Shown piece after piece: positions 1-64,000 of a stretch of 64,000 bases of DNA. Position 1 is the stretch's first letter. Each line of letters starts with the position of its first letter. A program made the position numbers and the translations under genes. The notes beneath the pieces were generated by a model. That model was given only the letters and a program-made list of their open reading frames with translations, searched no databases and had not been told where the DNA came from. This stretch comes from an uncultured SAR86 cluster bacterium (GTDB lineage Bacteria; Pseudomonadota; Gammaproteobacteria; Magnimaribacterales; D2472): the NCBI GenBank assembly GCA_964276235.1, contig CAXYEK010000001.1, positions 278,061 through 342,060 of the forward strand. The letters run 5' to 3'.

Positions 1-657
1 TCCGCCAATTGATACTGTACTTAAGCTATGAGAAATAGCATCAAATGGATTCATTCCTGCTAAAAAATATAGAAGAGCACAACATATCGTTAAGCCTAAA
101 TAGATAGCCCAAAGGGCCTGTGCTGTCTCCTTAATCCTAGGAGTCATTTTTTGATCATTCATGGCGCCTGGAATCTCAGTTTTATATAATTGACCTCCAC
201 CAATCCCCAGTAAAGGCATTACTGCAATAGCTAAAACAATTAAACCCATTCCACCCATCCACTGAAGAAGCTGCCTATAAAATAATATTGACTCAGGAAG
301 GGAATCCAACCCTGATAAGACTGTAGCCCCAGTAGTTGTTATGCCTGACATTGATTCAAAAAAGGAATCAATAAAGCCCATACCACTGATAATAAATGGT
401 ATAGATCCAGCAACAGACAATACTAGCCAAAAAAATGTAATTATTATAAAACCATCCTTTTGACCAAGTTCTCTATCGTCTCCTCGTGAGAAAAACCATC
501 CGATTAAGCCTAAAAAAAAGACAAAAAGAAATGTATATATAAAAATTGATAAAGCAGAATCCTTATAAATGATAGAAACTATCATTGGAAAAACAAAAGA
601 AACGCTAAAGAACATAACCAATATGCTAAAAAGATTAATTAAAGGTTTTACATTCAT
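1..657 (-). CDS. trkH: Trk-type K+ uptake protein TrkH, N-terminal part; the gene runs off the left edge of the window
   Basis: Not in the ORF track. My manual minus-strand translation from ATG 657 stays open to position 1: MNVKPLINLFSILVMFF...FESMSGITTTGATVL...RQLLQWMGGMGLIVLAIAVMPLLGIGGGQLY. These are TrkH/KtrB-type pore-loop motifs. It starts 5 nt after the trkA stop. Confidence 0.85.
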   Translation of the reverse strand, partial: MNVKPLINLFSILVMFFSVSFVFPMIVSIIYKDSALSIFIYTFLFVFFLGLIGWFFSRGDDRELGQKDGFIIITFFWLVLSVAGSIPFIISGMGFIDSFFESMSGITTTGATVLSGLDSLPESILFYRQLLQWMGGMGLIVLAIAVMPLLGIGGGQLYKTEIPGAMNDQKMTPRIKETAQALWAIYLGLTICCALLYFLAGMNPFDAISHSLSTVSIGG

Positions 658-662
658 TAGCT

Positions 663-2012
663 TTATTTAAAGAGCGCCTCTACTTCACCAAGCATATTTT
701 TATCTGATAGGAATATTATTAAATGATCATTTAAGGATAATTCAACTTTCGAGTTTGGCATTATTAATTCACCATGTCTTACGACGGCTCCTATAGATGC
801 GCCTTCTGGCATTGGTACATCTTTAATGGGTGTTCCGAACAGCCCTGATGTATATTCATTAGCATGAACTATGCCTTCTATAGCTTCAGCACCAGTGTCC
901 ACTTTCAATATCACGTCTTGTGCTACATCGCTATCCCTTAAGTCTTGAAGCACCGAGGACACTGTTAATCTGTGGGGAGCGATATAAATATCTATAAATC
1001 CTGGCACTAGGCCAAGATATGAAGGATTATTCAAGATAATCATAGTTTTCTTGGCTCCCATCTTCTTTGCCAACAACGAAGACATGACATTTGTCTCATC
1101 ATCATTAGTAAGAGCACAAAATATATCAATATTAGCTATATTTTCACTCTTTAACAGAGTTTCGTCTGTAGCAGAACCATTTAAAACTATAGTTTTTTCA
1201 AGTTCTTTTGAAAGAGAGCTACATTTTTCAGGATTTGAATCAATTAATTTCACGTTATAGGAGTTTTCTAAGCCTTTTGCTAAAGAAAATCCAACTTTTC
1301 CACCTCCAACTATCATAATCCTCGAATATGACTCTTCGTGGTCTCTAAATTCATCAACTATCGAGCCTATATCCGATTCTGATGAAATAAAGTAAACCTC
1401 ATCATTTTCTTTTATTATGGTTTCACCAGATGGGATTAAAGGCTTACCCTTTCTATAGATGGCTGGTATAAAAGCATCAATATCTGGCATATCATCTTTA
1501 ATACCTTTTAATTCCCTGCCAACAAGCCTTCCTTTCCTTTTTGCCTTGACTGAAACCAGGCTTACCTTTCCATCTGCAAACTTTTCTATTTGATCTGCAC
1601 CAGGATGCTCTATTAATTCAAGCAAATGAGATGTTACTTCATCCTCTGGGCTAATTGAAATATCTATAATGCCTTCTCCAAAAATATCTAATTGATCTCG
1701 ATAGTTATTATCTTTGAATCGACATATGGTTTTTTTGACATTGAAAACATTTTTTGCAATCTGACATGCAATTATATTCACCTCATCATTTGATGTAACG
1801 GCAATTACAATTGTTTCATCATCAAGCCCTGATTTTTTTAGAGTGTGAAGGGCAGATGCATGACCTGCAATCGTCATAATATCTAACTTGGATTCTAGGT
1901 CTGATAGCCTAGATTTATTCTCATCAACAATAGCAACTTGATAGTTGCTCTTAGATAGATTTCTTGCAAGACTTCCACCTATTCGACCTGCGCCCAATAT
2001 TACTATTTTCAT
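663..2012 (-). CDS. trkA: Trk system K+ uptake protein TrkA (tandem RCK/NAD-binding domains)
   Basis: 449 aa with two Rossmann GxGxxG motifs (ILGAGRIGGS, IVGGGKVGFS). Adjacent to trkH. Confidence 0.9.
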   Translation of the reverse strand: MKIVILGAGRIGGSLARNLSKSNYQVAIVDENKSRLSDLESKLDIMTIAGHASALHTLKKSGLDDETIVIAVTSNDEVNIIACQIAKNVFNVKKTICRFKDNNYRDQLDIFGEGIIDISISPEDEVTSHLLELIEHPGADQIEKFADGKVSLVSVKAKRKGRLVGRELKGIKDDMPDIDAFIPAIYRKGKPLIPSGETIIKENDEVYFISSESDIGSIVDEFRDHEESYSRIMIVGGGKVGFSLAKGLENSYNVKLIDSNPEKCSSLSKELEKTIVLNGSATDETLLKSENIANIDIFCALTNDDETNVMSSLLAKKMGAKKTMIILNNPSYLGLVPGFIDIYIAPHRLTVSSVLQDLRDSDVAQDVILKVDTGAEAIEGIVHANEYTSGLFGTPIKDVPMPEGASIGAVVRHGELIMPNSKVELSLNDHLIIFLSDKNMLGEVEALFK

Positions 2013-2070
2013 AAAGAGTAAATTAAACCTCTTTTGGATGAATTAAAAGACTTAATACCAAATTAAATAA

Positions 2071-2991
2071 TTAACAAAAAAATTGTTTGTATGCATTAAA
2101 AGCATCTACTGATGAGATTACATTTTTGTTTGGCATTTGTAAGTAAGTAATCACTATTGTTTTAGTGCTTGTTTTTATATACAGACCTGACTTATCAAAT
2201 CTAACTATACTTCCAACAGATCCATTAAATTTTTCTTCAGTTATGTGCATTTTACTTATTTTGACCATAGTTTTCTTATGGACGAATCTAACCCCTGGCC
2301 AGCTGTAATATGCCCTATATTTATTTAATATTGTTTCTGCAGGACTGCTAAAATTTAATATAGAATCAGTTTTTTTAATCTTTTTACAATATGTTGCTAA
2401 AGATTCTTCTTGTTGACTGGATGAATATTTATTAGAGTAAACGTTATTTATAACCTCATAAATTTTAGATATAGCTAGCTCAGATAAATCTTCCTCTAGC
2501 GAACTTTTATTCGCATCTTGATTAATATTAATTTCGTATTTATCAATAATTTTTCCTTCATCCAACCCTGAACTCATTTCCATAAATGTTACACCTGAGA
2601 CCTTATCACCATTCAACAATGAGCTTTGAATTGGAGAGGCACCTCTGTATTGAGGAAGCAGAGAATAATGAATATTAATAGGCATATGTTTAGGTAAATT
2701 CAATAGCCAATCAGGGAGAATCTTTCCATATGCAGCCACTACTAAGAAATCAAAATTTAGAGAGCCTATTAAGTTTTTAATATCATTATCATCCAGATCA
2801 TTTGGTTTATAGGTCGGGATATTAAATGACTTTGCTTCAGCTGAAACTTCAGAACAAAGAACTTTATTTCCTCTCTTCTGTGGTTTATCCGGCTGGGTTA
2901 TGGCGCCAATAACATTAATATCATTATGAATTGCTAGATATTTAAGAATCTTAGCAGAAGCTTTTGGTGTCCCAGCAAATAAAATGTCCAT
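2071..2991 (-). CDS. fmt: Methionyl-tRNA formyltransferase
   Basis: N-terminal ILFAGTP and HYSLLPQYRGASPIQ motifs. Lies downstream of def in the classic def-fmt pair. Confidence 0.9.
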   Translation of the reverse strand: MDILFAGTPKASAKILKYLAIHNDINVIGAITQPDKPQKRGNKVLCSEVSAEAKSFNIPTYKPNDLDDNDIKNLIGSLNFDFLVVAAYGKILPDWLLNLPKHMPINIHYSLLPQYRGASPIQSSLLNGDKVSGVTFMEMSSGLDEGKIIDKYEININQDANKSSLEEDLSELAISKIYEVINNVYSNKYSSSQQEESLATYCKKIKKTDSILNFSSPAETILNKYRAYYSWPGVRFVHKKTMVKISKMHITEEKFNGSVGSIVRFDKSGLYIKTSTKTIVITYLQMPNKNVISSVDAFNAYKQFFC

Positions 2992-3038
2992 ATATTCTAT
3001 TAAAATGCTTATAAAAGCGTATAAAATCTCCTAATTTC

Positions 3039-3533
3039 TTATTTTGATAGCTTTTTTCTAATCCTATCCCTTTTTATAGGACTTATATAATCCACCATTA
3101 ATTTTCCTTCTAAATGGTCAATCTCATGTTGAATACATATAGTTAGCAGCCCTTCAGGTCTTTCGTTATGGGTATTGCCGCTTATATCCTGCCATGTAAG
3201 ATCAATTTTATCGGGTCTAGTAATTTCTTCGTTAAATCCGGGAATTGATAAGCATCCTTCTTCGTAAGAGGCTACAGAGTGGTTATCAAGCACTTTATAT
3301 GTAGGATTCACAAAAAACATTGGCTCATTTCTTTCTTCACTTAGATCCATAACGATTAATCTTATGTGATTATCAATTTGAGTAGCTGCAAGACCTATTC
3401 CATTTTCTTCATACATGGTATGAAGCATGTCTTCAGCTAATATTTCTAGACTTTTGTCGAATTTAGTAACTTTTTTTGCAACTATTCTTAACTTTGGATC
3501 AGGAAACTTTAAAATTCTTAATTTTTGTGGCAT
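3039..3533 (-). CDS. def: Peptide deformylase
   Basis: All three PDF motifs are present: GIGLAATQ, EGCLS, HEIDH. Confidence 0.95.
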   Translation of the reverse strand: MPQKLRILKFPDPKLRIVAKKVTKFDKSLEILAEDMLHTMYEENGIGLAATQIDNHIRLIVMDLSEERNEPMFFVNPTYKVLDNHSVASYEEGCLSIPGFNEEITRPDKIDLTWQDISGNTHNERPEGLLTICIQHEIDHLEGKLMVDYISPIKRDRIRKKLSK

Positions 3534-3598
3534 AAACAGTATTTTCTTATATAATTTAACAATTATAATCTACATCTAACAATACAATACATTAAATT

Positions 3599-4099
3599 AT
3601 GACAAATCAATCAACACAAGTAGCAATTATTATGGGTTCAGACTCAGATTTACCTATAGTAGAGGCAATTTTCCCTATTTTAGAGTCATTTGGGGTTAAA
3701 TATACTAAAAATGTCATGTCTGCACATAGGACGCCTCATGAAGTGATGGATCTTATTAAAACTTCAGAAAATAATGGATGTAAGGTTTTTATAGCTGCTG
3801 CGGGAATGGCTGCACATTTAGCTGGAGCTGTTGCGGCACATTCAACTAGACCAGTAATTGGTATTCCAATAGAGTCAGGTGGAATGGGCGGCATAGATTC
3901 ATTATTATCAACAGCAATGATGCCTCCTGGAGTCCCGGTTGCTACTGTCGCAGTCGGAAAAGCTGGAGCAAAAAATAGTGCTATTTTAGCAGTACAAATA
4001 TTAGCAACTTCTGATGAAGATCTCGCACAGAAACTTCATGATTATAAAAACAATATGAGGGAAGAAGTTCTTAAAAAAGATAAGGCTCTTAATTCATAA
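3599..4099 (+). CDS. purE: N5-carboxyaminoimidazole ribonucleotide mutase
   Basis: IIMGSDSDLP, SAHRTP and AAGMAAHLAG motifs; 166 aa. Confidence 0.9.
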   Translation: MTNQSTQVAIIMGSDSDLPIVEAIFPILESFGVKYTKNVMSAHRTPHEVMDLIKTSENNGCKVFIAAAGMAAHLAGAVAAHSTRPVIGIPIESGGMGGIDSLLSTAMMPPGVPVATVAVGKAGAKNSAILAVQILATSDEDLAQKLHDYKNNMREEVLKKDKALNS

Positions 4100-4660
4100 T
4101 TGCACAAAAAATCTCTAGATATTTCATCATCTGTAGAGTGGCTAAATAATGGAAAAATCCTTGCACATCCTACAGAAGGTATTTGGGGTCTAGGCTGCAA
4201 TGCTCTTGATAAGAATAGCTTTAATAAACTCTACGATTTAAAAAAAAGAAATCACAATAAAAGTTTTATTTTATTGGTGCAATCTGTCGAAAGCATAAAA
4301 AAATACCTAAATAAAATTTCAAAAGAAGACACAGATTATCTTGATAAAGTATGGCCAGGACCAACAACAATTTTAATTAGTTATAATGATAATTTACCAA
4401 TTCATTTACATAATAATACAGGTAAATTAGCTATAAGAGTAAGTAATCACTTACCATTAAAACAACTCATAGAAAGATTTAATGGTTTTATGGTTTCTAC
4501 GTCTGCGAATATATCTGGAGAGCCGAATATAAACAACCCTGATAAAATATTAGATACTTTTGGTGATATAGATTTGGCATACTATGATGCTCCTTTAGGG
4601 TCAAATATTAAACCATCAAAAATTATTGATCTTGATACGAAAAAGGTAATAAGAAAATAA
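4100..4660 (+). CDS. tsaC: Threonylcarbamoyl-AMP synthase (YrdC/TsaC family)
   Basis: YrdC-domain signature ILAHPTEGIWGLGCNA and STSANISGEP. TTG start directly after the purE stop. Confidence 0.75.
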   Translation: MHKKSLDISSSVEWLNNGKILAHPTEGIWGLGCNALDKNSFNKLYDLKKRNHNKSFILLVQSVESIKKYLNKISKEDTDYLDKVWPGPTTILISYNDNLPIHLHNNTGKLAIRVSNHLPLKQLIERFNGFMVSTSANISGEPNINNPDKILDTFGDIDLAYYDAPLGSNIKPSKIIDLDTKKVIRK

Positions 4661-4661
4661 T

Positions 4662-5567
4662 ATGATCAAAGATTTGGAAAACATTTTTAAAGAATCCCAC
4701 TCTAATATTAAGGACACTTTCTTAGCTCTAGAGAACTCAAAAGATGCAATTATTACTAACGATAAATGGAAAAGACCAGAGGGTGGAGGAGGAAATACTT
4801 TTGTAATTCAGGGTGGTAATTTTTTTGATAATTGTGCAGTTAATTTTTCATCGATATCTGGAAAAAAACTTCCAAAAGCAGCTCTAGGAAATTCTTTAGT
4901 TAAATCATCTAGGTATGGGTATAAGGCTATGGGTATTTCCATTATCTCTCACCCTAAAAACCCATTTATCCCAACAAGTCATATGAATGTGAGATTATTT
5001 TGTATCCTCAACAATAAAGGTGACATTATAGATTGGTGGGCTGGAGGTGGTTATGACTTAACCCCATTTTTTCCATTTAAAGAAGATTGCATAAGTTGGC
5101 ATAAAGGGGCAAAAGAGGTTTTAGATAGATATAACAAGAGATTTTATCCAAAATTCTCAAAAAATTGTAATGATTACTTTAAAATTCCACACAGATCTGA
5201 AAGAAGGGGTATTGGAGGCATCTTTTTTGATAATTTCACCAAAATGAGCATACAAAAAACCTCTGAAATGCTCATTGACATAACCGACCAATATGTTGAG
5301 TCTTACTCAGATATTGTAAATAGAAGAAAAAAAACTAAATTTACAAAGATTCATAAGGACTTTCAGTTGATTAGAAGAGGCAGATATGCAGAATTCAACT
5401 TGTTATACGATAGAGGAACTGCTTTTGGGATTCAGTCCAATGGAAGAATTGAATCAATTTTAGCCTCGCTGCCCCTTGATGTGCGCTGGACATATAAGAA
5501 GGATAAAAGCTACTTAAAAATGGAAAATGAGCTGCTTAAATTTATAAACCGAGATTGGAATGTCTAA
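4662..5567 (+). CDS. hemF: Oxygen-dependent coproporphyrinogen III oxidase
   Basis: RRGRYAEFNLLYDRGTAFGI and GGGYDLTPFFPF motifs; 301 aa. Confidence 0.85.
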   Translation: MIKDLENIFKESHSNIKDTFLALENSKDAIITNDKWKRPEGGGGNTFVIQGGNFFDNCAVNFSSISGKKLPKAALGNSLVKSSRYGYKAMGISIISHPKNPFIPTSHMNVRLFCILNNKGDIIDWWAGGGYDLTPFFPFKEDCISWHKGAKEVLDRYNKRFYPKFSKNCNDYFKIPHRSERRGIGGIFFDNFTKMSIQKTSEMLIDITDQYVESYSDIVNRRKKTKFTKIHKDFQLIRRGRYAEFNLLYDRGTAFGIQSNGRIESILASLPLDVRWTYKKDKSYLKMENELLKFINRDWNV

Positions 5568-6375
5568 AAAGTTTAAATTAGGAGTTGTAGGCAATCCTAT
5601 AGAACATTCTTTATCTCCTTTTATTCATTCACGCTTTGCACGTCATGAGAATATTAATCTGGAATATCAAGCATATAAAGTAGAGAAAGATAATTTTAAT
5701 AATTTTGTATCTGATTTTTTTACCAACCCAAATGCAAAAGGATTAAATATAACCTTACCCTTTAAATCAATGGCTTCAAAAATTAATGGAAAAATTTCAG
5801 AGGAAGCTAAATATATAAATGCAGTTAATACTATTACCAAATTTCAAAATAGTTTGTCTCTAGAAACAACAGATGGCTCTGGGTTTATGCGTGACCTTGA
5901 AATAAATAATATTAAAGTTGCTGGAAAGAATATTCTTATTATTGGAGCAGGAGCAGCGGTAGAGAGCATCTTATATAAACTAGTTTTAGATAATCCTAAT
6001 TCAATTACTATTTTAAATAGAAGCCAAGACAAAGCAGACAAGCTGCAAAATAGATATGTAGAACAAAAAAAGATTAGCTCAGCCTTGCCTGCTAATAAAA
6101 GTTTTGATCTCGTAATTAATGGAAGCTCTGCTGGCTTAACAGGCGATTTTAAAGCACCTGGAGATATTCAAATATCTAACAAGACCTCTTTTTATGATCT
6201 CAATTATTCTCTAGATACAACCCCTTTTTGCGATTGGGCTCTGAATAACTCCTCTCTTGTATATGATGGGATTGGGATGCTTGTAAATCAAGCGTCTATA
6301 TCTTTTCAATTATGGTTTGATGTTGTTCCTGAAACTAAAAAGGTCTTAGAAGAAATCAAAAGTTTAAAAGAATGA
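5560..6375 (+). CDS. aroE: Shikimate dehydrogenase
   Basis: GNPIEHSLSPFIHSRF N-terminus and GAGAA Rossmann motif. Overlaps the hemF end. Confidence 0.85.
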   Translation: MSKKFKLGVVGNPIEHSLSPFIHSRFARHENINLEYQAYKVEKDNFNNFVSDFFTNPNAKGLNITLPFKSMASKINGKISEEAKYINAVNTITKFQNSLSLETTDGSGFMRDLEINNIKVAGKNILIIGAGAAVESILYKLVLDNPNSITILNRSQDKADKLQNRYVEQKKISSALPANKSFDLVINGSSAGLTGDFKAPGDIQISNKTSFYDLNYSLDTTPFCDWALNNSSLVYDGIGMLVNQASISFQLWFDVVPETKKVLEEIKSLKE

Positions 6376-6572
6376 AAAAATTAGTTCAATTTATTGCTGG
6401 TGCCGTTTGCCCATCCTGCAAGGCACAAGACACCATCGCAATCAATGCAGAAGATGATCAGATTTATTGTGTTAAATGCGATTTTAAAGAAAATAGGCCA
6501 AAGTCTGTAAACAAAAAGAATGACATGATAAAAGTTGTAAATATCGAAGAGTATAAAAAACGCAAAAGCTAG
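6372..6572 (+). CDS. yheV: YheV-family putative zinc-ribbon protein
   Basis: 66 aa. QFIAGAVCPSCKAQD...CVKCDF closely parallels my recollection of E. coli YheV (RFIAGAKCPACQAQD...CVKCGH). ATGA overlap with aroE. Confidence 0.7.
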   Translation: MKKLVQFIAGAVCPSCKAQDTIAINAEDDQIYCVKCDFKENRPKSVNKKNDMIKVVNIEEYKKRKS

Positions 6573-6715
6573 CAAAATAAGTTACAAAAAGATATTATAG
6601 GCTCGAAATTTATTAGGAAAATTTTTAGAAAGTTTATATGATTAGTTTATATAAATAGCTTATAATAACTTATCAGTAGTTTTTATTTTATACCACACTT
6701 TCATAGGATAAATAT

Positions 6716-7861
6716 ATGTCGCCTAAATTTTTAAAGAATTTTCAGCAAAATATCATTTTTGCACTTGTTCTTTTTTCTAGCTCTGTAAAAGCAGATTGGT
6801 TTGCTTTAAATATGACGCGTGGAATTACTGACATAAGCAACGAAGTTTTTGAATTACACATGCTTATTTTTTGGATATGTGTTGCTATTGGCGTGGTAGT
6901 GTTTAGCGTCATGTTTTACTCAATGTATGCACACACAAAGAAAAAGAATCCTGTTCCAGCCACCTTTCATGAAAGTACTAAAGTTGAAATAGCATGGACA
7001 ATAATTCCCTTCTTAATTCTGATTGCAATGGCAATCCCTGCTTCTAAGACTCTTGTTAAAATTTATGATGATGAAGCTGGTGATATTAACATTCAAGTTA
7101 CTGGGTATCAGTGGAAGTGGCAGTATAGGTACTTAGAAGATGATATAAGTTTTTTTTCAAATCCATCAACAGATCCTGATGAGATTTATAACCTTGTTCC
7201 TAAGGGAGAAAACTATCTTCAAGAAGTAGATGAAATGGTTTTAATACCAGCAGGAAAAAAAGTTAGATTTTTAATCACAGCTAATGATGTTATTCACTCA
7301 TGGTGGATGCCTGCTTTTGCTATTAAACAAGATGCTATTCCAGGGTTTGTTAATACTGCATGGACTAAAGTAGATAAGCCCGGAATATACCGAGGAAAGT
7401 GTACTGAGTTGTGTGGAAAAAATCATGGCTTTATGCCTGTAGTGGTCAAAGTCGTTGAACAAGACGAATATGATCAATGGGTGTCTGAGAAAAAAGATAT
7501 GGCAATGAAAATGGCAGAACTTACTACAAAAGATTGGACCACCGAAGAGCTAGTTTCTCGAGGCGAAGATATATATGCACTTAATTGTGTTGCCTGCCAT
7601 CAAGTAAACGGTGAAGGAATCCAAGGAATATTTCCAGCACTTGCAGGAAGCGATATATCCCTAAATAACAAAGAAAGACATATAGAAATTTTAATGGAAG
7701 GTGTTCAAGGAGCAGCAATGAACTCATTTAGTTACTTATCTGAAGTTGAGCTAGCATCTGTTATTACATATACAAGACAAGCATGGGGAAATGCTGAAAG
7801 CGGCGATGGAGAAATAGTGATCCCTAAAGATATAGTTGAATATAAAAAACCAAAAATTTAA
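6716..7861 (+). CDS. coxB: Cytochrome c oxidase subunit II with C-terminal cytochrome c domain
   Basis: CuA site HSWWMP...CTELCGKNHGFM. C-terminal heme-binding CVACH. Signal peptide plus two TM helices. Confidence 0.95.
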   Translation: MSPKFLKNFQQNIIFALVLFSSSVKADWFALNMTRGITDISNEVFELHMLIFWICVAIGVVVFSVMFYSMYAHTKKKNPVPATFHESTKVEIAWTIIPFLILIAMAIPASKTLVKIYDDEAGDINIQVTGYQWKWQYRYLEDDISFFSNPSTDPDEIYNLVPKGENYLQEVDEMVLIPAGKKVRFLITANDVIHSWWMPAFAIKQDAIPGFVNTAWTKVDKPGIYRGKCTELCGKNHGFMPVVVKVVEQDEYDQWVSEKKDMAMKMAELTTKDWTTEELVSRGEDIYALNCVACHQVNGEGIQGIFPALAGSDISLNNKERHIEILMEGVQGAAMNSFSYLSEVELASVITYTRQAWGNAESGDGEIVIPKDIVEYKKPKI

Positions 7862-7883
7862 AAATAATTAAAGAGAGATAATT

Positions 7884-9467
7884 ATGAGCGCAGTAATAGA
7901 AAATCATCACGACGATCACCATCACGGTCCTGCTAAAGGATTAACTAGATGGCTTTATACCACTAACCATAAAGATATTGGAACATTATATTTGTGGTTC
8001 AGTTTTGCTATGTTTCTTATTGGCGGAGCAATGGCTATGGTTATCAGGGCTGAGTTATTTCAACCTGGGATGCAGATAGTTGAGCCTGAGTTTTATAATC
8101 AAATGATCACACTCCATGGCCTTATTATGATCTTCGGTGGAGTTATGCCTGCATTCGTTGGACTAGCTAACTGGCTTGTACCAATGATGATTGGTGCTCC
8201 TGACATGGCACTTCCTAGAATGAATAATCTAAGTTTCTGGATTCTTCCATTCGCATTTTTCATTTTATTATCTTCATTATTTATGGAAGGCGGCGCACCA
8301 AATTTTGGATGGACTTTTTATGCACCACTTTCAACAACATATGCACCTCCAAGTGTTACTTTTTTCATATTCTCCGTTCATATAATGGGGGCGTCTTCTA
8401 TCATGGGAGCGATTAACGTTGTAGTAACTATCATGAACATGAGAGCTCCAGGTGTTGGACTTATGAAGATGCCGTTATTTGTATGGTCTTGGTTAATCAC
8501 AGCCTATCTTTTGATTGCGGTCATGCCTGTATTAGCCGGAGCTGTAACTATGATGTTAATGGATATCCATTTTGGTACAAGTTTCTTTAATGCAGCTGGC
8601 GGTGGCGATCCAGTTTTATTCCAGCATATTTTTTGGTTCTTTGGACACCCAGAAGTTTATATTATGATTCTTCCAGCATTTGGTATCGTCTCTCATATTA
8701 TAGAAACTTTCTCCAGAAAACAGCTTTTTGGTTACTCATCAATGGTTTGGGCCATGCTATCGATCGCTATTCTTTCGTTTGTGGTTTGGGCTCATCATAT
8801 GTTTACTGTGGGTCTTCCTCTGGCAGCAGAATTATTCTTCATGTGGGCAACTATGCTTATAGCTGTTCCAACAGGAGTTAAAGTTTTCAATTGGATTGCA
8901 ACAATGTTTAGAGGCTCAATAACTTTTGAAACTCCAATGCTTTTTGCTATAGCCTTTGTTGTTTTATTCACAATGGGTGGTTTCTCTGGATTAATGCTTG
9001 CGATTACACCTGCTGATTTTCAATATCATGATACTTATTTTGTTGTTGCTCATTTTCATTATGTTTTAGTTCCAGGAGCTATATTCTCAATCATGGCTGC
9101 TGTCTATTATTGGATACCAAAATGGTGTGGAAATATGTATGACGAAAGACTAGGTAAGCTTCATTTCTGGCTTTCATTTATTGGAGTTAATGTAACTTTC
9201 TTCCCTCAACACTTTATTGGTCTTGCCGGTATGCCTAGAAGAGTTCCAGATTATGCATTGCAATTTGCTGATTGGAATATGGTATCTAGTGTTGGAGCAT
9301 TTTTATTTGGAGTCTCACAATTATTATTCCTATTTATCGTTGTTAAAACAGTAATGGGTGGAAAGAAAGCAACAGACCAAGTCTGGGAAGGTGCGAGAGG
9401 ACTTGAGTGGACAGTTGCTTCGCCAGCTCCGTATCATACGTTTACAACACCTCCAAAAATAGACTAA
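7884..9467 (+). CDS. coxA: Cytochrome c oxidase subunit I (aa3-type)
   Basis: 527 aa, 12-TM heme-copper oxidase with WFFGHPEVYI, VWAHHMF and HFHYVL motifs. Confidence 0.97.
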   Translation: MSAVIENHHDDHHHGPAKGLTRWLYTTNHKDIGTLYLWFSFAMFLIGGAMAMVIRAELFQPGMQIVEPEFYNQMITLHGLIMIFGGVMPAFVGLANWLVPMMIGAPDMALPRMNNLSFWILPFAFFILLSSLFMEGGAPNFGWTFYAPLSTTYAPPSVTFFIFSVHIMGASSIMGAINVVVTIMNMRAPGVGLMKMPLFVWSWLITAYLLIAVMPVLAGAVTMMLMDIHFGTSFFNAAGGGDPVLFQHIFWFFGHPEVYIMILPAFGIVSHIIETFSRKQLFGYSSMVWAMLSIAILSFVVWAHHMFTVGLPLAAELFFMWATMLIAVPTGVKVFNWIATMFRGSITFETPMLFAIAFVVLFTMGGFSGLMLAITPADFQYHDTYFVVAHFHYVLVPGAIFSIMAAVYYWIPKWCGNMYDERLGKLHFWLSFIGVNVTFFPQHFIGLAGMPRRVPDYALQFADWNMVSSVGAFLFGVSQLLFLFIVVKTVMGGKKATDQVWEGARGLEWTVASPAPYHTFTTPPKID

Positions 9468-10027
9468 TGAATCCAGATGCTAAAAAAACATTAAGACGTT
9501 TGCTAATAGCAGTTCCCTGTATGTTTGCTTTTGGCTTCGCTCTGGTACCTTTATATGATGTTTTTTGTGAGGTAACTGGTATTAATGGAAAAGTGTTTCA
9601 ATCTGAATACTCGGAAGATTTGGTTAAAGAAGAAGGAAGGCCCCTTGGACTTCAATTTATATCTACAAATAACGAGAATATGCCCTGGATTTTTAAACCT
9701 TCTAAAGAAGTCATGACAATATCAACAGGCAAGTATTACACAGCAACTTTTTACGTTAAGAATACAACTAATAAAATAATGAAGGCTCAGGCTGTGCCAA
9801 GCGTCGCTCCCTCAAATGCAGCAGCCCATTTAAAAAAATTGGAATGTTTTTGTTTTGAACAACAAGAGTTAAAGCCAGGAGAGGAAGCTCTCCTTCCAGT
9901 TAAACTGCTTGTATCAGATCAGCTACCAAATAATATAAAGAATGTTATTTTGTCGTATACAATTTTTGACATAACTGATTACAACGAAGATGCTATCGCG
10001 CATAACGATATGAATATGGAGCACTAG
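9467..10027 (+). CDS. ctaG: Cytochrome c oxidase assembly protein CtaG/Cox11
   Basis: The ORF-track frame opens at 9407, but ATG 9467 overlaps the coxA TAA (TAATG) and gives MNPDAKKTLRRLL plus a TM helix. The Cox11 CFCF copper motif is present. Confidence 0.85.
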   Translation: MNPDAKKTLRRLLIAVPCMFAFGFALVPLYDVFCEVTGINGKVFQSEYSEDLVKEEGRPLGLQFISTNNENMPWIFKPSKEVMTISTGKYYTATFYVKNTTNKIMKAQAVPSVAPSNAAAHLKKLECFCFEQQELKPGEEALLPVKLLVSDQLPNNIKNVILSYTIFDITDYNEDAIAHNDMNMEH

Positions 10028-10033
10028 GAAAAA

Positions 10034-10948
10034 ATGAGTACACAAAACTATTACGTACCAGATCAAAGTAGATTTCCTATATTTATGGCGTTTTCATTAT
10101 TCTTAATGGTTATGGGTGCTTCTAGTACTATTAATAATTTAGGCGACCCTGCCAGTAATTCAGTTTATATTTTATATGCTGGCTTTATATCTTTATTTAC
10201 AACTTTATTTTTTTGGTTTAGACAGGTCATAAAAGAACACATGGCAGGTCTAGACAGCAATCAGCTAAAAACATCTTATGTATATGGTATGGCTTGGTTT
10301 ATATTCTCAGAAGTAATGTTTTTTGCAGCATTTTTTGGAGCTTTATTCTACGTTCGAAATTTTGCAGTACCTTGGCTTGGTGGGGTTGGAGAGAAAGGTG
10401 TAGGTGTTGCCGCTATAGATCTTTGGGATGGATTTGAATCAACTTGGCCATTAATAACAACCCCAGACAAAGGTGCAGCATATGAACTTGCAGACAAGAG
10501 TATGGCATGGCCTGGTTGGGGACATGCACTAGAGTGGCTTCCTTTATGGAATACTATTGTTCTCCTAAGCTCAAGCGTTACCGTTCATTTTGCTCATGTT
10601 GGTTTAAAAGACGGAAATAGAAAAAAGTTTAATCGTTTCTTAGGAATAACAGTTACTCTTGCTTTAATATTTGTAGGCCTTCAAGCTGCAGAATACTATG
10701 AAGCCTATGCTCATTACGGATTAACTTTGAACTCAGGAATTTATGGGTCTACCTTCTTTATGCTTACAGGATTTCACGGTTTTCATGTAATGATGGGTGG
10801 AATTATGTTGGCAGTAATGTTGGCTAGGTCTGTTTTTGCTGGACATTTCGAAGACCATGACCATTTCGGGTTTGAAGCCGCATCATGGTATTGGCATTTT
10901 GTTGATGTGGTCTGGGTAATGTTGTTCTTGTTTGTCTATATTTTATAG
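10034..10948 (+). CDS. coxC: Cytochrome c oxidase subunit III
   Basis: 304 aa polytopic protein with GFHGFHVMMG and WYWHFVDVVW motifs. Confidence 0.9.
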   Translation: MSTQNYYVPDQSRFPIFMAFSLFLMVMGASSTINNLGDPASNSVYILYAGFISLFTTLFFWFRQVIKEHMAGLDSNQLKTSYVYGMAWFIFSEVMFFAAFFGALFYVRNFAVPWLGGVGEKGVGVAAIDLWDGFESTWPLITTPDKGAAYELADKSMAWPGWGHALEWLPLWNTIVLLSSSVTVHFAHVGLKDGNRKKFNRFLGITVTLALIFVGLQAAEYYEAYAHYGLTLNSGIYGSTFFMLTGFHGFHVMMGGIMLAVMLARSVFAGHFEDHDHFGFEAASWYWHFVDVVWVMLFLFVYIL

Positions 10949-10949
10949 A

Positions 10950-11168
10950 TTAAGCACCGTCCCATGGGACGCTATTGCCAAGTTCACCAGTAATTAATCC
11001 AATAGTAACAAGTATGACCAAAATAACAGCTAGAGCAACTCTGAAACCCAAACTATATACGGTTCTTTTGCTATCAGCTTTTCCTTGGTCTGCTATTAGA
11101 AAGTAAAGACCACTACCAAGTGATATCATGATTAAAAATACGTCAATGTATATAAGAGTCGTTATCAT
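10950..11168 (-). CDS. Small two-TM membrane protein of cox clusters (DUF2909-like)
   Basis: 72 aa with two hydrophobic helices. It sits antiparallel between coxC and SURF1, as in other gammaproteobacterial aa3 clusters. The family name is from memory. Confidence 0.5.
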   Translation of the reverse strand: MITTLIYIDVFLIMISLGSGLYFLIADQGKADSKRTVYSLGFRVALAVILVILVTIGLITGELGNSVPWDGA

Positions 11169-11248
11169 GGCAGTATTTTAAATCAAATGCAGTTTTATAG
11201 ATATGAAAAAAATTAACTTTAATCCAGGAAAAAGCCTAACAATATTCT

Positions 11249-11905
11249 TTGTTTTTTTTGCCTAGTGTATTTTTTGTACTGGGTGTTTGGCAAATCGAAA
11301 GAGGGCAAGCTAAAACAAAAATTATTGCAGCATTTGAGAGCAATTTAAAAGAAGATCCTGTATATCTTTCCTCTTTATCTGTTAAGTGGGATAGAGTTTT
11401 TGTTGAAGGTAATTGGGATACTGATAGCCAAGTTCTAGTAGATAACTCAATAAATAGAGGTATTCCTGGTTACAAAGTTTTGACCCCTTTAAAAATATTA
11501 AATTCAAATGAAACAATTCTTGTAGATAGAGGATGGATATCACAAAACTCCTCAAGAAAAGATCTTCCAGATGTAAATATAAGAAATGATTTAGTTTTAG
11601 TAAGTGGTATTTTGGAAGATCCAGAGCTAGGGTTCGTACTTTCTGAGAATTTAGTTACCTCAAGTTGGCCAAAAGTATCTCAAACAAAAAACCTCAAAAT
11701 CATTTCTAAAGAATATAATAGGGAGTTAGTACCATTCATTTTAGTAGCAGACCCTGTTCTAAAAAATAGTTTGGAGTATATAAAAATTATTCCAACTACC
11801 ATGATGCCAGCCAAGCACTATGGTTATTCAATGACATGGTTCTCAATGTTTGTAGCAATATGTTCAATGTATATATGGTTAGGATTTAAAAAAAATGAAG
11901 AATAA
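11249..11905 (+). CDS. SURF1 family cytochrome oxidase biogenesis protein; the N-terminus is probably disrupted or mis-phased at a T8 run
   Basis: LGVWQIERGQAK and a C-terminal TM helix with HYGYSMTWF are typical of SURF1. ATG 11203 encodes a matching N-terminal extension in another frame (see findings). Confidence 0.8.
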   Translation: MFFLPSVFFVLGVWQIERGQAKTKIIAAFESNLKEDPVYLSSLSVKWDRVFVEGNWDTDSQVLVDNSINRGIPGYKVLTPLKILNSNETILVDRGWISQNSSRKDLPDVNIRNDLVLVSGILEDPELGFVLSENLVTSSWPKVSQTKNLKIISKEYNRELVPFILVADPVLKNSLEYIKIIPTTMMPAKHYGYSMTWFSMFVAICSMYIWLGFKKNEE

Positions 11906-12467
11906 AATATTTTTAGCATCGATATTACTAACACCAATATTAGTAGTAGTCGCCTCGTCGTTATATTTCTCTTATGGCATCTCCTCAGATGATACATGGC
12001 GAGACAATACCAAAAATCATGGAGTATTTTTTAAAAGCTATTTCGAATTCAATCAATTCAATAAAAATGAAAAAGAAACTCTAATAGAGTTTGAAGATGG
12101 AAAATGGGTAATGGCTGTTTATATTACAAAACCAACTAAAGCTGTTGAATCCTTAAAGTGGATGCGACGACTAAATGTTGCCCTAAATAGAGACATTAAT
12201 AGAGTTAAGAGAGTAGCCTTTTATTCAAATGCTTTAATAGAAGAAGATGTAAATGCCTTGTTAAAAGAATACCCTAGAACAGATCTTATAAATGACAAAA
12301 ATGGAATATTAATAAATGTTCTTCAAAGGAACTCATTTATAGACATGAATGAAGAAAATCCAATATTCATCATTGATCCATATGGAAGGGCCGTAATGTA
12401 TTTTGAGCCCTCAACAGACAAAGTAGAGTATAAAAAAATATTGAAAGACCTTAAGGTGTTGATTTAA
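11895..12467 (+). CDS. Membrane-anchored protein of the cox biogenesis cluster; Cys-less SCO/thioredoxin-like fold suspected
   Basis: 190 aa with an N-terminal TM helix. GKWVMAVYITKPTKAVESL and IFIIDPYGRAVMYF parallel GKWTLMYFGFSRCPDECPTTM and IILLNPEAEFVGLF of the SCO1 gene in this window. Confidence 0.5.
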   Translation: MKNKIFLASILLTPILVVVASSLYFSYGISSDDTWRDNTKNHGVFFKSYFEFNQFNKNEKETLIEFEDGKWVMAVYITKPTKAVESLKWMRRLNVALNRDINRVKRVAFYSNALIEEDVNALLKEYPRTDLINDKNGILINVLQRNSFIDMNEENPIFIIDPYGRAVMYFEPSTDKVEYKKILKDLKVLI

Positions 12468-13441
12468 TGAATAGTATTAAAAATTTATCTTTTTTTGGTA
12501 TATGTTTGGCTTTTGTAGTAATTGCCTTGGGAGCATGGACTAGATTAGTTGATGCTGGTTTAGGCTGCCCTGATTGGCCTGGCTGCTATGGTTTTGTTGT
12601 TTTCCCTATCAATGAGTCCGATATTGCTATGGCTGAAAGCTTGTATCCTGAATTCCCATATGACATAAATAAGGCCATACCAGAAGTTGTTCATAGATAC
12701 TTTGCTGCTGCCCTAGGTTTCTTTGCTATTTTGCTTGTATACCTTTCTTTTAAACAAAAAGAAAATAAAAGAATTAGATTGTGGGCAATTGGATTACTAA
12801 TATTTATTTGTTGCCAAGGACTATTCGGGTACTTAACTGTTAGCTTAAAACTATTACCTATAATAGTAACAGGTCATCTTTTTGGGGGTTTCACTACCCT
12901 TACTCTATTTTTTTACATTTACTTAATGTCTGGGAATTTTCAAATCTTAGATAAAATGAAAATTCCTAATTTAAAATTTATTGCCGGACTGGCACTTTTT
13001 ATTTTAATAATTCAGATATTTTTAGGAGTTTGGACAAGTACCAACTATGCATCACTAGCTTGTGCTGACTTTCCAACCTGTCAGGGCACCTATCTCCCAG
13101 AAATGGATTTTAAAAATGGCTTTAATTTAAATCAAGAAGTTGGACCTAACTATTTATATGGGTTGCTAGATAATCCATCGAGAGTTGCAGTGCATTACTC
13201 GCATAGAGTTTCAGCCTTACTGCTAACATTCATTTTTTTAATTTTGATGTCTAAACTATGGTTCTCAAATGCAGCACCTCTTGCTTCAACTCTTGGAGTT
13301 CTTCTTCTTACACAAATAAGCCTAGGAATAATAAATGTTGTTTATGTTCTTCCTTTATATGTAGCAATCGCTCATAACCTTGTTGCGGCTACATTGTTAC
13401 TAACCGTATTTACAGTAAATTATTTAGCTTGGAAAAAATGA
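12467..13441 (+). CDS. ctaA: Heme A synthase (COX15/CtaA)
   Basis: 324 aa, about 8 TM helices, with GAWTRLVDAGLGCPDWPGCYG N-terminal and HR..A motifs. Confidence 0.85.
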   Translation: MNSIKNLSFFGICLAFVVIALGAWTRLVDAGLGCPDWPGCYGFVVFPINESDIAMAESLYPEFPYDINKAIPEVVHRYFAAALGFFAILLVYLSFKQKENKRIRLWAIGLLIFICCQGLFGYLTVSLKLLPIIVTGHLFGGFTTLTLFFYIYLMSGNFQILDKMKIPNLKFIAGLALFILIIQIFLGVWTSTNYASLACADFPTCQGTYLPEMDFKNGFNLNQEVGPNYLYGLLDNPSRVAVHYSHRVSALLLTFIFLILMSKLWFSNAAPLASTLGVLLLTQISLGIINVVYVLPLYVAIAHNLVAATLLLTVFTVNYLAWKK

Positions 13442-14298
13442 GTCTTCTAAAAAGCTATTACATTCTTTGCAAGCCTAATGTTGTCTATATGATGCTGATA
13501 TGTGCTTTAGTTGGAATGCTTCTAGCTGAAGAATCTGTATCATCTGTTAGCACTATTGTTATTGCACTTATTGGAATCGCTTTATGCTCTGGTTCGGCTG
13601 CAGCAATCAATCAAGTATTTGATAGAAAGGCTGATGCCTCGATGACCAGAACTGATCAAAGACCTTTGCCTCAAGGCGAACTCACTGCTTTTCATGCATC
13701 ATGTTTTGCATTTGTTATAGGAGCAATAGGTGCCTTAATACTTTATTTATTTATAAATACACTAACGATGATGTTAACTATTGCATCTTTGATAGGCTAT
13801 GCATTCGTCTACACGGTTTATTTAAAAAGAGCTACGCCTCAGAATATTGTAATTGGAGGCTTAGCTGGTGCCGCTCCGCCACTCTTAGGCTGGGCTGCTA
13901 TCAGCAATACTATTGACCCGTTTGCACTTTTACTAGTTTTAATAATTTTTGCATGGACACCGCCTCATTTTTGGGCACTAGCAATATATCGAAAAGACGA
14001 ATACGCAAAAGAATCAATTCCAATGTTACCAGTAACCCATGGTGTCGCCTTCACTAAGCTTCAAATAGTTTTATACACGATCATTTTATTTATTGTTAGC
14101 ATTCTTCCATATATTGTCTTGATGTCTGGCGTAATATATTTAATTTCAGCTATCACTCTTAGCTCGATTTTTATGTACTATTCAATCAAGCTTTATTTCA
14201 GCTCTGATGATGAAGTCGCAATGCAAACATTTAACTTTTCAATATATTATATTTTCTTAATATTCGTTGCCTTATTGTGTGACCATTATTTGATCTAA
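13429..14298 (+). CDS. cyoE: Protoheme IX farnesyltransferase (heme O synthase)
   Basis: UbiA-family polytopic protein with NQVFDRKADASMTRTDQRPLP and TPPHFWALA motifs. Confidence 0.9.
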   Translation: MEKMSLLKSYYILCKPNVVYMMLICALVGMLLAEESVSSVSTIVIALIGIALCSGSAAAINQVFDRKADASMTRTDQRPLPQGELTAFHASCFAFVIGAIGALILYLFINTLTMMLTIASLIGYAFVYTVYLKRATPQNIVIGGLAGAAPPLLGWAAISNTIDPFALLLVLIIFAWTPPHFWALAIYRKDEYAKESIPMLPVTHGVAFTKLQIVLYTIILFIVSILPYIVLMSGVIYLISAITLSSIFMYYSIKLYFSSDDEVAMQTFNFSIYYIFLIFVALLCDHYLI

Positions 14299-14939
14299 TG
14301 AAGCCTATAAATAAAAATTTATTATTAATTCTAATTTTTATAGTTACTGTTCTAAGTCTTTTCATTAATATGCTTACAACACCACGAACACTTAGCAATA
14401 ATGAACTTCTTGTAAATGGACTTTTTCTTTTTGAGAAGCCTAAACAAATCTCAAACTTTGAGTTTTTTTCAGCTAACAATAAATCTTTTACTAAAGATAG
14501 TCTTAAGGGAAAATGGACATTAATGTACTTTGGCTTTTCAAGATGTCCTGATGAATGCCCAACAACAATGTATGAGCTTTCTAAATTAGTAAAAGTTTTA
14601 AGAGATAAAGGATACCGATTAGATAACAAGCAATGGGTTCTTGTAACCATTGACCCTGAAAGAGATAGCCCTGAAATTATTGATAACTATGCAAAAGGTT
14701 TTGACAAAGACTTTATGGGTGTAAGTAATGTTAGACCAATGTTATTAAATCTTGCCACACAACTATCAGTTAATAACGTTATGCCAAACATGGGAGATGC
14801 CATGGACCATTCACATTTAGACAATCATGTGAATAGCATTATTCTTTTAAATCCTGAAGCAGAGTTTGTCGGTCTTTTCAGACCTCCTTTTAATACGTCT
14901 AGGCTTTCATTAACATATCAGTCAGTAACCCAGGACTAA
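14298..14939 (+). CDS. SCO1/SenC copper chaperone
   Basis: GKWTLMYFGFSRCPDECP (CxxxC), a downstream His, and an N-terminal anchor. Last gene of the cox cluster. Confidence 0.85.
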   Translation: MKPINKNLLLILIFIVTVLSLFINMLTTPRTLSNNELLVNGLFLFEKPKQISNFEFFSANNKSFTKDSLKGKWTLMYFGFSRCPDECPTTMYELSKLVKVLRDKGYRLDNKQWVLVTIDPERDSPEIIDNYAKGFDKDFMGVSNVRPMLLNLATQLSVNNVMPNMGDAMDHSHLDNHVNSIILLNPEAEFVGLFRPPFNTSRLSLTYQSVTQD

Positions 14940-15941
14940 AAATTAATTACTACTTTTCCTTTAGCTTTTCTGTTTGCGAGATGAGCTATAGCATCTGCTG
15001 ATGTATCTAATGTAAATTTATCAGAAGTTTGTGGATTAATTTTACCTTGAGAAAATAGATTAAATAATTCATCAAAGTTTTTTAGATTTTCTGCAGCAAA
15101 CATGGCTACCCAAGCACCCCAGAAAACTCCAACAATTTGACACCCTTTTAAGAGGGTCAAGTTTAGAGGCATTTTAGGAATTTGATCAGCGCCTGCAGCA
15201 AACCCAATCACTAGATATCTTCCATCCCACGCAATTGATCTCAAACATGGTTCTGCATAGCTTCCGCCAACAGGGTCATAGATAACATTTGGTCCTAAAC
15301 CACCTGTTAGCTCTTTAATTTTGTTGGAAAGTTCTTTTTGTTGATCTCTATCCAGATTGCCTGAAGGGTATATAAAAGCTTCATCAGCTCCATTGGCTAT
15401 ACATATATCTATTTTTTCTTGTGTAGATGCTGCTGCAATTACTTTTGCTCCCATAGCTTTGCCAAGTTGGATAGTTGCTAGACCAACTCCTCCTGATGCT
15501 CCTAGAACTAATAAGGTTTCACCCGGTTGAATATTGGCTCTTTGTTTCAACGCATATATTGATGTGCCATATGTTACAGAAAGAGCTGCAGCAACTTCAT
15601 AGTCCATACCCTCAGGAATTGGCCTTAATGTTGACTGATGAGTAAGTATTTTTTCTGCTATGCCACCAATCATACTGGCAGTAATAACTTTATCGCCAAC
15701 TTTATAATCTGTTACTCCTTCGCCGACTTCTGATATTACTCCAGCAGATTCGCCGCCTGGCGTAAAAGGAAGAGGAGGTTGGAACTGATATAGCCCTTGA
15801 ATCATTAATACATCTGGAAAATTAACACTAGCAGATCTCACATCAATAATAACGTGCTCAGCCAGCTATGACTGGATCATCAATTTCATTAACTGATAGT
15901 TTTTCTGGCCCACCTAGTTCAGTACATTGTAAAGCTTTCAT
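14936..15941 (-). pseudogene. qor: NADPH:quinone oxidoreductase (MDR/zeta-crystallin family), split by a 1-nt frame disruption
   Basis: ATG 15941 encodes MKALQCTELGGPEKLSVNEIDDPVIAG and then stops (TGA 15860-15858). The next frame continues (A)EHVIIDVRSASVNFPDVLMIQG... into ORF 14936-15841, which carries GASGGVG. Confidence 0.75.
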
Positions 15942-15953
15942 TAGTTTCCCTAT

Positions 15954-17447
15954 TTATATCTGTTTGTTATAAGAGTGCATGAAGGAATCTATATCACCAA
16001 CAGCCTCTTTTTGAATTTTATCAAACTTTTGCAAAGATTCCTCAGCTTCTTTTTCAAATATTTGTAGATCTATATCTTTGTATGAACTTAATTTTTTAAA
16101 ATTCTCTTTTGCTTTTGCAATTCCAGTTTCATGAAAAGTTAGATCAGCATTAAATATATTTGTTTTATTTGTTATTTCTTTTACAGCCTCTATGTATCTT
16201 TTATCATTCATAGCTTCTGCAATAAATCTTAATTCATTAATTAGATTAGTTCTGGCCTCTTGAAGAGGACATTCAGAGTCTTTGTAAATAATTTTTGTAT
16301 TTAGATTTCTACCATTTTTTATGGTTTGAGCATCATTACTTTCAATTATAGCTTTTTCTTCGTTATTCATTTCCGGACTAGAATTTATTAAACAATGCAT
16401 AAGAATTAAATCAATAATTCTCATCTGGTTTTTTGATATGCCTGTAACTTCGTCAGGAGAAAGATCTATGCCTCTTACCTCAACATACTTGATACCTTCA
16501 TCTTTTAAAAGTTGATAGGGCCTCTTGCCTGAGTCACCAGCCCTTTTAGGCCTAATGCAATCGTATAGCTCATTTTCAATTTGAAGTATTCCATTTGAGA
16601 TCTGATGATATTCGTCATTCGAATCTTTTAATCCTAAAGATGCAAACTCTGGATACGGATTGATGATAGCTTGTCTCACCTCTTCTAGAAAATTATCTAG
16701 GTTGTTATATTTTATATTAAGATTTTTTTGTGCCTTACTTTGATAGCCTATTTCACTCATCCTCAAAGAAGTTGCATCTTTATGATATAAATCTGACTCA
16801 TTGAGAAAATTCAAATCATTTTCCCTTCCTGCAACAAATGACTTATCTACGATTGGTGAACTGCCAAACTCAGACAAGACAAACCAAAATACCCTTTTAA
16901 AATTTCTAATTAGACCAAGATAGAGATTATCTACCTCTTTCTGTGAGTGAGGTCCGATAAGTTCTTCGATAGAAGATTCTGATAAAGAAAAATTATAATG
17001 AATGCCTGAAACGCATTGCATAGTCTTACCATATCTCACAGTAAGGCCTTTTCTATAAATATGCTTTAACTTACCCATATTGCTATCAGAGTATGTTGCT
17101 ATATTAATTTTTGATTCATCCTCAATTCTTGGTGGCATCGAATAAGGCCATAGCATTTCTTCATCATCTAGATTATTACTAATAAAAATGTGAAGCTTGA
17201 GAAGATAATCATAAAGGCTTTCAATATCATTAAATACAGGCGTAACAATTTCAACAAGCGCCTCTGCAAAGTCTGTTGTTATTGAAGGATTTGTAAACGA
17301 AGACCCAAGAGACTTAGGGTGTGATTTCTCTGAAATGAAGCCTTGTTTATTAATTCTTAAAGACTCTTTCTCAATACCTCTCTCTATTTGTAAATCTTGA
17401 AAGAAGCCTTGTTCTTTGAGTTCTGCTATTTTTTTGTGGAATTCCAC
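15954..17447 (-). CDS. gshA: Glutamate--cysteine ligase
   Basis: 497 aa. N-terminal ERGIEKESLRI and overall proteobacterial GshA-like layout. Confidence 0.85.
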   Translation of the reverse strand: MEFHKKIAELKEQGFFQDLQIERGIEKESLRINKQGFISEKSHPKSLGSSFTNPSITTDFAEALVEIVTPVFNDIESLYDYLLKLHIFISNNLDDEEMLWPYSMPPRIEDESKINIATYSDSNMGKLKHIYRKGLTVRYGKTMQCVSGIHYNFSLSESSIEELIGPHSQKEVDNLYLGLIRNFKRVFWFVLSEFGSSPIVDKSFVAGRENDLNFLNESDLYHKDATSLRMSEIGYQSKAQKNLNIKYNNLDNFLEEVRQAIINPYPEFASLGLKDSNDEYHQISNGILQIENELYDCIRPKRAGDSGKRPYQLLKDEGIKYVEVRGIDLSPDEVTGISKNQMRIIDLILMHCLINSSPEMNNEEKAIIESNDAQTIKNGRNLNTKIIYKDSECPLQEARTNLINELRFIAEAMNDKRYIEAVKEITNKTNIFNADLTFHETGIAKAKENFKKLSSYKDIDLQIFEKEAEESLQKFDKIQKEAVGDIDSFMHSYNKQI

Positions 17448-17455
17448 TATAGGCT

Positions 17456-19000
17456 CTATATCTTTGGTCCTGCAGCAACAATTTCTGGGCTGACATCAAA
17501 CTTGTTAAAATTATCTTGGAATTTATTAATAAGCTCATCGAGATATTTTTTATACTCTTCTTTATCTTCCCATGTTTCAACAGGATTTAATAAAGCGGAG
17601 TCAACCCCATCAACAGAAACAGGAACTTCAAGATTTAATCCAGGGACATGCTGAGTTTGAACATCATTTAATTCACCATTTTGAATTGCGTTAACGACCC
17701 TTCTAGTTGTTGGTATATTAAATCTAGAGCCAACGCCATAAGGTCCACCAGTCCAACCCGTATTAACTAAGAATACTTTAGCACCGTTTGCTTCTACTCT
17801 TTTCATTAGTAAATCTGCATAAACTCCAGCTGGCCTTGGAAAAAATGGAGCACCAAAACACGTTGAAAAAGTTGATGCAATAGATGAACTAGAGCCCATT
17901 TCTGTTGAGCCAACTTTTGCGGTATAGCCGCTTAAGAAATGATACGCCGCCGCTTCTTTTGAAAGAATAGAAACGGGAGGCAGTAATCCTGTTAGATCAC
18001 AAGTTAAGAAAATTACAGTTTCTGCTTCTCCAGCAGCATTCCCATCAATAGCGTTATCTACATGAGATCTTGGATAACAACATCTTCCATTTTCTGATAA
18101 GGACGTATTAGCATAATCTGGAGTATTAGACTCATCTAAAAATACATTTTCAATTACACTACCGTGTTTGATAGCTTTAAAAATAACTGGCTCATTTTCT
18201 AATGATAAGTCTATGGTTTTTGCGTAACACCCGCCTTCAAAATTAAAGACAGAATTTGGAGCCCAACCATGTTCATCATCACCAATTAAAGAACAACTTG
18301 GATCTGCAGAAAGAGTTGTTTTGCCTGTTCCAGATAGACCAAAGAAAAGAGCTACTTTTCCATCTGCATTAACATTAGCAGAGCAATGCATCGGAAGGAC
18401 ATCTTTTTCAGGTAGCAAGAAGTTCTGTGCTGAGAACATTGATTTTTTCATTTCCCCCGCATACTTCATTCCAGCAATTAGAACCTTTCTTTTTGCAAAA
18501 TTAAGAATTACACAGCCATCAGAGTTTGTTCCATCCTCAGCTGGGTTGCATTCATAATTTGCTGCAGAAAGTATCTCCCATTCTTGTTTATGTGCAGGAT
18601 TAAATACATTAGGCACAACAAATATTAGTCGAGAAAATAAACCATGCCATGCAGTTTCTGTAGTTACTTTTACTGGCAAGTAATGATCTTCATGTGACCC
18701 CACGTGAACCATCGAGACATATCTGTCTTTTTCTGCCATGTAAGATTCAACTTTATCCCATAAAGCATCAAATTTATTTTCATCAAAAGGCTTATTAACA
18801 TCGCCCCAATCAATAAGATCAGACGATCCAGGTTCTTGAACTATAAATCTATCATTAGGACTTCTGCCCGTTCTCTCACCTGTATTAGCAGCAAAAGCTC
18901 CATTGCTTGCCAAAACACCTTCATTATTTTCTACCGCCTTTGCAATAAGCTCTTCAGTAGATAATTCATGCGCTTGAGATGTTGTATTCATTTCATTCAT
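17456..19000 (-). CDS. pckA: Phosphoenolpyruvate carboxykinase (ATP)
   Basis: [11 protein letters not shown] kinase-1a motif and IGDDEHGW; 514 aa. Confidence 0.95.
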
Positions 19001-19140
19001 AATTTGTGTTGCAAAGACATTATAAGTTTATTGTAGTGACTAGAGTATATCTGTAGTGAATAAAGTCAATTATCTCTGTGATTCCTTTAAAAGGCTATAT
19101 TATAGGTATTTAAGCTTGTAGTTTTATTACAATAATTGAA

Positions 19141-19656
19141 TTATCTACCTTTTATTAGCTTAATACCTGTTAACAAAAGGAAAGTAATAAAAAATATAAA
19201 ACCCCATTCTGCAAAGTTAAAAATAAATCTCCAATTTTCTGCAGCACATGTAGGGCCGCCTTGATAAGCATTAGAAATACCACCAATCAACCCAAAATAT
19301 TCTATTTGAGTACTTAAAGGCATCCCACAGCCCATTGAAAGATTGGCAATTTCCTCTGGACTAAGATTTTGAAGATAAATTTGTTTTCCTGTTACAGCGA
19401 TTCCTGATAACGAAGATAGAACGATAAGTAGTTTATTAAATCTATAAAGTTTATTTGTTAGTACTCCCATAAATGATATGAAAGCAATTAAACCAAAAGC
19501 ATATCTTGTCATTATGCACATTGGACAAGCCTCTAGCCCCAAAAAATTGTCCATAAAAATAGCTAATAAAATAATTAAAACAGCGCTTAAACAGGACGCT
19601 ATTTCAAAATAGTTTTGATAAACTGTTTTTATAAAACTTATTAGATGTTTGAACAT
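19141..19656 (-). CDS. dsbB: Disulfide bond formation protein DsbB
   Basis: Four TM helices, first-loop CPMC and second-loop Cys pair. The ORF opens at 19701, but I prefer Met16 (MFKHLISF, 19656) because it leaves room for the divergent polA promoter. Confidence 0.75.
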   Translation of the reverse strand: MFKHLISFIKTVYQNYFEIASCLSAVLIILLAIFMDNFLGLEACPMCIMTRYAFGLIAFISFMGVLTNKLYRFNKLLIVLSSLSGIAVTGKQIYLQNLSPEEIANLSMGCGMPLSTQIEYFGLIGGISNAYQGGPTCAAENWRFIFNFAEWGFIFFITFLLLTGIKLIKGR

Positions 19657-19728
19657 AATTACGTATTTTTTCTTTATATAGTATAGAAAAAACTCATGCA
19701 TAATACATCTAAGTAATTAAAATTTAAT

Positions 19729-22455
19729 ATGAAAGACAGAATTTTTATAATTGACGGATCGTCATATTTATATCGTGCATATCATGCAATGCCTCCACTT
19801 ACGACATCTTCTGGTCAGCCTACTGGAGCAATTAAGGGAGTAACAAACATGTTAATGACTCTCAAAAAAGATAGCGAAGGCTCACCGATTGTTGTGATAT
19901 TTGATGCCAAAGGCAAAACTTTTAGAAATGACATTTATAAAGAATATAAGGCAAATAGACCACCAATGCCGGATGACCTTCGAGAACAACTAGTCCCATT
20001 AAAAGACATTTGTAGAGCAATAGGATTTCCTTTAATAGAAATAGAGGGTGTTGAAGCTGATGATGTTATTGCAACGGTTGTGAAAACAGCAAAGCAAAAA
20101 AAATATAAAACGGTTATTTCGTCACTTGATAAAGACTTGATGCAGTTAGTAGAAGACCCAGTTTCAACAATCATGAATACAATGACTCACCAAATTTTTA
20201 ATGAAGAAAAGGTATTTGAAAAATTTGGAGTTATGCCAAATCAAATAAGAGATATGCTAGCTTTGGTTGGAGATACTTCAGACAACATTCCTGGTGTTCC
20301 AAAAGTAGGTCAAAAGACTGCAGCAAAATGGTTGAATGAATATGGAAATCTCGAAGGAGTTAAATCTAATGCTGATTCTATAAAAGGTGTTGTTGGCGAA
20401 AATCTAAGAAGCTCACTTGATGATTTAGATAGAAATGTTGAGCTTGTATCTTTAAAAGAAGATGTAGAAATTGGTGTTAGTTTTGAGAGTCTTCTTGAGC
20501 TTAACGGAGATGAAGAAAAATTAGCTGAAATTTTTTCTGAGCTTGAATTTAAGCCTATGAAAGGCAGTACCAAAAAGCCCCAAACTAATGATGAAAATAA
20601 AAATTTAAATCAGAATGCAGAGAAGCCTACTGAAACAAAAAAAATAGACAGCAATTATGAGACTATTCTGACACAAAAAGATATGAAGATATGGGCAAAA
20701 AAACTAGATGACTGTAAGGTTTTTGCAATTGATACAGAGACCGACTCTCTTGATACTGTAACAGCTAACTTAGTTGGGATATCTCTTTCTGATAAAGAAG
20801 GAGAGGGTTGCTATTTGCCTATTGGGCATCAATACGAAGGCTGTCCCAAACAATTAGATCTCAAATCAGTTGTTGATATTATTGGTTCTTCAGTAGAAAA
20901 AAATAGACACAAGGCTGTAGGCCAAAATCTTAAATTTGATATCCCAATTCTTTCGAGGCATGGCATTGCTCTTGATAGTTTTCATGGCGATACCATGTTG
21001 ATGTCATATGTTTTAAATAGTACAGCCACAAGGCATGGAATGGATAAGTTGGCCATGTATTACCTAAATTATGAAACTATTAAATATAGTGATGTCACCG
21101 GAACAGCATCTAAGCAAATTAATTTCTCAGCCGTAGAGATTGATGTTGCATCTCATTATGCTGCTGAGGATGCAGATATTACTTTAAGACTTTTCAATAA
21201 ACTAGATTCACTGTTAGTAGAAAAGCCGATACAAAAAAAACTTTTACAAGATATAGAGTATCCACTAGTTCATGTTCTTTCGCGCGTTGAGCAAAATGGT
21301 GCAAAGATAGATAAAAATAAACTTTCAGATCATTCAATAGAACTTTCTGAAAAGATAGAAAAGCTATCAAGTGAAGCATTTAAAATAGCTGGAGAAGAAT
21401 TTAATTTAGATTCACCCAAACAACTCCTAGAAGTTTTATATGAAAAATTAAAACTACCTATTTTAAAGAAAACTCCAAAAGGACAACCTTCAACAAATGA
21501 AGAAACCCTCCAAAGGCTATCAGAGGAATACGAACTCCCAAAAATAATTCTTCAATACAGGACCCTAGCAAAGTTAAAATCTACCTATACTGATAGTTTA
21601 ATAAGAATAGAAAACCCTAAAACTGAAAGAATTCATACTTCATACCAGCAAGCAGTAACTTCTACGGGAAGGCTTTCATCAACCGAGCCGAATCTTCAAA
21701 ATATACCTATTAAGACTGCCGAAGGTAGAAGAATAAGAGAGGCTTTTGTTCCTGATACAGGCAATATCCTTATCTCAGCTGATTACTCACAAATAGAGTT
21801 AAGAATTATGGCTCATCTTTCTAAAGACAAAAATTTAACGCATGCTTTTAATAATAATCTAGATGTTCATTCAGCTACTGCGGCAGAAGTCTTTGGGGTA
21901 AGTCTAGATGATGTTACCCAAGATCACAGAAGAAGTGCTAAGGCGATTAATTTTGGACTCATGTATGGAATGTCCGCATTTGGCCTTACAAGGCAATTAG
22001 ACATTCCAAGAGCAGAGGCGCAAAAATACCTTGATACTTATTTTGAAAGATACACAGGTGTTAAAGATTATATGGAAAATATCAAGGCTCAAGCAAAAGA
22101 AGATATGTATGTTGAGACCATTATGGGCAGAAGACTTTATCTAAATGAAATCAATGCTGCTAATGGATTAAGAAGACAGGCTGCAGAAAGAGCTGCAATT
22201 AATGCACCTCTTCAAGGTTCGGCTGCAGATATAATCAAAAAGGCCATGATAGACATAGACGCATTTTTAAATGAAGAGATGCCTGAGGTAAAAATGATCA
22301 TGCAAGTTCATGATGAATTAATATTTGAAACACCCAAGAAGAATGCTGAAGAGGTAATGTCAACTATGAAAGATATGATGGAAAAAGCAGTTAAGTTAGA
22401 TATCCCACTGATAGCCGAGGCAGCCATAGGAGCCAATTGGAATGAAGCTCACTAA
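19729..22455 (+). CDS. polA: DNA polymerase I
   Basis: 908 aa with a 5'-nuclease domain, 3'-5' exonuclease domain (DTETDSL) and pol domain (DYSQIELRI, QVHDEL). Confidence 0.97.
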   Translation: MKDRIFIIDGSSYLYRAYHAMPPLTTSSGQPTGAIKGVTNMLMTLKKDSEGSPIVVIFDAKGKTFRNDIYKEYKANRPPMPDDLREQLVPLKDICRAIGFPLIEIEGVEADDVIATVVKTAKQKKYKTVISSLDKDLMQLVEDPVSTIMNTMTHQIFNEEKVFEKFGVMPNQIRDMLALVGDTSDNIPGVPKVGQKTAAKWLNEYGNLEGVKSNADSIKGVVGENLRSSLDDLDRNVELVSLKEDVEIGVSFESLLELNGDEEKLAEIFSELEFKPMKGSTKKPQTNDENKNLNQNAEKPTETKKIDSNYETILTQKDMKIWAKKLDDCKVFAIDTETDSLDTVTANLVGISLSDKEGEGCYLPIGHQYEGCPKQLDLKSVVDIIGSSVEKNRHKAVGQNLKFDIPILSRHGIALDSFHGDTMLMSYVLNSTATRHGMDKLAMYYLNYETIKYSDVTGTASKQINFSAVEIDVASHYAAEDADITLRLFNKLDSLLVEKPIQKKLLQDIEYPLVHVLSRVEQNGAKIDKNKLSDHSIELSEKIEKLSSEAFKIAGEEFNLDSPKQLLEVLYEKLKLPILKKTPKGQPSTNEETLQRLSEEYELPKIILQYRTLAKLKSTYTDSLIRIENPKTERIHTSYQQAVTSTGRLSSTEPNLQNIPIKTAEGRRIREAFVPDTGNILISADYSQIELRIMAHLSKDKNLTHAFNNNLDVHSATAAEVFGVSLDDVTQDHRRSAKAINFGLMYGMSAFGLTRQLDIPRAEAQKYLDTYFERYTGVKDYMENIKAQAKEDMYVETIMGRRLYLNEINAANGLRRQAAERAAINAPLQGSAADIIKKAMIDIDAFLNEEMPEVKMIMQVHDELIFETPKKNAEEVMSTMKDMMEKAVKLDIPLIAEAAIGANWNEAH

Positions 22456-22973
22456 TTATTTATAGAGCCTGACCACTTTGTTGGTAAATAATTCATTTCC
22501 TCATCAAGAAGAATTTTTATTCCATGAGCTTTTCTTAAATCAGATATTTTCATATTCATATATTCGTCTGGCATTTTAAAGGGCCATTTCTTCTTCATCT
22601 TAAAAGTTCTGAAGATTACATTCCTTTTAATTGCTCCAAGTTTCCAATAAAGCTTTACAAAACCCATGAACCCAAATTCTTTAAATAATCTTTTTTGAAG
22701 TTCTGTTATCTGTGGTAGTTTTGAATATCCTAATAAATACTTCCATTTAAATTTACTACCCCATAATACCCAGGTATCTAGAATAGCTTCTTGTTCAATA
22801 GATATATCTAAACCAAAAATAACATGTGTAGAATCATGGTCCCTTAGTAAGGTGCCTGATTTTTCATTATCTTTGAACACTTCTTTAGAATCTGGAAAAG
22901 AATTGTAATAACAATCTAAACCTTGGGCTAAGGTGAGTTCGCAGTCTTGTTTTTGATATTCAAGCATTAACAA
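22452..22973 (-). CDS. Coq4-family-like protein (HDxxH-x11-E motif)
   Basis: RDHDSTHVIFGLDISIEQEAILDTW aligns by eye with the eukaryotic COQ4 core [26 protein letters not shown], recalled from memory. The spacing HDxxH-11-E is exact. Confidence 0.5.
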   Translation of the reverse strand: MLMLEYQKQDCELTLAQGLDCYYNSFPDSKEVFKDNEKSGTLLRDHDSTHVIFGLDISIEQEAILDTWVLWGSKFKWKYLLGYSKLPQITELQKRLFKEFGFMGFVKLYWKLGAIKRNVIFRTFKMKKKWPFKMPDEYMNMKISDLRKAHGIKILLDEEMNYLPTKWSGSINN

Positions 22974-23545
22974 AATTCTAATATAGCCCTTGCAAGCTTG
23001 TCAAAACCAACAATATCCTTTGAAGAAACAGCTACAGCTTCACAATCTTGCATTTGCCTATTAACAGCTGCAATAGCTTTAGCCTTTTGATTATTAGATA
23101 GCTTATCGCTCTTAGTTAAGACAGGAATAAAAGCAACATCAGAACTATTACATAAATCAATCATGTCTCTGTCGCTATCCTTAAGTGGGTGCCTAATGTC
23201 CATAAAAATCAGAACAGCTTTAAAAGATTGTCGTTTTGCAAAATATTCCTCCAAAAGAGGCGCCCAATCCTTTCTTTTATGAAAGCTAGATTTAGCAAAC
23301 CCATATCCAGGCAAGTCTACAAATTTTAAAGATTCGTTAACTCTAAAGTAGTTTATTTCTGTTGTTCTCCCTGGAGTCTTACTTATTCGAGCAAGTTTAG
23401 GGTTTTCAGTCATCGCATTTAAGGCACTTGATTTGCCTGCATTAGATCTTCCAGCCAATAAAATTTCTACACCTTCATCCTCAGGAAGGTTCTTAAACTT
23501 GGTCACTCCAAGCATAAATTCGGATTCTTTAAAAAGGTTTTTCAT
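22967..23545 (-). CDS. engB: Ribosome biogenesis GTPase YihA/EngB
   Basis: GRSNAGKSS P-loop, DLPGYG, TKSDK. Confidence 0.9.
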   Translation of the reverse strand: MKNLFKESEFMLGVTKFKNLPEDEGVEILLAGRSNAGKSSALNAMTENPKLARISKTPGRTTEINYFRVNESLKFVDLPGYGFAKSSFHKRKDWAPLLEEYFAKRQSFKAVLIFMDIRHPLKDSDRDMIDLCNSSDVAFIPVLTKSDKLSNNQKAKAIAAVNRQMQDCEAVAVSSKDIVGFDKLARAILEFC

Positions 23546-23611
23546 TTAATCGTTTATATCATACCAACCTATGTTTATAATACACATCACTAAGACACAC
23601 TTAATAAATTT

Positions 23612-24277
23612 ATGAAATCATTTTTGGTATTCATTGCATCATTTAGCTTAATATTTTCTATTAATGCTGCTGAAAAATCTGCAGGCGCAGAAGACATGCC
23701 TCAAGGCTTTATATCCGGCGATGCAACAAAGGGCTCTGCCTTGGTTGGTGTGTGTGCGTCATGTCACGGTGTTGATGGAAATAGTATCAGCTCAGATTGG
23801 CCAAAGCTAGCAGGACAAAATCAAAGATATCTTTATGAACAACTTCAATATTTTAAAGATGGTGAAAGAAATAATGCATTAATGATGTCAGTCATCCCAT
23901 ATCTTCAGGCACTGCAAGATAGTGATATATTAGATATAGCAGCCTTTTATGAGTCTTTAGAAATGTCTGGTGGTCAAGCAAGAAATGATGAGGAGCTTTT
24001 AGAATTAGGTGCAACTTTATACAGATTTGGAAATATGAAAAAAGGTATTCCAGCATGCACTGCATGCCATTCAGTTTATGGTCAAGGAAATAGCTTAGCT
24101 GGATATCCAGCTATTGCAGGACAGCAAGTTGGGTATTTAACTTCAACCCTCAAAGCTTACAGATCAAAAGAAAGAAATTCGGGTGAGCAGGCGCTTGTTA
24201 TGCAATCGATAGCTCAAAATTTAAGCGACCAGGAAATAGACGCCCTGGCTAACTATATGCATGGACTCTACAAATGA
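23612..24277 (+). CDS. cc4: Diheme cytochrome c4
   Basis: Signal peptide and two CxxCH motifs (CASCHG, CTACHS). The engB | cc4-dsbA synteny matches Pseudomonas. Confidence 0.9.
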   Translation: MKSFLVFIASFSLIFSINAAEKSAGAEDMPQGFISGDATKGSALVGVCASCHGVDGNSISSDWPKLAGQNQRYLYEQLQYFKDGERNNALMMSVIPYLQALQDSDILDIAAFYESLEMSGGQARNDEELLELGATLYRFGNMKKGIPACTACHSVYGQGNSLAGYPAIAGQQVGYLTSTLKAYRSKERNSGEQALVMQSIAQNLSDQEIDALANYMHGLYK

Positions 24278-24898
24278 ATCATTTATTAAAAAACTTATCT
24301 AAACTTTTCTTAATTTGTTTTCTTTCAATATCAGTTAGCGCTGAGTATAAACTTGGAAGAGACTATAGACTTGTAGACAACCCACTCCCTAGTAACAAGA
24401 GATGGTGTTGTTGAGGTTACAGAGTCGTTTTGGTATGGATGCGCTCACTGTTATTCATTTGAACCTGCAATTAATAACTGGAAGTCTAAACTCTCTGATG
24501 ATGTTAAATTCTCAAAAATGCCAATAACTTGGGGTGCTATTCATCAGTTACATGCATCTCTTTATTACACTATAGAAGCTCTTAAGCTTGATCCATCTAC
24601 TCATTCAGCAGTATTTGTAACAATACATAAGGAAGGAAATTTTTTACAAAATCCAAAAGCAATCCAAAAGTTTCTTTCAAACTTTGGCGTTGCTCCTGAA
24701 GTAACAAGCTCCTATTTGAATTCTTTTGGTGTAAAACAAAAAGTTAATAAAGGAATTAAATACGCTAGACAGCTAAAAGTAGCCTCAGTTCCTATGGTAA
24801 TTGTTGACGGAACTTATGTTATTGAAAGTAAAAGATCATTTGAAGAAATGTTAAAGGTGGTTGATCACGTTATCGAACTCCAAAGACCAAATTCATAG
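24274..24898 (+). pseudogene. dsbA: Thiol:disulfide interchange protein DsbA, interrupted by a 1-nt frame disruption; active site is CAHC
   Basis: ATG 24274 (ATGA overlap with cc4) gives a signal peptide MNHLLKNLSKLFLICFLSISVSA...NPLPSNK and then stops at 24412-24414. The +1 frame from 24401 reads DGVVEVTESFWYGCAHCYSFEP and joins ORF 24518-24898. Confidence 0.75.
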
Positions 24899-24910
24899 GA
24901 ATCTGTAAAT

Positions 24911-25495
24911 ATGAAAATAAATCATTATTTGTTTGTTTTGCCACTATGTGCAGTTTTTTTATTTAATGGAAAAACTTATAACGATGCTGTTGCTGAAAGA
25001 ATAGGCCTTAAAGTAGATATATGTCTAGAGGGACAAGATTGTGGATCTGCAGCTGCAGCTTCTTCAATGGCCTCTAATGATATGCCAGTCAAAAAAGTTG
25101 AATTGTCAGAAGGCTCTGAACATATTGTCAAAATGCTTAATTCTGGTGATGGTGGGAATATGATTTTTGAACCAGCTGTTATAAAAGTATCCAAGGGAGA
25201 TACTATTCACTTTAAAGCAGTAGATATGGCTCATAACTCTGCGACTATGAACGGCATGATCCCGGCAGGGGCTAAAGAATGGTCTAGTGAATTAAACAAA
25301 GACTTTAGTATTGCTTTAGATGCCGAAGGAGTTTACGTATATCAGTGTGATCCTCACGCAATGATGGCGATGATTGGAGTTATTCAAGTAGGCGAAGCAA
25401 TTAATTTAGATGAAGTGAAAGCCGAAGCTAATAAACAAAAATCAATGTTTGTGATGAATGGCAATAGAATAGACGAATATTTATCGCAACTTTAG
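24911..25495 (+). CDS. Pseudoazurin (type 1 blue copper protein) with an N-terminal extension
   Basis: EHIVKMLNSG...FEPAVIKV..GDTIHF...HNS...GVYVYQCDPHAMMAMIGVIQVG matches pseudoazurin, including the His/Cys/His/Met Cu ligands. Confidence 0.75.
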   Translation: MKINHYLFVLPLCAVFLFNGKTYNDAVAERIGLKVDICLEGQDCGSAAAASSMASNDMPVKKVELSEGSEHIVKMLNSGDGGNMIFEPAVIKVSKGDTIHFKAVDMAHNSATMNGMIPAGAKEWSSELNKDFSIALDAEGVYVYQCDPHAMMAMIGVIQVGEAINLDEVKAEANKQKSMFVMNGNRIDEYLSQL

Positions 25496-25728
25496 TTTTT
25501 TTCTAGAACAGCAATTCTTTCTTCAAGCTTTTGGGCTATAGCATTTAATGAATCGTATTTAGATTTCTTAACGTAGCCACTTTTCTCAATAATTTTATCT
25601 AAATCAGGCGCCACTTTTTTTTCTATACTTCTTAAAAGATCAATAGGGATTAGTTTGTTAATATTTTTAAGCTCTTTTTCAAGAATATTAAAAATAGCTT
25701 TAGAAACTTCATTTTGACTCATATTCAT
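25492..25728 (-). CDS. ubiK: UbiK/YqiC-family (BMFP) coiled-coil accessory protein
   Basis: 78 aa. The C-terminal SKYDSLNAIAQKLEERIAVLE parallels E. coli UbiK [28 protein letters not shown], recalled from memory. Confidence 0.55.
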   Translation of the reverse strand: MNMSQNEVSKAIFNILEKELKNINKLIPIDLLRSIEKKVAPDLDKIIEKSGYVKKSKYDSLNAIAQKLEERIAVLEKN

Positions 25729-26419
25729 CCTCGATTAAATGTAAAAAATTTTTCCAATCACAAAATTGTTTTGGTTCTGGAATATCAAGATTCCACTCCT
25801 CATTTCTCCTATTAAACCATAATGTATTGATTCCAAGCATATGTGCTCCATAGACATCATTGGTTTGATCGTCTCCAATATGAAGAACTTCTTCATATGA
25901 AATATCCCCATAATTTTCTATGGCCTTACTGAAGTGTGGCTCATCTGGTTTATTGCTTTTTACGTCAAGAGAGCTGATAGAAAAATCAAAAAACTTTCCA
26001 ACTTCAAATTTATATATGTCAGCGTTCCCATTTGTTAGGACTCCCAAGTGATATTTAGAAGAAAGTTTATTAATTGAGTCGTATACATCATCATAAAAAA
26101 GCACTTCGTGACGCTTCGCCATAAAAATTTTATAAGATTCTGAAATTATTTGTTCTCTTTTAGAATCATCTAAAATAATATCCTTAAGTTTTTTTTCATA
26201 GATTTTTTTTCTGAGAAGGCTGATATCCCATTCAAGAGAAGCATCGTCTTCAATAAGTTCTTTTCTATATCCTAAAAAATCACTCATAGAGCCCCAATCA
26301 ATTTCCCCTACTTGGTTATGAATCCATTCCCTAGTTTCTTTTTCAGCTTTAATAATTACTGGTTTGATATCCCAAAATGTGTCATCTAGATCAAAGGTTA
26401 TTAATTTTATATTTTTCAT
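25709..26419 (-). CDS. HAD-IA family hydrolase (YigB-like)
   Basis: FDLDDT motif I and GDD motif. Its position after xerC matches the E. coli dapF-yigA-xerC-yigB operon. Confidence 0.75.
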   Translation of the reverse strand: MKNIKLITFDLDDTFWDIKPVIIKAEKETREWIHNQVGEIDWGSMSDFLGYRKELIEDDASLEWDISLLRKKIYEKKLKDIILDDSKREQIISESYKIFMAKRHEVLFYDDVYDSINKLSSKYHLGVLTNGNADIYKFEVGKFFDFSISSLDVKSNKPDEPHFSKAIENYGDISYEEVLHIGDDQTNDVYGAHMLGINTLWFNRRNEEWNLDIPEPKQFCDWKNFLHLIEDEYESK

Positions 26420-27312
26420 TTCTTTGCTCTTGGATGTGCCTTGTCATATATTTTTACCAGATGTTGATAGTCAAGTTTTGTATATATCTGAGTGGTAGAA
26501 AGTGAGCTATGGCCTAATAACTCTTGTATGGTTCTGAGGTCGCCACTTGATTCGAGCATATGTGTTGCAAAACTATGTCTTAACATATGAGGGTGAACAG
26601 GAGGAAGTCCTTGCTTGGTTGCTAGTCTTTTTAATCGAAGTTGAATACTTCTAACAGATAGTCTTGAGCCTTTTAAATTTATAAAGAGCGCTGAAGATTC
26701 TTCAGAATATTTAGATCGCTCTTCTACCCAATTATTAATAGCATTTACTGCGTATCTTCCCAATGGCACTAGCCTGGTTTTTGATCCTTTACCCAGAACT
26801 CTTAAGAACGTCATTTCCTCTTCAAAATCATCTAAATTAATATTTGCTGTCTCTGAAACTCGAAGGCCTGAAGAATACATGAGCTCAACAATTGCAAGAT
26901 CTCGAATTTCCAAAGCATCACAAGGCTTAAAATTTAATAATTGCTCAACATCTTCTGGTGAAAGCACATCAGGGAGATGGCTAGGAGTTTTTGGAGCATT
27001 TATAAGCTCAAAGGGAGAAGTGTCAATAAGGTAATTTTTCTTTAAAAACTTAAAAAATCCCTTAGCTGATGAAAGATGCCTTTGTATACTTCTGGGATTA
27101 TTATTAGAAGCATAAAGGCTGCCAATCCATCCTGTGCAAGTTTCATCTGAAATGTTTGAGTAAGAAGAAATCTTTAATGATTCTAAAAAAGTGGATAATT
27201 TAATAAGGTCCCTCTTATATGATCTAGCTGTGTTAGCTGAAAGGTTCCTAACTTCAAATATATAATCTGTATAAAGATTTATGTCTTTTAAGACAAAGTA
27301 TTCTTTAGACAT
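26416..27312 (-). CDS. xerC: Tyrosine recombinase XerC (chromosome dimer resolution)
   Basis: R..HMLRHSFATH..LGHSSLSTTQIYT catalytic R-H-R-Y set, in dapF-yigA-xerC synteny. Confidence 0.9.
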   Translation of the reverse strand: MSKEYFVLKDINLYTDYIFEVRNLSANTARSYKRDLIKLSTFLESLKISSYSNISDETCTGWIGSLYASNNNPRSIQRHLSSAKGFFKFLKKNYLIDTSPFELINAPKTPSHLPDVLSPEDVEQLLNFKPCDALEIRDLAIVELMYSSGLRVSETANINLDDFEEEMTFLRVLGKGSKTRLVPLGRYAVNAINNWVEERSKYSEESSALFINLKGSRLSVRSIQLRLKRLATKQGLPPVHPHMLRHSFATHMLESSGDLRTIQELLGHSSLSTTQIYTKLDYQHLVKIYDKAHPRAKK

Positions 27313-27934
27313 TAAAAGATATGAATTTCTTTTCTAATACATCCCTAACGTATTCAATAAAAGTAGTATCTTCATCACCTAAATATTTAGTTCTTTCATA
27401 ACTACCCAACTTCAGTAGCCCAATATCCTTCCCAACAATCATTACAGCAACCGCCATTGATTCTACCTTTTCGTCATCAAATAAGAATTTCATTTTCTCT
27501 TTAGAGAATGAACCACAATGAATAGCTCCTTTATGAAAGGACATCTCTGTTTTACTTTCAACTTCATTCATCTGATTACCATCAAGTAATTCTAAAATAC
27601 AATTGTCTACATTAAAATTTTTCTTGAAATCTTCTTGTACTTTTTTGATGACTTCCTCTCCTGTTGAGGACTCTAAGATAGATAAAGTTAAATCTTTAGA
27701 TTTATTAAAAAGGTCTTCATTGAGAGTTGCTGTCTTTATGAAAGATGACAATAAATCCATTAAGTTTTTCTGTTCATCTCTAAGCTTTATAATCTGACGT
27801 TCAAGCAAAGATGAAGCAGAGCTAGAAGAGTGCTTAAATTTTAGCTCGCTAACAAGTGACTCTCTAGATTCAAAAAAATCTAAGTTATCTAGAAGAAATA
27901 ACTCAACTTCTTTAGGGTCTATTTTATTATTCAT
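27305..27934 (-). CDS. yigA: DUF484 family protein (YigA)
   Basis: N-terminal VELFLLDNLDFF..SLLERQIIKLRDE is typical of DUF484. Located between dapF and xerC. Confidence 0.7.
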   Translation of the reverse strand: MNNKIDPKEVELFLLDNLDFFESRESLVSELKFKHSSSSASSLLERQIIKLRDEQKNLMDLLSSFIKTATLNEDLFNKSKDLTLSILESSTGEEVIKKVQEDFKKNFNVDNCILELLDGNQMNEVESKTEMSFHKGAIHCGSFSKEKMKFLFDDEKVESMAVAVMIVGKDIGLLKLGSYERTKYLGDEDTTFIEYVRDVLEKKFISFNV

Positions 27935-28709
27935 TTATGTCCCCAGAATATACGAAGGCAGTTGGCCCTGTCATTAAAATACTTTCATTAGATTTTACAA
28001 AGTTTAGTTCACCACCAAAAGACCTAATTCTAAGTTTGCCAATCTTTCCCTTAAGTAAAAGTGATGAGACTGATAAAGATGCCGATCCACAAGAAAGAGT
28101 TTCGCCAACACCGTTTTCATATGTCCTTATTTCTGCAACCCCCTTAACATTTTTATAAATAGATAAATTAATGCCAAAAGGTTTAATGTTTTTTTCTAAC
28201 TTTTTATACAGAGCCGATAAGTCATCCTTTGATATAGAATTTTTCTTAATACAAAGGTGTATGTTTCCAACATCAACAAGATCAAATGGCAGCCCGTTCA
28301 ATTTTTTAGATATAGATTTTGAAAGATTCACATTTTGATATATCTTTGGACAAGGAACCGTAACCTTAACTTGATTCTTAAAAGGTTCACATAATAGCTC
28401 GATCTTTTTAGTCTGAAATTTTAAAGATTTTTTTGGGGCAAGACTATGAGACCATATATAAGATGCTGCACATCTTACTCCATTAAGACACATATTTGCT
28501 TGGCCGCCATCAGCATTATAAAATTTAACAAAGAAATCTAAATCAGGTTTTGTTGGCAGGTCTATAAGGATAAGTTGATCAAACCCAACCCCCGTATTTC
28601 GGTCTGCTAGTTTTCTTATAAAGATTTTTTTTGGAACGAAATCATCTCTGATAGAATCCATTACTACAAAATCATTGCCATTCCCATGCATCTTGTCGAA
28701 CTTAATCAT
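27927..28709 (-). CDS. dapF: Diaminopimelate epimerase
   Basis: MHGNGNDF N-terminus and two catalytic-Cys regions (NGVRC, SCGSAS). Confidence 0.85.
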   Translation of the reverse strand: MIKFDKMHGNGNDFVVMDSIRDDFVPKKIFIRKLADRNTGVGFDQLILIDLPTKPDLDFFVKFYNADGGQANMCLNGVRCAASYIWSHSLAPKKSLKFQTKKIELLCEPFKNQVKVTVPCPKIYQNVNLSKSISKKLNGLPFDLVDVGNIHLCIKKNSISKDDLSALYKKLEKNIKPFGINLSIYKNVKGVAEIRTYENGVGETLSCGSASLSVSSLLLKGKIGKLRIRSFGGELNFVKSNESILMTGPTAFVYSGDINE

Positions 28710-29940
28710 TATTAAGCATTTCCATTTTTAGAATGTCTTCTAGAGTCTCTCTTTTTCTTATTAAAGTTGATTTATCTCCATCAACGAGAACTTCGCAGGC
28801 TCTTGGTCTTGAATTATAATTCGAAGCCATAACAAATCCATAAGCACCAGCTGTTCTAACAGCTAGAACATCATCCTCATCGGCATCAATAGAAATATCT
28901 TTAGCTAAGAAATCAGAAGATTCACAAATAGGCCCAACAATATTATATTTTCTTGGCTTTGCTATTTTTTCAGAAACATTCCAAATTTCATGTTTAGCTT
29001 GATATAAAGCAGGCCTTATTAAATCATTCATTGCAGCATCAACAATAAGGAATTCATCCTTGACGTATTCCACTTTTGTTAAAAGCACTCCAGCATTGGC
29101 AGAAATACTTCTACCAGGCTCTAGAATTAATCTTTCTTTTCTTCCTTTAAATTCTTCTTCAAGACAAGCAATTAGCTCTTTTGGAGAGGTTATATTTTCA
29201 TCACTATACTGAACGCCAAGACCGCCACCTAAATCTAAGAAATCTAGCTCAATTCCTTGTTTTTTTATAGTATCTGCTAACTTGATAGCACTTCTGGCAG
29301 TTTCTTTGTAGCTTGTTAAATCAAAAATCTGAGAGCCAATATGACAAGCAAGACCAACCATATTTACGAATTTTGACTTAGCAACATAACTACTTAATTC
29401 GATAATATCTTCAATAGAAGATATTCCAAACTTATCTCCTTTTCGACCAGTAGTAATATAGTCGTGACCGCCTGAATCAATATCAGGATTGAATCTTATA
29501 GATACTGATGCTGGAATATTTAAGTTTTTTGCAATGTTTTCAATTCTGTAAAGCTCGGAAACTGATTCGACATTAAATGAGAGTATCCCATTTAATATAC
29601 CTGACTCAATCTCTGCTTCTGATTTACCTACACCTGAAAAAATAATAGTCTTAGGATTTGCTCCAATTGATAACACTCTGTGCAATTCTCCACCTGAAAC
29701 AATATCAAAACCACACCCCGCATCTTTGAGCACCTTTAATATATGTATATTGCTGAGAGACTTAACTGAAAAACACACAAGTCCATCCACTTGCTCAAAT
29801 GACTTTACATAAGATTCAGCATTAAGTTGAATGGTTTCTTTAGAGTAAACATAAGCAGGAGTATTGTATTCATTTGCCAAGTCAGAAAGACTGACTTCGT
29901 CACAAAAAAGCTTACCTGATTTATAATTAAATGGATCCAC
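28702..29940 (-). CDS. lysA: Diaminopimelate decarboxylase
   Basis: PLP Lys context FSVKSLSN, GGGLG and EPGRS motifs; GTG start. Confidence 0.9.
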   Translation of the reverse strand: MDPFNYKSGKLFCDEVSLSDLANEYNTPAYVYSKETIQLNAESYVKSFEQVDGLVCFSVKSLSNIHILKVLKDAGCGFDIVSGGELHRVLSIGANPKTIIFSGVGKSEAEIESGILNGILSFNVESVSELYRIENIAKNLNIPASVSIRFNPDIDSGGHDYITTGRKGDKFGISSIEDIIELSSYVAKSKFVNMVGLACHIGSQIFDLTSYKETARSAIKLADTIKKQGIELDFLDLGGGLGVQYSDENITSPKELIACLEEEFKGRKERLILEPGRSISANAGVLLTKVEYVKDEFLIVDAAMNDLIRPALYQAKHEIWNVSEKIAKPRKYNIVGPICESSDFLAKDISIDADEDDVLAVRTAGAYGFVMASNYNSRPRACEVLVDGDKSTLIRKRETLEDILKMEMLNND

Positions 29941-30044
29941 TAAACAATCTTTGTTTCAAGAATTTCAATTATAGGGCCCTTTACACCACAACCTTGTAAA
30001 GAGAGGACTATTAAAAGACCAATTGAAATTTTTATTATGTTCAT
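29940..30044 (-). CDS. lptM: Small lipoprotein, LptM/YifL-like (34 aa)
   Basis: Below the ORF-track size cut-off. Manual translation gives MNIIKISIGLLIVLSLQGCGVKGPIIEILETKIV, with lipobox LQGC followed by GxKGP. Its stop overlaps the lysA GTG. yifL sits next to the dapF/lysA genes in other gammaproteobacteria. Confidence 0.55.
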   Translation of the reverse strand: MNIIKISIGLLIVLSLQGCGVKGPIIEILETKIV

Positions 30045-30051
30045 AGTGCGT

Positions 30052-30075
30052 ATTATGGGCAATTATGCCCATAAT
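30052..30075. repeat. Perfect 10-bp inverted repeat ATTATGGGCA-ATTA-TGCCCATAAT
   Basis: Read directly from the sequence. It lies between the ahcY stop (30090) and the lptM start (30044). It could be a hairpin or an operator; function unknown. Confidence 0.6.
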
Positions 30076-30089
30076 TGCACAGTATAAGA

Positions 30090-31484
30090 TTAATATTTGT
30101 AGCTTTCTTCTTTGAAAGGACCTTCTTGCGGCACGTTAATATAATCAGCTTGATCTTGAGTAAGTTTAGTTATAACTCCTCCAAAACCGGCAACCATTAA
30201 TGCAGCAACTTCTTCATCAAGCTTTTTAGGAAGTACTTCAACAGTAATCATTTCTGCTTTTGTATCCTCATCATTAATATTTGCAAAACCTTGCTTATAT
30301 AAATGTATTTGCGCTAAAACTTGGTTAGCAAATGAGCCATCCATAATTCTACTTGGATGTCCTGTTGCATTACCCAGATTAACTAATCGACCTTCAGCTA
30401 AAAGAATAAGATAGTTTTTGCTGGTTTGGTCTGGTGTTCCATCAGGCTTTGTATCTCTAAATATCCTATGAACTTGCGGTTTAATCTCATCCCAATAATA
30501 ATTATCTCTCATAAATGCAGTGTCAATCTCATTATCAAAATGACCGATATTACAAACGACAGCAGTATTTTTTAATGTAGCTAACATTGCAGCGTCACAA
30601 ACATTAACATTACCTGTTGTTGTAACAATTAAATCAGTGTTACCCATTACTTCCATATTGATATCTGATTCGTTTCTTGAAACAGCACCATCTTTATAAC
30701 AGGATACAACTGCAAAACCATCCATACAGGCCTGCATCGCACAAATAGGATCTGATTCAACAACACTTACTATCATTCCTTCTTGAGCTAGACTAGCTGC
30801 TGATCCTTTACCAACATCTCCATAACCAATTACAAGGCCTCTTTTGCCCATAAGGAGCATATCAGTTCCTCTTTTAAGAGCGTCATTGAGGCTATGTCTG
30901 CAACCATATTTGTTGTCATTTTTAGCTTTAGTAACTGAATCATTAACGTTAATAGCAGGTATTTTTAACTCACCTTTTTCTAACATTTCTTTGAGTCTGT
31001 GAACTCCAGTAGTAGTTTCTTCTGAAACACCATGAATAGTTTCTAACATATCTGGAAATTTTTCATGAACCATTGCAGTAAGATCACTTCCATCATCAAG
31101 AATCATATTTGCATCCCAAGGTTTTCCATCTTTACAGATAGTTTGCTCAATGCACCATTCAAACTCTTCGTCTGTTTCACCTTTCCAAGCAAAAGTTGGT
31201 ATACCTTTGGCAGCCATTGCAGCTGCAGCATGATCTTGAGTAGAGAAAATATTACAAGAAGACCATCTTAGTTCTGCTCCTAAATCTATTAATGTTTCCA
31301 TTAGAACTGCAGTTTGAATTGTCATATGAATACAACCCATAATTTTTGCATTGGCCAAAGGCTGTTCGTCTCTGTACTTATCTCTAAGTGCCATTAAGGC
31401 TGGCATTTCATTTTCAGCTAGAGATATCTCTCTTCTTCCAAATTCGGCAAGACTTATATCTGCTACTTTATAATCGTTTTCCAT
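30090..31484 (-). CDS. ahcY: Adenosylhomocysteinase
   Basis: 464 aa with a [11 protein letters not shown] motif and a typical SAHH N-terminus ([16 protein letters not shown]). Confidence 0.95.
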
Positions 31485-31504
31485 TTTTTTATTCCTTATT
31501 TATT

Positions 31505-32659
31505 TTATTGTGAAATATCTGAAGCTCTATCTGTTTTTTCCCATGAGAGATCTATATCCGATCTGCCAAAGTGACCATAAGCTGCAGTTTGCAAGTATAT
31601 AGGTCTTTTAAGGTCTAGCATATTAATAAGACTTTTTGGTCTTAAATCAAACTCTTCTTCAACTATTCTTACTATTGCTTCTTTTGATATTTTTTCACTA
31701 TTAAACGTTTCAACGTGTATAGAAGTAGGCTTAGCTACTCCAATTGCATAAGAAACTTGAATTTCGCAATAATCAGCAAGCCCAGCTGCAACTATATTTT
31801 TTGCAACATATCTAGATGCATAAGCTGCAGATCTATCAACTTTTGAAGGGTCTTTTCCTGAAAAAGCTCCACCACCATGTCTTGCCATGCCGCCATAAGT
31901 ATCTACAATTATCTTTCTTCCAGTAAGGCCGCAATCACCAACAGGACCACCAATAACAAATTTGCCAGTTGGGTTGATATAAATGTTTGTTGAATCTAAT
32001 ATCCATTCTTCAGGAACAATTGGCTTAATAATTTTATCCATTACACCAGCTTTTATCTCTTCTTGAGTCACATCTTCATCATGCTGAGTAGATAAAACAA
32101 CAGCTGAAAGTCCTTCTATTGTTTTGCCATCATCTGAATAAATAACACTAACCTGACTTTTAGCATCAGGTCTTAACCATTTAAGTTCCCCACTTTTCAT
32201 AACGTCAGCTTGTTTTTTAACAAGTCTATGAGAAAGATCTATCGGAAGAGGCATTAACGAATCTGTTTCAGTACAAGCATATCCAAACATCAGTCCCTGA
32301 TCTCCAGCTCCCTGCTCTAAGTTTTCTCCTTCACCTTCAGTTACTCCTTGTGAAATATCAGGAGATTGTTCGAAAACAAGGTTCGTAAATTCACAGGTAT
32401 CACCATTAAAACCATACTCATCAGTGTTATAGCCTATGTCGTTAATAGTTTTCCTAACTACTGGTTCAAGATCTGGACTCCCAAGAGAGGTAATCTCTCC
32501 AGCAATGAAAACCATATTGTTTTTGATCATGGTTTCGCAAGCAACTCTACTATTTGGGTCTTCTGCTAGATAGGCATCAAGCACTGCATCAGAAATTTGA
32601 TCACAAACTTTATCAGGATGACCCCCTGAAACTGATTCCGACGTAAATATATAACTCAT
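31505..32659 (-). CDS. metK: S-adenosylmethionine synthetase
   Basis: GHPDK, GAGDQG and [18 protein letters not shown] motifs. Confidence 0.97.
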
Positions 32660-32675
32660 TTATTCCTCCAAAATT

Positions 32676-32746
32676 AAAAAATTCCGGTGCGAAATAATAA
32701 TTTTTTAGCAGCTTATAAGTGCAAAAAATCTAAAAATCACAACGGA
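32676..32746 (-). promoter_or_regulatory. Structured metK 5' leader: long imperfect hairpin closed by a GC-rich helix and followed by U6 (attenuator or riboswitch candidate)
   Basis: On the minus-strand RNA, UCCGUUGUG (32746-32738) pairs with CGCACCGGA (32691-32683) at 8 of 9 positions. The inner helix is UUUUUUGCA/UGCUAAAAAA. Then comes AUUUUUU (32682-32676), and the SD GGAGG is at 32669-32665. Confidence 0.35.
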
Positions 32747-32834
32747 CTGTAATTTTATATAAAAAAATTATATTTAGCTATTAATTCTCCTGTATAAATA
32801 TTATTATCTGTTTAAACCTTAAACAGGAACAAAA

Positions 32835-34826
32835 TTGCACCAATTCGAACCAACAAATGCCTTAAGATTTCTTTCAATAGATGCTGTTCAAAAAGCTAAT
32901 TCAGGGCATCCTGGAATGCCAATGGGAATGGCTGAAATAGCCACAGCTTTGTGGAAAAATCATCTAAATCATAATCCAGCAAATCCTCATTGGTTTAATA
33001 GAGATAGGTTCGTATTATCTAATGGTCATGGCTCGATGCTTCTATACAGTTTGCTTCATCTTACCGGATATAACATCTCAATGGATGATATAAAAGACTT
33101 TAGAAAACTGCACTCCAAAACACCAGGTCATCCAGAATTTGATTTAGATTGCGGTATTGAGACTACTACAGGTCCGCTTGGTCAGGGCATTGCAAACGCA
33201 GTAGGAATGGCAATTTCTGAAAAGATGCTCTCAGCAGAGTTTAATACAGACAGTATTGCACCAGTTAATCATTTCACATATGCATTTCTTGGAGACGGTT
33301 GCTTAATGGAGGGAGTTTCTCATGAAGCTTGCTCTTTTGCTGGAACTCATGAACTTGGAAAACTAATTTGTTTTTATGATCAAAATGGAATCTCAATTGA
33401 TGGAGAAATAGAACATTGGTTTACAGACGATACGGTAAAAAGATTTGATAGTTACGGATGGCAAACTATAAGCGTAGATGGCCATAGTATTGATGAGATT
33501 AATCAAGCAATAGAATCTGCCAAATCTGAAAATTTAAGGCCAACAATGATCTTTTGCAAAACAACTATAGGATTTGGGTCTCCAAATAAATCAGGAACAT
33601 CTGATGCCCATGGCTCGCCTTTGGGAGATGAAGAAATTACTAAAACTAGGGATGCGCTTGGATGGAATCATGAGCCATTTGAAGTCCCAGAATCTGTTTA
33701 TGAATATTGGAATGCTGAGTCAGATGGAGCAGAACTAAACAACTCTTGGAATCAATTGATGGATTCTTACAAAGATAGTAATAGCGAAAAACATGCCGAA
33801 TTAACTAGAAGAATCTTAGGGGATATGCCTCAAGAGTTTGATAAAAAATATGCTGATTTTTTAGATAATTGCGACAATGAAAATACCTCAATGGCTACAA
33901 GAAAAGCATCTCAGGTGTGTTTAGATTTCTTTGTAAAAGAAATGCCAGAACTTGTTGGAGGATCAGCAGACCTTACCCCATCGAATAATACATTTTCCAA
34001 GTCCAGCTCAACATTTTCTAGTGATAACCCTACTGGAAATCATATCAATTACGGCGTACGAGAGTTTGGAATGTCAGCAATTATGAATGGCATGCTTCTC
34101 CACGGTGGCATTAAGCCGTATGGCGCGACTTTTTTAGTTTTCACTGATTATGCAAGAAATGCTATTAGGTTATCAGCATTAATGAAAATACCAAATATTT
34201 TTGTCTATACTCATGATTCTATAGCCCTAGGTGAGGATGGGCCAACCCATCAGCCGGTTGAGCATTTAGTTACATTAAGATCTACTCCAAATCTAAAAAA
34301 CTGGAGGCCTGCAGACTTAGTTGAAACAGCTGTAGCCTGGAAGAATGCAGTTAAATCTATTGATTCTCCAACATGTTTAATATTTAGCAGACAAAATACA
34401 TCTCCAATAACTAGAAATCAAAATCAAATAAATAGTATTGAAAAAGGCGGTTATCTAATTAAAGAAAGTACCGACTCACAAATCACTTTAGTAGCATCAG
34501 GAAGTGAACTTCAGCTAATTTTAGATGCCTCAGAGAATCTAGAAAAAGATCATGGCGTAATTTCAAATGTAGTTTCTATGCCAAGTTTAGATGTATTTTT
34601 AGAAAATAACGAAGAGTATCAATCATCTATAATTAAATCAGATTTACCAATATTAGTTGTTGAACTTTCTCATCCAAATTCTTGGTATAAGTTATTAAAT
34701 AAAAATGACAAAGTCCTTGGTATTGAAACCTTTGGTGAATCAGCACCTGCTGGTATTTTGCTTGAGCACTTTGGATTTACTATTCCAAATGTTGTAGATA
34801 TGGCGAAATCCCTGGTTGATGAATAA
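32835..34826 (+). CDS. tkt: Transketolase
   Basis: SGHPG, GDGCLMEG and TPP/pyrimidine-binding domains; 663 aa. TTG start with AGGA 8 nt upstream. Confidence 0.95.
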   Translation: MHQFEPTNALRFLSIDAVQKANSGHPGMPMGMAEIATALWKNHLNHNPANPHWFNRDRFVLSNGHGSMLLYSLLHLTGYNISMDDIKDFRKLHSKTPGHPEFDLDCGIETTTGPLGQGIANAVGMAISEKMLSAEFNTDSIAPVNHFTYAFLGDGCLMEGVSHEACSFAGTHELGKLICFYDQNGISIDGEIEHWFTDDTVKRFDSYGWQTISVDGHSIDEINQAIESAKSENLRPTMIFCKTTIGFGSPNKSGTSDAHGSPLGDEEITKTRDALGWNHEPFEVPESVYEYWNAESDGAELNNSWNQLMDSYKDSNSEKHAELTRRILGDMPQEFDKKYADFLDNCDNENTSMATRKASQVCLDFFVKEMPELVGGSADLTPSNNTFSKSSSTFSSDNPTGNHINYGVREFGMSAIMNGMLLHGGIKPYGATFLVFTDYARNAIRLSALMKIPNIFVYTHDSIALGEDGPTHQPVEHLVTLRSTPNLKNWRPADLVETAVAWKNAVKSIDSPTCLIFSRQNTSPITRNQNQINSIEKGGYLIKESTDSQITLVASGSELQLILDASENLEKDHGVISNVVSMPSLDVFLENNEEYQSSIIKSDLPILVVELSHPNSWYKLLNKNDKVLGIETFGESAPAGILLEHFGFTIPNVVDMAKSLVDE

Positions 34827-35967
34827 GCTTTCTCAATTAGAAATTACAGATAAAAATCTTGTTATAAGAGTTGATATGAATGTCCCTATCATAGACGGGG
34901 TTATACAAGATGAGACTAGAATCTTTGCCTCTTTACCTTCGATTAATTATGCTCTTAGCAAAGGCGCAAAAGTTTTATTACTCAGTCATCTTGGACGCCC
35001 AACAGAGGGTGTTTTTGATGAAAGTTTTTCATTAAATCCAGTTGCTGAGCGCTTATCAAATATTCTAAACCAAAGTGTAGATCTAATATCTGAAATTGAT
35101 GATCCTTTGCTATTTAATAGTTCGTCTAATATACAAATACTAGAAAATATTAGATTTTTTACTGGAGAAAAATCTAATTCTAAAGAATTAGGTAAATCTC
35201 TTAGTAATCTTGGCGATGTATATGTATTTGATGCATTTGGTACATCACATAGAGAACAAGCTTCAACTCATTCTGCTATCACTTACTCCTCTCAAGCTTG
35301 CGCAGGGATCTTGCTCGAACAAGAAATAGAATCTCTCACAAAAGCTTTGAATGAGTCTGAAAAACCTTATACAGCAATTATTGGCGGTGCTAAGGTTTCA
35401 ACAAAATTAGAGCTCATTAAGAACCTCAATAATAAGGCTGATCATGTAATTGTAGGCGGAGGAATTGCTAATACATTTATTAAAGCTTCTGGTTATGAAG
35501 TTGGCAAATCTCTATATGAAGAATCTATGCTTGATATAGCAAAAGATATTCTCAAATCTGGGAAAATAATTCTTCCCGAGACAGTGGTAACTTCATTAAA
35601 TTTTGATGGTGAACAAATACAACAAAAAGATATCAGTGATGTTGCACCAGCTGAGATGATATTAGACCAAGTCGTTACTAGCCAAATGAAAGAAGTTATT
35701 TCATCATCTAAAACCATCTTATGGAACGGACCATTGGGCGTATTTGAAAACAAAGAATTTTCTCAAGGAACCAAAGAGCTATCAAAAGAGATATCAAAAT
35801 CCAAAGGTTTCTCTATTGCTGGAGGAGGAGAAACTCTTGCAGCTATTAATAAATTTATCAATAAAGATGATGTATCATATTGCTCTACTGGCGGGGGAGC
35901 TTTCCTTGAATTTATGGAAGGAAAAGATTTGCCATCAATAGTAGCTTTAAAATTAAAAAGTAATTAA
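34816..35967 (+). CDS. pgk: Phosphoglycerate kinase
   Basis: RVDMNVP, SHLGRP and GGGA...STGGGA motifs; 383 aa. Confidence 0.95.
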   Translation: MMNKLSQLEITDKNLVIRVDMNVPIIDGVIQDETRIFASLPSINYALSKGAKVLLLSHLGRPTEGVFDESFSLNPVAERLSNILNQSVDLISEIDDPLLFNSSSNIQILENIRFFTGEKSNSKELGKSLSNLGDVYVFDAFGTSHREQASTHSAITYSSQACAGILLEQEIESLTKALNESEKPYTAIIGGAKVSTKLELIKNLNNKADHVIVGGGIANTFIKASGYEVGKSLYEESMLDIAKDILKSGKIILPETVVTSLNFDGEQIQQKDISDVAPAEMILDQVVTSQMKEVISSSKTILWNGPLGVFENKEFSQGTKELSKEISKSKGFSIAGGGETLAAINKFINKDDVSYCSTGGGAFLEFMEGKDLPSIVALKLKSN

Positions 35968-35978
35968 AGGAGATATCA

Positions 35979-36992
35979 ATGTCGTTAAATAGTTTAGAAG
36001 AAATAGCTTCCTATATAGTCTCAGAAGGCAAAGGAATCCTTGCTGCAGATGAAAGTAATCCAACATGTGGCAAAAGATTTGATTCAATTGGAGTTGAATC
36101 AACTGAAGATAATAGAAGAGATTACCGCGAGATGCTTTTTAGATCTTCAGGAATGGATGGAAATATCGGCGGGGTAATTTTATTTGATGAAACTATAAGA
36201 CAAGATGCAAAAGATGGAACCCCTCTGGTTGATATCATCTCAAATCAAGGCGCCCTTCCAGGCATTAAGGTAGATAAAGGTCTACAACCGATTGGGGATA
36301 CTGAAGAAACGGTTACGGTTGGCTTAGACGGCTTAGATGAAAGATTAAAAGAATATGCATCAATGGGAGCAAAATTCACTAAGTGGAGAGCTGTCATTAA
36401 AATTGGTAATAATATGCCAACTGATGAATGTATAGATGCAAATATGAAAGCCTTAGCTGATTATGCAAAATTAGTTCAGGATAATGGAATGGTTCCAATG
36501 GTTGAGCCAGAAGTTTTAATGGATGGAAGTCATTCAATAGATGATTGCTACAGTGCAACTGATAGATCTTTAAAATCATTGTTTCGACACTTAGAAGAGT
36601 GTGGGGTAAACATTAAAGGAACTATCTTAAAACCAAATATGGTGACGTCAGGTTCAACAGCTTCAGAGCAAGCAGGTATTGAAGAAGTCGCTAAAAAGAC
36701 TCTAGACTGTTTAATGGCTAATGTACCTTCAGACCTACCAGGAATAACATTCTTATCAGGTGGACAGTCAGACATATTGGCTACTGCTCATTTAGATGCA
36801 ATGAATAAAATAGGTGGTTTTAGTTGGAAAGTTAGCTTTTCTTATGGAAGAGCTCTTCAGGCGGCAGCCCTAAAAGCTTGGATGGGTAAGCCAGAGAATA
36901 TGTTTATTTCTCAAGATGCCTTATCTCATAGAGCGAAGATGAATAAATTGGCATCACTCGGAGAATGGGATCATGGTTTAGAGGATGATTAG
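35979..36992 (+). CDS. fba: Fructose-bisphosphate aldolase, class I (eukaryote-like 'Glycolytic' family)
   Basis: GKGILAADES N-terminus, the Schiff-base region LKPNMV and FSYGRALQ. Confidence 0.9.
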   Translation: MSLNSLEEIASYIVSEGKGILAADESNPTCGKRFDSIGVESTEDNRRDYREMLFRSSGMDGNIGGVILFDETIRQDAKDGTPLVDIISNQGALPGIKVDKGLQPIGDTEETVTVGLDGLDERLKEYASMGAKFTKWRAVIKIGNNMPTDECIDANMKALADYAKLVQDNGMVPMVEPEVLMDGSHSIDDCYSATDRSLKSLFRHLEECGVNIKGTILKPNMVTSGSTASEQAGIEEVAKKTLDCLMANVPSDLPGITFLSGGQSDILATAHLDAMNKIGGFSWKVSFSYGRALQAAALKAWMGKPENMFISQDALSHRAKMNKLASLGEWDHGLEDD

Positions 36993-37580
36993 ATGAAGAT
37001 TCAGAACATATCTGTTTTTTGTGGGGCTCATGAAGGCAACAATCCTATATATGCTGAAGAAGCAAAGAATATTGCTGAGATAATTGCGAAGAAAGGAATC
37101 AATGTTGTCTTTGGCGGTGGTAATGTCGGATTGATGAAAATTGTTTCAAATACTGCTCTTGATAATGGGGTTAAAGCATTAGGAATTTCTTTGAGATCTT
37201 TATATGAATTAGAGCTCGTAAACCCAAGACTAGATGAAATTGTTGTTGCAGAAACCCTTCTTGATAGAAAAGATGTATTTATGGACAGGTCTGATGCATT
37301 TATTGTTCTTGCTGGAGGTGTCGGTTCTCTAGATGAACTAGCAGAGGTCATGGCTAGCAATCAATTAGGGATAATTAATAAGCCAATAGGCATTTTAAAC
37401 ACAGAGGGTTATTACGACCATTTACTTGCTTGGATGCAAAAAGCAGTTGAAGAAGGTTTTATTTCAAAAGCTAATTTTGATGAACTAATTATTTCAGATT
37501 CATGTGAAGATTTAATTGAAAGAATTGTGAATGAAGAAAGACCGGCTGACGAAGACTGGACTAATAGACTAGGGCTTTAG
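36993..37580 (+). CDS. LOG-family (TIGR00730) nucleotide 5'-monophosphate nucleosidase / cytokinin riboside 5'-monophosphate phosphoribohydrolase-like
   Basis: GGGNVGLMK and AGGVGSLDELAE (PGGxGTxxE-type) motifs; 195 aa. Confidence 0.8.
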   Translation: MKIQNISVFCGAHEGNNPIYAEEAKNIAEIIAKKGINVVFGGGNVGLMKIVSNTALDNGVKALGISLRSLYELELVNPRLDEIVVAETLLDRKDVFMDRSDAFIVLAGGVGSLDELAEVMASNQLGIINKPIGILNTEGYYDHLLAWMQKAVEEGFISKANFDELIISDSCEDLIERIVNEERPADEDWTNRLGL

Positions 37581-37624
37581 GTTATATTCTTTTAAGTTGT
37601 ATTAAAAAGGTTTAGTCTAGTTGT

Positions 37625-38224
37625 ATGTCTTTTGAAGAAATCAGAATTATTTGTGTTGTATATACTTCAGTAATATTTCCTCTAATTATCTATTTTAAAT
37701 ATAAATCTATTCTCCCTTCTTGGGTGCCAGTTATATATCTTGGTTCTTTTTTTGCTTGTGCGATAGGATGGGAACTTTGGTTTACATACGGCTGGGTAGA
37801 TGGAGTCTCGGTTGATCTAAGAAGAACCGAAGCTTTAAATTTTTGGTTACCAAAAGATATCAACTGGTTAATGAATTCCTTGGGTGATGCTGGAGCAGTT
37901 ATGCTTGGTGGTTTATGGCTAATGTGGAGATATGCAAAGAAGGATCACGATATTTTTAATAAATGGAATTGGAATGCTTTTGCTGTTCTCATGATTTGGT
38001 GTATAGGTCAAAATATTCTGGTTGAGATGTTTCTATATCACGATCAAATCTCTGAAGGAAAGGCTCTCTCATGGGCTCCACTCTCTCCTTTAGGACCATA
38101 CTTCAACCCACTTTTATTTGAGTTTAATGACCGTAGCCTTATGTTACAAACTCAGGTTCCTTGGCTAATATTGCCCGCACTAATCTATGCAACAATAATT
38201 AAGATTAATAATAAAGTTAGTTAA
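37625..38224 (+). CDS. Hypothetical Trp-rich polytopic membrane protein (about 5 TM)
   Basis: 199-aa ORF with about five hydrophobic segments. I recognise no family motif. Confidence 0.55.
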   Translation: MSFEEIRIICVVYTSVIFPLIIYFKYKSILPSWVPVIYLGSFFACAIGWELWFTYGWVDGVSVDLRRTEALNFWLPKDINWLMNSLGDAGAVMLGGLWLMWRYAKKDHDIFNKWNWNAFAVLMIWCIGQNILVEMFLYHDQISEGKALSWAPLSPLGPYFNPLLFEFNDRSLMLQTQVPWLILPALIYATIIKINNKVS

Positions 38225-38227
38225 AGT

Positions 38228-38929
38228 TTATTTATCTTTTGAAACTAATAAACCAATTTCAAAGAGCATCCACATAGGTATTGCTAGAAAAAGTTGAGAG
38301 AAGATATCTGGAGGAGTTATCAACATACCAACAACAAAGAAAAGAATAATTAGATAAGGCCTAGCTTTAACCAAAGTTTCTTTTTGTACTATGCCAGCCC
38401 TAATTAGTAAAAATGTTGCGACTGGAATTTCAAAAGCTATACCGAAAGCAAAGATAAGTTTTATAACAAAATTCAAATACTCACTAATATCAGTCATTAC
38501 CACTATAGATTCTGGAGCTACACCAATAAAGAATTTGAAGATTATTGGACACACAACAAAGTATGCAAAAGCCACACCAGAAGAAAATAAGAATATTGTA
38601 GAAATCATTAGTGGAGCAACAAATGATTTTTCATTCTTGTAGAGTCCAGGTGACATAAACATCCATATTTCATAAAAGAGATAAGGCATTGTTATTAATA
38701 ATGCAGAGAATAAAACTAATTTAAGGGGAGCCATGAACGGCGAAGTTACCTGAGTAGCAATCATCATACTTCCTGTTGGCAAAATATCTAGAAGCGGAGA
38801 GGCAACATAAGCATATATCTCAGATGCGAAAGGAATTGTGGCCAAAGAAAGGATGCCCATAAAAAACAATACTCTTATAAGTCTTGTCCTGAGCTCTAGT
38901 AAATGACTTGATACAGATTCTTTATCCAT
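38228..38929 (-). CDS. tatC: Twin-arginine translocase subunit TatC
   Basis: HLLELRTRL N-terminus, six TM helices, LITPPD motif. Confidence 0.9.
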   Translation of the reverse strand: MDKESVSSHLLELRTRLIRVLFFMGILSLATIPFASEIYAYVASPLLDILPTGSMMIATQVTSPFMAPLKLVLFSALLITMPYLFYEIWMFMSPGLYKNEKSFVAPLMISTIFLFSSGVAFAYFVVCPIIFKFFIGVAPESIVVMTDISEYLNFVIKLIFAFGIAFEIPVATFLLIRAGIVQKETLVKARPYLIILFFVVGMLITPPDIFSQLFLAIPMWMLFEIGLLVSKDK

Positions 38930-39170
38930 CTTTGTCTTTTTTTCCAGAAAGATCTAATTCTTCCATTCTCATTTCATTAAAAACATCTTTTTTAATTTCT
39001 TCAGTACCAATTTCAGATTCAATATCGTTCTTAAAACCAGAAATTTGGTTTTGTATTTTTTTATAAAATTTTAAGCAAGTTTTAATAACTTGTGGGAGTC
39101 TTGAGGGTCCAATAATAATTAATCCTAAAATAAGGATTAGCGCAATTTCGAGAAAACCAATTTGAAACAA
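38922..39170 (-). CDS. tatB: Twin-arginine translocase subunit TatB
   Basis: MFQIGFLEIALILILGLIIIGPSRLP is a TatA/B-type N-terminus (TTG start). Located between tatA and tatC. Confidence 0.75.
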   Translation of the reverse strand: MFQIGFLEIALILILGLIIIGPSRLPQVIKTCLKFYKKIQNQISGFKNDIESEIGTEEIKKDVFNEMRMEELDLSGKKDKDG

Positions 39171-39173
39171 TTT

Positions 39174-39341
39174 TTATTCGTCTTTATTTTCTTCTTTATC
39201 TTCTTTTACAGCTTTTTTAAATCCCTTAAGACTAGCTCCAAGGTCAGAGCCCAAAGATTTTAATTTACCACTTCCAAAAATCAAAAGAATGACAGCTAAA
39301 ATTATTAGTAATTGCCAAATGCTTATTCCACCAAAGCCCAT
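39174..39341 (-). CDS. tatA: Twin-arginine translocase subunit TatA (55 aa)
   Basis: Below the ORF-track cut-off. Manual translation gives [55 protein letters not shown]. Confidence 0.85.
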
Positions 39342-39350
39342 ATGAATCTC

Positions 39351-40832
39351 CTATGAGAGTATTACAAAGATACCCCATACAATTATTATACCTATTCCAA
39401 TCGTTCTTATGATGTATTTTTCTTTCTGCAATTGCATTTGCATTTTATAAATCTTTTCATCATTAGATTTTCTATTTTTAGAGTAGCCCCTTAGTTCATC
39501 TAAAGCTTCATATACAAAGCCCGGCATTTCTGATGCTTTAAGTAATAGATCTTCTTTATTCTCAATAAGAAAATCTTTTAGTTTCAAGGGACTGAATTGT
39601 TCTTTAAGCCAGTTATCAAGATAAGGCTCAGCTATTCCCCAAAAATCAAGCTCAGGATATATTTGCCTTCCCATACCTTCAATATGAATCAGTGTTTTTT
39701 GTAATAGGACTAAAGATGGTTGAAGCGATAGGCCAAAAGGTCTCGTGCTCTGAAAAAGATACAAGAGTAATTTTCCAAACTCTATTTCAGATAATGGTTT
39801 TTCAAAGATAGGCTCACAGCACGCTCTTAGAGTATTTTCTAACTCAATGATATTTGTATCAGCATTAACCCATTCAGAGCTTATAAATAGTTGAGCCAAA
39901 GATTTATAGTTCTGCTTAAGAACCGCTTGAAGCATTCTTGCAAGGATATATCTTTCATCATTTGACAAAGATCCTGTAATCGCACAATCAATAGCTATGT
40001 AGCCTGGTGTATCTGGATGCTCTTTAGATACAAAGATATTGCCAGGATGCATATCAGCATGAAAAAAATTATCTCTAAATACTTGGTTAAGAAAAATCAT
40101 AACCCCATTTTCGGCAAGCCTTTTTTTATTAATTCCATATTTCTCAATTTGTTCAATATCAGTGCAAGGTATACCATCTATCTCTTCTAGAACCATGACT
40201 TTGCTTGTAGTCATTTCCCAAAAAACTTCAGGTATGTATAGCTCTTCTGAATTTGAAAAGTTTTTTCTTGTGAGGTTTGTATTGGCTGCCTCAAGTTTTA
40301 AGTCCAATTCCCTTAATATAGTACTTTCATAATCTCTGACTACCTCGAGAGGCCTCAGTCTATAACTTTCTGAATATACATAGGTGCAGAATTTTGCAGC
40401 TGCTCTAAGAAGTCTAAGGTTTTTCTTAACTTCCTTTTTAATATCTGGTCTCAGAACCTTTACTACTATCCTCGTGCCATCCTTTAATTTTGCAGAATGT
40501 ACTTGAGCAAGAGAGGCTGCAGCAAGAGGAACATCGTTGAAATCATCAAATAGATTTTCTATTGAATCTTCTAGCTCTTTTTCTACAATCTCTCTTAACT
40601 TAGAAACAGAAAATGGCTTACAGCTGTCAGTAAGACCTTGAAGATCTTTAGCTGTATCGATATCTAAAATATCAGTTCTTGTAGATAGTAGTTGACCAAA
40701 TTTTATGAAAATAGGCCCCAAAGATTCTAAGTATTTAGCAAGTTTTTTACCATCAGGCTTTGAAAACATCCCAAATCTTGCACCCAGCAAAGCCATTCTT
40801 ATACCTTCAAATAATAAAATTATGATATTCAT
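39351..40832 (-). CDS. ubiB: Ubiquinone biosynthesis atypical kinase UbiB
   Basis: ABC1/UbiB family: AAASLAQVH, FHADMHPGNIF and C-terminal TM helices. Confidence 0.9.
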   Translation of the reverse strand: MNIIILLFEGIRMALLGARFGMFSKPDGKKLAKYLESLGPIFIKFGQLLSTRTDILDIDTAKDLQGLTDSCKPFSVSKLREIVEKELEDSIENLFDDFNDVPLAAASLAQVHSAKLKDGTRIVVKVLRPDIKKEVKKNLRLLRAAAKFCTYVYSESYRLRPLEVVRDYESTILRELDLKLEAANTNLTRKNFSNSEELYIPEVFWEMTTSKVMVLEEIDGIPCTDIEQIEKYGINKKRLAENGVMIFLNQVFRDNFFHADMHPGNIFVSKEHPDTPGYIAIDCAITGSLSNDERYILARMLQAVLKQNYKSLAQLFISSEWVNADTNIIELENTLRACCEPIFEKPLSEIEFGKLLLYLFQSTRPFGLSLQPSLVLLQKTLIHIEGMGRQIYPELDFWGIAEPYLDNWLKEQFSPLKLKDFLIENKEDLLLKASEMPGFVYEALDELRGYSKNRKSNDEKIYKMQMQLQKEKYIIRTIGIGIIIVWGIFVILS

Positions 40833-41332
40833 TAGCTACTTAGAGCCTCAAGTCTATCCAGTCTAATAGAAAGTTCTCTGAGCTTAGTTTGGATTGGATT
40901 TTTCTTTTCCAAGCCACCACGTTTCATATTTGAAAGTTTTTCTTTTGCAAGATATACAATAACAGCTGGGGCATTGCCAAAATATTTTTCTATGAGATAA
41001 ACGAAATCTAAATCAGATTTTATAAGAGCATTTATCATTACAATAGCCAGCTCAACATCGCCAGTTAACATTTCTTTTTTTAATTTTTTTGTGAAAAGTA
41101 TTTCAAGAAATTCACTTATAGATCCTTCTATCTGGAAATCTACATTATCAATTTTTGAAAAAGTTATATTTTTTGTACTATCATCCAAACAAACATAAAT
41201 GTCTTTATGACCCTTTAAATCCATCTTAAAACTTATCGGATAGATTTCTTGAAGTTTACTTTTAGTATTTGGCGATGCATCCTCAATATCATTCATTAAG
41301 GTTGCAAATAGACTTGTTAATTCATTTTTCAT
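40832..41332 (-). CDS. ubiJ: Ubiquinone biosynthesis accessory protein UbiJ (SCP2 domain)
   Basis: Its position between ubiE and ubiB and its size fit an SCP2-like protein. The start is uncertain: ATG 41332 or 41341, while the ORF opens at 41359. Confidence 0.6.
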   Translation of the reverse strand: MKNELTSLFATLMNDIEDASPNTKSKLQEIYPISFKMDLKGHKDIYVCLDDSTKNITFSKIDNVDFQIEGSISEFLEILFTKKLKKEMLTGDVELAIVMINALIKSDLDFVYLIEKYFGNAPAVIVYLAKEKLSNMKRGGLEKKNPIQTKLRELSIRLDRLEALSS

Positions 41333-42074
41333 ACGCAACATGAATACAGACAATACCATTTACAAGATTATAAAACTTACATTTATCAAATCCTGCCTCC
41401 AATATCATCTCTTTAAGTGATTCCTGATCTGGATGCATACGAATAGACTCAGCAAGATATTGATAGCTATCAGAATCGTTTGCCAATAATGAACCTAGTT
41501 TTGGAAGTATATTAAAAGAGTACCAGTCATAAACTTTTGAGAAAAGAGGGTTCATAGGCTTTGAAAACTCTAAGACAAGTAAACGGCCACCTTTTTTTAA
41601 GCATCTTTTCATCTCGGTAAGGCCAATATCCTTATTAGTAAAGTTTCTAAGGCCAAATCCAATAGTAATAATATCAAAGGTATCGTCTTCAAAAGGTAGA
41701 ATTTCGCCACTCAATTGACAGAAATGACAATTAGAAGAGAAACTTTCATCTACTGCCCTATTTCTGCCTTCAACAAGCATATCCATATTTATATCTGTCA
41801 TATATATATCAGTATCTGGATAATCCTGTGAGATTAATTTAGCAATATCTCCTGTTCCACTAGCAATATCTAAAACAATATCTTTTTGAGATACACCTGC
41901 AAGTTCAACTAGAATTTTTTTCCACAGTCTGTGCATGCCCATAGACATAGCATCATTCATGATGTCATAGTTTCCAGCAACAGAAGAGAAGACGTCACCA
42001 ACATGACTACTTTTATCTTTTTCGTCAACTTCTTTAAAGCCAAAATGTGTTTTTTTATTCGTCATCTTCCCCAT
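41322..42074 (-). CDS. ubiE: Demethylmenaquinone/ubiquinone C-methyltransferase UbiE
   Basis: YDIMNDAMSMGMHRLWK and the SAM motif DIASGTGD. Confidence 0.92.
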   Translation of the reverse strand: MGKMTNKKTHFGFKEVDEKDKSSHVGDVFSSVAGNYDIMNDAMSMGMHRLWKKILVELAGVSQKDIVLDIASGTGDIAKLISQDYPDTDIYMTDINMDMLVEGRNRAVDESFSSNCHFCQLSGEILPFEDDTFDIITIGFGLRNFTNKDIGLTEMKRCLKKGGRLLVLEFSKPMNPLFSKVYDWYSFNILPKLGSLLANDSDSYQYLAESIRMHPDQESLKEMILEAGFDKCKFYNLVNGIVCIHVAYEK

Positions 42075-42924
42075 CTCTAAATTTTATGAAATTATTGTAT
42101 CTGCTTTCGTTCATTTCTCCATTCATTAGTTTAGTTATTACTGCACAACCTTCATTATTAATATGATTGCAGTCATTAAACTTACATTCTTTTGCAAAAG
42201 TGAATATCTCTGAAAAACCTCTTATGATTTCTTTTTCATCCCACCCAGTTATTGGAAGGTCTCTAACTCCAGGCGAATCAATAATTTTGGTCTTATTGGG
42301 CATTTCATAAAGTGTGGAAATCGAAGTAGTATGAACACCTTGATTATTAGACAAAACATTCGTTTTAATATCTTTTCCTGTTAAAGAAGTTGTTAGAGTG
42401 GATTTACCAGCGCCAGAATTACCAACAAAAACAACGCATTTCTCCGCCAAATAATCGATTAACTCAGTTAAGTTGTCTTTATTTTTTGCTGATATACCTA
42501 TTAAATCAATATTAAGAGCTTTATAAATATTTATTTTAGATAAGTACTTTTCGTCTTGGTCGAGATCTACCTTATTATTAATAATAAAAGGCGTTATTCC
42601 TGAAAGAATTGCGGTGAGAACCCACTTATCAATGAATTCGGTGCTTGTTTTAGGTTCAGGAGTTACAAGTATTCCAACGTGAGTTACATTTGCGGCAACA
42701 ACCTTTGATTTCAACACCTCTTTTTTTTCTAGAACGGAAGTTCTTTGTTCTCTCGAAAGAATAAGCCCTTTTTCCTGCTTGCTATCTTGAATGATTTCAA
42801 TATTTACTATATCTCCAACAACAACGTCTTTAATAGCGATACAGCTAATATCTCCTGCGTTAGTGCGGACCAAGCAGCTATTAGAGTAGAATTCTATAAC
42901 AATTCCGGATTGAACTTTTTCCAT
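42055..42924 (-). CDS. rsgA: Ribosome small-subunit-dependent GTPase RsgA
   Basis: NKVDL, GNSGAGKSTL and the zinc knuckle CKFNDCNHINNEGCAV. The ORF opens at 42942; I prefer Met7 at 42924. Confidence 0.85.
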   Translation of the reverse strand: MEKVQSGIVIEFYSNSCLVRTNAGDISCIAIKDVVVGDIVNIEIIQDSKQEKGLILSREQRTSVLEKKEVLKSKVVAANVTHVGILVTPEPKTSTEFIDKWVLTAILSGITPFIINNKVDLDQDEKYLSKINIYKALNIDLIGISAKNKDNLTELIDYLAEKCVVFVGNSGAGKSTLTTSLTGKDIKTNVLSNNQGVHTTSISTLYEMPNKTKIIDSPGVRDLPITGWDEKEIIRGFSEIFTFAKECKFNDCNHINNEGCAVITKLMNGEMNESRYNNFIKFRDGEDDE

Positions 42925-42965
42925 ATAAAGCACAAAATACACTAAAGGAAGGAATATAAAAAGTT

Positions 42966-43526
42966 ATGAAGAGCTTACAATCGCGAAATAATCTAATTTG
43001 GATAGACCTAGAAATGACTGGGCTTGATCCAGATAAAGAAAAGATTATAGAAATTGCAACATTAATTACTGATTCTCAGCTAAACATATTGGCTGAGGGC
43101 CCAAATATAATTATCAATCAACCCAAGGCTTTGCTTGATGAAATGGACGAATGGAATCAAAATCAGCATGGCTCCTCTGGTCTTATTGATGGAGTTAAAA
43201 AAAGCGCGGTTACAGATCAAATGGCTGAAATAGAGACTTTAGAATTTATATCTAAATATGTTGGGCCCAAACAATCGCCAATGTGTGGAAATACTGTTTC
43301 CCATGACAGACGCTTCCTAATCAAATATATGCCTAGGTTAGAGTCTTATTTTAATTATAGACATATCGACGTATCTTCTTTTAAAGAAGCCGCAGTCAGG
43401 TGGATGAATGAAGCCCAAGTATACGAAAAACATGGTTCGCATAGGGCAATGGGAGATATTAAAGACTCTGTTGGCGAGTTAAAGTTTTATAAAGATTTAT
43501 TTTTGCCAGACGAATATCAGTCTTGA
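42966..43526 (+). CDS. orn: Oligoribonuclease
   Basis: LIWIDLEMTGLDP DEDDh exonuclease motif and a C-terminal H..MGDI. Confidence 0.9.
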   Translation: MKSLQSRNNLIWIDLEMTGLDPDKEKIIEIATLITDSQLNILAEGPNIIINQPKALLDEMDEWNQNQHGSSGLIDGVKKSAVTDQMAEIETLEFISKYVGPKQSPMCGNTVSHDRRFLIKYMPRLESYFNYRHIDVSSFKEAAVRWMNEAQVYEKHGSHRAMGDIKDSVGELKFYKDLFLPDEYQS

Positions 43527-43843
43527 TTATTTGCTGGATGAATATTTAAAGGGAAGGGACTTACTTGGTCTTTATTTTTCTTAATCTTAGCCTCTCCGGA
43601 CTCATTAACCTCATCAATTCTTATAATCGCATTCATAGGTATATAACTTCTTTGAACATCAGAAAATTCGCTCTTAAGCTTTTCAGTAGCAGGCTCAACA
43701 ACTAGTTGTTTATCTTTATTAAATATATAATCTTCGACCTCTATGAAACCATACATGTCACTTTGATAAATTTGTTTAGCAAATACTTCGTAAATCTCTC
43801 CGAGTTGGATAAAGATTATCTTGTAAACGCTATTTTTTTTCAT
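43517..43843 (-). CDS. DUF1820 family protein
   Basis: VYKIIF..GEIYEVFAKQIYQSDMYGFIEVEDYIF...RSYIPMNAIIRIDEV pattern, recalled as DUF1820. Confidence 0.6.
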   Translation of the reverse strand: MKKNSVYKIIFIQLGEIYEVFAKQIYQSDMYGFIEVEDYIFNKDKQLVVEPATEKLKSEFSDVQRSYIPMNAIIRIDEVNESGEAKIKKNKDQVSPFPLNIHPANNQD

Positions 43844-43856
43844 AATACTTAATCAT

Positions 43857-45191
43857 ATGGGAAAGAAACTTTATATTAAAACTTATGGATGTCAAATGAA
43901 TGAATATGACTCTGATAAGACTGTTGATATCTTGAAGCAAAAGAAAGGAGTAGAGGTAACAAACGACATAAAAGAAGCAGATATTATATTATTGAATACT
44001 TGCTCTATAAGAGAGAAGGCTGAAGCTAAAGTTTATTCTGAACTTGGCAGATTAAATAAACTAAAAGAAAAAAATCCAAATTTGAAGATTGGTGTCGGTG
44101 GCTGTGTTGCTACTCAGGAAGGGGCAAATATTCAAAAAAGAGCTCCATATGTTGATCTTATATATGGACCTCAGACTCTTCATAGAGTTTCAGATTTATT
44201 AGATATTGATAAATCAAAGGGTATCAAAGCAATAGACATAACCTTCCCAATTGAAGAAAAATTTGATTCTTTGCCGGAACCTACATCAGGTGGCCCTTCT
44301 AGTTATGTTGCAATTATGGAAGGTTGTTCAAAGTATTGTTCATTTTGTGTTGTTCCATATACAAGAGGTGATGAAGTTAGCAGAAAGCCTGAACAAATAT
44401 TTGATGAAGTGGCCAGACTTGCTGAGCAAGGCGTATCTGAAATAACCTTTATAGGCCAAAACGTAAATTCTTATAAAATGCCTTTTAAAGGAAGAATACT
44501 AAGACTATCTGACTTAATCGAAATCGTTAGTCATGTTGATGGAATAGACAGAATTAGATATACGACCTCACACCCACTTGATATGACAGATGATTTAATT
44601 GATGTTTATCAGTTTGTTCCGCAGCTTGTAAGTCAGCTTCATCTGCCTGTTCAATCTGGATCAAACAAAATCCTTGAGAAAATGAAAAGAAATTATTCAG
44701 TAGATATATTTTTAGATGCTGTAGAAAGAATCAAGTCTCATAGACCTGATTTGAGAGTCTCATCTGATTTTATTGTTGGTTTTCCAGGAGAAACAGATAA
44801 AGATTTTAATGAAACGTTAGATCTTGTTAATAATATAAAGTTTGATTCCTCATTCAGTTTTATTTATTCAAAAAGGCCTGGAACGCCTGCATCTAAATTA
44901 AAAGATGATACTCCAATAGCCGAGAAGAAAGAGAGGCTTGCCGTTCTTCAGAATCAATTAGACACCCACCACAAAGAGCACAGTAATAAAATGATTGGCT
45001 CTATACAAAGATGCCTTGTAACTGGATTAGCTAAGAAAAGCCCTGATCAACTTCAAGCAAGAACCGAATGCAATAGAGTGGTCAATTTCGACTTCCAAAA
45101 TATTGGATTTATAGGTAAATTAGTAGATATTAAAATTGATGAAGCATATTCATATTCATTGTTGGGCTCATTACACAACTCCAGAGGGTAA
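43857..45191 (+). CDS. miaB: tRNA-i6A37 methylthiotransferase MiaB
   Basis: N-terminal YGCQMNEYD and the radical-SAM motif CSKYCSFCVVPYTRG. Confidence 0.92.
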   Translation: MGKKLYIKTYGCQMNEYDSDKTVDILKQKKGVEVTNDIKEADIILLNTCSIREKAEAKVYSELGRLNKLKEKNPNLKIGVGGCVATQEGANIQKRAPYVDLIYGPQTLHRVSDLLDIDKSKGIKAIDITFPIEEKFDSLPEPTSGGPSSYVAIMEGCSKYCSFCVVPYTRGDEVSRKPEQIFDEVARLAEQGVSEITFIGQNVNSYKMPFKGRILRLSDLIEIVSHVDGIDRIRYTTSHPLDMTDDLIDVYQFVPQLVSQLHLPVQSGSNKILEKMKRNYSVDIFLDAVERIKSHRPDLRVSSDFIVGFPGETDKDFNETLDLVNNIKFDSSFSFIYSKRPGTPASKLKDDTPIAEKKERLAVLQNQLDTHHKEHSNKMIGSIQRCLVTGLAKKSPDQLQARTECNRVVNFDFQNIGFIGKLVDIKIDEAYSYSLLGSLHNSRG

Positions 45192-45206
45192 AAGAAATAA
45201 TTTTCC

Positions 45207-46196
45207 ATGCAAGAAACTAAAACGTCCCTTAAAAATATATCCTTAGAACCATCAAGTGCAGATAGAATTGCATTGTTTGTAGGCGAGCTTAATGGCAACC
45301 TAAAATTAATTGAAAAAACTTTTTCAGTTAAAGTCTTTCATAAAGGCGACAAGATTAATATCACGGGGAATGAAAAAGACATTAAACATGCCTCTGATGC
45401 AATATTAGATTTATATAACTTAACAAAAAAAAATATCGAGATTAGTAAAGAATCTGTTCACTTAACAATTCAATCCCACTTAAATTTAAGTCTTGCAAAA
45501 CATCAGAAGGAACAATCCCAAATATTTGATATTCAAATTAAAACCCCAAAAAAAATAATTAGACCAAGAGGTAAGAATCAACAAAGCTATATTAAAAAAA
45601 TTAATACTTATGAGCTCAACTTCGGAGTAGGTCCAGCTGGAACTGGAAAAACTTACTTAGCAATAGCAACCGCAATAGATGCTCTTCTTAATGACAAGGT
45701 AGAAAGAATTATTCTCATAAGACCAGCTGTTGAGGCAGGTGAGAAATTAGGATTTCTTCCCGGAGACTTGTCTCAAAAAGTAGATCCTTATCTTAGACCT
45801 CTTTATGACGCTCTTTATGAGATGTTAGGCGTTGAAAAAGTTAACAAGTTGATCGAAAAAGAAGTCATTGAAGTGGCGCCACTTGCTTATCTCCGAGGCA
45901 GGACCTTAAATAATTCTTTTATAATTATGGATGAGAGTCAAAATACAACTGTTGATCAGATGAAAATGGTTTTGACAAGAATGGGTTTTGGATCTCATGC
46001 AGTTATAAATGGAGACCTTACACAAGTAGATCTTCCAAAACATATAACTTCTGGATTACAGCATGTAATTCAAGTTCTTGAAAATATGGAAGGCATAGGC
46101 ATGACTCATTTCTCATCCCAAGACGTAGTAAGGCATCCCTTAGTAAGAAAAATTATTGATGCATACAAAAGATTTGAAGAAACAATAGCTAAGTGA
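45207..46196 (+). CDS. ybeZ: PhoH-like ATPase (YbeZ)
   Basis: GPAGTGKTYLA Walker A, with miaB-ybeZ-ybeY-corC-lnt synteny. Confidence 0.9.
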   Translation: MQETKTSLKNISLEPSSADRIALFVGELNGNLKLIEKTFSVKVFHKGDKINITGNEKDIKHASDAILDLYNLTKKNIEISKESVHLTIQSHLNLSLAKHQKEQSQIFDIQIKTPKKIIRPRGKNQQSYIKKINTYELNFGVGPAGTGKTYLAIATAIDALLNDKVERIILIRPAVEAGEKLGFLPGDLSQKVDPYLRPLYDALYEMLGVEKVNKLIEKEVIEVAPLAYLRGRTLNNSFIIMDESQNTTVDQMKMVLTRMGFGSHAVINGDLTQVDLPKHITSGLQHVIQVLENMEGIGMTHFSSQDVVRHPLVRKIIDAYKRFEETIAK

Positions 46197-46642
46197 GTTT
46201 ATTAATATCATTAGATGATGGTTACTCAATAAGTAAAAGCCTAAAAAAAAGACTTGAAGAGCTTATAACTTTAATCTTCTCTGAAGAAAAAATTGATGAA
46301 GGTGTGATTAATTTGAGAATATTGGGCGATCAAGAAATGCAAAAACTTAATCTACAATTTAGAAATAAAGATAAAACTACCAATGTACTTTCCTTTACTA
46401 ACGATGATATATCACTGGCACATACCAAAAATATAGGTGATATAGCTATCAGCATGGATTATGTGATAAATGAAGCTAAGGAAGAAGGTAAGGATTTTGA
46501 TAGCCATATGATTCACATGTTGGCTCATGGCATATATCATGTACTAGGTCATGATCATGAAAATGAGTTAATGGCTGATTCTATGGAAGCAAAAGAAATA
46601 GAAATACTAAGTAAGTTAAATATAAAGAACCCATATCATTAA
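46193..46642 (+). CDS. ybeY: rRNA maturation endoribonuclease YbeY
   Basis: HGIYHVLGHDH metal-binding motif. Confidence 0.9.
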   Translation: MSLLISLDDGYSISKSLKKRLEELITLIFSEEKIDEGVINLRILGDQEMQKLNLQFRNKDKTTNVLSFTNDDISLAHTKNIGDIAISMDYVINEAKEEGKDFDSHMIHMLAHGIYHVLGHDHENELMADSMEAKEIEILSKLNIKNPYH

Positions 46643-46643
46643 T

Positions 46644-47498
46644 ATGAACCAAAAATTAGAGAACGATGCCGACCACCCTCCTTCGGGAATTTTTTCAAAA
46701 ATAAAAAAATACTTTAGAAATCCCTTTTTCATAAAGACACAATCCGTATCAGAGATAACAGATTTTTTAAAAGATGCTGTTGATCTTAATATTATTGATA
46801 AAGAGGCTGAATCAATTGCAAATAAAGCAATTAGATTAGGTAAAACAACTGTTAAAGAAATCATGGTTCCTAAAGTAGATATGGTAACCGTTAGTTTGGA
46901 CGAAGATACTAGTATCATTATTGATAGAATTATTGAATCTGGCCACTCTAGATACCCTGTTATGGGAAATGATAGAGATGAGGTTAGCGGAATACTGCTT
47001 GCAAAAGATATTTTGCCTAAGATTGTAGAAGGAGAGGCTCACTTTAACCTGCTAGAAATGCTTAGAGAACCAAATATTGTTCCTGAAACCAAGAAGGCTG
47101 ACTCATTACTAGAAGAATTTAAAAAAGATAGGTCTCATTTAGCAGTTGTAACTGATGAATATGGAGCAATATGCGGCCTTGTTACTATTGAAGATATTCT
47201 TGAAGAGCTTGTTGGAGAAATCGAAGATGAGCATGATATTGAAGAAGAAGACATAGTAGAAATTTCAAAAGGAACTTTCTCAGCTGATGCAAAAGTTGAA
47301 ATTGAGGAATTTACAGAATTTTTTAATCTCAAAGTTGATCCAATGACAATCGATGCTGAAACGCTAGGCGGATTTGTAATTAACCAACTTGGAGTATTAC
47401 CAAAAGTCGGCGACAAAATAGAAATTGATAATTTAATTATCAAAGTAACTCATGCTGACGACAGAAAAATAGATAAGGTATTAATAACTAAAAATTGA
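46644..47498 (+). CDS. corC: CBS-pair / CorC_HlyC domain Mg/Co efflux-associated protein CorC (YbeX)
   Basis: Tandem CBS region (VPKVDMVTV, SRYPV), a C-terminal transporter-associated domain, and synteny. Confidence 0.85.
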   Translation: MNQKLENDADHPPSGIFSKIKKYFRNPFFIKTQSVSEITDFLKDAVDLNIIDKEAESIANKAIRLGKTTVKEIMVPKVDMVTVSLDEDTSIIIDRIIESGHSRYPVMGNDRDEVSGILLAKDILPKIVEGEAHFNLLEMLREPNIVPETKKADSLLEEFKKDRSHLAVVTDEYGAICGLVTIEDILEELVGEIEDEHDIEEEDIVEISKGTFSADAKVEIEEFTEFFNLKVDPMTIDAETLGGFVINQLGVLPKVGDKIEIDNLIIKVTHADDRKIDKVLITKN

Positions 47499-48961
47499 TG
47501 ACAACAAAGAACTATTTAATACCATTTTTATTTGGTTTTATTGGAATACTTTCTTTTGCGCCCTTCTCCATCAAGCCTCTTATTTTCTTATCGTATGCTT
47601 ACTTAATAAAAGAATTAGTTTACAAAAATAAATCCAAATTTAAAAAGTTAATAGCATGGTCAATTGGGCATTGGGGATTCGGTATGTCTTGGATAATAGT
47701 AAGTGTTTACTATTATGGAAACACCAATTTATTATTGTCTTTGATAGTTTTTATTCTTTTATTGGCAATTCTTACTTTAGTATTTTCATTGCCATTGTAT
47801 GTCCTTAAAATAAGGCTATTTAATGATTTTCGATATGAGAAATCGATTGAAATATTTTATGTGAGCAGTCTATTAATCATTAGTGAGTGGTCTATGTATT
47901 TTCTACTCAATGGTGTTCCCTGGATAATTCCAGGAACTATATTCTTAGATACAATCACTCAAAATTTATACCCTATTCTGGGAGTTGCAGGCGCTTCATT
48001 TTTCATTTACTTCCTCTCAACATTATTAGCATCCGTATGGGTAAAAAATAAAAAAATTGCATACCTAATATTTATCCCAATAGTTATTCTTCTTTTACCA
48101 AATACTCCTAAAGAAAAGGATCAATCGAAATCTATCAATATTTCAATAGTTCAACCTTCATCAGATCCTTTTTTAAAATATACCTCTGGATATAAAAGTA
48201 GTATCGAAACAAACCTTATCGTATTAAGTGCTGATATTGCAGATAATTCAGAATTAGTTGTATATCCTGAAGCTGAACTTCCGTATGCATTAGAAAGCAA
48301 TGATTTTATCAGTTTTATAGATAAATTAGATTCATCTAAGACTATTATTACTGGAGCCTGGCACTTTGAAGATAAAAAACTATATAACTCAATGATTAAT
48401 ATAGACACAGGTCAGATATACAATAAGATACATTTGGTGCCATTTGGTGAATATATCCCATTTATCGCCTCTTTAAGAGGTTTAATATCGTTCTTTGATA
48501 TGCCAATGTCTGATGTAAACCATGGAAAACAGGGGCAAAAATCTATAAATTCTAAAATAGGGGCATTTTCTCCCTTAATTTGTTATGACATAGCCTTTCC
48601 AAATACCGTTAGATTAAGCAACATAAGTTCACAATTTATCATAAATATTAGTAATGATACTTGGTTTGGTTCATCAATAGGCCCTTATCAGCACTTAGAT
48701 ATAGCTAGAGTTCGAGCTATTGAAAATAATAAGTGGTTAATTAGATCTACAAATGATGGATTCTCTGCTGTTATTGATAATAATGGAACAATTGTTGATA
48801 AATTAGATAAGGGTGAATCTGGAGTTATTAATAGTAGTATAAAATTAATAGAAAAAAGAACCTTTTACAATATATATGGGCATTTTATACCTTATCTTTC
48901 TGCTTTATTAATTATTTTTATATCAGTTATAATCAATATATGTTTAAAAAGACGTATCTAA
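47495..48961 (+). CDS. lnt: Apolipoprotein N-acyltransferase
   Basis: N-terminal polytopic region plus a nitrilase-like domain with PEAELP and LICYDIAFP. Confidence 0.85.
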   Translation: MMTTKNYLIPFLFGFIGILSFAPFSIKPLIFLSYAYLIKELVYKNKSKFKKLIAWSIGHWGFGMSWIIVSVYYYGNTNLLLSLIVFILLLAILTLVFSLPLYVLKIRLFNDFRYEKSIEIFYVSSLLIISEWSMYFLLNGVPWIIPGTIFLDTITQNLYPILGVAGASFFIYFLSTLLASVWVKNKKIAYLIFIPIVILLLPNTPKEKDQSKSINISIVQPSSDPFLKYTSGYKSSIETNLIVLSADIADNSELVVYPEAELPYALESNDFISFIDKLDSSKTIITGAWHFEDKKLYNSMINIDTGQIYNKIHLVPFGEYIPFIASLRGLISFFDMPMSDVNHGKQGQKSINSKIGAFSPLICYDIAFPNTVRLSNISSQFIINISNDTWFGSSIGPYQHLDIARVRAIENNKWLIRSTNDGFSAVIDNNGTIVDKLDKGESGVINSSIKLIEKRTFYNIYGHFIPYLSALLIIFISVIINICLKRRI

Positions 48962-49482
48962 TACTTTATATGGTAGCACTATCAATTAACATTGAAGCAA
49001 ATGCCTTCAGAATAGAGATTGATGTCTCTCAACAAAGGCTATATGTTATTAATAATGACAAAATTGAGATCTCATATCCAATATCTTCTTCAGAATATGG
49101 AGAAGGAAGTATAGAAAATTCATTTAAAACCCCTCTGGGAAGGCATGTAATTAGAGAAAAGATAGGGCAGGGAGCAGATATCAATACTATTTTTACTTCA
49201 AGAATAGATACCACAAGGCAAGCAGAAGTAATAGAAAAGCCTATTAAATCAAATGATGACTTCGTGACATCAAGAATAATGTGGTTAGATGGAGAAGAGC
49301 CTGGTTTAAATAAAGGAGGTAAAGTTGACTCCTATAGACGATATATCTATATACATGGAACTCACGAGGAGGGCCTTATTGGTGCAAAAGCATCACATGG
49401 ATGCATAAGAATGTTCAATTCTGACGTTATTGAGCTCTACGATTTAGTTACAATAGGGACAAAAGTTCTAATTAAAGCCTAA
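48940..49482 (+). CDS. L,D-transpeptidase (YkuD) domain protein, secreted
   Basis: Signal-peptide-like N-terminus and the catalytic HGT...SHGCIRM motif. Confidence 0.75.
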   Translation: MFKKTYLILYMVALSINIEANAFRIEIDVSQQRLYVINNDKIEISYPISSSEYGEGSIENSFKTPLGRHVIREKIGQGADINTIFTSRIDTTRQAEVIEKPIKSNDDFVTSRIMWLDGEEPGLNKGGKVDSYRRYIYIHGTHEEGLIGAKASHGCIRMFNSDVIELYDLVTIGTKVLIKA

Positions 49483-49506
49483 AGTCCCTAAATTCTGTTT
49501 TTATAT

Positions 49507-51660
49507 CTAGAAATTATTTGCCACAGATGACTTAGCAAAGTTTAATCTTTCCTTTCTATCCTCTGGTGCAGGCGCATCACCTAGTTTTCCGCCACTATTA
49601 GCTAGTTTTACAAGCAAATCACTTGGTTTGTAGACATCGTTACCAGTAATTGCTGCATATTTTTCTAATTTTTCAACAACTACATCTAAACCCATGGCAT
49701 TTGCATGATGCATAGGACCACCTCGCCATATAGGGAAACCATAGCCATTAATATAGACTACGTCTAAATCAGCAGCTCTTTGAGCTACGCCTTCAGATAA
49801 TATATCAGCACCTTCGTTGATAAGAGCAAGAATGCATCTATCCACAATTTCTACATCTGAGATTTCTCTTCTTGTAAAACCATTTTCAGCAGATATTTTT
49901 TCATATGTTGCTTCATTTTCTGGAGCAGGATTTGGAGCTCTAGATCCTTCATTATAATTGTAATAACCTTTTCCATTTTTCTGTCCAAACCTATCATTGT
50001 CACAAAGGTTATCACCTATTTTTGCATGTAATGGAGATTCCATGCCACCAAGCTTTCTTGCTCTCCAACCAAGATCTAGACCAACTAGGTCCATCATTCT
50101 AAAAGGACCCATGTTCAGGCCAAATGATTCTAATGCTTGATCAACTTGATGAGGCAGGGCACCTTCTAAAAGTAACATGTTCGCTTGAGCCGTATAACCA
50201 AACAACATTCTGTTTCCAATAAACCCAGGAGCATTTAAAGATACTACTGCTGCCTTCTTAATCTTTTTACTAACAGCCATTACTGTAGCTAGAGTTTCAT
50301 GAGATGTTGCCTCTCCTCTTACCACCTCTAAAAGCTTCATTATATTAGCTGGACTAAAAAAGTGAGTACCTACTACCATTTCAGGTCTTTTAGTTACTGC
50401 AGCTATAGAATCTATATCAAGACCAGATGTATTACTTGCTAGGATAGCTCCTGGCTTTACATGCTCATCTAAGCTCTTAAATATTTCCATTTTCAAGTCA
50501 ATATTTTCGTAGACTGCTTCGATTGCTATGTCACAATCATGAAGATCTTTGTACTCTAAACTTGAAGAAATTAGACCAAAAACCATGTCTTTCTGTTCTG
50601 ATGTCATTCTTCCTCTTCCAACCATGAAGTCATAATTTTTTTCAATTACAGACATACCTCTTTTAAGGTTTTCTTCATCTTGGTCAATAATATGTACAGG
50701 TATACCAGCATTAGCAAAACACATTGCTATTCCGCCACCCATTGTTCCTGATCCAATAATTCCAGCTTTTTTAATATCCATAATAGGAGTATCTTTAGGT
50801 ACATCTGAAACTTTAGACGCAGCTCTTTCTCCAAAGAATATATGTATCATTGCCTCTCTTTGAGGATGAACTAAACACTCTAAAAAGTAATCGCCCTCTT
50901 TCTTTAATCCCTCATCGAAATCATCTAAATTTATAGCTGCTTCAACACATTTGATTATCTGACCAGGTGCAAATTGACCTTTTCTTGTTTTTGCTGCCAT
51001 TGCTTGTGCTTCTACAAGAACGTTATCTGATCCTCTAGCTTCTATCATTTTATCGTTGAGATTTCTAACCATTGGATGACTATCGCTACTAACAGCCTTA
51101 TCTTTGATAAACGCTATCGAGTCTTCGACAACATTATCCGACAATGAATCCACAATACCCATTGATAATGCTTTTTTTGCAGGCACATGAGCACCTGATA
51201 GCATCATTTTCAACGCTTCTGCAGGCCCAACTAGTCTGGGTAATCTTTGCGTTCCGCCACCACCTGGAAGAAGTCCAAGATTGACTTCTGGAAGCCCAAC
51301 AAATGCTGAATTTGAAGCTATTCTATAATTACAACAAAGAGCAGTTTCTAATCCACCGCCGAGTGCAAGTCCATTCAAAGCAGCAACTAAAGGCTTTGAG
51401 CAGTATTCTAGGCTCTTAAAGACACTATTAAGGCTATGTCCTTCACCTTTACCACCAAATTCAGAAATATCAGCACCAGCTATGAAAGCTCTGCCTTTCC
51501 CAGTTAAAACTACTCCGACAACCTCAGTATCAGCTTCAGCCTTAGCTATGCCTTCATATAGACCATTTCTAACACCCTCACTTAAAGGATTTACAGGTGG
51601 GTTATCGACCGTTAGAAGGGCTACACCATCTCTAACTTCATAATGAACAGTTCCTTTCAA
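49507..51660 (-). CDS. Bifunctional enoyl-CoA hydratase / 3-hydroxyacyl-CoA dehydrogenase (FadB/FadJ-like)
   Basis: N-terminal crotonase fold (FIAGADISEF, GGGLE) and central IGSGTMGGGIA NAD motif; 717 aa, TTG start. No fadA is adjacent. Confidence 0.85.
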   Translation of the reverse strand: MKGTVHYEVRDGVALLTVDNPPVNPLSEGVRNGLYEGIAKAEADTEVVGVVLTGKGRAFIAGADISEFGGKGEGHSLNSVFKSLEYCSKPLVAALNGLALGGGLETALCCNYRIASNSAFVGLPEVNLGLLPGGGGTQRLPRLVGPAEALKMMLSGAHVPAKKALSMGIVDSLSDNVVEDSIAFIKDKAVSSDSHPMVRNLNDKMIEARGSDNVLVEAQAMAAKTRKGQFAPGQIIKCVEAAINLDDFDEGLKKEGDYFLECLVHPQREAMIHIFFGERAASKVSDVPKDTPIMDIKKAGIIGSGTMGGGIAMCFANAGIPVHIIDQDEENLKRGMSVIEKNYDFMVGRGRMTSEQKDMVFGLISSSLEYKDLHDCDIAIEAVYENIDLKMEIFKSLDEHVKPGAILASNTSGLDIDSIAAVTKRPEMVVGTHFFSPANIMKLLEVVRGEATSHETLATVMAVSKKIKKAAVVSLNAPGFIGNRMLFGYTAQANMLLLEGALPHQVDQALESFGLNMGPFRMMDLVGLDLGWRARKLGGMESPLHAKIGDNLCDNDRFGQKNGKGYYNYNEGSRAPNPAPENEATYEKISAENGFTRREISDVEIVDRCILALINEGADILSEGVAQRAADLDVVYINGYGFPIWRGGPMHHANAMGLDVVVEKLEKYAAITGNDVYKPSDLLVKLANSGGKLGDAPAPEDRKERLNFAKSSVANNF

Positions 51661-51727
51661 TTTATTCTCCTAAATTTGCTGAAAAAGTATTATACATAAA
51701 TAATTACAACTTTCTTTATAAATGTTA

Positions 51728-51755
51728 TTGATAATCAATTATAAGTATGTATAAT
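51728..51755 (+). promoter_or_regulatory. Sigma70-like promoter TTGATA-N16-TATAAT
   Basis: -35 TTGATA at 51728-51733 and -10 TATAAT at 51750-51755, read directly. The predicted start, near 51761, coincides with the first base of a stem-loop. Confidence 0.45.
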
Positions 51756-51760
51756 AAAGA

Positions 51761-51838
51761 GTCAGCTTAACTCTCCCCCCTATTAGAATTTGCTGACACT
51801 CTGAAATAGTATGGAGAGCTTCGGCTCTCCATTTTTTA
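51761..51838 (+). ncRNA. Candidate small RNA or cis-acting leader: C-rich stem-loop plus intrinsic terminator
   Basis: GUCAGC (51761-66) pairs with GCUGAC (51792-97), and the loop contains CUCUCCCCCC. Then GGAGAGC-UUCG-GCUCUCC (51813-30) and U6. No upstream + strand gene needs this terminator. Confidence 0.45.
51813..51837 (+). terminator. Rho-independent terminator (7-bp GC-rich stem, UUCG tetraloop, U6)
   Basis: GGAGAGC TTCG GCTCTCC A TTTTTT, read directly. Confidence 0.75.
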
Positions 51839-51859
51839 ATCAAACAATAAGGTTTTTAA

Positions 51860-51946
51860 ATGGAAAAGTATAAAGAAGTATTTGAAACAGCCGCATTAGT
51901 AAGTTTCTTTCTCATATCAATAATAGCAATCGCACCGATTACATAA
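51860..51946 (+). CDS. Candidate 28-aa hydrophobic micro-protein
   Basis: Manual translation gives MEKYKEVFETAALVSFFLISIIAIAPIT*. AAGG lies 7 nt upstream of the ATG. There is one predicted TM helix. It lies between the terminator and gpx. Confidence 0.3.
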   Translation: MEKYKEVFETAALVSFFLISIIAIAPIT

Positions 51947-51967
51947 TTAGTCATATATAATAATTAT

Positions 51968-52495
51968 ATGAAAAAATCATATATATTTAGTTTTTTAATA
52001 TTATTTTCAATACATGGTCATTCATGTACTGATCTTCTAGATACTGACATGAGAATTTTAGATTCAGCAGAATCTAGAAATCTTTGCGAATATGAAGGAA
52101 AAACTCTCTTGGTCGTTAATGTTGCCAGTAGGTGTGGATACACTTATCAATATGCAGGCCTTCAAAATTTATATGAAAAATATAAAGAAGATGATTTTCT
52201 TGTTATCGGAATACCTTCAAGAGATTTTCTTCAAGAATACTCTGATGAAAGTGATGTTGCCGAATTCTGTTCAACTGAATACGGTGTAGATTTTCCTATG
52301 TTCTCGACAGTTAAGGTCAGAGGAAAAAAAGCACATCCTTTTTATAAAAAATTGAAAGCTGAATCTGGAGTTGCACCAAGCTGGAACTTTAATAAGTTTT
52401 TAATATCTAAAGAAGGAAAAGTTATCTCTACATATGGCTCAGGTATAAAGCCTGATTCAATAGAGCTAATTTCTGCAATAGAAAAACTTCTATAA
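51968..52495 (+). CDS. Glutathione peroxidase family protein (Cys-type, BtuE-like) with a signal peptide
   Basis: VNVASRCGYT (Cys codon TGT, not UGA), FPMF and WNFNKFLI motifs. The N-terminus is hydrophobic. Confidence 0.85.
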   Translation: MKKSYIFSFLILFSIHGHSCTDLLDTDMRILDSAESRNLCEYEGKTLLVVNVASRCGYTYQYAGLQNLYEKYKEDDFLVIGIPSRDFLQEYSDESDVAEFCSTEYGVDFPMFSTVKVRGKKAHPFYKKLKAESGVAPSWNFNKFLISKEGKVISTYGSGIKPDSIELISAIEKLL

Positions 52496-52499
52496 GTTA

Positions 52500-53135
52500 C
52501 TAACCAACTAGAACTACACCTGGCTTATTAAAAGCAAATATTCCATTATCCACAACACCTGGTATATTATTTATCAAAGCTTCTAAGGCATCTGGATTTG
52601 AAATATCTATTTCAGTAACATCAAGAATCTGGTTCCCCTGATCCGTCAAGAATCCAGCTCTATAAGTAGGAATACCTCCTAAAGATAAAATTTTTCTTGC
52701 TACCAGGCTTCTACTTTCTGGAATTACCTCTACAGGAAGAGGAAATGCACCTAACTTACTGACCATCTTTGAATCATCAACAATGCATATAAACTCATTA
52801 GATGCAGATGCAACTATCTTCTCTCTAGTATGAGCACCACCACCACCTTTGATTAATTCATAATTTGGCGACACCTCATCAGCACCGTCAATATAAAAGG
52901 CAATTTCGGAAACATCATTAAGGTTGAAAACCTCAATACCATTCTCACTTAAAAGGCGGGAAGATGCTTCTGAACTTGAAACTGCACCAGCAAAATTATT
53001 TTTTAAATTTTTTAATTCTTCGATAAAAAAGTTAACTGTTGAACCTGTACCTATGCCTAAAATAGTTTCTGGATACAATTTATTTTCTATGTATTTGATT
53101 GCTTGTTTAGCAACATTTATCTTTGAGCCACTCAT
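52500..53135 (-). CDS. rpiA: Ribose-5-phosphate isomerase A
   Basis: GIGTGST, DGADE and KGGGGA motifs. Confidence 0.9.
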   Translation of the reverse strand: MSGSKINVAKQAIKYIENKLYPETILGIGTGSTVNFFIEELKNLKNNFAGAVSSSEASSRLLSENGIEVFNLNDVSEIAFYIDGADEVSPNYELIKGGGGAHTREKIVASASNEFICIVDDSKMVSKLGAFPLPVEVIPESRSLVARKILSLGGIPTYRAGFLTDQGNQILDVTEIDISNPDALEALINNIPGVVDNGIFAFNKPGVVLVG

Positions 53136-53173
53136 AACGTTATAATACTAGAAAACAACAATAGATAATTAAG

Positions 53174-54724
53174 TTGAGATTAAAAATAAAAAAAACAGGT
53201 TCTTTTAAGAATTCTAAAAAGTATCTAAAACTTATTAATAATGCATCTGTATATGATGTAGCAATAAAATCGCCTATAACTTTTGCTCCCAATATGTCTT
53301 TGAAAGAGGGCAATAAAATTTTTCTTAAGAGAGAAGATCTTCAACCTATTTTCTCTTTCAAAAATAGAGGGGCCTATAATAAGATATTTAATTTATCTGA
53401 CGATCAGAAGAAGAGGGGTGTCATTGCTGCTTCAGCTGGTAATCATGCACAAGGAGTAGCTAGTGCTTGTAAGAAATTAAAAATTAAATGCATGATTGTT
53501 ATGCCAATAACAACACCAGAAATAAAGATTAAAGATGTAAAGAGATTTGGTGCAAAAATATTACAACACGGCGATAACGTAGACGCAGCGTTAAAAGAGG
53601 CGCTATCCATCGCAAAAAAAAGAAAACTATCTTTCGTTCATCCTTTTGATGATCCATTAACAATTGCAGGCCAAGGAACAATAGGAAAAGAAATTTTAGA
53701 AGACGAAAATGATTTTGATGCAGTTTTTGTCCCTGTTGGAGGAGGGGGAATTTTGGCTGGTGTTTCGGCATGGATAGCTCAGAAAAATAACAAAACAAAA
53801 ATTATTGGTGTTGAGGTTGAAGATTCTGCTTGCTTTGCAGAAGCGATTAAAGCTAACAAGAGAGTTACTCTTAAAGAGGTTGGTCTTTTCGCAGATGGTG
53901 TAGCTGTTGCTCAAGTTGGAAAAAATAATTTTGATGTTGCTAAAGAATGTGTTGATGAAGTTATAACTGTTAGTGTTGATGAGGTTTGCGCCGCTGTTAA
54001 AGATATTTTTGAAGACACTAGGGTTCTTTCGGAACCTGCAGGGGCATTGGCTCTAGCTGGTCTTAAGGCATACTCAAACAAGGTAAAAGGTAAAAAACTT
54101 ATTGCGATTAGCTCTGGAGCTAATGTCAATTTCCAAAGACTTAGTTTTATTGTGGATAGATCAGAGTTTGGAGAAAACAGAGAAAAGATATTGAGCATTA
54201 AGATTCCAGAAATTGCTGGTAGCTTTTTAACTTTATGCAGGATGTTTTCAAATACTCAAATAACCGAGTTTAATTATAGGAAATCTGATTCGAAAGATGC
54301 ATATGTATTAGTTGGAGTAAGAACTAAAACAGAGAAATCCTTCAATGCATTAAAGCAAAGATTAAAAAAGTCTGCCTTTACCTTTAGTGACTATACAAAA
54401 AATGAGATTTCAAATGATCATTTAAGGCATATGGTTGGCGGTAGAGCGAATAACCAATTAGATGCTGGAAACAATGAAAGAATATTCAAGTGTGAGTTTC
54501 CACAAAAGCCTGGAGTATTACTTTCATTTTTAGAGAATTTTGGAAGCAAAAGAAGTATTTCTTTATTTCATTACAGAGATCTTGGATCAGCTTTTGCAAA
54601 AATACTAATCGGTATTGAAGATAATGAAAATGACAAATCTAAATTGTTAAAGCACTTAGATAAATCAGGAACAAGCTTTACAGAAGAAACTTCAAATAAG
54701 GCATATAAAGACTTTTTAAAATAA
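53174..54724 (+). CDS. ilvA: Biosynthetic threonine ammonia-lyase (threonine dehydratase)
   Basis: PLP Lys motif FSFKNRGAYN, GGGGL loop and two C-terminal ACT-like regulatory repeats; 516 aa. Confidence 0.92.
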   Translation: MRLKIKKTGSFKNSKKYLKLINNASVYDVAIKSPITFAPNMSLKEGNKIFLKREDLQPIFSFKNRGAYNKIFNLSDDQKKRGVIAASAGNHAQGVASACKKLKIKCMIVMPITTPEIKIKDVKRFGAKILQHGDNVDAALKEALSIAKKRKLSFVHPFDDPLTIAGQGTIGKEILEDENDFDAVFVPVGGGGILAGVSAWIAQKNNKTKIIGVEVEDSACFAEAIKANKRVTLKEVGLFADGVAVAQVGKNNFDVAKECVDEVITVSVDEVCAAVKDIFEDTRVLSEPAGALALAGLKAYSNKVKGKKLIAISSGANVNFQRLSFIVDRSEFGENREKILSIKIPEIAGSFLTLCRMFSNTQITEFNYRKSDSKDAYVLVGVRTKTEKSFNALKQRLKKSAFTFSDYTKNEISNDHLRHMVGGRANNQLDAGNNERIFKCEFPQKPGVLLSFLENFGSKRSISLFHYRDLGSAFAKILIGIEDNENDKSKLLKHLDKSGTSFTEETSNKAYKDFLK

Positions 54725-54728
54725 GTTC

Positions 54729-57011
54729 TTAATATTTTAATCTAAGCTTAATAGATAAAACTTCATCACTTGCTTCTTCCCAAGGGTCCTTGAATATTTG
54801 AGAGGTATTTTTATCATCATCCTCGTCATATACGGATCCACCTTTTGAATAGACCACATATAGATAAGATAGTGGCGCAATCTCATATTTATATCTGACC
54901 TGAAATGAAGCGACACCATTTGTAAATGGCTTAACTTCAGAAGAGCCTTGAGAAAGGTAGCCTGCATAATTTGAAACCAAACTTCTAGGATTCTCTGCCT
55001 CAAGAGCTATGAACTGACTTTTGAGCCTAATTTCATGCTTACTGCTGTTATACCAATTTAAATCAATAGAAATTATTTTTTGTTTAAGATCGAAAGTAGC
55101 AAGATTATTTTGATCTATCCAATTTAGCCATTCTTTTTCTTTCTTAATTCTTATCTCAGTTTTGATAGTTAGATTGTCATTTGGAAAAATTTTTCCAGCA
55201 ACTTTGAAAAATCTTTTGCTGTAACCTTTTGAATCCCAAGTGTCATATTTATCGCCTTTATCAAAACTTACTCGCCAATCATAGGTCCAAAAATTAAAGT
55301 TTTGTGCTTCAAAATCTCCAGTGATGCTAATATTATTTTTTACTTTTACAAATGGATATAAATCATTCTTTCTAGTGATAGTTGTATTTTTACCTGATGA
55401 TTTTAGACCAAACATAAGTTCAAACCTTGATCTATCTTTAAATCGCATTTCATTTTTTTGCCAAATATTAAGAGGATTCGAATTACCTGAAGTGTCAGAA
55501 TCATAATTAAAGTCTATTCCAAAATCTATCTGTTCAAAAATAGATGATTCATTAAAATCAGTTTTAGTAATATCAGTTCCTACGCCAACGTGGAACCAGT
55601 CACTTCTTTTTAAGTACCCAAAATCATTTAATTTAAAATCATCTTCAAAATAAACAATGCTCCCTGATCTCCTACTATTTTTTGTAGGCTTATAAACAAA
55701 TTGTGATCGAAGACCTAATCCAGAATTATTATTCTTCTCAGATGAAAGAATATCTGTATAAAGGGTAAGTTTTTTTGATTTAACATTACTAAAATCAAAG
55801 ACGTTGACAGTAGCGGTTTCATCCAAAAAATTATTTACAACATGAGTTAACATATAGCCATATGTTTTGTTGCCAACTGTAGTTTTAGATCTCACAGCAT
55901 AATAGTCTCTTCCTTTTGAGTAGGCCTCATCTGTTTCTTGGGCAACAAAAAAACCTGTTTCAGTATCATTATTTTTCTGAGTATACCTAAGTGCAAAATC
56001 TATATCAGAGTAGTTTTTTTTAGCATTATTACAACTATTCTCATTAGATGCATTTGAGCAATCATACTGCGAAGCAGAGCCAATTCTTCTAGTATTTATA
56101 ACGCTGTATCTATCGTAATGATTTATATTAAATAAAGATTGATTCTCATTAAAAAAAGCTCTTTTTTCAGAATAAAAAGTTTCTTGGGCAGAAAAATTTA
56201 TCACAACTTCATCACTCTCTGCTTGACCAAAATCAGGGTTAACTGTCAAATTAACCTGTTTCCCAGTTCCTGTATTATAGAAAACTTCAGCACCTACTTT
56301 GTTTTCATCAAAATTTGAAACAGAGTTATAAGTCTTCGAAACATAAGGAAAGAAGTTCAGCTTACTTTTTGTAAAGTTTCGAACTTCGAATGTATCCATG
56401 CTTGATAAAAAATCTGTTCTAAATCCGTTTGTTTTGCTGGAATTTATCCAAATTTGATCATTCGCAATATATCTAAAAGTTGTTACATTAATCGTTCGAA
56501 AATCTGATGAAAAATTTTTCATTAAAACAACATTCCAAGGTATGTAATATTCCGATATCCAAAAATCATCATATTTTTTTGTTTTAACTTCCCAATCTCC
56601 ATCCCAATCATATTTTGGAGATCCTCCAAGCGCTCTTATGCCATCAGCTTGAACATCAGCCAAAGTAACCTGAAACATGTATGCTTTAGATCTATTACCA
56701 TCAAAATCTATTGCTATACCGTTTTGGTCGCTAGTTTCTGGAGTTTGATCTCGCATTGATTTATTAGTCATCATTGATGATTTTTTTTGATAGTTCTTAA
56801 AACTTACATATATACCATCCTCATTCGAGAAGATTAATGCGGTAGTCTTATATTCTGATTTTTTTAATGTATATGGCGAGACTTCATAATAGTTATCTAT
56901 GACTGCAGCTGTTTGCCATTCAGGCTCATTAAGATTCCCATCAATAGAAATTGATTCTGCTAAAAATGGTAATGCAAAGAAGAGTAAGGAATATTTGAGA
57001 TATTTAATCAT
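54729..57011 (-). CDS. Large secreted / outer-membrane protein, CBM9-like N-domain plus DUF5916-like beta-rich C-region
   Basis: Signal peptide and IDGNLNEPEWQTA...YYEVSP (CBM9-like start). The remainder is long, aromatic-rich and Gly/Asn-rich, ending ...LRLKY (C-terminal aromatic, OMP-like). Family names are from memory. Confidence 0.6.
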   Translation of the reverse strand: MIKYLKYSLLFFALPFLAESISIDGNLNEPEWQTAAVIDNYYEVSPYTLKKSEYKTTALIFSNEDGIYVSFKNYQKKSSMMTNKSMRDQTPETSDQNGIAIDFDGNRSKAYMFQVTLADVQADGIRALGGSPKYDWDGDWEVKTKKYDDFWISEYYIPWNVVLMKNFSSDFRTINVTTFRYIANDQIWINSSKTNGFRTDFLSSMDTFEVRNFTKSKLNFFPYVSKTYNSVSNFDENKVGAEVFYNTGTGKQVNLTVNPDFGQAESDEVVINFSAQETFYSEKRAFFNENQSLFNINHYDRYSVINTRRIGSASQYDCSNASNENSCNNAKKNYSDIDFALRYTQKNNDTETGFFVAQETDEAYSKGRDYYAVRSKTTVGNKTYGYMLTHVVNNFLDETATVNVFDFSNVKSKKLTLYTDILSSEKNNNSGLGLRSQFVYKPTKNSRRSGSIVYFEDDFKLNDFGYLKRSDWFHVGVGTDITKTDFNESSIFEQIDFGIDFNYDSDTSGNSNPLNIWQKNEMRFKDRSRFELMFGLKSSGKNTTITRKNDLYPFVKVKNNISITGDFEAQNFNFWTYDWRVSFDKGDKYDTWDSKGYSKRFFKVAGKIFPNDNLTIKTEIRIKKEKEWLNWIDQNNLATFDLKQKIISIDLNWYNSSKHEIRLKSQFIALEAENPRSLVSNYAGYLSQGSSEVKPFTNGVASFQVRYKYEIAPLSYLYVVYSKGGSVYDEDDDKNTSQIFKDPWEEASDEVLSIKLRLKY

Positions 57012-57040
57012 ACGTTTTTATATCGAACGTATTTTATATT

Positions 57041-57607
57041 TTAGGCGAAGGAATGTATATGACTTTCAGTAATAACTAAATCATATTTCAGATCATGGGC
57101 TTCACCAAAAGCCTCTTTACAAGCTTGATAATCGTAACCTAAGCCAACAATCAATGGTTTAACTTTCGAGTTCTTTAGAACCTCTAAGGACCTATCAAAG
57201 TATCCCCCACCATATCCAAGCCTAAAGCCATTAGAGTCCACCCCAACGAAAGGAATAAACATGCATTGAAAAGACAAAGGATCTAGATATTTGTTGTTAT
57301 CTAGTTCATTTATTCCATATTGATTTGTTATTAAAGGACCGTCATTTTTTAAATTAAACAACATATTCTTACCAGATATAATTCTAGGCACATAAATATT
57401 ATTTGAGTATTTTCTCAATTCATCCTCAATTAAATCAACAGTAATTTCTTTTCTATAAGGGAAATATAAAAGACTATTAGTCATAGATTTAATATCTATT
57501 TCTTTTAAAGCCTTGGATTGTATTATCAAATTTGCATCTGAAATAAAGCTATCAGATAAGGACTGCCCCTGCTCAAAGAGTGATTTTCGTATCTTATTTT
57601 TCACCAT
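57041..57607 (-). CDS. ygfA: 5-formyltetrahydrofolate cyclo-ligase
   Basis: GYGGGYFDR motif. Its position immediately downstream of 6S RNA matches E. coli. I prefer the start at Met8 (57607) because the longer ORF would overlap ssrS. Confidence 0.8.
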   Translation of the reverse strand: MVKNKIRKSLFEQGQSLSDSFISDANLIIQSKALKEIDIKSMTNSLLYFPYRKEITVDLIEDELRKYSNNIYVPRIISGKNMLFNLKNDGPLITNQYGINELDNNKYLDPLSFQCMFIPFVGVDSNGFRLGYGGGYFDRSLEVLKNSKVKPLIVGLGYDYQACKEAFGEAHDLKYDLVITESHIHSFA

Positions 57608-57619
57608 AAATTGTGCCGA

Positions 57620-57800
57620 GGCTAACAAACCAAATCACCGCCATGTGTCATACCTGAACCGAAGGGTCAGGTGGTGAATTTCTTTTCAAATCAGGCTTCC
57701 CTTTAAAGGTAGTGCTCAACAATGACAGAGGAATATCACCTATTTAATTGTATCGGTTCAAATTTATTAACACATTAGCGAATGAACCAGAATGTTACAA
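57620..57800 (-). ncRNA. ssrS: 6S RNA (ends approximate)
   Basis: The minus-strand RNA contains GAACCGAUA, GGGAAGCCU and AAAUUCACCACCUGACCCUUCGGUUCAGG...GGCGGUG. These parallel E. coli 6S GAGCCGAUA, GAGAAGCCU and ACAUUCACCUUGAACCAAGGGUUCAAGG...GGCGGC. The terminal arms UAACA/UGUUA pair. zapA-ssrS-ygfA synteny holds, and a -10-like TATACT lies at 57807-57802. Confidence 0.8.
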
Positions 57801-57832
57801 AAGTATAGGATATATAGGCTCTGAGGGGAAGA

Positions 57833-58099
57833 TTATTTTTCCAAGGCAGAGTCTATTTTTTTTATGAGACTAGAAAAATCATCATTAGATTCAATTGAAT
57901 TTTTTTCAGGGTTAGATAGTAGCTTATTAGATATGCTTAGACCTGCAATTATAAGGGCATTATTTTTATCGCTGATAGAATCCAACTCTGTATTTAAAAG
58001 TTTTGCTGCTTGAATTAGTTGATCTTTCTCTTCAGAAGGACATGATAAAGTTAGATCTCTCCCAAATATTCTTAATGACAGTGTTTCCATTTCACTCAT
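57833..58099 (-). CDS. zapA: Cell division protein ZapA
   Basis: 88 aa. LRIFGRDLTLSCPSEEKDQLIQAAKLLN is a ZapA-type N-terminus. Synteny with ssrS and ygfA. Confidence 0.75.
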   Translation of the reverse strand: MSEMETLSLRIFGRDLTLSCPSEEKDQLIQAAKLLNTELDSISDKNNALIIAGLSISNKLLSNPEKNSIESNDDFSSLIKKIDSALEK

Positions 58100-58289
58100 T
58101 GTTTTTCTCTTTGCTTAATTTAGTTTTTAATTGAGATATTTCTTTATTTTGAAGAATTTTATTTTTCTTCCAATCTCGCTCCCTTTCAACATAAGAATCA
58201 ATTATCCCTTTTTGTTCTTCAAAACGTTTAACCAAAAGATTAACTTTTTCTTCGAGACTGTTAAATGATGAGTTTTCTTTTTCTGACAT
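58092..58289 (-). CDS. Small coiled-coil protein (TIGR02449-like / ZapB-like)
   Basis: 65 aa, heptad-rich. It overlaps the zapA start, an arrangement I recall from Pseudomonas. Confidence 0.5.
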   Translation of the reverse strand: MSEKENSSFNSLEEKVNLLVKRFEEQKGIIDSYVERERDWKKNKILQNKEISQLKTKLSKEKNNE

Positions 58290-58353
58290 TCTATAAGTTT
58301 AATTGCACATCAATGAATTGGAAAGTTTGTTTAATAAAAGAGTAAAATAAACC

Positions 58354-59649
58354 ATGGAAAAATTAATATATAAAAATAGAAGAGAATCTTTAAAAAATCA
58401 TCTGCCAGAAAATTGTGCACTAATAATTCCAGGCGCAGATTTGCAATACAGGAATGCAGATTCATCTTACCTTCTGAGGCAAGAGAGTAGTTTTTTCTAT
58501 TTCTCTGGTTTTTGCGAACCTTCTTCTTTAATGGTTATGGTAAATAATGGCAAAAGCATAGATTCAATTATATTTGTACCTGAGAAAGATAAATTAAGAG
58601 AAATATGGGATGGATATAGGGCTGGACCAATAGGAGCAGTTGATGAATATTTATTCGATAGATCTTTTGAGAATAATAAGATAGATCAATTAGTACCAGA
58701 GCTTCTTCAAGGAGTTGAAAAGGTATTTTATCCCATTGGTAAAAAAGAAGGCTTTGATCAAAAAGTTATTGATTGGACAATGGCAGCTAATTCAAAAGAT
58801 AGATACATGCATTCAATAGATATTATTGATGGCTCATCCTTGGTAGGCAACATGAGATTAATAAAGGATGAAAATGAAATTGAAACAATGAAAAAAGCCT
58901 GCAATATTTCTGCTGAATCATATATTGAGGTAATGAAGTCAATCAAACCTGGTGATAATGAGCAATCAGTTGAAGCCAGGTTTTTATATGAATTTGGTAA
59001 AAGAGGAGGGCGTTTCCCTGCATATACTCCAATAGTTGCTGGTGGAGAAAATGCATGCGTTCTTCATTATGTTGAAAATAATCAAGACCTAAGCGGCTCA
59101 GATTTGATATTAGTTGATGCAGGTTGCGAATATAAGATGTATGCGTCAGACATAACTAGAACTTTTCCTGTCGGCGGAAAATTTTCGAAAGAACAACTGG
59201 AAATTTATAATGTAGTACTAGAAGCTAACCTTGCTGCCTCAGCTGCTGTTATTCAAGGTAATAGTATTATGGAACCTCAGCTTATTTCTGAAAAAATAAT
59301 TACAAAAGGACTTGTAGATCTAGGAATACTTTCAGGTGATCCAGAGACTCTTCATGCAGAAGGTGCATTTAAAGATTTTTATATGCATAAGATTGGTCAT
59401 TGGCTAGGCTTGGATGTTCATGATGTTGGAGACTACGTTGAGGACGGAGAGTATATGAAATTTAAACCAGGAATGATTACTACAATTGAGCCAGGAATAT
59501 ACATAAGCAGCACAATGGATGTTGATGATAAATGGAAAGGAATTGGTGTACGAATTGAAGATGACATACTTGTTACTGACACAGGAAATCTTAATCTAAC
59601 AGCAAAAGTTCCATCAAATCCTGAAGAAATTGAAGCATTAATGGCATAA
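58354..59649 (+). CDS. pepP: Xaa-Pro aminopeptidase
   Basis: M24B metal ligands in DAGCEY, DITRT, HKIGHWLGLDVHD, EPG and IRIEDD. Confidence 0.92.
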   Translation: MEKLIYKNRRESLKNHLPENCALIIPGADLQYRNADSSYLLRQESSFFYFSGFCEPSSLMVMVNNGKSIDSIIFVPEKDKLREIWDGYRAGPIGAVDEYLFDRSFENNKIDQLVPELLQGVEKVFYPIGKKEGFDQKVIDWTMAANSKDRYMHSIDIIDGSSLVGNMRLIKDENEIETMKKACNISAESYIEVMKSIKPGDNEQSVEARFLYEFGKRGGRFPAYTPIVAGGENACVLHYVENNQDLSGSDLILVDAGCEYKMYASDITRTFPVGGKFSKEQLEIYNVVLEANLAASAAVIQGNSIMEPQLISEKIITKGLVDLGILSGDPETLHAEGAFKDFYMHKIGHWLGLDVHDVGDYVEDGEYMKFKPGMITTIEPGIYISSTMDVDDKWKGIGVRIEDDILVTDTGNLNLTAKVPSNPEEIEALMA

Positions 59650-59653
59650 ATAG

Positions 59654-60814
59654 ATGGATGTCCCAGTTACTATCTCAGGTGGAGGGATAATAGGAAGCTA
59701 TATTTCTCTGAGACTTCAAAGAAGTAATATAAATTCAATCGTCATAGAAAAATCTGAAGATACAGTATCGTCTTCAGAAGGTATTAGAACTTTAACCCTT
59801 AATCCTCATTCAATGGCTATGCTGAATAATATTGGTGTTAGCTTGGAGTCTGCAGCTATAAAGGAAATCATAGTTTTAGACGGAGAAGGCACTGGGAAAA
59901 TACAATTTTCAGAAAAAGAAATAGACTCTGAAAACCTCTCTTATGTTGTCATGTTTAATGATCTTAGAAATGAACTCTTAGCACTATCTAAAGATAAAAC
60001 TATTTTTAATAATGAAATCCAGTCTATACAAAATCTTAATAGCGAAGATGATCCAGAAGTAATTCTTAAAGATGATACTGTTATTAAAACCAAGATAGTT
60101 GCTGGTTGTGATGGAAGAAATTCTAAAGTTGCTTCAATAGCTTCTTTAAAAAGTTCATATAATGAGTATATGCAAACAGCCTTAACTTTTACAGTTGAAG
60201 CAAAACAAAGTGAAACCAAAAATGCTTATCAAGTATTTTCTGAGAAAGGAATATTTGCATTGATGCCAATGCCTAAAAAAGATTTAGATCAAAATAGATG
60301 GACAATTGTATGGTCTGTAAGCGATAGCGAGTTAAAGAATCAAGAAGTATCTAGTTATGTAGAAGATAATCTTTGTTATTTTGAATCAAAACTTGGAATC
60401 AATATGACAGTAAGTTCAGAGATTCTTAGTTTTAGATTATCAAATCATCACTTCGATGAATACATCAAGGGACCTGTCGTTCTTCTAGGAGATGCTGCAC
60501 ACTCCATTCATCCTTTGGCTGGCCAGGGAATTAATCTTGGCTTTGCAGATGCTGATGTTTTTTGTGAAGAAATAATTCAAGCACATGAAAAAGGATTTGT
60601 AATAAACGAAAAATCTATTCTTAAAAGATATGAAATTCGAAGAAAGGGTATGAATTTGTTAATGCTAAAGTCTATGGATTTCTTTGTTAACTTTTTTAAC
60701 ACTGATAATTTATATTTAAGGCTAATAAGAAATTGGGGTCTTAATACAGTGAATAAGACAAAATTCATCAAAGCATTTTTTATAAAGCATGCCTCAGGCT
60801 TAAATAAAGTTTAA
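59654..60814 (+). CDS. ubiH: FAD-dependent ubiquinone-intermediate hydroxylase (UbiH/UbiF/VisC/Coq6 family)
   Basis: ISGGGIIGS dinucleotide motif, GCDGRNS and LLGDAAHSIHPLAGQGINLG motifs. pepP-ubiH synteny. Confidence 0.8.
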   Translation: MDVPVTISGGGIIGSYISLRLQRSNINSIVIEKSEDTVSSSEGIRTLTLNPHSMAMLNNIGVSLESAAIKEIIVLDGEGTGKIQFSEKEIDSENLSYVVMFNDLRNELLALSKDKTIFNNEIQSIQNLNSEDDPEVILKDDTVIKTKIVAGCDGRNSKVASIASLKSSYNEYMQTALTFTVEAKQSETKNAYQVFSEKGIFALMPMPKKDLDQNRWTIVWSVSDSELKNQEVSSYVEDNLCYFESKLGINMTVSSEILSFRLSNHHFDEYIKGPVVLLGDAAHSIHPLAGQGINLGFADADVFCEEIIQAHEKGFVINEKSILKRYEIRRKGMNLLMLKSMDFFVNFFNTDNLYLRLIRNWGLNTVNKTKFIKAFFIKHASGLNKV

Positions 60815-60829
60815 ATTGAAGTTCTAAAT

Positions 60830-60848
60830 GCAATTGATTATCATTACG
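60830..60848. promoter_or_regulatory. Fur box candidate
   Basis: GCAATTGATTATCATTACG contains a 12-nt exact match (TGATTATCATTA, 60835-60846) to the reverse complement of the 19-bp Fur consensus GATAATGATAATCATTATC. It ends 20 nt before the Fe3+-binding-protein start. Confidence 0.5.
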
Positions 60849-60867
60849 ATAATTAAAGGATAACAAC

Positions 60868-61866
60868 ATGAAAAATTTAATATTAGCATTAACAGTATTG
60901 ATGGTTGCCTCATGCAGCAGGGAAACTGCAGACGAATCTCTAACGATTTTTACGTCAAGACAACCTCAGCTGATTGAGCCTATTTTAGAAAAATATACAG
61001 AAAAGACTGGTATTAAAGTTAAATTGTTATCAGGAAATGCTCAACAGTTAATGGAACGAATTGATATCGAAGGTGAGCAATCAGAGGCAGATATATTTAT
61101 GACAGTTGATGCAGGTGTTTTATGGCAAGCATCTGAAAGAGGAATTCTCAGTAGCATTCAATCAGATATTTTAAATACTAATATTCCTTCTCACTTAAGA
61201 GATGTCGATGGCCACTGGTTTGGTTTATCAAAAAGAGCAAGAACGATTGTATTTTCTAATGATCAATTTTCAAAAGAAGATTTTTCATCTTATGAAAATT
61301 TATCTTATCCAAAATGGGCAGGTAAATTGTGCTTAAGAACTTCAAAAAAAGTTTATAACAGATCTTTACTAGCTAGTATGATAGATGCAAATGGATTTGA
61401 AAAAACTGAAAAAATTGTTCAGGGATGGGTCAATAATTTAGCAACAGAAGTATTTTCAAATGATACAAATGCACTTAAAGCAGTCTCAAGCGGTCAGTGT
61501 GGTTTTACGATTGTTAATACCTATTACTTGGCAAGACTTTTATCCGACAAAACATACGATAATTTAGAATTATTTTGGGCTAATCAAGATGGTAGAGGAG
61601 TGCATGTAAATATTTCTGGTGCCGGTGTTGTTAAGACTTCAAAAAATAAAGAACAATCAATTAAATTATTAGAATACTTATCTTCTGCTGAGGCACAAAA
61701 TGAATATGCATCTGCTAATAAAGAATATCCAGTTCTGATTGGAGCTCAGGTAGATGAATCCATAGCATCATGGGGCGAGTTTATTGAAGATACTATCGGA
61801 GTTGAAAAACTGGGCAAGCTTCAAAAAGATGCAGTTTTTTTAGCCCAAGAGACTGATTATAAATAA
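60868..61866 (+). CDS. Fe(3+) ABC-transporter periplasmic substrate-binding lipoprotein (FbpA/AfuA-like)
   Basis: Lipobox VASC. The ITIFTSRQPQL..TGIKVKLLSG..ADIFMTVDAGVLWQA pattern is typical of ferric-binding SBPs. Confidence 0.8.
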   Translation: MKNLILALTVLMVASCSRETADESLTIFTSRQPQLIEPILEKYTEKTGIKVKLLSGNAQQLMERIDIEGEQSEADIFMTVDAGVLWQASERGILSSIQSDILNTNIPSHLRDVDGHWFGLSKRARTIVFSNDQFSKEDFSSYENLSYPKWAGKLCLRTSKKVYNRSLLASMIDANGFEKTEKIVQGWVNNLATEVFSNDTNALKAVSSGQCGFTIVNTYYLARLLSDKTYDNLELFWANQDGRGVHVNISGAGVVKTSKNKEQSIKLLEYLSSAEAQNEYASANKEYPVLIGAQVDESIASWGEFIEDTIGVEKLGKLQKDAVFLAQETDYK

Positions 61867-61887
61867 TTTGAAATTAAGAAAAGTGTA

Positions 61888-62124
61888 TTAAACTTTTTGA
61901 CCGCTAGCTCTAATTTCCTTAAGAACTTCGCTGATACCTTTTTTATCTATTATTCTCATACCTTTAGCTGAGACCTTAAGATTAACGAATTTATTTTCTG
62001 ATTCTACCCAGAATTTATGCATATGAAGATTAGGATAGAACTTTCTTTTAGTCCTATTTTTAGCATGAGAAACATTGTTCCCAGACTGTGGTATCTTACC
62101 TGTTACTTGACATATTTTACTCAT
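61888..62124 (-). CDS. rpmB: 50S ribosomal protein L28
   Basis: [10 protein letters not shown]...[13 protein letters not shown], a canonical L28. Confidence 0.95.
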
Positions 62125-62169
62125 TGAACCGCGATTTTATAGAACCCTGACAGACTTAGCAATACTATT

Positions 62170-62664
62170 ATGAAACAAATTTTCTTATTAAGGCATGCAA
62201 AATCTGATTGGAATAATCTAGGGGAACAAGATTTTGATAGATCTTTAGCAAAAAGAGGTATTCAAGATGCTTCCACAATTTCTAATCACGTTAAAAAAAA
62301 TAACCATTTAATAGAAAAAGTTTTATGCAGTAGCTCAAAGAGAACAAAACAAACTTTTGATTATTGTTCAGATGGATTCAATTTCCCTATTGAGAATGCT
62401 GAGTATCTAGATGATTTATATTTTGGCGATACCGATAAAATTATTAGACTAATTCAAAATATAAATGAATCAATAAGCTCAATATTGATTGTTGGACATA
62501 ATCCAACAATGCATAGTTTGGCTGAAAGTTTAACTGAAGAAACCCTCAAAAAATTTCCAACCTGCTCTTTAGCAGAAATTACTTCAGAAACTTCATGGAA
62601 AGACTTACCTTTAAAAAAATGTAAGTTAAAATCATTTATCAAACCAAAGGAGCTTAAATCTTGA
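62170..62664 (+). CDS. sixA: Phosphohistidine phosphatase SixA
   Basis: LLRHAKS (RHG-family catalytic His) and VGHNP; 164 aa. Confidence 0.75.
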
Positions 62665-63116
62665 AAGATGTAAAAATTAAAATAATTAATCCTCTTATGG
62701 GTTCAACGATTCCTTTACCGGAGTATGAGACTCCAGGTTCAGCAGGTTTAGATCTTAGAGCATGTATTGATGAGGAGATTGTTCTTAAAGCTGGTATGTC
62801 TCAACTAATACCAATTGGATTTGCAATGTATTTAGAGGATTCAGGCTTGGCTGCCTTAGTAATTCCAAGATCAGGTCTTGGTTCAAAACATGGGATTGTT
62901 CTTGGTAATTTGGTTGGTCTTATAGATTCTGACTATCAGGGTGAATTAATGGTGCCAGCTTGGAATAGATCTGAAGAAGATTTTGTGATTAACCCCAGCG
63001 ATAGAATTGCTCAAATGATTATTGTTCCTGTGGTTCAGGCAAAATTTAATATTGTTGAAGAGTTTAATGAAACTCAGAGGGGAGAAAAGGGCTTTGGGAG
63101 TTCTGGTATAAATTGA
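62661..63116 (+). CDS. dut: dUTP diphosphatase
   Basis: [25 protein letters not shown] and [10 protein letters not shown] motifs; TTG start. Confidence 0.95.
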
Positions 63117-63121
63117 TTAAC

Positions 63122-63370
63122 TTATTTCTTCTTACCAAATCTTTCTTCAAATTTCTGTACTCTACCACCTGTATCAATAATTTTCTGCTTACCAGTATAG
63201 AAAGGATGAGAAGCAGATGAGATATCAAGAGGATAGTATGGATATGTTTTTCCATCTTCCCATTCTTTGGTTTGAGTCGTGTCTAGCGTTGAACGGATGA
63301 GGAAGTACGTATCAGCACTTGCATCATGGAATAAAACTTCACGGTATTCAGGATGTATATCTTTTTTCAT
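63122..63370 (-). CDS. rpmE2: 50S ribosomal protein L31, type B (no CxxC zinc ribbon)
   Basis: [16 protein letters not shown]...HPFYTGKQK. The ORF-track N-terminal extension (to 63463) overlaps the priA start and is not L31-like. Confidence 0.9.
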
Positions 63371-63429
63371 AATAAAATCAAAATTTGGATGAGAACTATA
63401 ACAAAAAACACCCTCTTTACAATCAAAAA

Positions 63430-64000
63430 ATGAATATTTTTTACTATGATGTAGCCGTTTCATTGCCTTTAAGGCAATGTTTCACCTATAGCTTTAATAT
63501 AAAAATTAAAAAAGGTACAAGAGTATCTGTTCCTTTTGGAAAAAGGGTATTAGTAGGCGTTGTTACTAAAAATATCCAAAATCCTGAATTTCTAAAGAAG
63601 GCAGGAGTCGTAAAAGAAATCATTTCAGTCATGGATGAATATTCCTTATTTGATAAATCAATATTTAATTCAATTTTATGGGCCTCAGACTACTACCATC
63701 ATCCAATTGGAGAAGTTTTACATACTTTTATACCAACCGAATTACGAAAGATTAACAATAAAAAAATTGAGCCTATGGGTCAACCATCTGAATATCTAGT
63801 AAATGATATTGATAAGAAATTTGAGTTAACACTAGATCAAGATAAAGCAGTTAAAAAACTTTCAAAGATGGAAGGTTTTTCACCGTCCTTACTATATGGA
63901 GTAACAGGTTCAGGAAAAACTGAGGTCTACTTAAGGCTTGCTGAAGATTGCATCAAGAAAAATAAGACAGCATTAATTCTTGTTCCTGAAATTAATTTGA
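63430..64000 (+). CDS. priA: Primosomal protein N' (PriA helicase), N-terminal part; runs off the right edge of the window
   Basis: Not in the ORF track. Manual translation gives [22 protein letters not shown]...[17 protein letters not shown]...[19 protein letters not shown]...[10 protein letters not shown]. Confidence 0.9.

Follow-up and report, generated by a model that had tools for sequence, protein, structure and literature searches.

Between a divergent fadB-type gene and the peroxidase gene gpx of a SAR86 (Magnimaribacterales) gammaproteobacterium, the + strand encodes a structured RNA of about 77 nt, which sequence comparison confirms as real and as lying outside all families of Rfam 15. 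The RNA was analyzed within a 64-kb stretch of DNA, hereafter the window, in which the order on the + strand is promoter, structured RNA, micro-ORF and gpx. A preliminary description of the locus had seen in it a candidate for an sRNA or an attenuator of transcription, without a known family. This proposal is supported, having withstood the comparisons with homologous loci and Rfam that could have refuted it, and the evidence leans towards the cis-acting leader, because the micro-ORF, placed closely after the second hairpin, is under purifying selection. Tentatively, and with slightly less than even confidence, we explain the element as a terminator-based leader or attenuator of a SAR86-specific unit composed of the RNA, the micro-ORF and gpx, which would also release a short RNA.

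Promoter, helices and conserved unpaired segments

The promoter, found where it had been proposed, consists of the -35 hexamer TTGATA (51728-51733, + strand) and the -10 hexamer TATAAT (51750-51755), and represents the top match (11/12) within the 12 kb scanned. The -35 hexamer and the 16-nt distance to the -10 box are each preserved in 129 of 130 distinct upstream sequences; the -10 box itself reads TATAAT in 110/130 and CATAAT in 20/130. An A/T-rich tract at 51710-51727 is a possible UP element, and a similar tract, TTTATTTTATAAA(A/T)..., is recognizable by eye 5' of TTGATA in relatives. The segment between the -10 box and stem 1 (51756-51760) is the sole hypervariable segment of the spacer among 12 same-species contigs and also differs between genomes, the distance from the end of the -10 box to the stem-1 core being 5 nt in the window and 6-8 nt in 123 of 130 sequences. 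On the basis of the promoter geometry, the transcription start is predicted at about 51760-51762, on the base that opens stem 1.

Stem 1 (P1) is formed, as first described, by GUCAGC (51761-51766) and GCUGAC (51792-51797), and occurs in relatives as the variants UACCAAC/GUUGGUA, CAUCAAC/GUUGAUG, UAUCGGC/GCCGAUA and CAGU/ACUG. It encloses a 25-nt loop (51767-51791), whose columns are invariant or nearly so across 51 genomes and 125 distinct variants. The C-rich loop is predicted to be unpaired in the fold, and it contains the nearly invariant pyrimidine core CUCUCCCCCCUAU at 51771-51783 (consensus CUCYCCCCCUAU), with CTCTCC at 51771-51776 and a C6 run at 51775-51780. The latter is the sole C6 or G6 run of the 64-kb window, against a chance expectation of 5.4, in agreement with the initial remark that such a run is atypical for this DNA. 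A single-stranded linker with the motif CUCUGRAAU follows at 51799-51807 (CUCUGAAAU in the window), in which U-C-U never varies and the bases on either side reach at least 90% conservation. Taken together, loop and linker provide about 25 invariant or nearly invariant unpaired nucleotides.

Hairpin 2, AUGGAGAGC-UUCG-GCUCUCCAU (51811-51832, + strand, -14.7 kcal/mol), is the predicted stem of an intrinsic terminator. Its core, GGAGAGC-TTCG-GCTCTCC, spans 51813-51830 and is extendable to 51811-51832, giving in the window a 9-bp stem with five G-C pairs, a UUCG loop and a U-tract of six residues (T6, 51832-51837). Within the 12 kb scanned, no terminator-like site ranks above the hairpin with its U6 (51813-51837), early designated a textbook terminator. 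Three hairpin-plus-U sites occur on the two strands of the 64 kb, and hairpin 2 alone has an uninterrupted U run. The UUCG loop is present in the window as described, but it is specific to the lineage of the window, relatives carrying UCAG, UUUG, GCAA, UAAC and others. The stem consensus is GGAGRGC/GYCYCUCC with an invariant GGAG/CUCC core. This invariance, together with the near-invariance of loop and linker, holds between genomes with no more than 55-60% identity in their gpx proteins; over this range, the micro-ORF diverges by 25-49% at synonymous sites.

The tail has the consensus N-U-Y-U-U-U-U with an A run behind it, and at least five U residues occur in its first 8 nt in 71% of 124 distinct variants, vs 15% expected. 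The tract is often interrupted by C and its strength differs between clades; within the species a T5/T6 polymorphism is observed, with T5 in most same-species contigs. In one clade (L041) the tract is absent, reading GUCUAAUAAGG, and hairpin 2 is kept. As judged from these features, hairpin 2 has the sequence character of an intrinsic (Rho-independent) terminator except in the L041 clade. Since the hairpin is retained in clades with an interrupted U-tract or none, a role beyond termination is suggested.

Homologous loci show very strong conservation, with compensatory changes in both helices. In a hand-anchored, N-padded alignment, which is fitted to the structure and leans towards it (a bias only partially remedied by the control with slid partners), 91.8% of the cells of both helices are paired, vs 34-51% when the 3' partners are slid, and 10 pairs carry double-sided changes, values that 0 of 500 shuffles reach. 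Within the same alignment, and with the same leaning, double-sided changes affect six of the eight pairs of stem 1 (90% of cells paired) and four of the nine pairs of hairpin 2, at its ends (93% of cells paired). In MAFFT and CM-fitted alignments, the 3' arm of stem 1 falls out of register in several clades, and covariation is understated. The predicted fold of the RNA reaches -23.8 kcal/mol (z = -3.75), an energy matched by 0 of 200 shuffles. Applied to the interval between transcription start and ATG, RNAalifold recovers hairpin 2 alone and no helix sequestering the ribosome-binding site. Other functions of the hairpin 2 region are ruled out: a promoter within the hairpin or its tail, by the lack of a conserved -10 box there, and a leader peptide initiated at the AUG of AUGGAG, a codon that is GUG, UUG or UUA in other clades because it is part of the stem.

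The 5' arm of hairpin 2 has further possible partners. Pairing of the loop CUCUCC with GGAGAG, put forward in the preliminary description as an anti-terminator, can form in two registers in 95-97% of cells, but no double-sided change accompanies it and its values stay within those of shuffles; the proposed pairing is thus possible almost throughout and has no support from covariation. The linker CUCU(G) is a second competitor, as it can pair with (U)GGAG of hairpin 2, both partners being invariant. In folds of truncated transcripts, the linker:arm pairing appears in relatives and the loop:arm pairing in the window. These alternative pairings are 5-10 kcal/mol weaker than the terminator hairpin. 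The invariance of GGAG/CUCC, of the loop CUCUCC and of the linker CUCU, next to a freely covarying P1, is the pattern that mutually constraining alternative pairings would give.

Genomic context and neighboring genes

The promoter/stem-loop/terminator unit is present in 50 of 51 SAR86 genome loci and in 115 metagenome contigs. It is single-copy in all cases and occupies one genomic spot, between the divergent fadB and the micro-ORF with gpx; all confirmed copies (165/165) belong to SAR86 and to this context. The leader element was not found upstream of gpx in 22 other (non-SAR86) taxa, nor in viral contigs, and non-SAR86 gpx loci are without both the element and a similar micro-ORF. No second copy or context emerged when the window and 73 loci were searched with a CM and metagenomes were scanned for the pattern; five pattern matches outside the fadB/gpx context were discarded as chance, being without CM score. 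The contigs encoding an identical gpx, looked up for metatranscriptome contig ends, are metagenome assemblies only.

The gap at 51661-51967 had been regarded as the longest stretch of the window without an assigned gene and had been termed non-coding. Neither point is sustained: the ORF-free stretches at 38930-39350 and 57629-58353 are longer, and part of the gap is coding. Upstream, the gap is bordered by the fadB-type gene (enoyl-CoA hydratase / 3-hydroxyacyl-CoA dehydrogenase; Pfam ECH_1, 3HCDH_N and 3HCDH), which lies on the - strand at 49507-51660, divergent as originally stated, and is the upstream neighbor in essentially all loci with enough DNA.

The coding part of the gap is the micro-ORF at 51860-51946 (+ strand), which encodes the 28-aa hydrophobic protein MEKYKEVFETAALVSFFLISIIAIAPIT in the window and is found in 160 loci with lengths of 24-31 aa, mostly 25, 28 or 29. 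A Shine-Dalgarno-like AAGG (51849-51852) is located 7 nt 5' of its ATG; AAGG or AGGA occurs at the matching position in most relatives and is missing in some (L032, L036). The pN/pS values are 0.16, 0.05 and 0.21 in three length classes. The peptide has one transmembrane segment, and its invariant residues (E9, L13, F17, S20, A23, I24 and P26) display a helical spacing that places them on one helical face. By these sequence measures, the micro-ORF is a real gene under purifying selection, encoding a small membrane protein. It has never been called by gene callers, and its product has no match in Pfam or NCBIfam.

The U-tract and the ATG of the micro-ORF are separated by 22 nt in the window, and hairpin 2 and the ATG by 11-41 nt across relatives. 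No conserved promoter-like hexamers are present between hairpin 2 and the ATG, in line with the early observation that this interval leaves no room for a promoter. Taking into account that the micro-ORF is selected and has no room for a promoter of its own, we infer that it is transcribed through hairpin 2, by read-through. No conserved structure covers its ribosome-binding site; consequently, any cis control would be expected to act on transcription.

The gpx gene (51968-52495, + strand) encodes a protein of the glutathione-peroxidase family (Pfam GSHPx, E = 4e-27; the NCBIfam glutathione peroxidase match is below cut-off) with an N-terminal hydrophobic signal-like segment. A TATAAT at 51956-51961 ends 6 nt before its ATG and is a possible promoter for a leaderless gpx. 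Such a -10-like box (at least 5/6 bases, ending 6-9 nt before the ATG) is found in 66% of 94 distinct sequences vs 12% in shuffles, so that gpx may have its own leaderless promoter, in which case gating by the leader would concern mainly the micro-ORF. Of the two genes gated in the first proposal, the micro-ORF has no promoter room, and the dependence of gpx on read-through is uncertain.

Relation to known RNA families and regulatory leaders

All 4227 models of Rfam 15 were searched in gathering-threshold and E-value modes. No family reaches its gathering threshold in the spacer or in 14 relatives; the sole match at threshold in the window is 6S RNA, at 57623-57796. The best sub-threshold scores are those of ctRNA_pND324 (RF00238; 23.1 bits, threshold 45), TarB (RF02538; 19.1 bits, threshold 80) and SorY (RF02651; 13.2 bits, threshold 111). 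These RNAs share with the element a similar length and two hairpins, the second a terminator with a U tail; the likenesses are a generic two-hairpin resemblance. The relative L041, searched in E-value mode, gives chance-level matches only, which differ from the weak set of the window.

In the expression platforms of ON-type riboswitches, an intrinsic terminator has its 5' arm bound by a complementary segment further upstream. The SAR86 element resembles these platforms and other terminator/anti-terminator leaders in being a promoter-proximal structured leader with a G+C-rich hairpin and U residues before the first ORF, with upstream conserved segments complementary to the terminator 5' arm, and with highly conserved unpaired nucleotides. 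Unlike riboswitches, it occurs at one locus in one order rather than before several genes or in several taxa, its alternative pairing is without covariation support, and no Rfam riboswitch model matches it. A further parallel is offered by 5'-UTR sRNAs that arise when transcription ends prematurely, among them SreA/SreB of Listeria, which derive from riboswitches, and rnTrpL, an attenuator RNA of Sinorhizobium. There, as would be the case here, one promoter yields both an RNA shortened by termination and an mRNA made by read-through, and the short product can act in trans. Those systems rest on known sensors (a SAM riboswitch and the trp leader peptide), and, unlike rnTrpL, the SAR86 leader has no leader peptide upstream of the terminator.

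RsaE/RoxS of Firmicutes belongs to the sRNAs that contain C-rich regions, among which are the UCCC motifs of the Rsa RNAs of Staphylococcus. The SAR86 RNA is similar to such sRNAs in its short length, in C-rich motifs located in the loop of a hairpin and in an unpaired linker, with an intrinsic terminator after them, in the complementarity of these motifs to Shine-Dalgarno sequences and in a thematic link to redox or oxidative stress. It differs in phylum, sequence and architecture, it is fused to a downstream operon, and no Rfam match is obtained at E <= 10. Oxidative stress induces the CcsR1-4 or 'cuckoo' RNAs of Rhodobacter, whose loops contain CCUCCUCCC and which share a transcript with a small ORF. 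They have in common with the SAR86 element anti-Shine-Dalgarno motifs, rich in pyrimidines, within the loops of hairpins, as well as the small-ORF linkage and the oxidative-stress context; in contrast to the single 5' element of this gammaproteobacterial order, however, CcsR1-4 are repeated hairpins downstream of the small ORF in Alphaproteobacteria, and no homology between them and the element was detected. An abundant SAR86 ncRNA has been reported in a glycolysis/pentose-phosphate region (Dupont et al. 2011, PMC3358033); its identity with the leader RNA was considered and dropped, as the genes of the window do not match that region. The paper on a SAR86 isolate (PMC11582366) does not mention RNA elements.

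Proposed function, alternatives and significance

According to the terminator-based leader reading, the strong, nearly invariant sigma-70-type promoter would start transcription at the first base of P1, and P1 and the CUCUGRAAU linker would be followed by the G+C-rich hairpin and U-rich tail, acting as an intrinsic terminator. Most polymerases would stop there and release the ~77-nt RNA; the remaining ones would read through, which would constitute the sole transcription route of the 28-aa membrane protein gene, and gpx may also depend on it. Read-through would be tunable if the loop CUCUCC and/or the linker CUCU paired with GGAGRG before the 3' arm is made, with some signal (protein, small molecule, RNA or temperature) stabilising this alternative pairing. 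Against this reading speak the lack of covariation and the lower stability of the alternative pairings, the retention of hairpin 2 where the U-tract is interrupted or absent, the possible promoter of gpx, and the distribution of the element, since confinement to a single locus and a single order fits sRNA genes better than riboswitches.

The same single-copy, one-order distribution would suit a stand-alone, trans-acting sRNA of about 75-80 nt, in which the pyrimidine-rich loop, perhaps with the CUCU linker, serves as an anti-Shine-Dalgarno seed for G-rich ribosome-binding sites of target mRNAs and a leaky terminator feeds the micro-ORF. This reading, which we consider the nearest rival of the leader though somewhat unlikely, agrees with the near-consensus promoter of the unit, with a structure that begins at the predicted start site and ends in a terminator hairpin and U residues, and with a covarying stem and invariant unpaired segments, among them the sole C6 run in 64 kb, predicted unpaired. 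The unit is nevertheless not fully independent, as the promoterless micro-ORF lies 22 nt 3' of it and probably depends on read-through. Moreover, no complementary target site is found within the 64-kb window, the weak or absent U-tail of several clades argues against clean release and an Hfq-bindable 3' end, and an invariant terminator-stem sequence is unusual for an sRNA terminator. The position of P1 exactly at the predicted 5' end would fit a passive leader devoid of sensing, in which P1 protects from 5'-end-dependent decay and hairpin 2, as a constitutive partial terminator, pause or processing site, fixes a low output. Terminator strength that varies between clades as if tuned, and the lack of a switch supported by covariation, are consistent with it; it leaves unexplained the ~25 nearly invariant unpaired nucleotides of loop and linker and the invariant GGAG/CUCC, and appears unlikely. 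A further and in our estimation improbable reading is that the P1 loop, the linker and the hairpin 2 5' arm build a pseudoknotted aptamer, making the element an orphan ON-type riboswitch or direct RNA sensor that would switch on the small membrane protein and the peroxidase upon an oxidative-stress-related signal. The recurrence of an aptamer before different genes or in different lineages, by which riboswitches are recognized, is not observed for this element.

It is very improbable that the conservation reflects DNA-level signals, that is, overlapping divergent promoters, a fadB/gpx operator or a C-rich Rho-loading (rut) site. A minus-strand promoter-like site at 51765-51738 (CTGACT, 16 nt, TATAAT), whose -35 box is the reverse complement of the stem-1 5' arm, does overlap that arm, and the 77-nt RNA contains more C than G (20 vs 13). 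The compensatory changes, however, keep complementarity rather than sequence over a spacer of 19-25 nt, which points to RNA pairing and not to an operator; the element reaches about 70 nt past any promoter, and its C-rich stretch, about 15 nt inside a hairpin loop, is far below a typical rut site. Finally, a peptide of 24-31 aa with one transmembrane segment behind a highly structured leader recalls a type I toxin-antitoxin-like module, with the hydrophobic peptide as membrane toxin and the structured 5' UTR limiting its expression. This is hardly credible for a gene kept as a single copy in synteny throughout an entire order with streamlined genomes, under strong purifying selection with one helical face invariant; furthermore, no conserved antisense gene is evident, and the ribosome-binding site is not sequestered.

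In the surface ocean, few heterotrophic bacteria are more abundant than SAR86 (Magnimaribacterales), whose genomes are small and streamlined. SAR86 bacteria probably have few protein regulators, and little is known of their gene regulation. Two new, order-wide elements are described here, a structured RNA that is driven by a strong promoter and has about 25 invariant nucleotides outside its helices, and a membrane protein of 24-31 aa missed by gene callers; both sit before a peroxidase gene and back-to-back with a fatty-acid oxidation gene. As a SAR86 isolate, HIMB1674, exists (PMC11582366), the hypotheses are open to experiment, and marine metatranscriptomes, which are abundant, could settle the transcript ends without culture. 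Should the RNA control peroxide defence, or exert a global effect by way of an anti-Shine-Dalgarno seed, it would count among the first regulatory mechanisms defined for SAR86.

Anatomy of the element in the window

The 307-nt spacer separating the divergent fadB-type gene (49507-51660, minus strand) from gpx (51968-52495, plus strand), a gene of the glutathione-peroxidase family, carries a compact series of signals on its plus strand. A -35 box TTGATA (51728-51733), a 16-nt spacer and a -10 box TATAAT (51750-51755) are followed by stem 1, in which GTCAGC (51761-51766) pairs with GCTGAC (51792-51797) around a 25-nt loop containing CTCTCC (51771-51776) and a C6 run (51775-51780). Hairpin 2, GGAGAGC-TTCG-GCTCTCC, occupies 51813-51830, or 51811-51832 if extended to a 9-bp stem, and leads into a T6 tract (51832-51837), with the ATG of the micro-ORF (51860) 22 nt further on. 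Upon sequence inspection, all of these positions, including the distance to the ATG, proved correct in the preliminary description.

Its qualitative statements on these features are also borne out: the promoter, described there as near-consensus, is the best match (11/12) in the scanned 12 kb, while the hairpin described as a textbook terminator is the top terminator-like site of the same 12 kb and the only one of three hairpin-plus-U sites in the full 64 kb, both strands included, with an uninterrupted U run. The C-run regarded as atypical is the lone C6/G6 run in the window, against 5.4 expected. Furthermore, the 79-nt RNA folds into precisely the two hairpins described (-23.8 kcal/mol, z = -3.75). 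The gap is not, as had been stated, the longest without a gene; a longer ORF-free stretch exists, for example at 38930-39350 (421 nt without an ORF of at least 90 aa).

The other two hairpin-plus-U-rich sites lie at 6275-6297 (+), with the tail AUAUCUUUU, and at 30428-30448 (+), with the tail UUGUAUCUC; both tails are broken up by C in the way that also occurs behind hairpin 2 in relatives. This genome appears to contain few canonical intrinsic terminators.

Conservation and distribution in SAR86

The helix arms were anchored by hand in a structural alignment (A5), since automatic methods put the stem-1 3' arm in the wrong place for some clades. In this alignment, paired cells make up 91.8%, compared with 34-51% after sliding the 3' partners, and double-sided changes occur in 10/17 pairs, distributed over both helices; none of 500 shuffles attains the observed values. 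Stem 1 covaries freely, with changes on both sides in 6/8 pairs (UGUCAGC/GCUGACA, UACCAAC/GUUGGUA, CAUCAAC/GUUGAUG, UAUCGGC/GCCGAUA, CAGU/ACUG). In hairpin 2, covariation affects the ends and three positions further in (e.g., GGAGAG/CUCUCC, GGAGGA/UCCUCC, GGGU/ACCC), and its GGAG/CUCC core does not change in any sequence compared. Two unpaired segments, the loop core CUCYCCCCCUAU and the linker CUCUGRAAU, show little or no variation, even between genomes that share only 55-60% identity in their gpx proteins and differ by 25-49% at the synonymous sites of the micro-ORF. The tail follows the consensus N-U-Y-U-U-U-U and then an A run; at least five U within its first 8 nt are found in 71% of the 124 distinct variants, versus 15% expected. 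Many U-tracts are interrupted by C (e.g., CUCUUU, AUCUUUU), and one clade (GUCUAAUAAGG) lacks the tract and retains hairpin 2. Judged from this comparative record, the element is real and strongly conserved.

The promoter is similarly constant. Of 130 distinct upstream sequences, 129 have TTGATA as the -35 box and 129 a 16-nt spacer, and the -10 box reads TATAAT in 110 and CATAAT in 20. Since the -10 box ends 6-8 nt ahead of the stem-1 core in 123 of the 130, transcription is predicted to begin with stem 1, at its first base. Twelve contigs of the window's species that encode an identical gpx protein (loci L194-L203 and L166) differ very little over the 307-nt spacer: a hypervariable run of 2-4 nt, indels included, separates the -10 box from stem 1 (51756-51760), the U-tract is either T5 or T6, and the few further substitutions are scattered and found mostly in L194. 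Nearer to the fadB start, and facing it, lies a conserved minus-strand TATAAT at 51689-51694 (ATTATA on the plus strand).

A search with the gpx protein yielded 73 loci, 51 in SAR86-cluster genomes and 22 in other taxa. The unit was scored as an A/T tract and the promoter TTGATA-N16-TATAAT, followed by stem 1 and its pyrimidine loop, the linker CUCUGRAAU, the hairpin GGAGGGC/GCCCUCC and, last, the micro-ORF and gpx. It is complete in 50/51 SAR86 loci, the remaining one having just 159 nt of upstream DNA, and is found in 0/22 of the others. Metagenome contigs scanned with a degenerate pattern gave at least 120 loci. At least 115 of them are genuine copies that, wherever the contig extends, are flanked as in the window by divergent fadB on the upstream side and by the micro-ORF and gpx downstream; five were rejected as chance matches, having neither neighbour and no covariance-model match. 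The element was not found in viral contigs. The covariance model (R1) detects a single copy in the window (71 bits), one per SAR86 genome locus having the upstream region (60-96 bits), and the tested metagenome copies without a neighbour gene (51-82 bits); no second copy was found with it in ~650 kb of sequence. As genome loci, metagenome copies and R1 searches all show one context, the element is single-copy, bound to one locus and confined to SAR86. The window's species is abundant: the public assembly collection indexes the identical gpx protein in 195 blocks, Fram Strait samples among them.

The micro-ORF and the start of gpx

The gap had also been called non-coding. On the evidence of its sequence evolution, the micro-ORF inside it is a genuine gene: it is found in at least 160 loci, with 24-31 codons (mostly 25, 28 or 29) and pN/pS of 0.05-0.21, and its invariant residues (E9, L13, F17, S20, A23, I24, P26) would be placed on one helix face. 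In the window (51860-51946, +) it encodes 28 aa with a single transmembrane segment, is unannotated and is conserved across SAR86. The family has no entry in Pfam or NCBIfam, and public gene callers never call it.

Hairpin 2 lies 11-41 nt from the micro-ORF start, and no promoter-like hexamers are conserved in between. Transcription of the micro-ORF must therefore pass hairpin 2, in line with the earlier remark that another promoter would have no room there. No conserved structure covers the micro-ORF ribosome-binding site. The micro-ORF is spaced 7-53 nt from gpx, and an unexpected signal appears at this junction: of 94 distinct SAR86 sequences, 66% have a match of at least 5/6 to TATAAT that ends 6-9 nt short of the gpx ATG, versus 12% in shuffles. 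In the window, this promoter-like hexamer lies at 51956-51961 (+), 6 nt before the ATG (51968), where no Shine-Dalgarno sequence is present. Given this enrichment, gpx may also be transcribed as a leaderless mRNA, whose promoter would lie at the micro-ORF's 3' end.

Possible function and standing of the element

The simplest account using all observations is a terminator-based leader or attenuator that also releases a short RNA, a reading that we favour tentatively, at slightly under even chances. The strong promoter would initiate a transcript with a 5'-terminal stem-loop, the conserved linker and then the intrinsic terminator; the majority of polymerases would stop there, releasing an RNA of ~77 nt, and read-through would transcribe the micro-ORF and perhaps gpx. 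The invariant 5' arm, GGAGRG, has three potential pyrimidine partners complementary to it: the loop CUCUCC, the linker CUCU and the 3' arm. When truncated ahead of the 3' arm, the window transcript folds its loop CUCUCC with GGAGAG, and those of relatives fold the linker (Y)CUCUG with UGGAG(GG). We infer a competition between these pairings, whose mutual constraint would fix the terminator stem in sequence and leave stem 1 free to covary. The alternative helices, among them the anti-terminator-like CUCUCC:GGAGAG pairing proposed earlier, could form in 95-97% of cells, but double-sided changes are absent from them and they fare no better than shuffles. They are also weaker than hairpin 2 (bare-duplex energies of -8 to -10 for loop:arm and -4 to -8 for linker:arm vs -12 to -17 kcal/mol). 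A switch of any kind would have to rely on kinetic control or on a factor that stabilises the alternative pairing.

The anatomy would fit about equally well a trans-acting sRNA with a C-rich anti-Shine-Dalgarno seed, having its own promoter, structure from +1, invariant unpaired bases and a terminator, and being single-copy within one order; we regard this as possible though doubtful, and the two readings are not mutually exclusive. Within the 64-kb window, no site complementary to such a seed was found. A passive leader, acting as a 5' stabiliser with a fixed partial terminator, is improbable, as it leaves the invariant unpaired nucleotides unexplained. Signals acting at the DNA level are very unlikely: a minus-strand promoter-like site facing fadB (CTGACT-N16-TATAAT, 51738-51765) does overlap the plus-strand promoter and the stem-1 5' arm, whose reverse complement is its -35 box, and both fadB-facing sites recur by eye in relatives, but a divergent promoter does not account for compensatory changes between arms that lie 19-25 nt apart, and a rut site is hardly expected from just ~15 C-rich nucleotides within a loop. 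Least probable of all is a type I toxin-like module, given the order-wide synteny and the strong purifying selection.

Consistent with the earlier impression that this is not a known RNA family, no Rfam 15 model matches the element in the window or in its relatives; the best sub-threshold scores (ctRNA_pND324, 23 bits vs a threshold of 45; TarB, 19 vs 80) are generic two-hairpin likeness. It would work like terminator/anti-terminator leaders and also resembles C-rich sRNAs such as RsaE/RoxS and the CcsR 'cuckoo' RNAs, without being assignable to any of these groups. A riboswitch would be expected to recur in front of several genes or in several lineages, and this element does not. Elsewhere in the window, a 6S RNA (RF00013, 55.8 bits) at 57623-57796 (-) lies directly upstream of a 5-formyltetrahydrofolate cyclo-ligase gene (57041-57628, -), an order that we take to be the ssrS-ygfA arrangement of E. 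coli; the remainder of the 57.8-58.35 kb gap apparently holds small minus-strand genes.

The passages of Dupont et al. (2011; PMC3358033, Figure 5, Supplementary Figure S5) on an ncRNA of Shi et al. 2009, abundant in marine metatranscriptomes, place it in SAR86, adjoining glycolysis and pentose-phosphate genes; compared by gene content alone, the window does not fit the locus as described in those passages. The SAR86 isolate paper (PMC11582366) mentions no such RNA. The element, absent from Rfam and from the searchable SAR86 literature, is a new RNA family that belongs, by type, with lineage-specific leaders or sRNAs and introduces no new principle. Together with the micro-ORF, it adds a new RNA and a new small-protein gene to a globally abundant organism and is readily testable.
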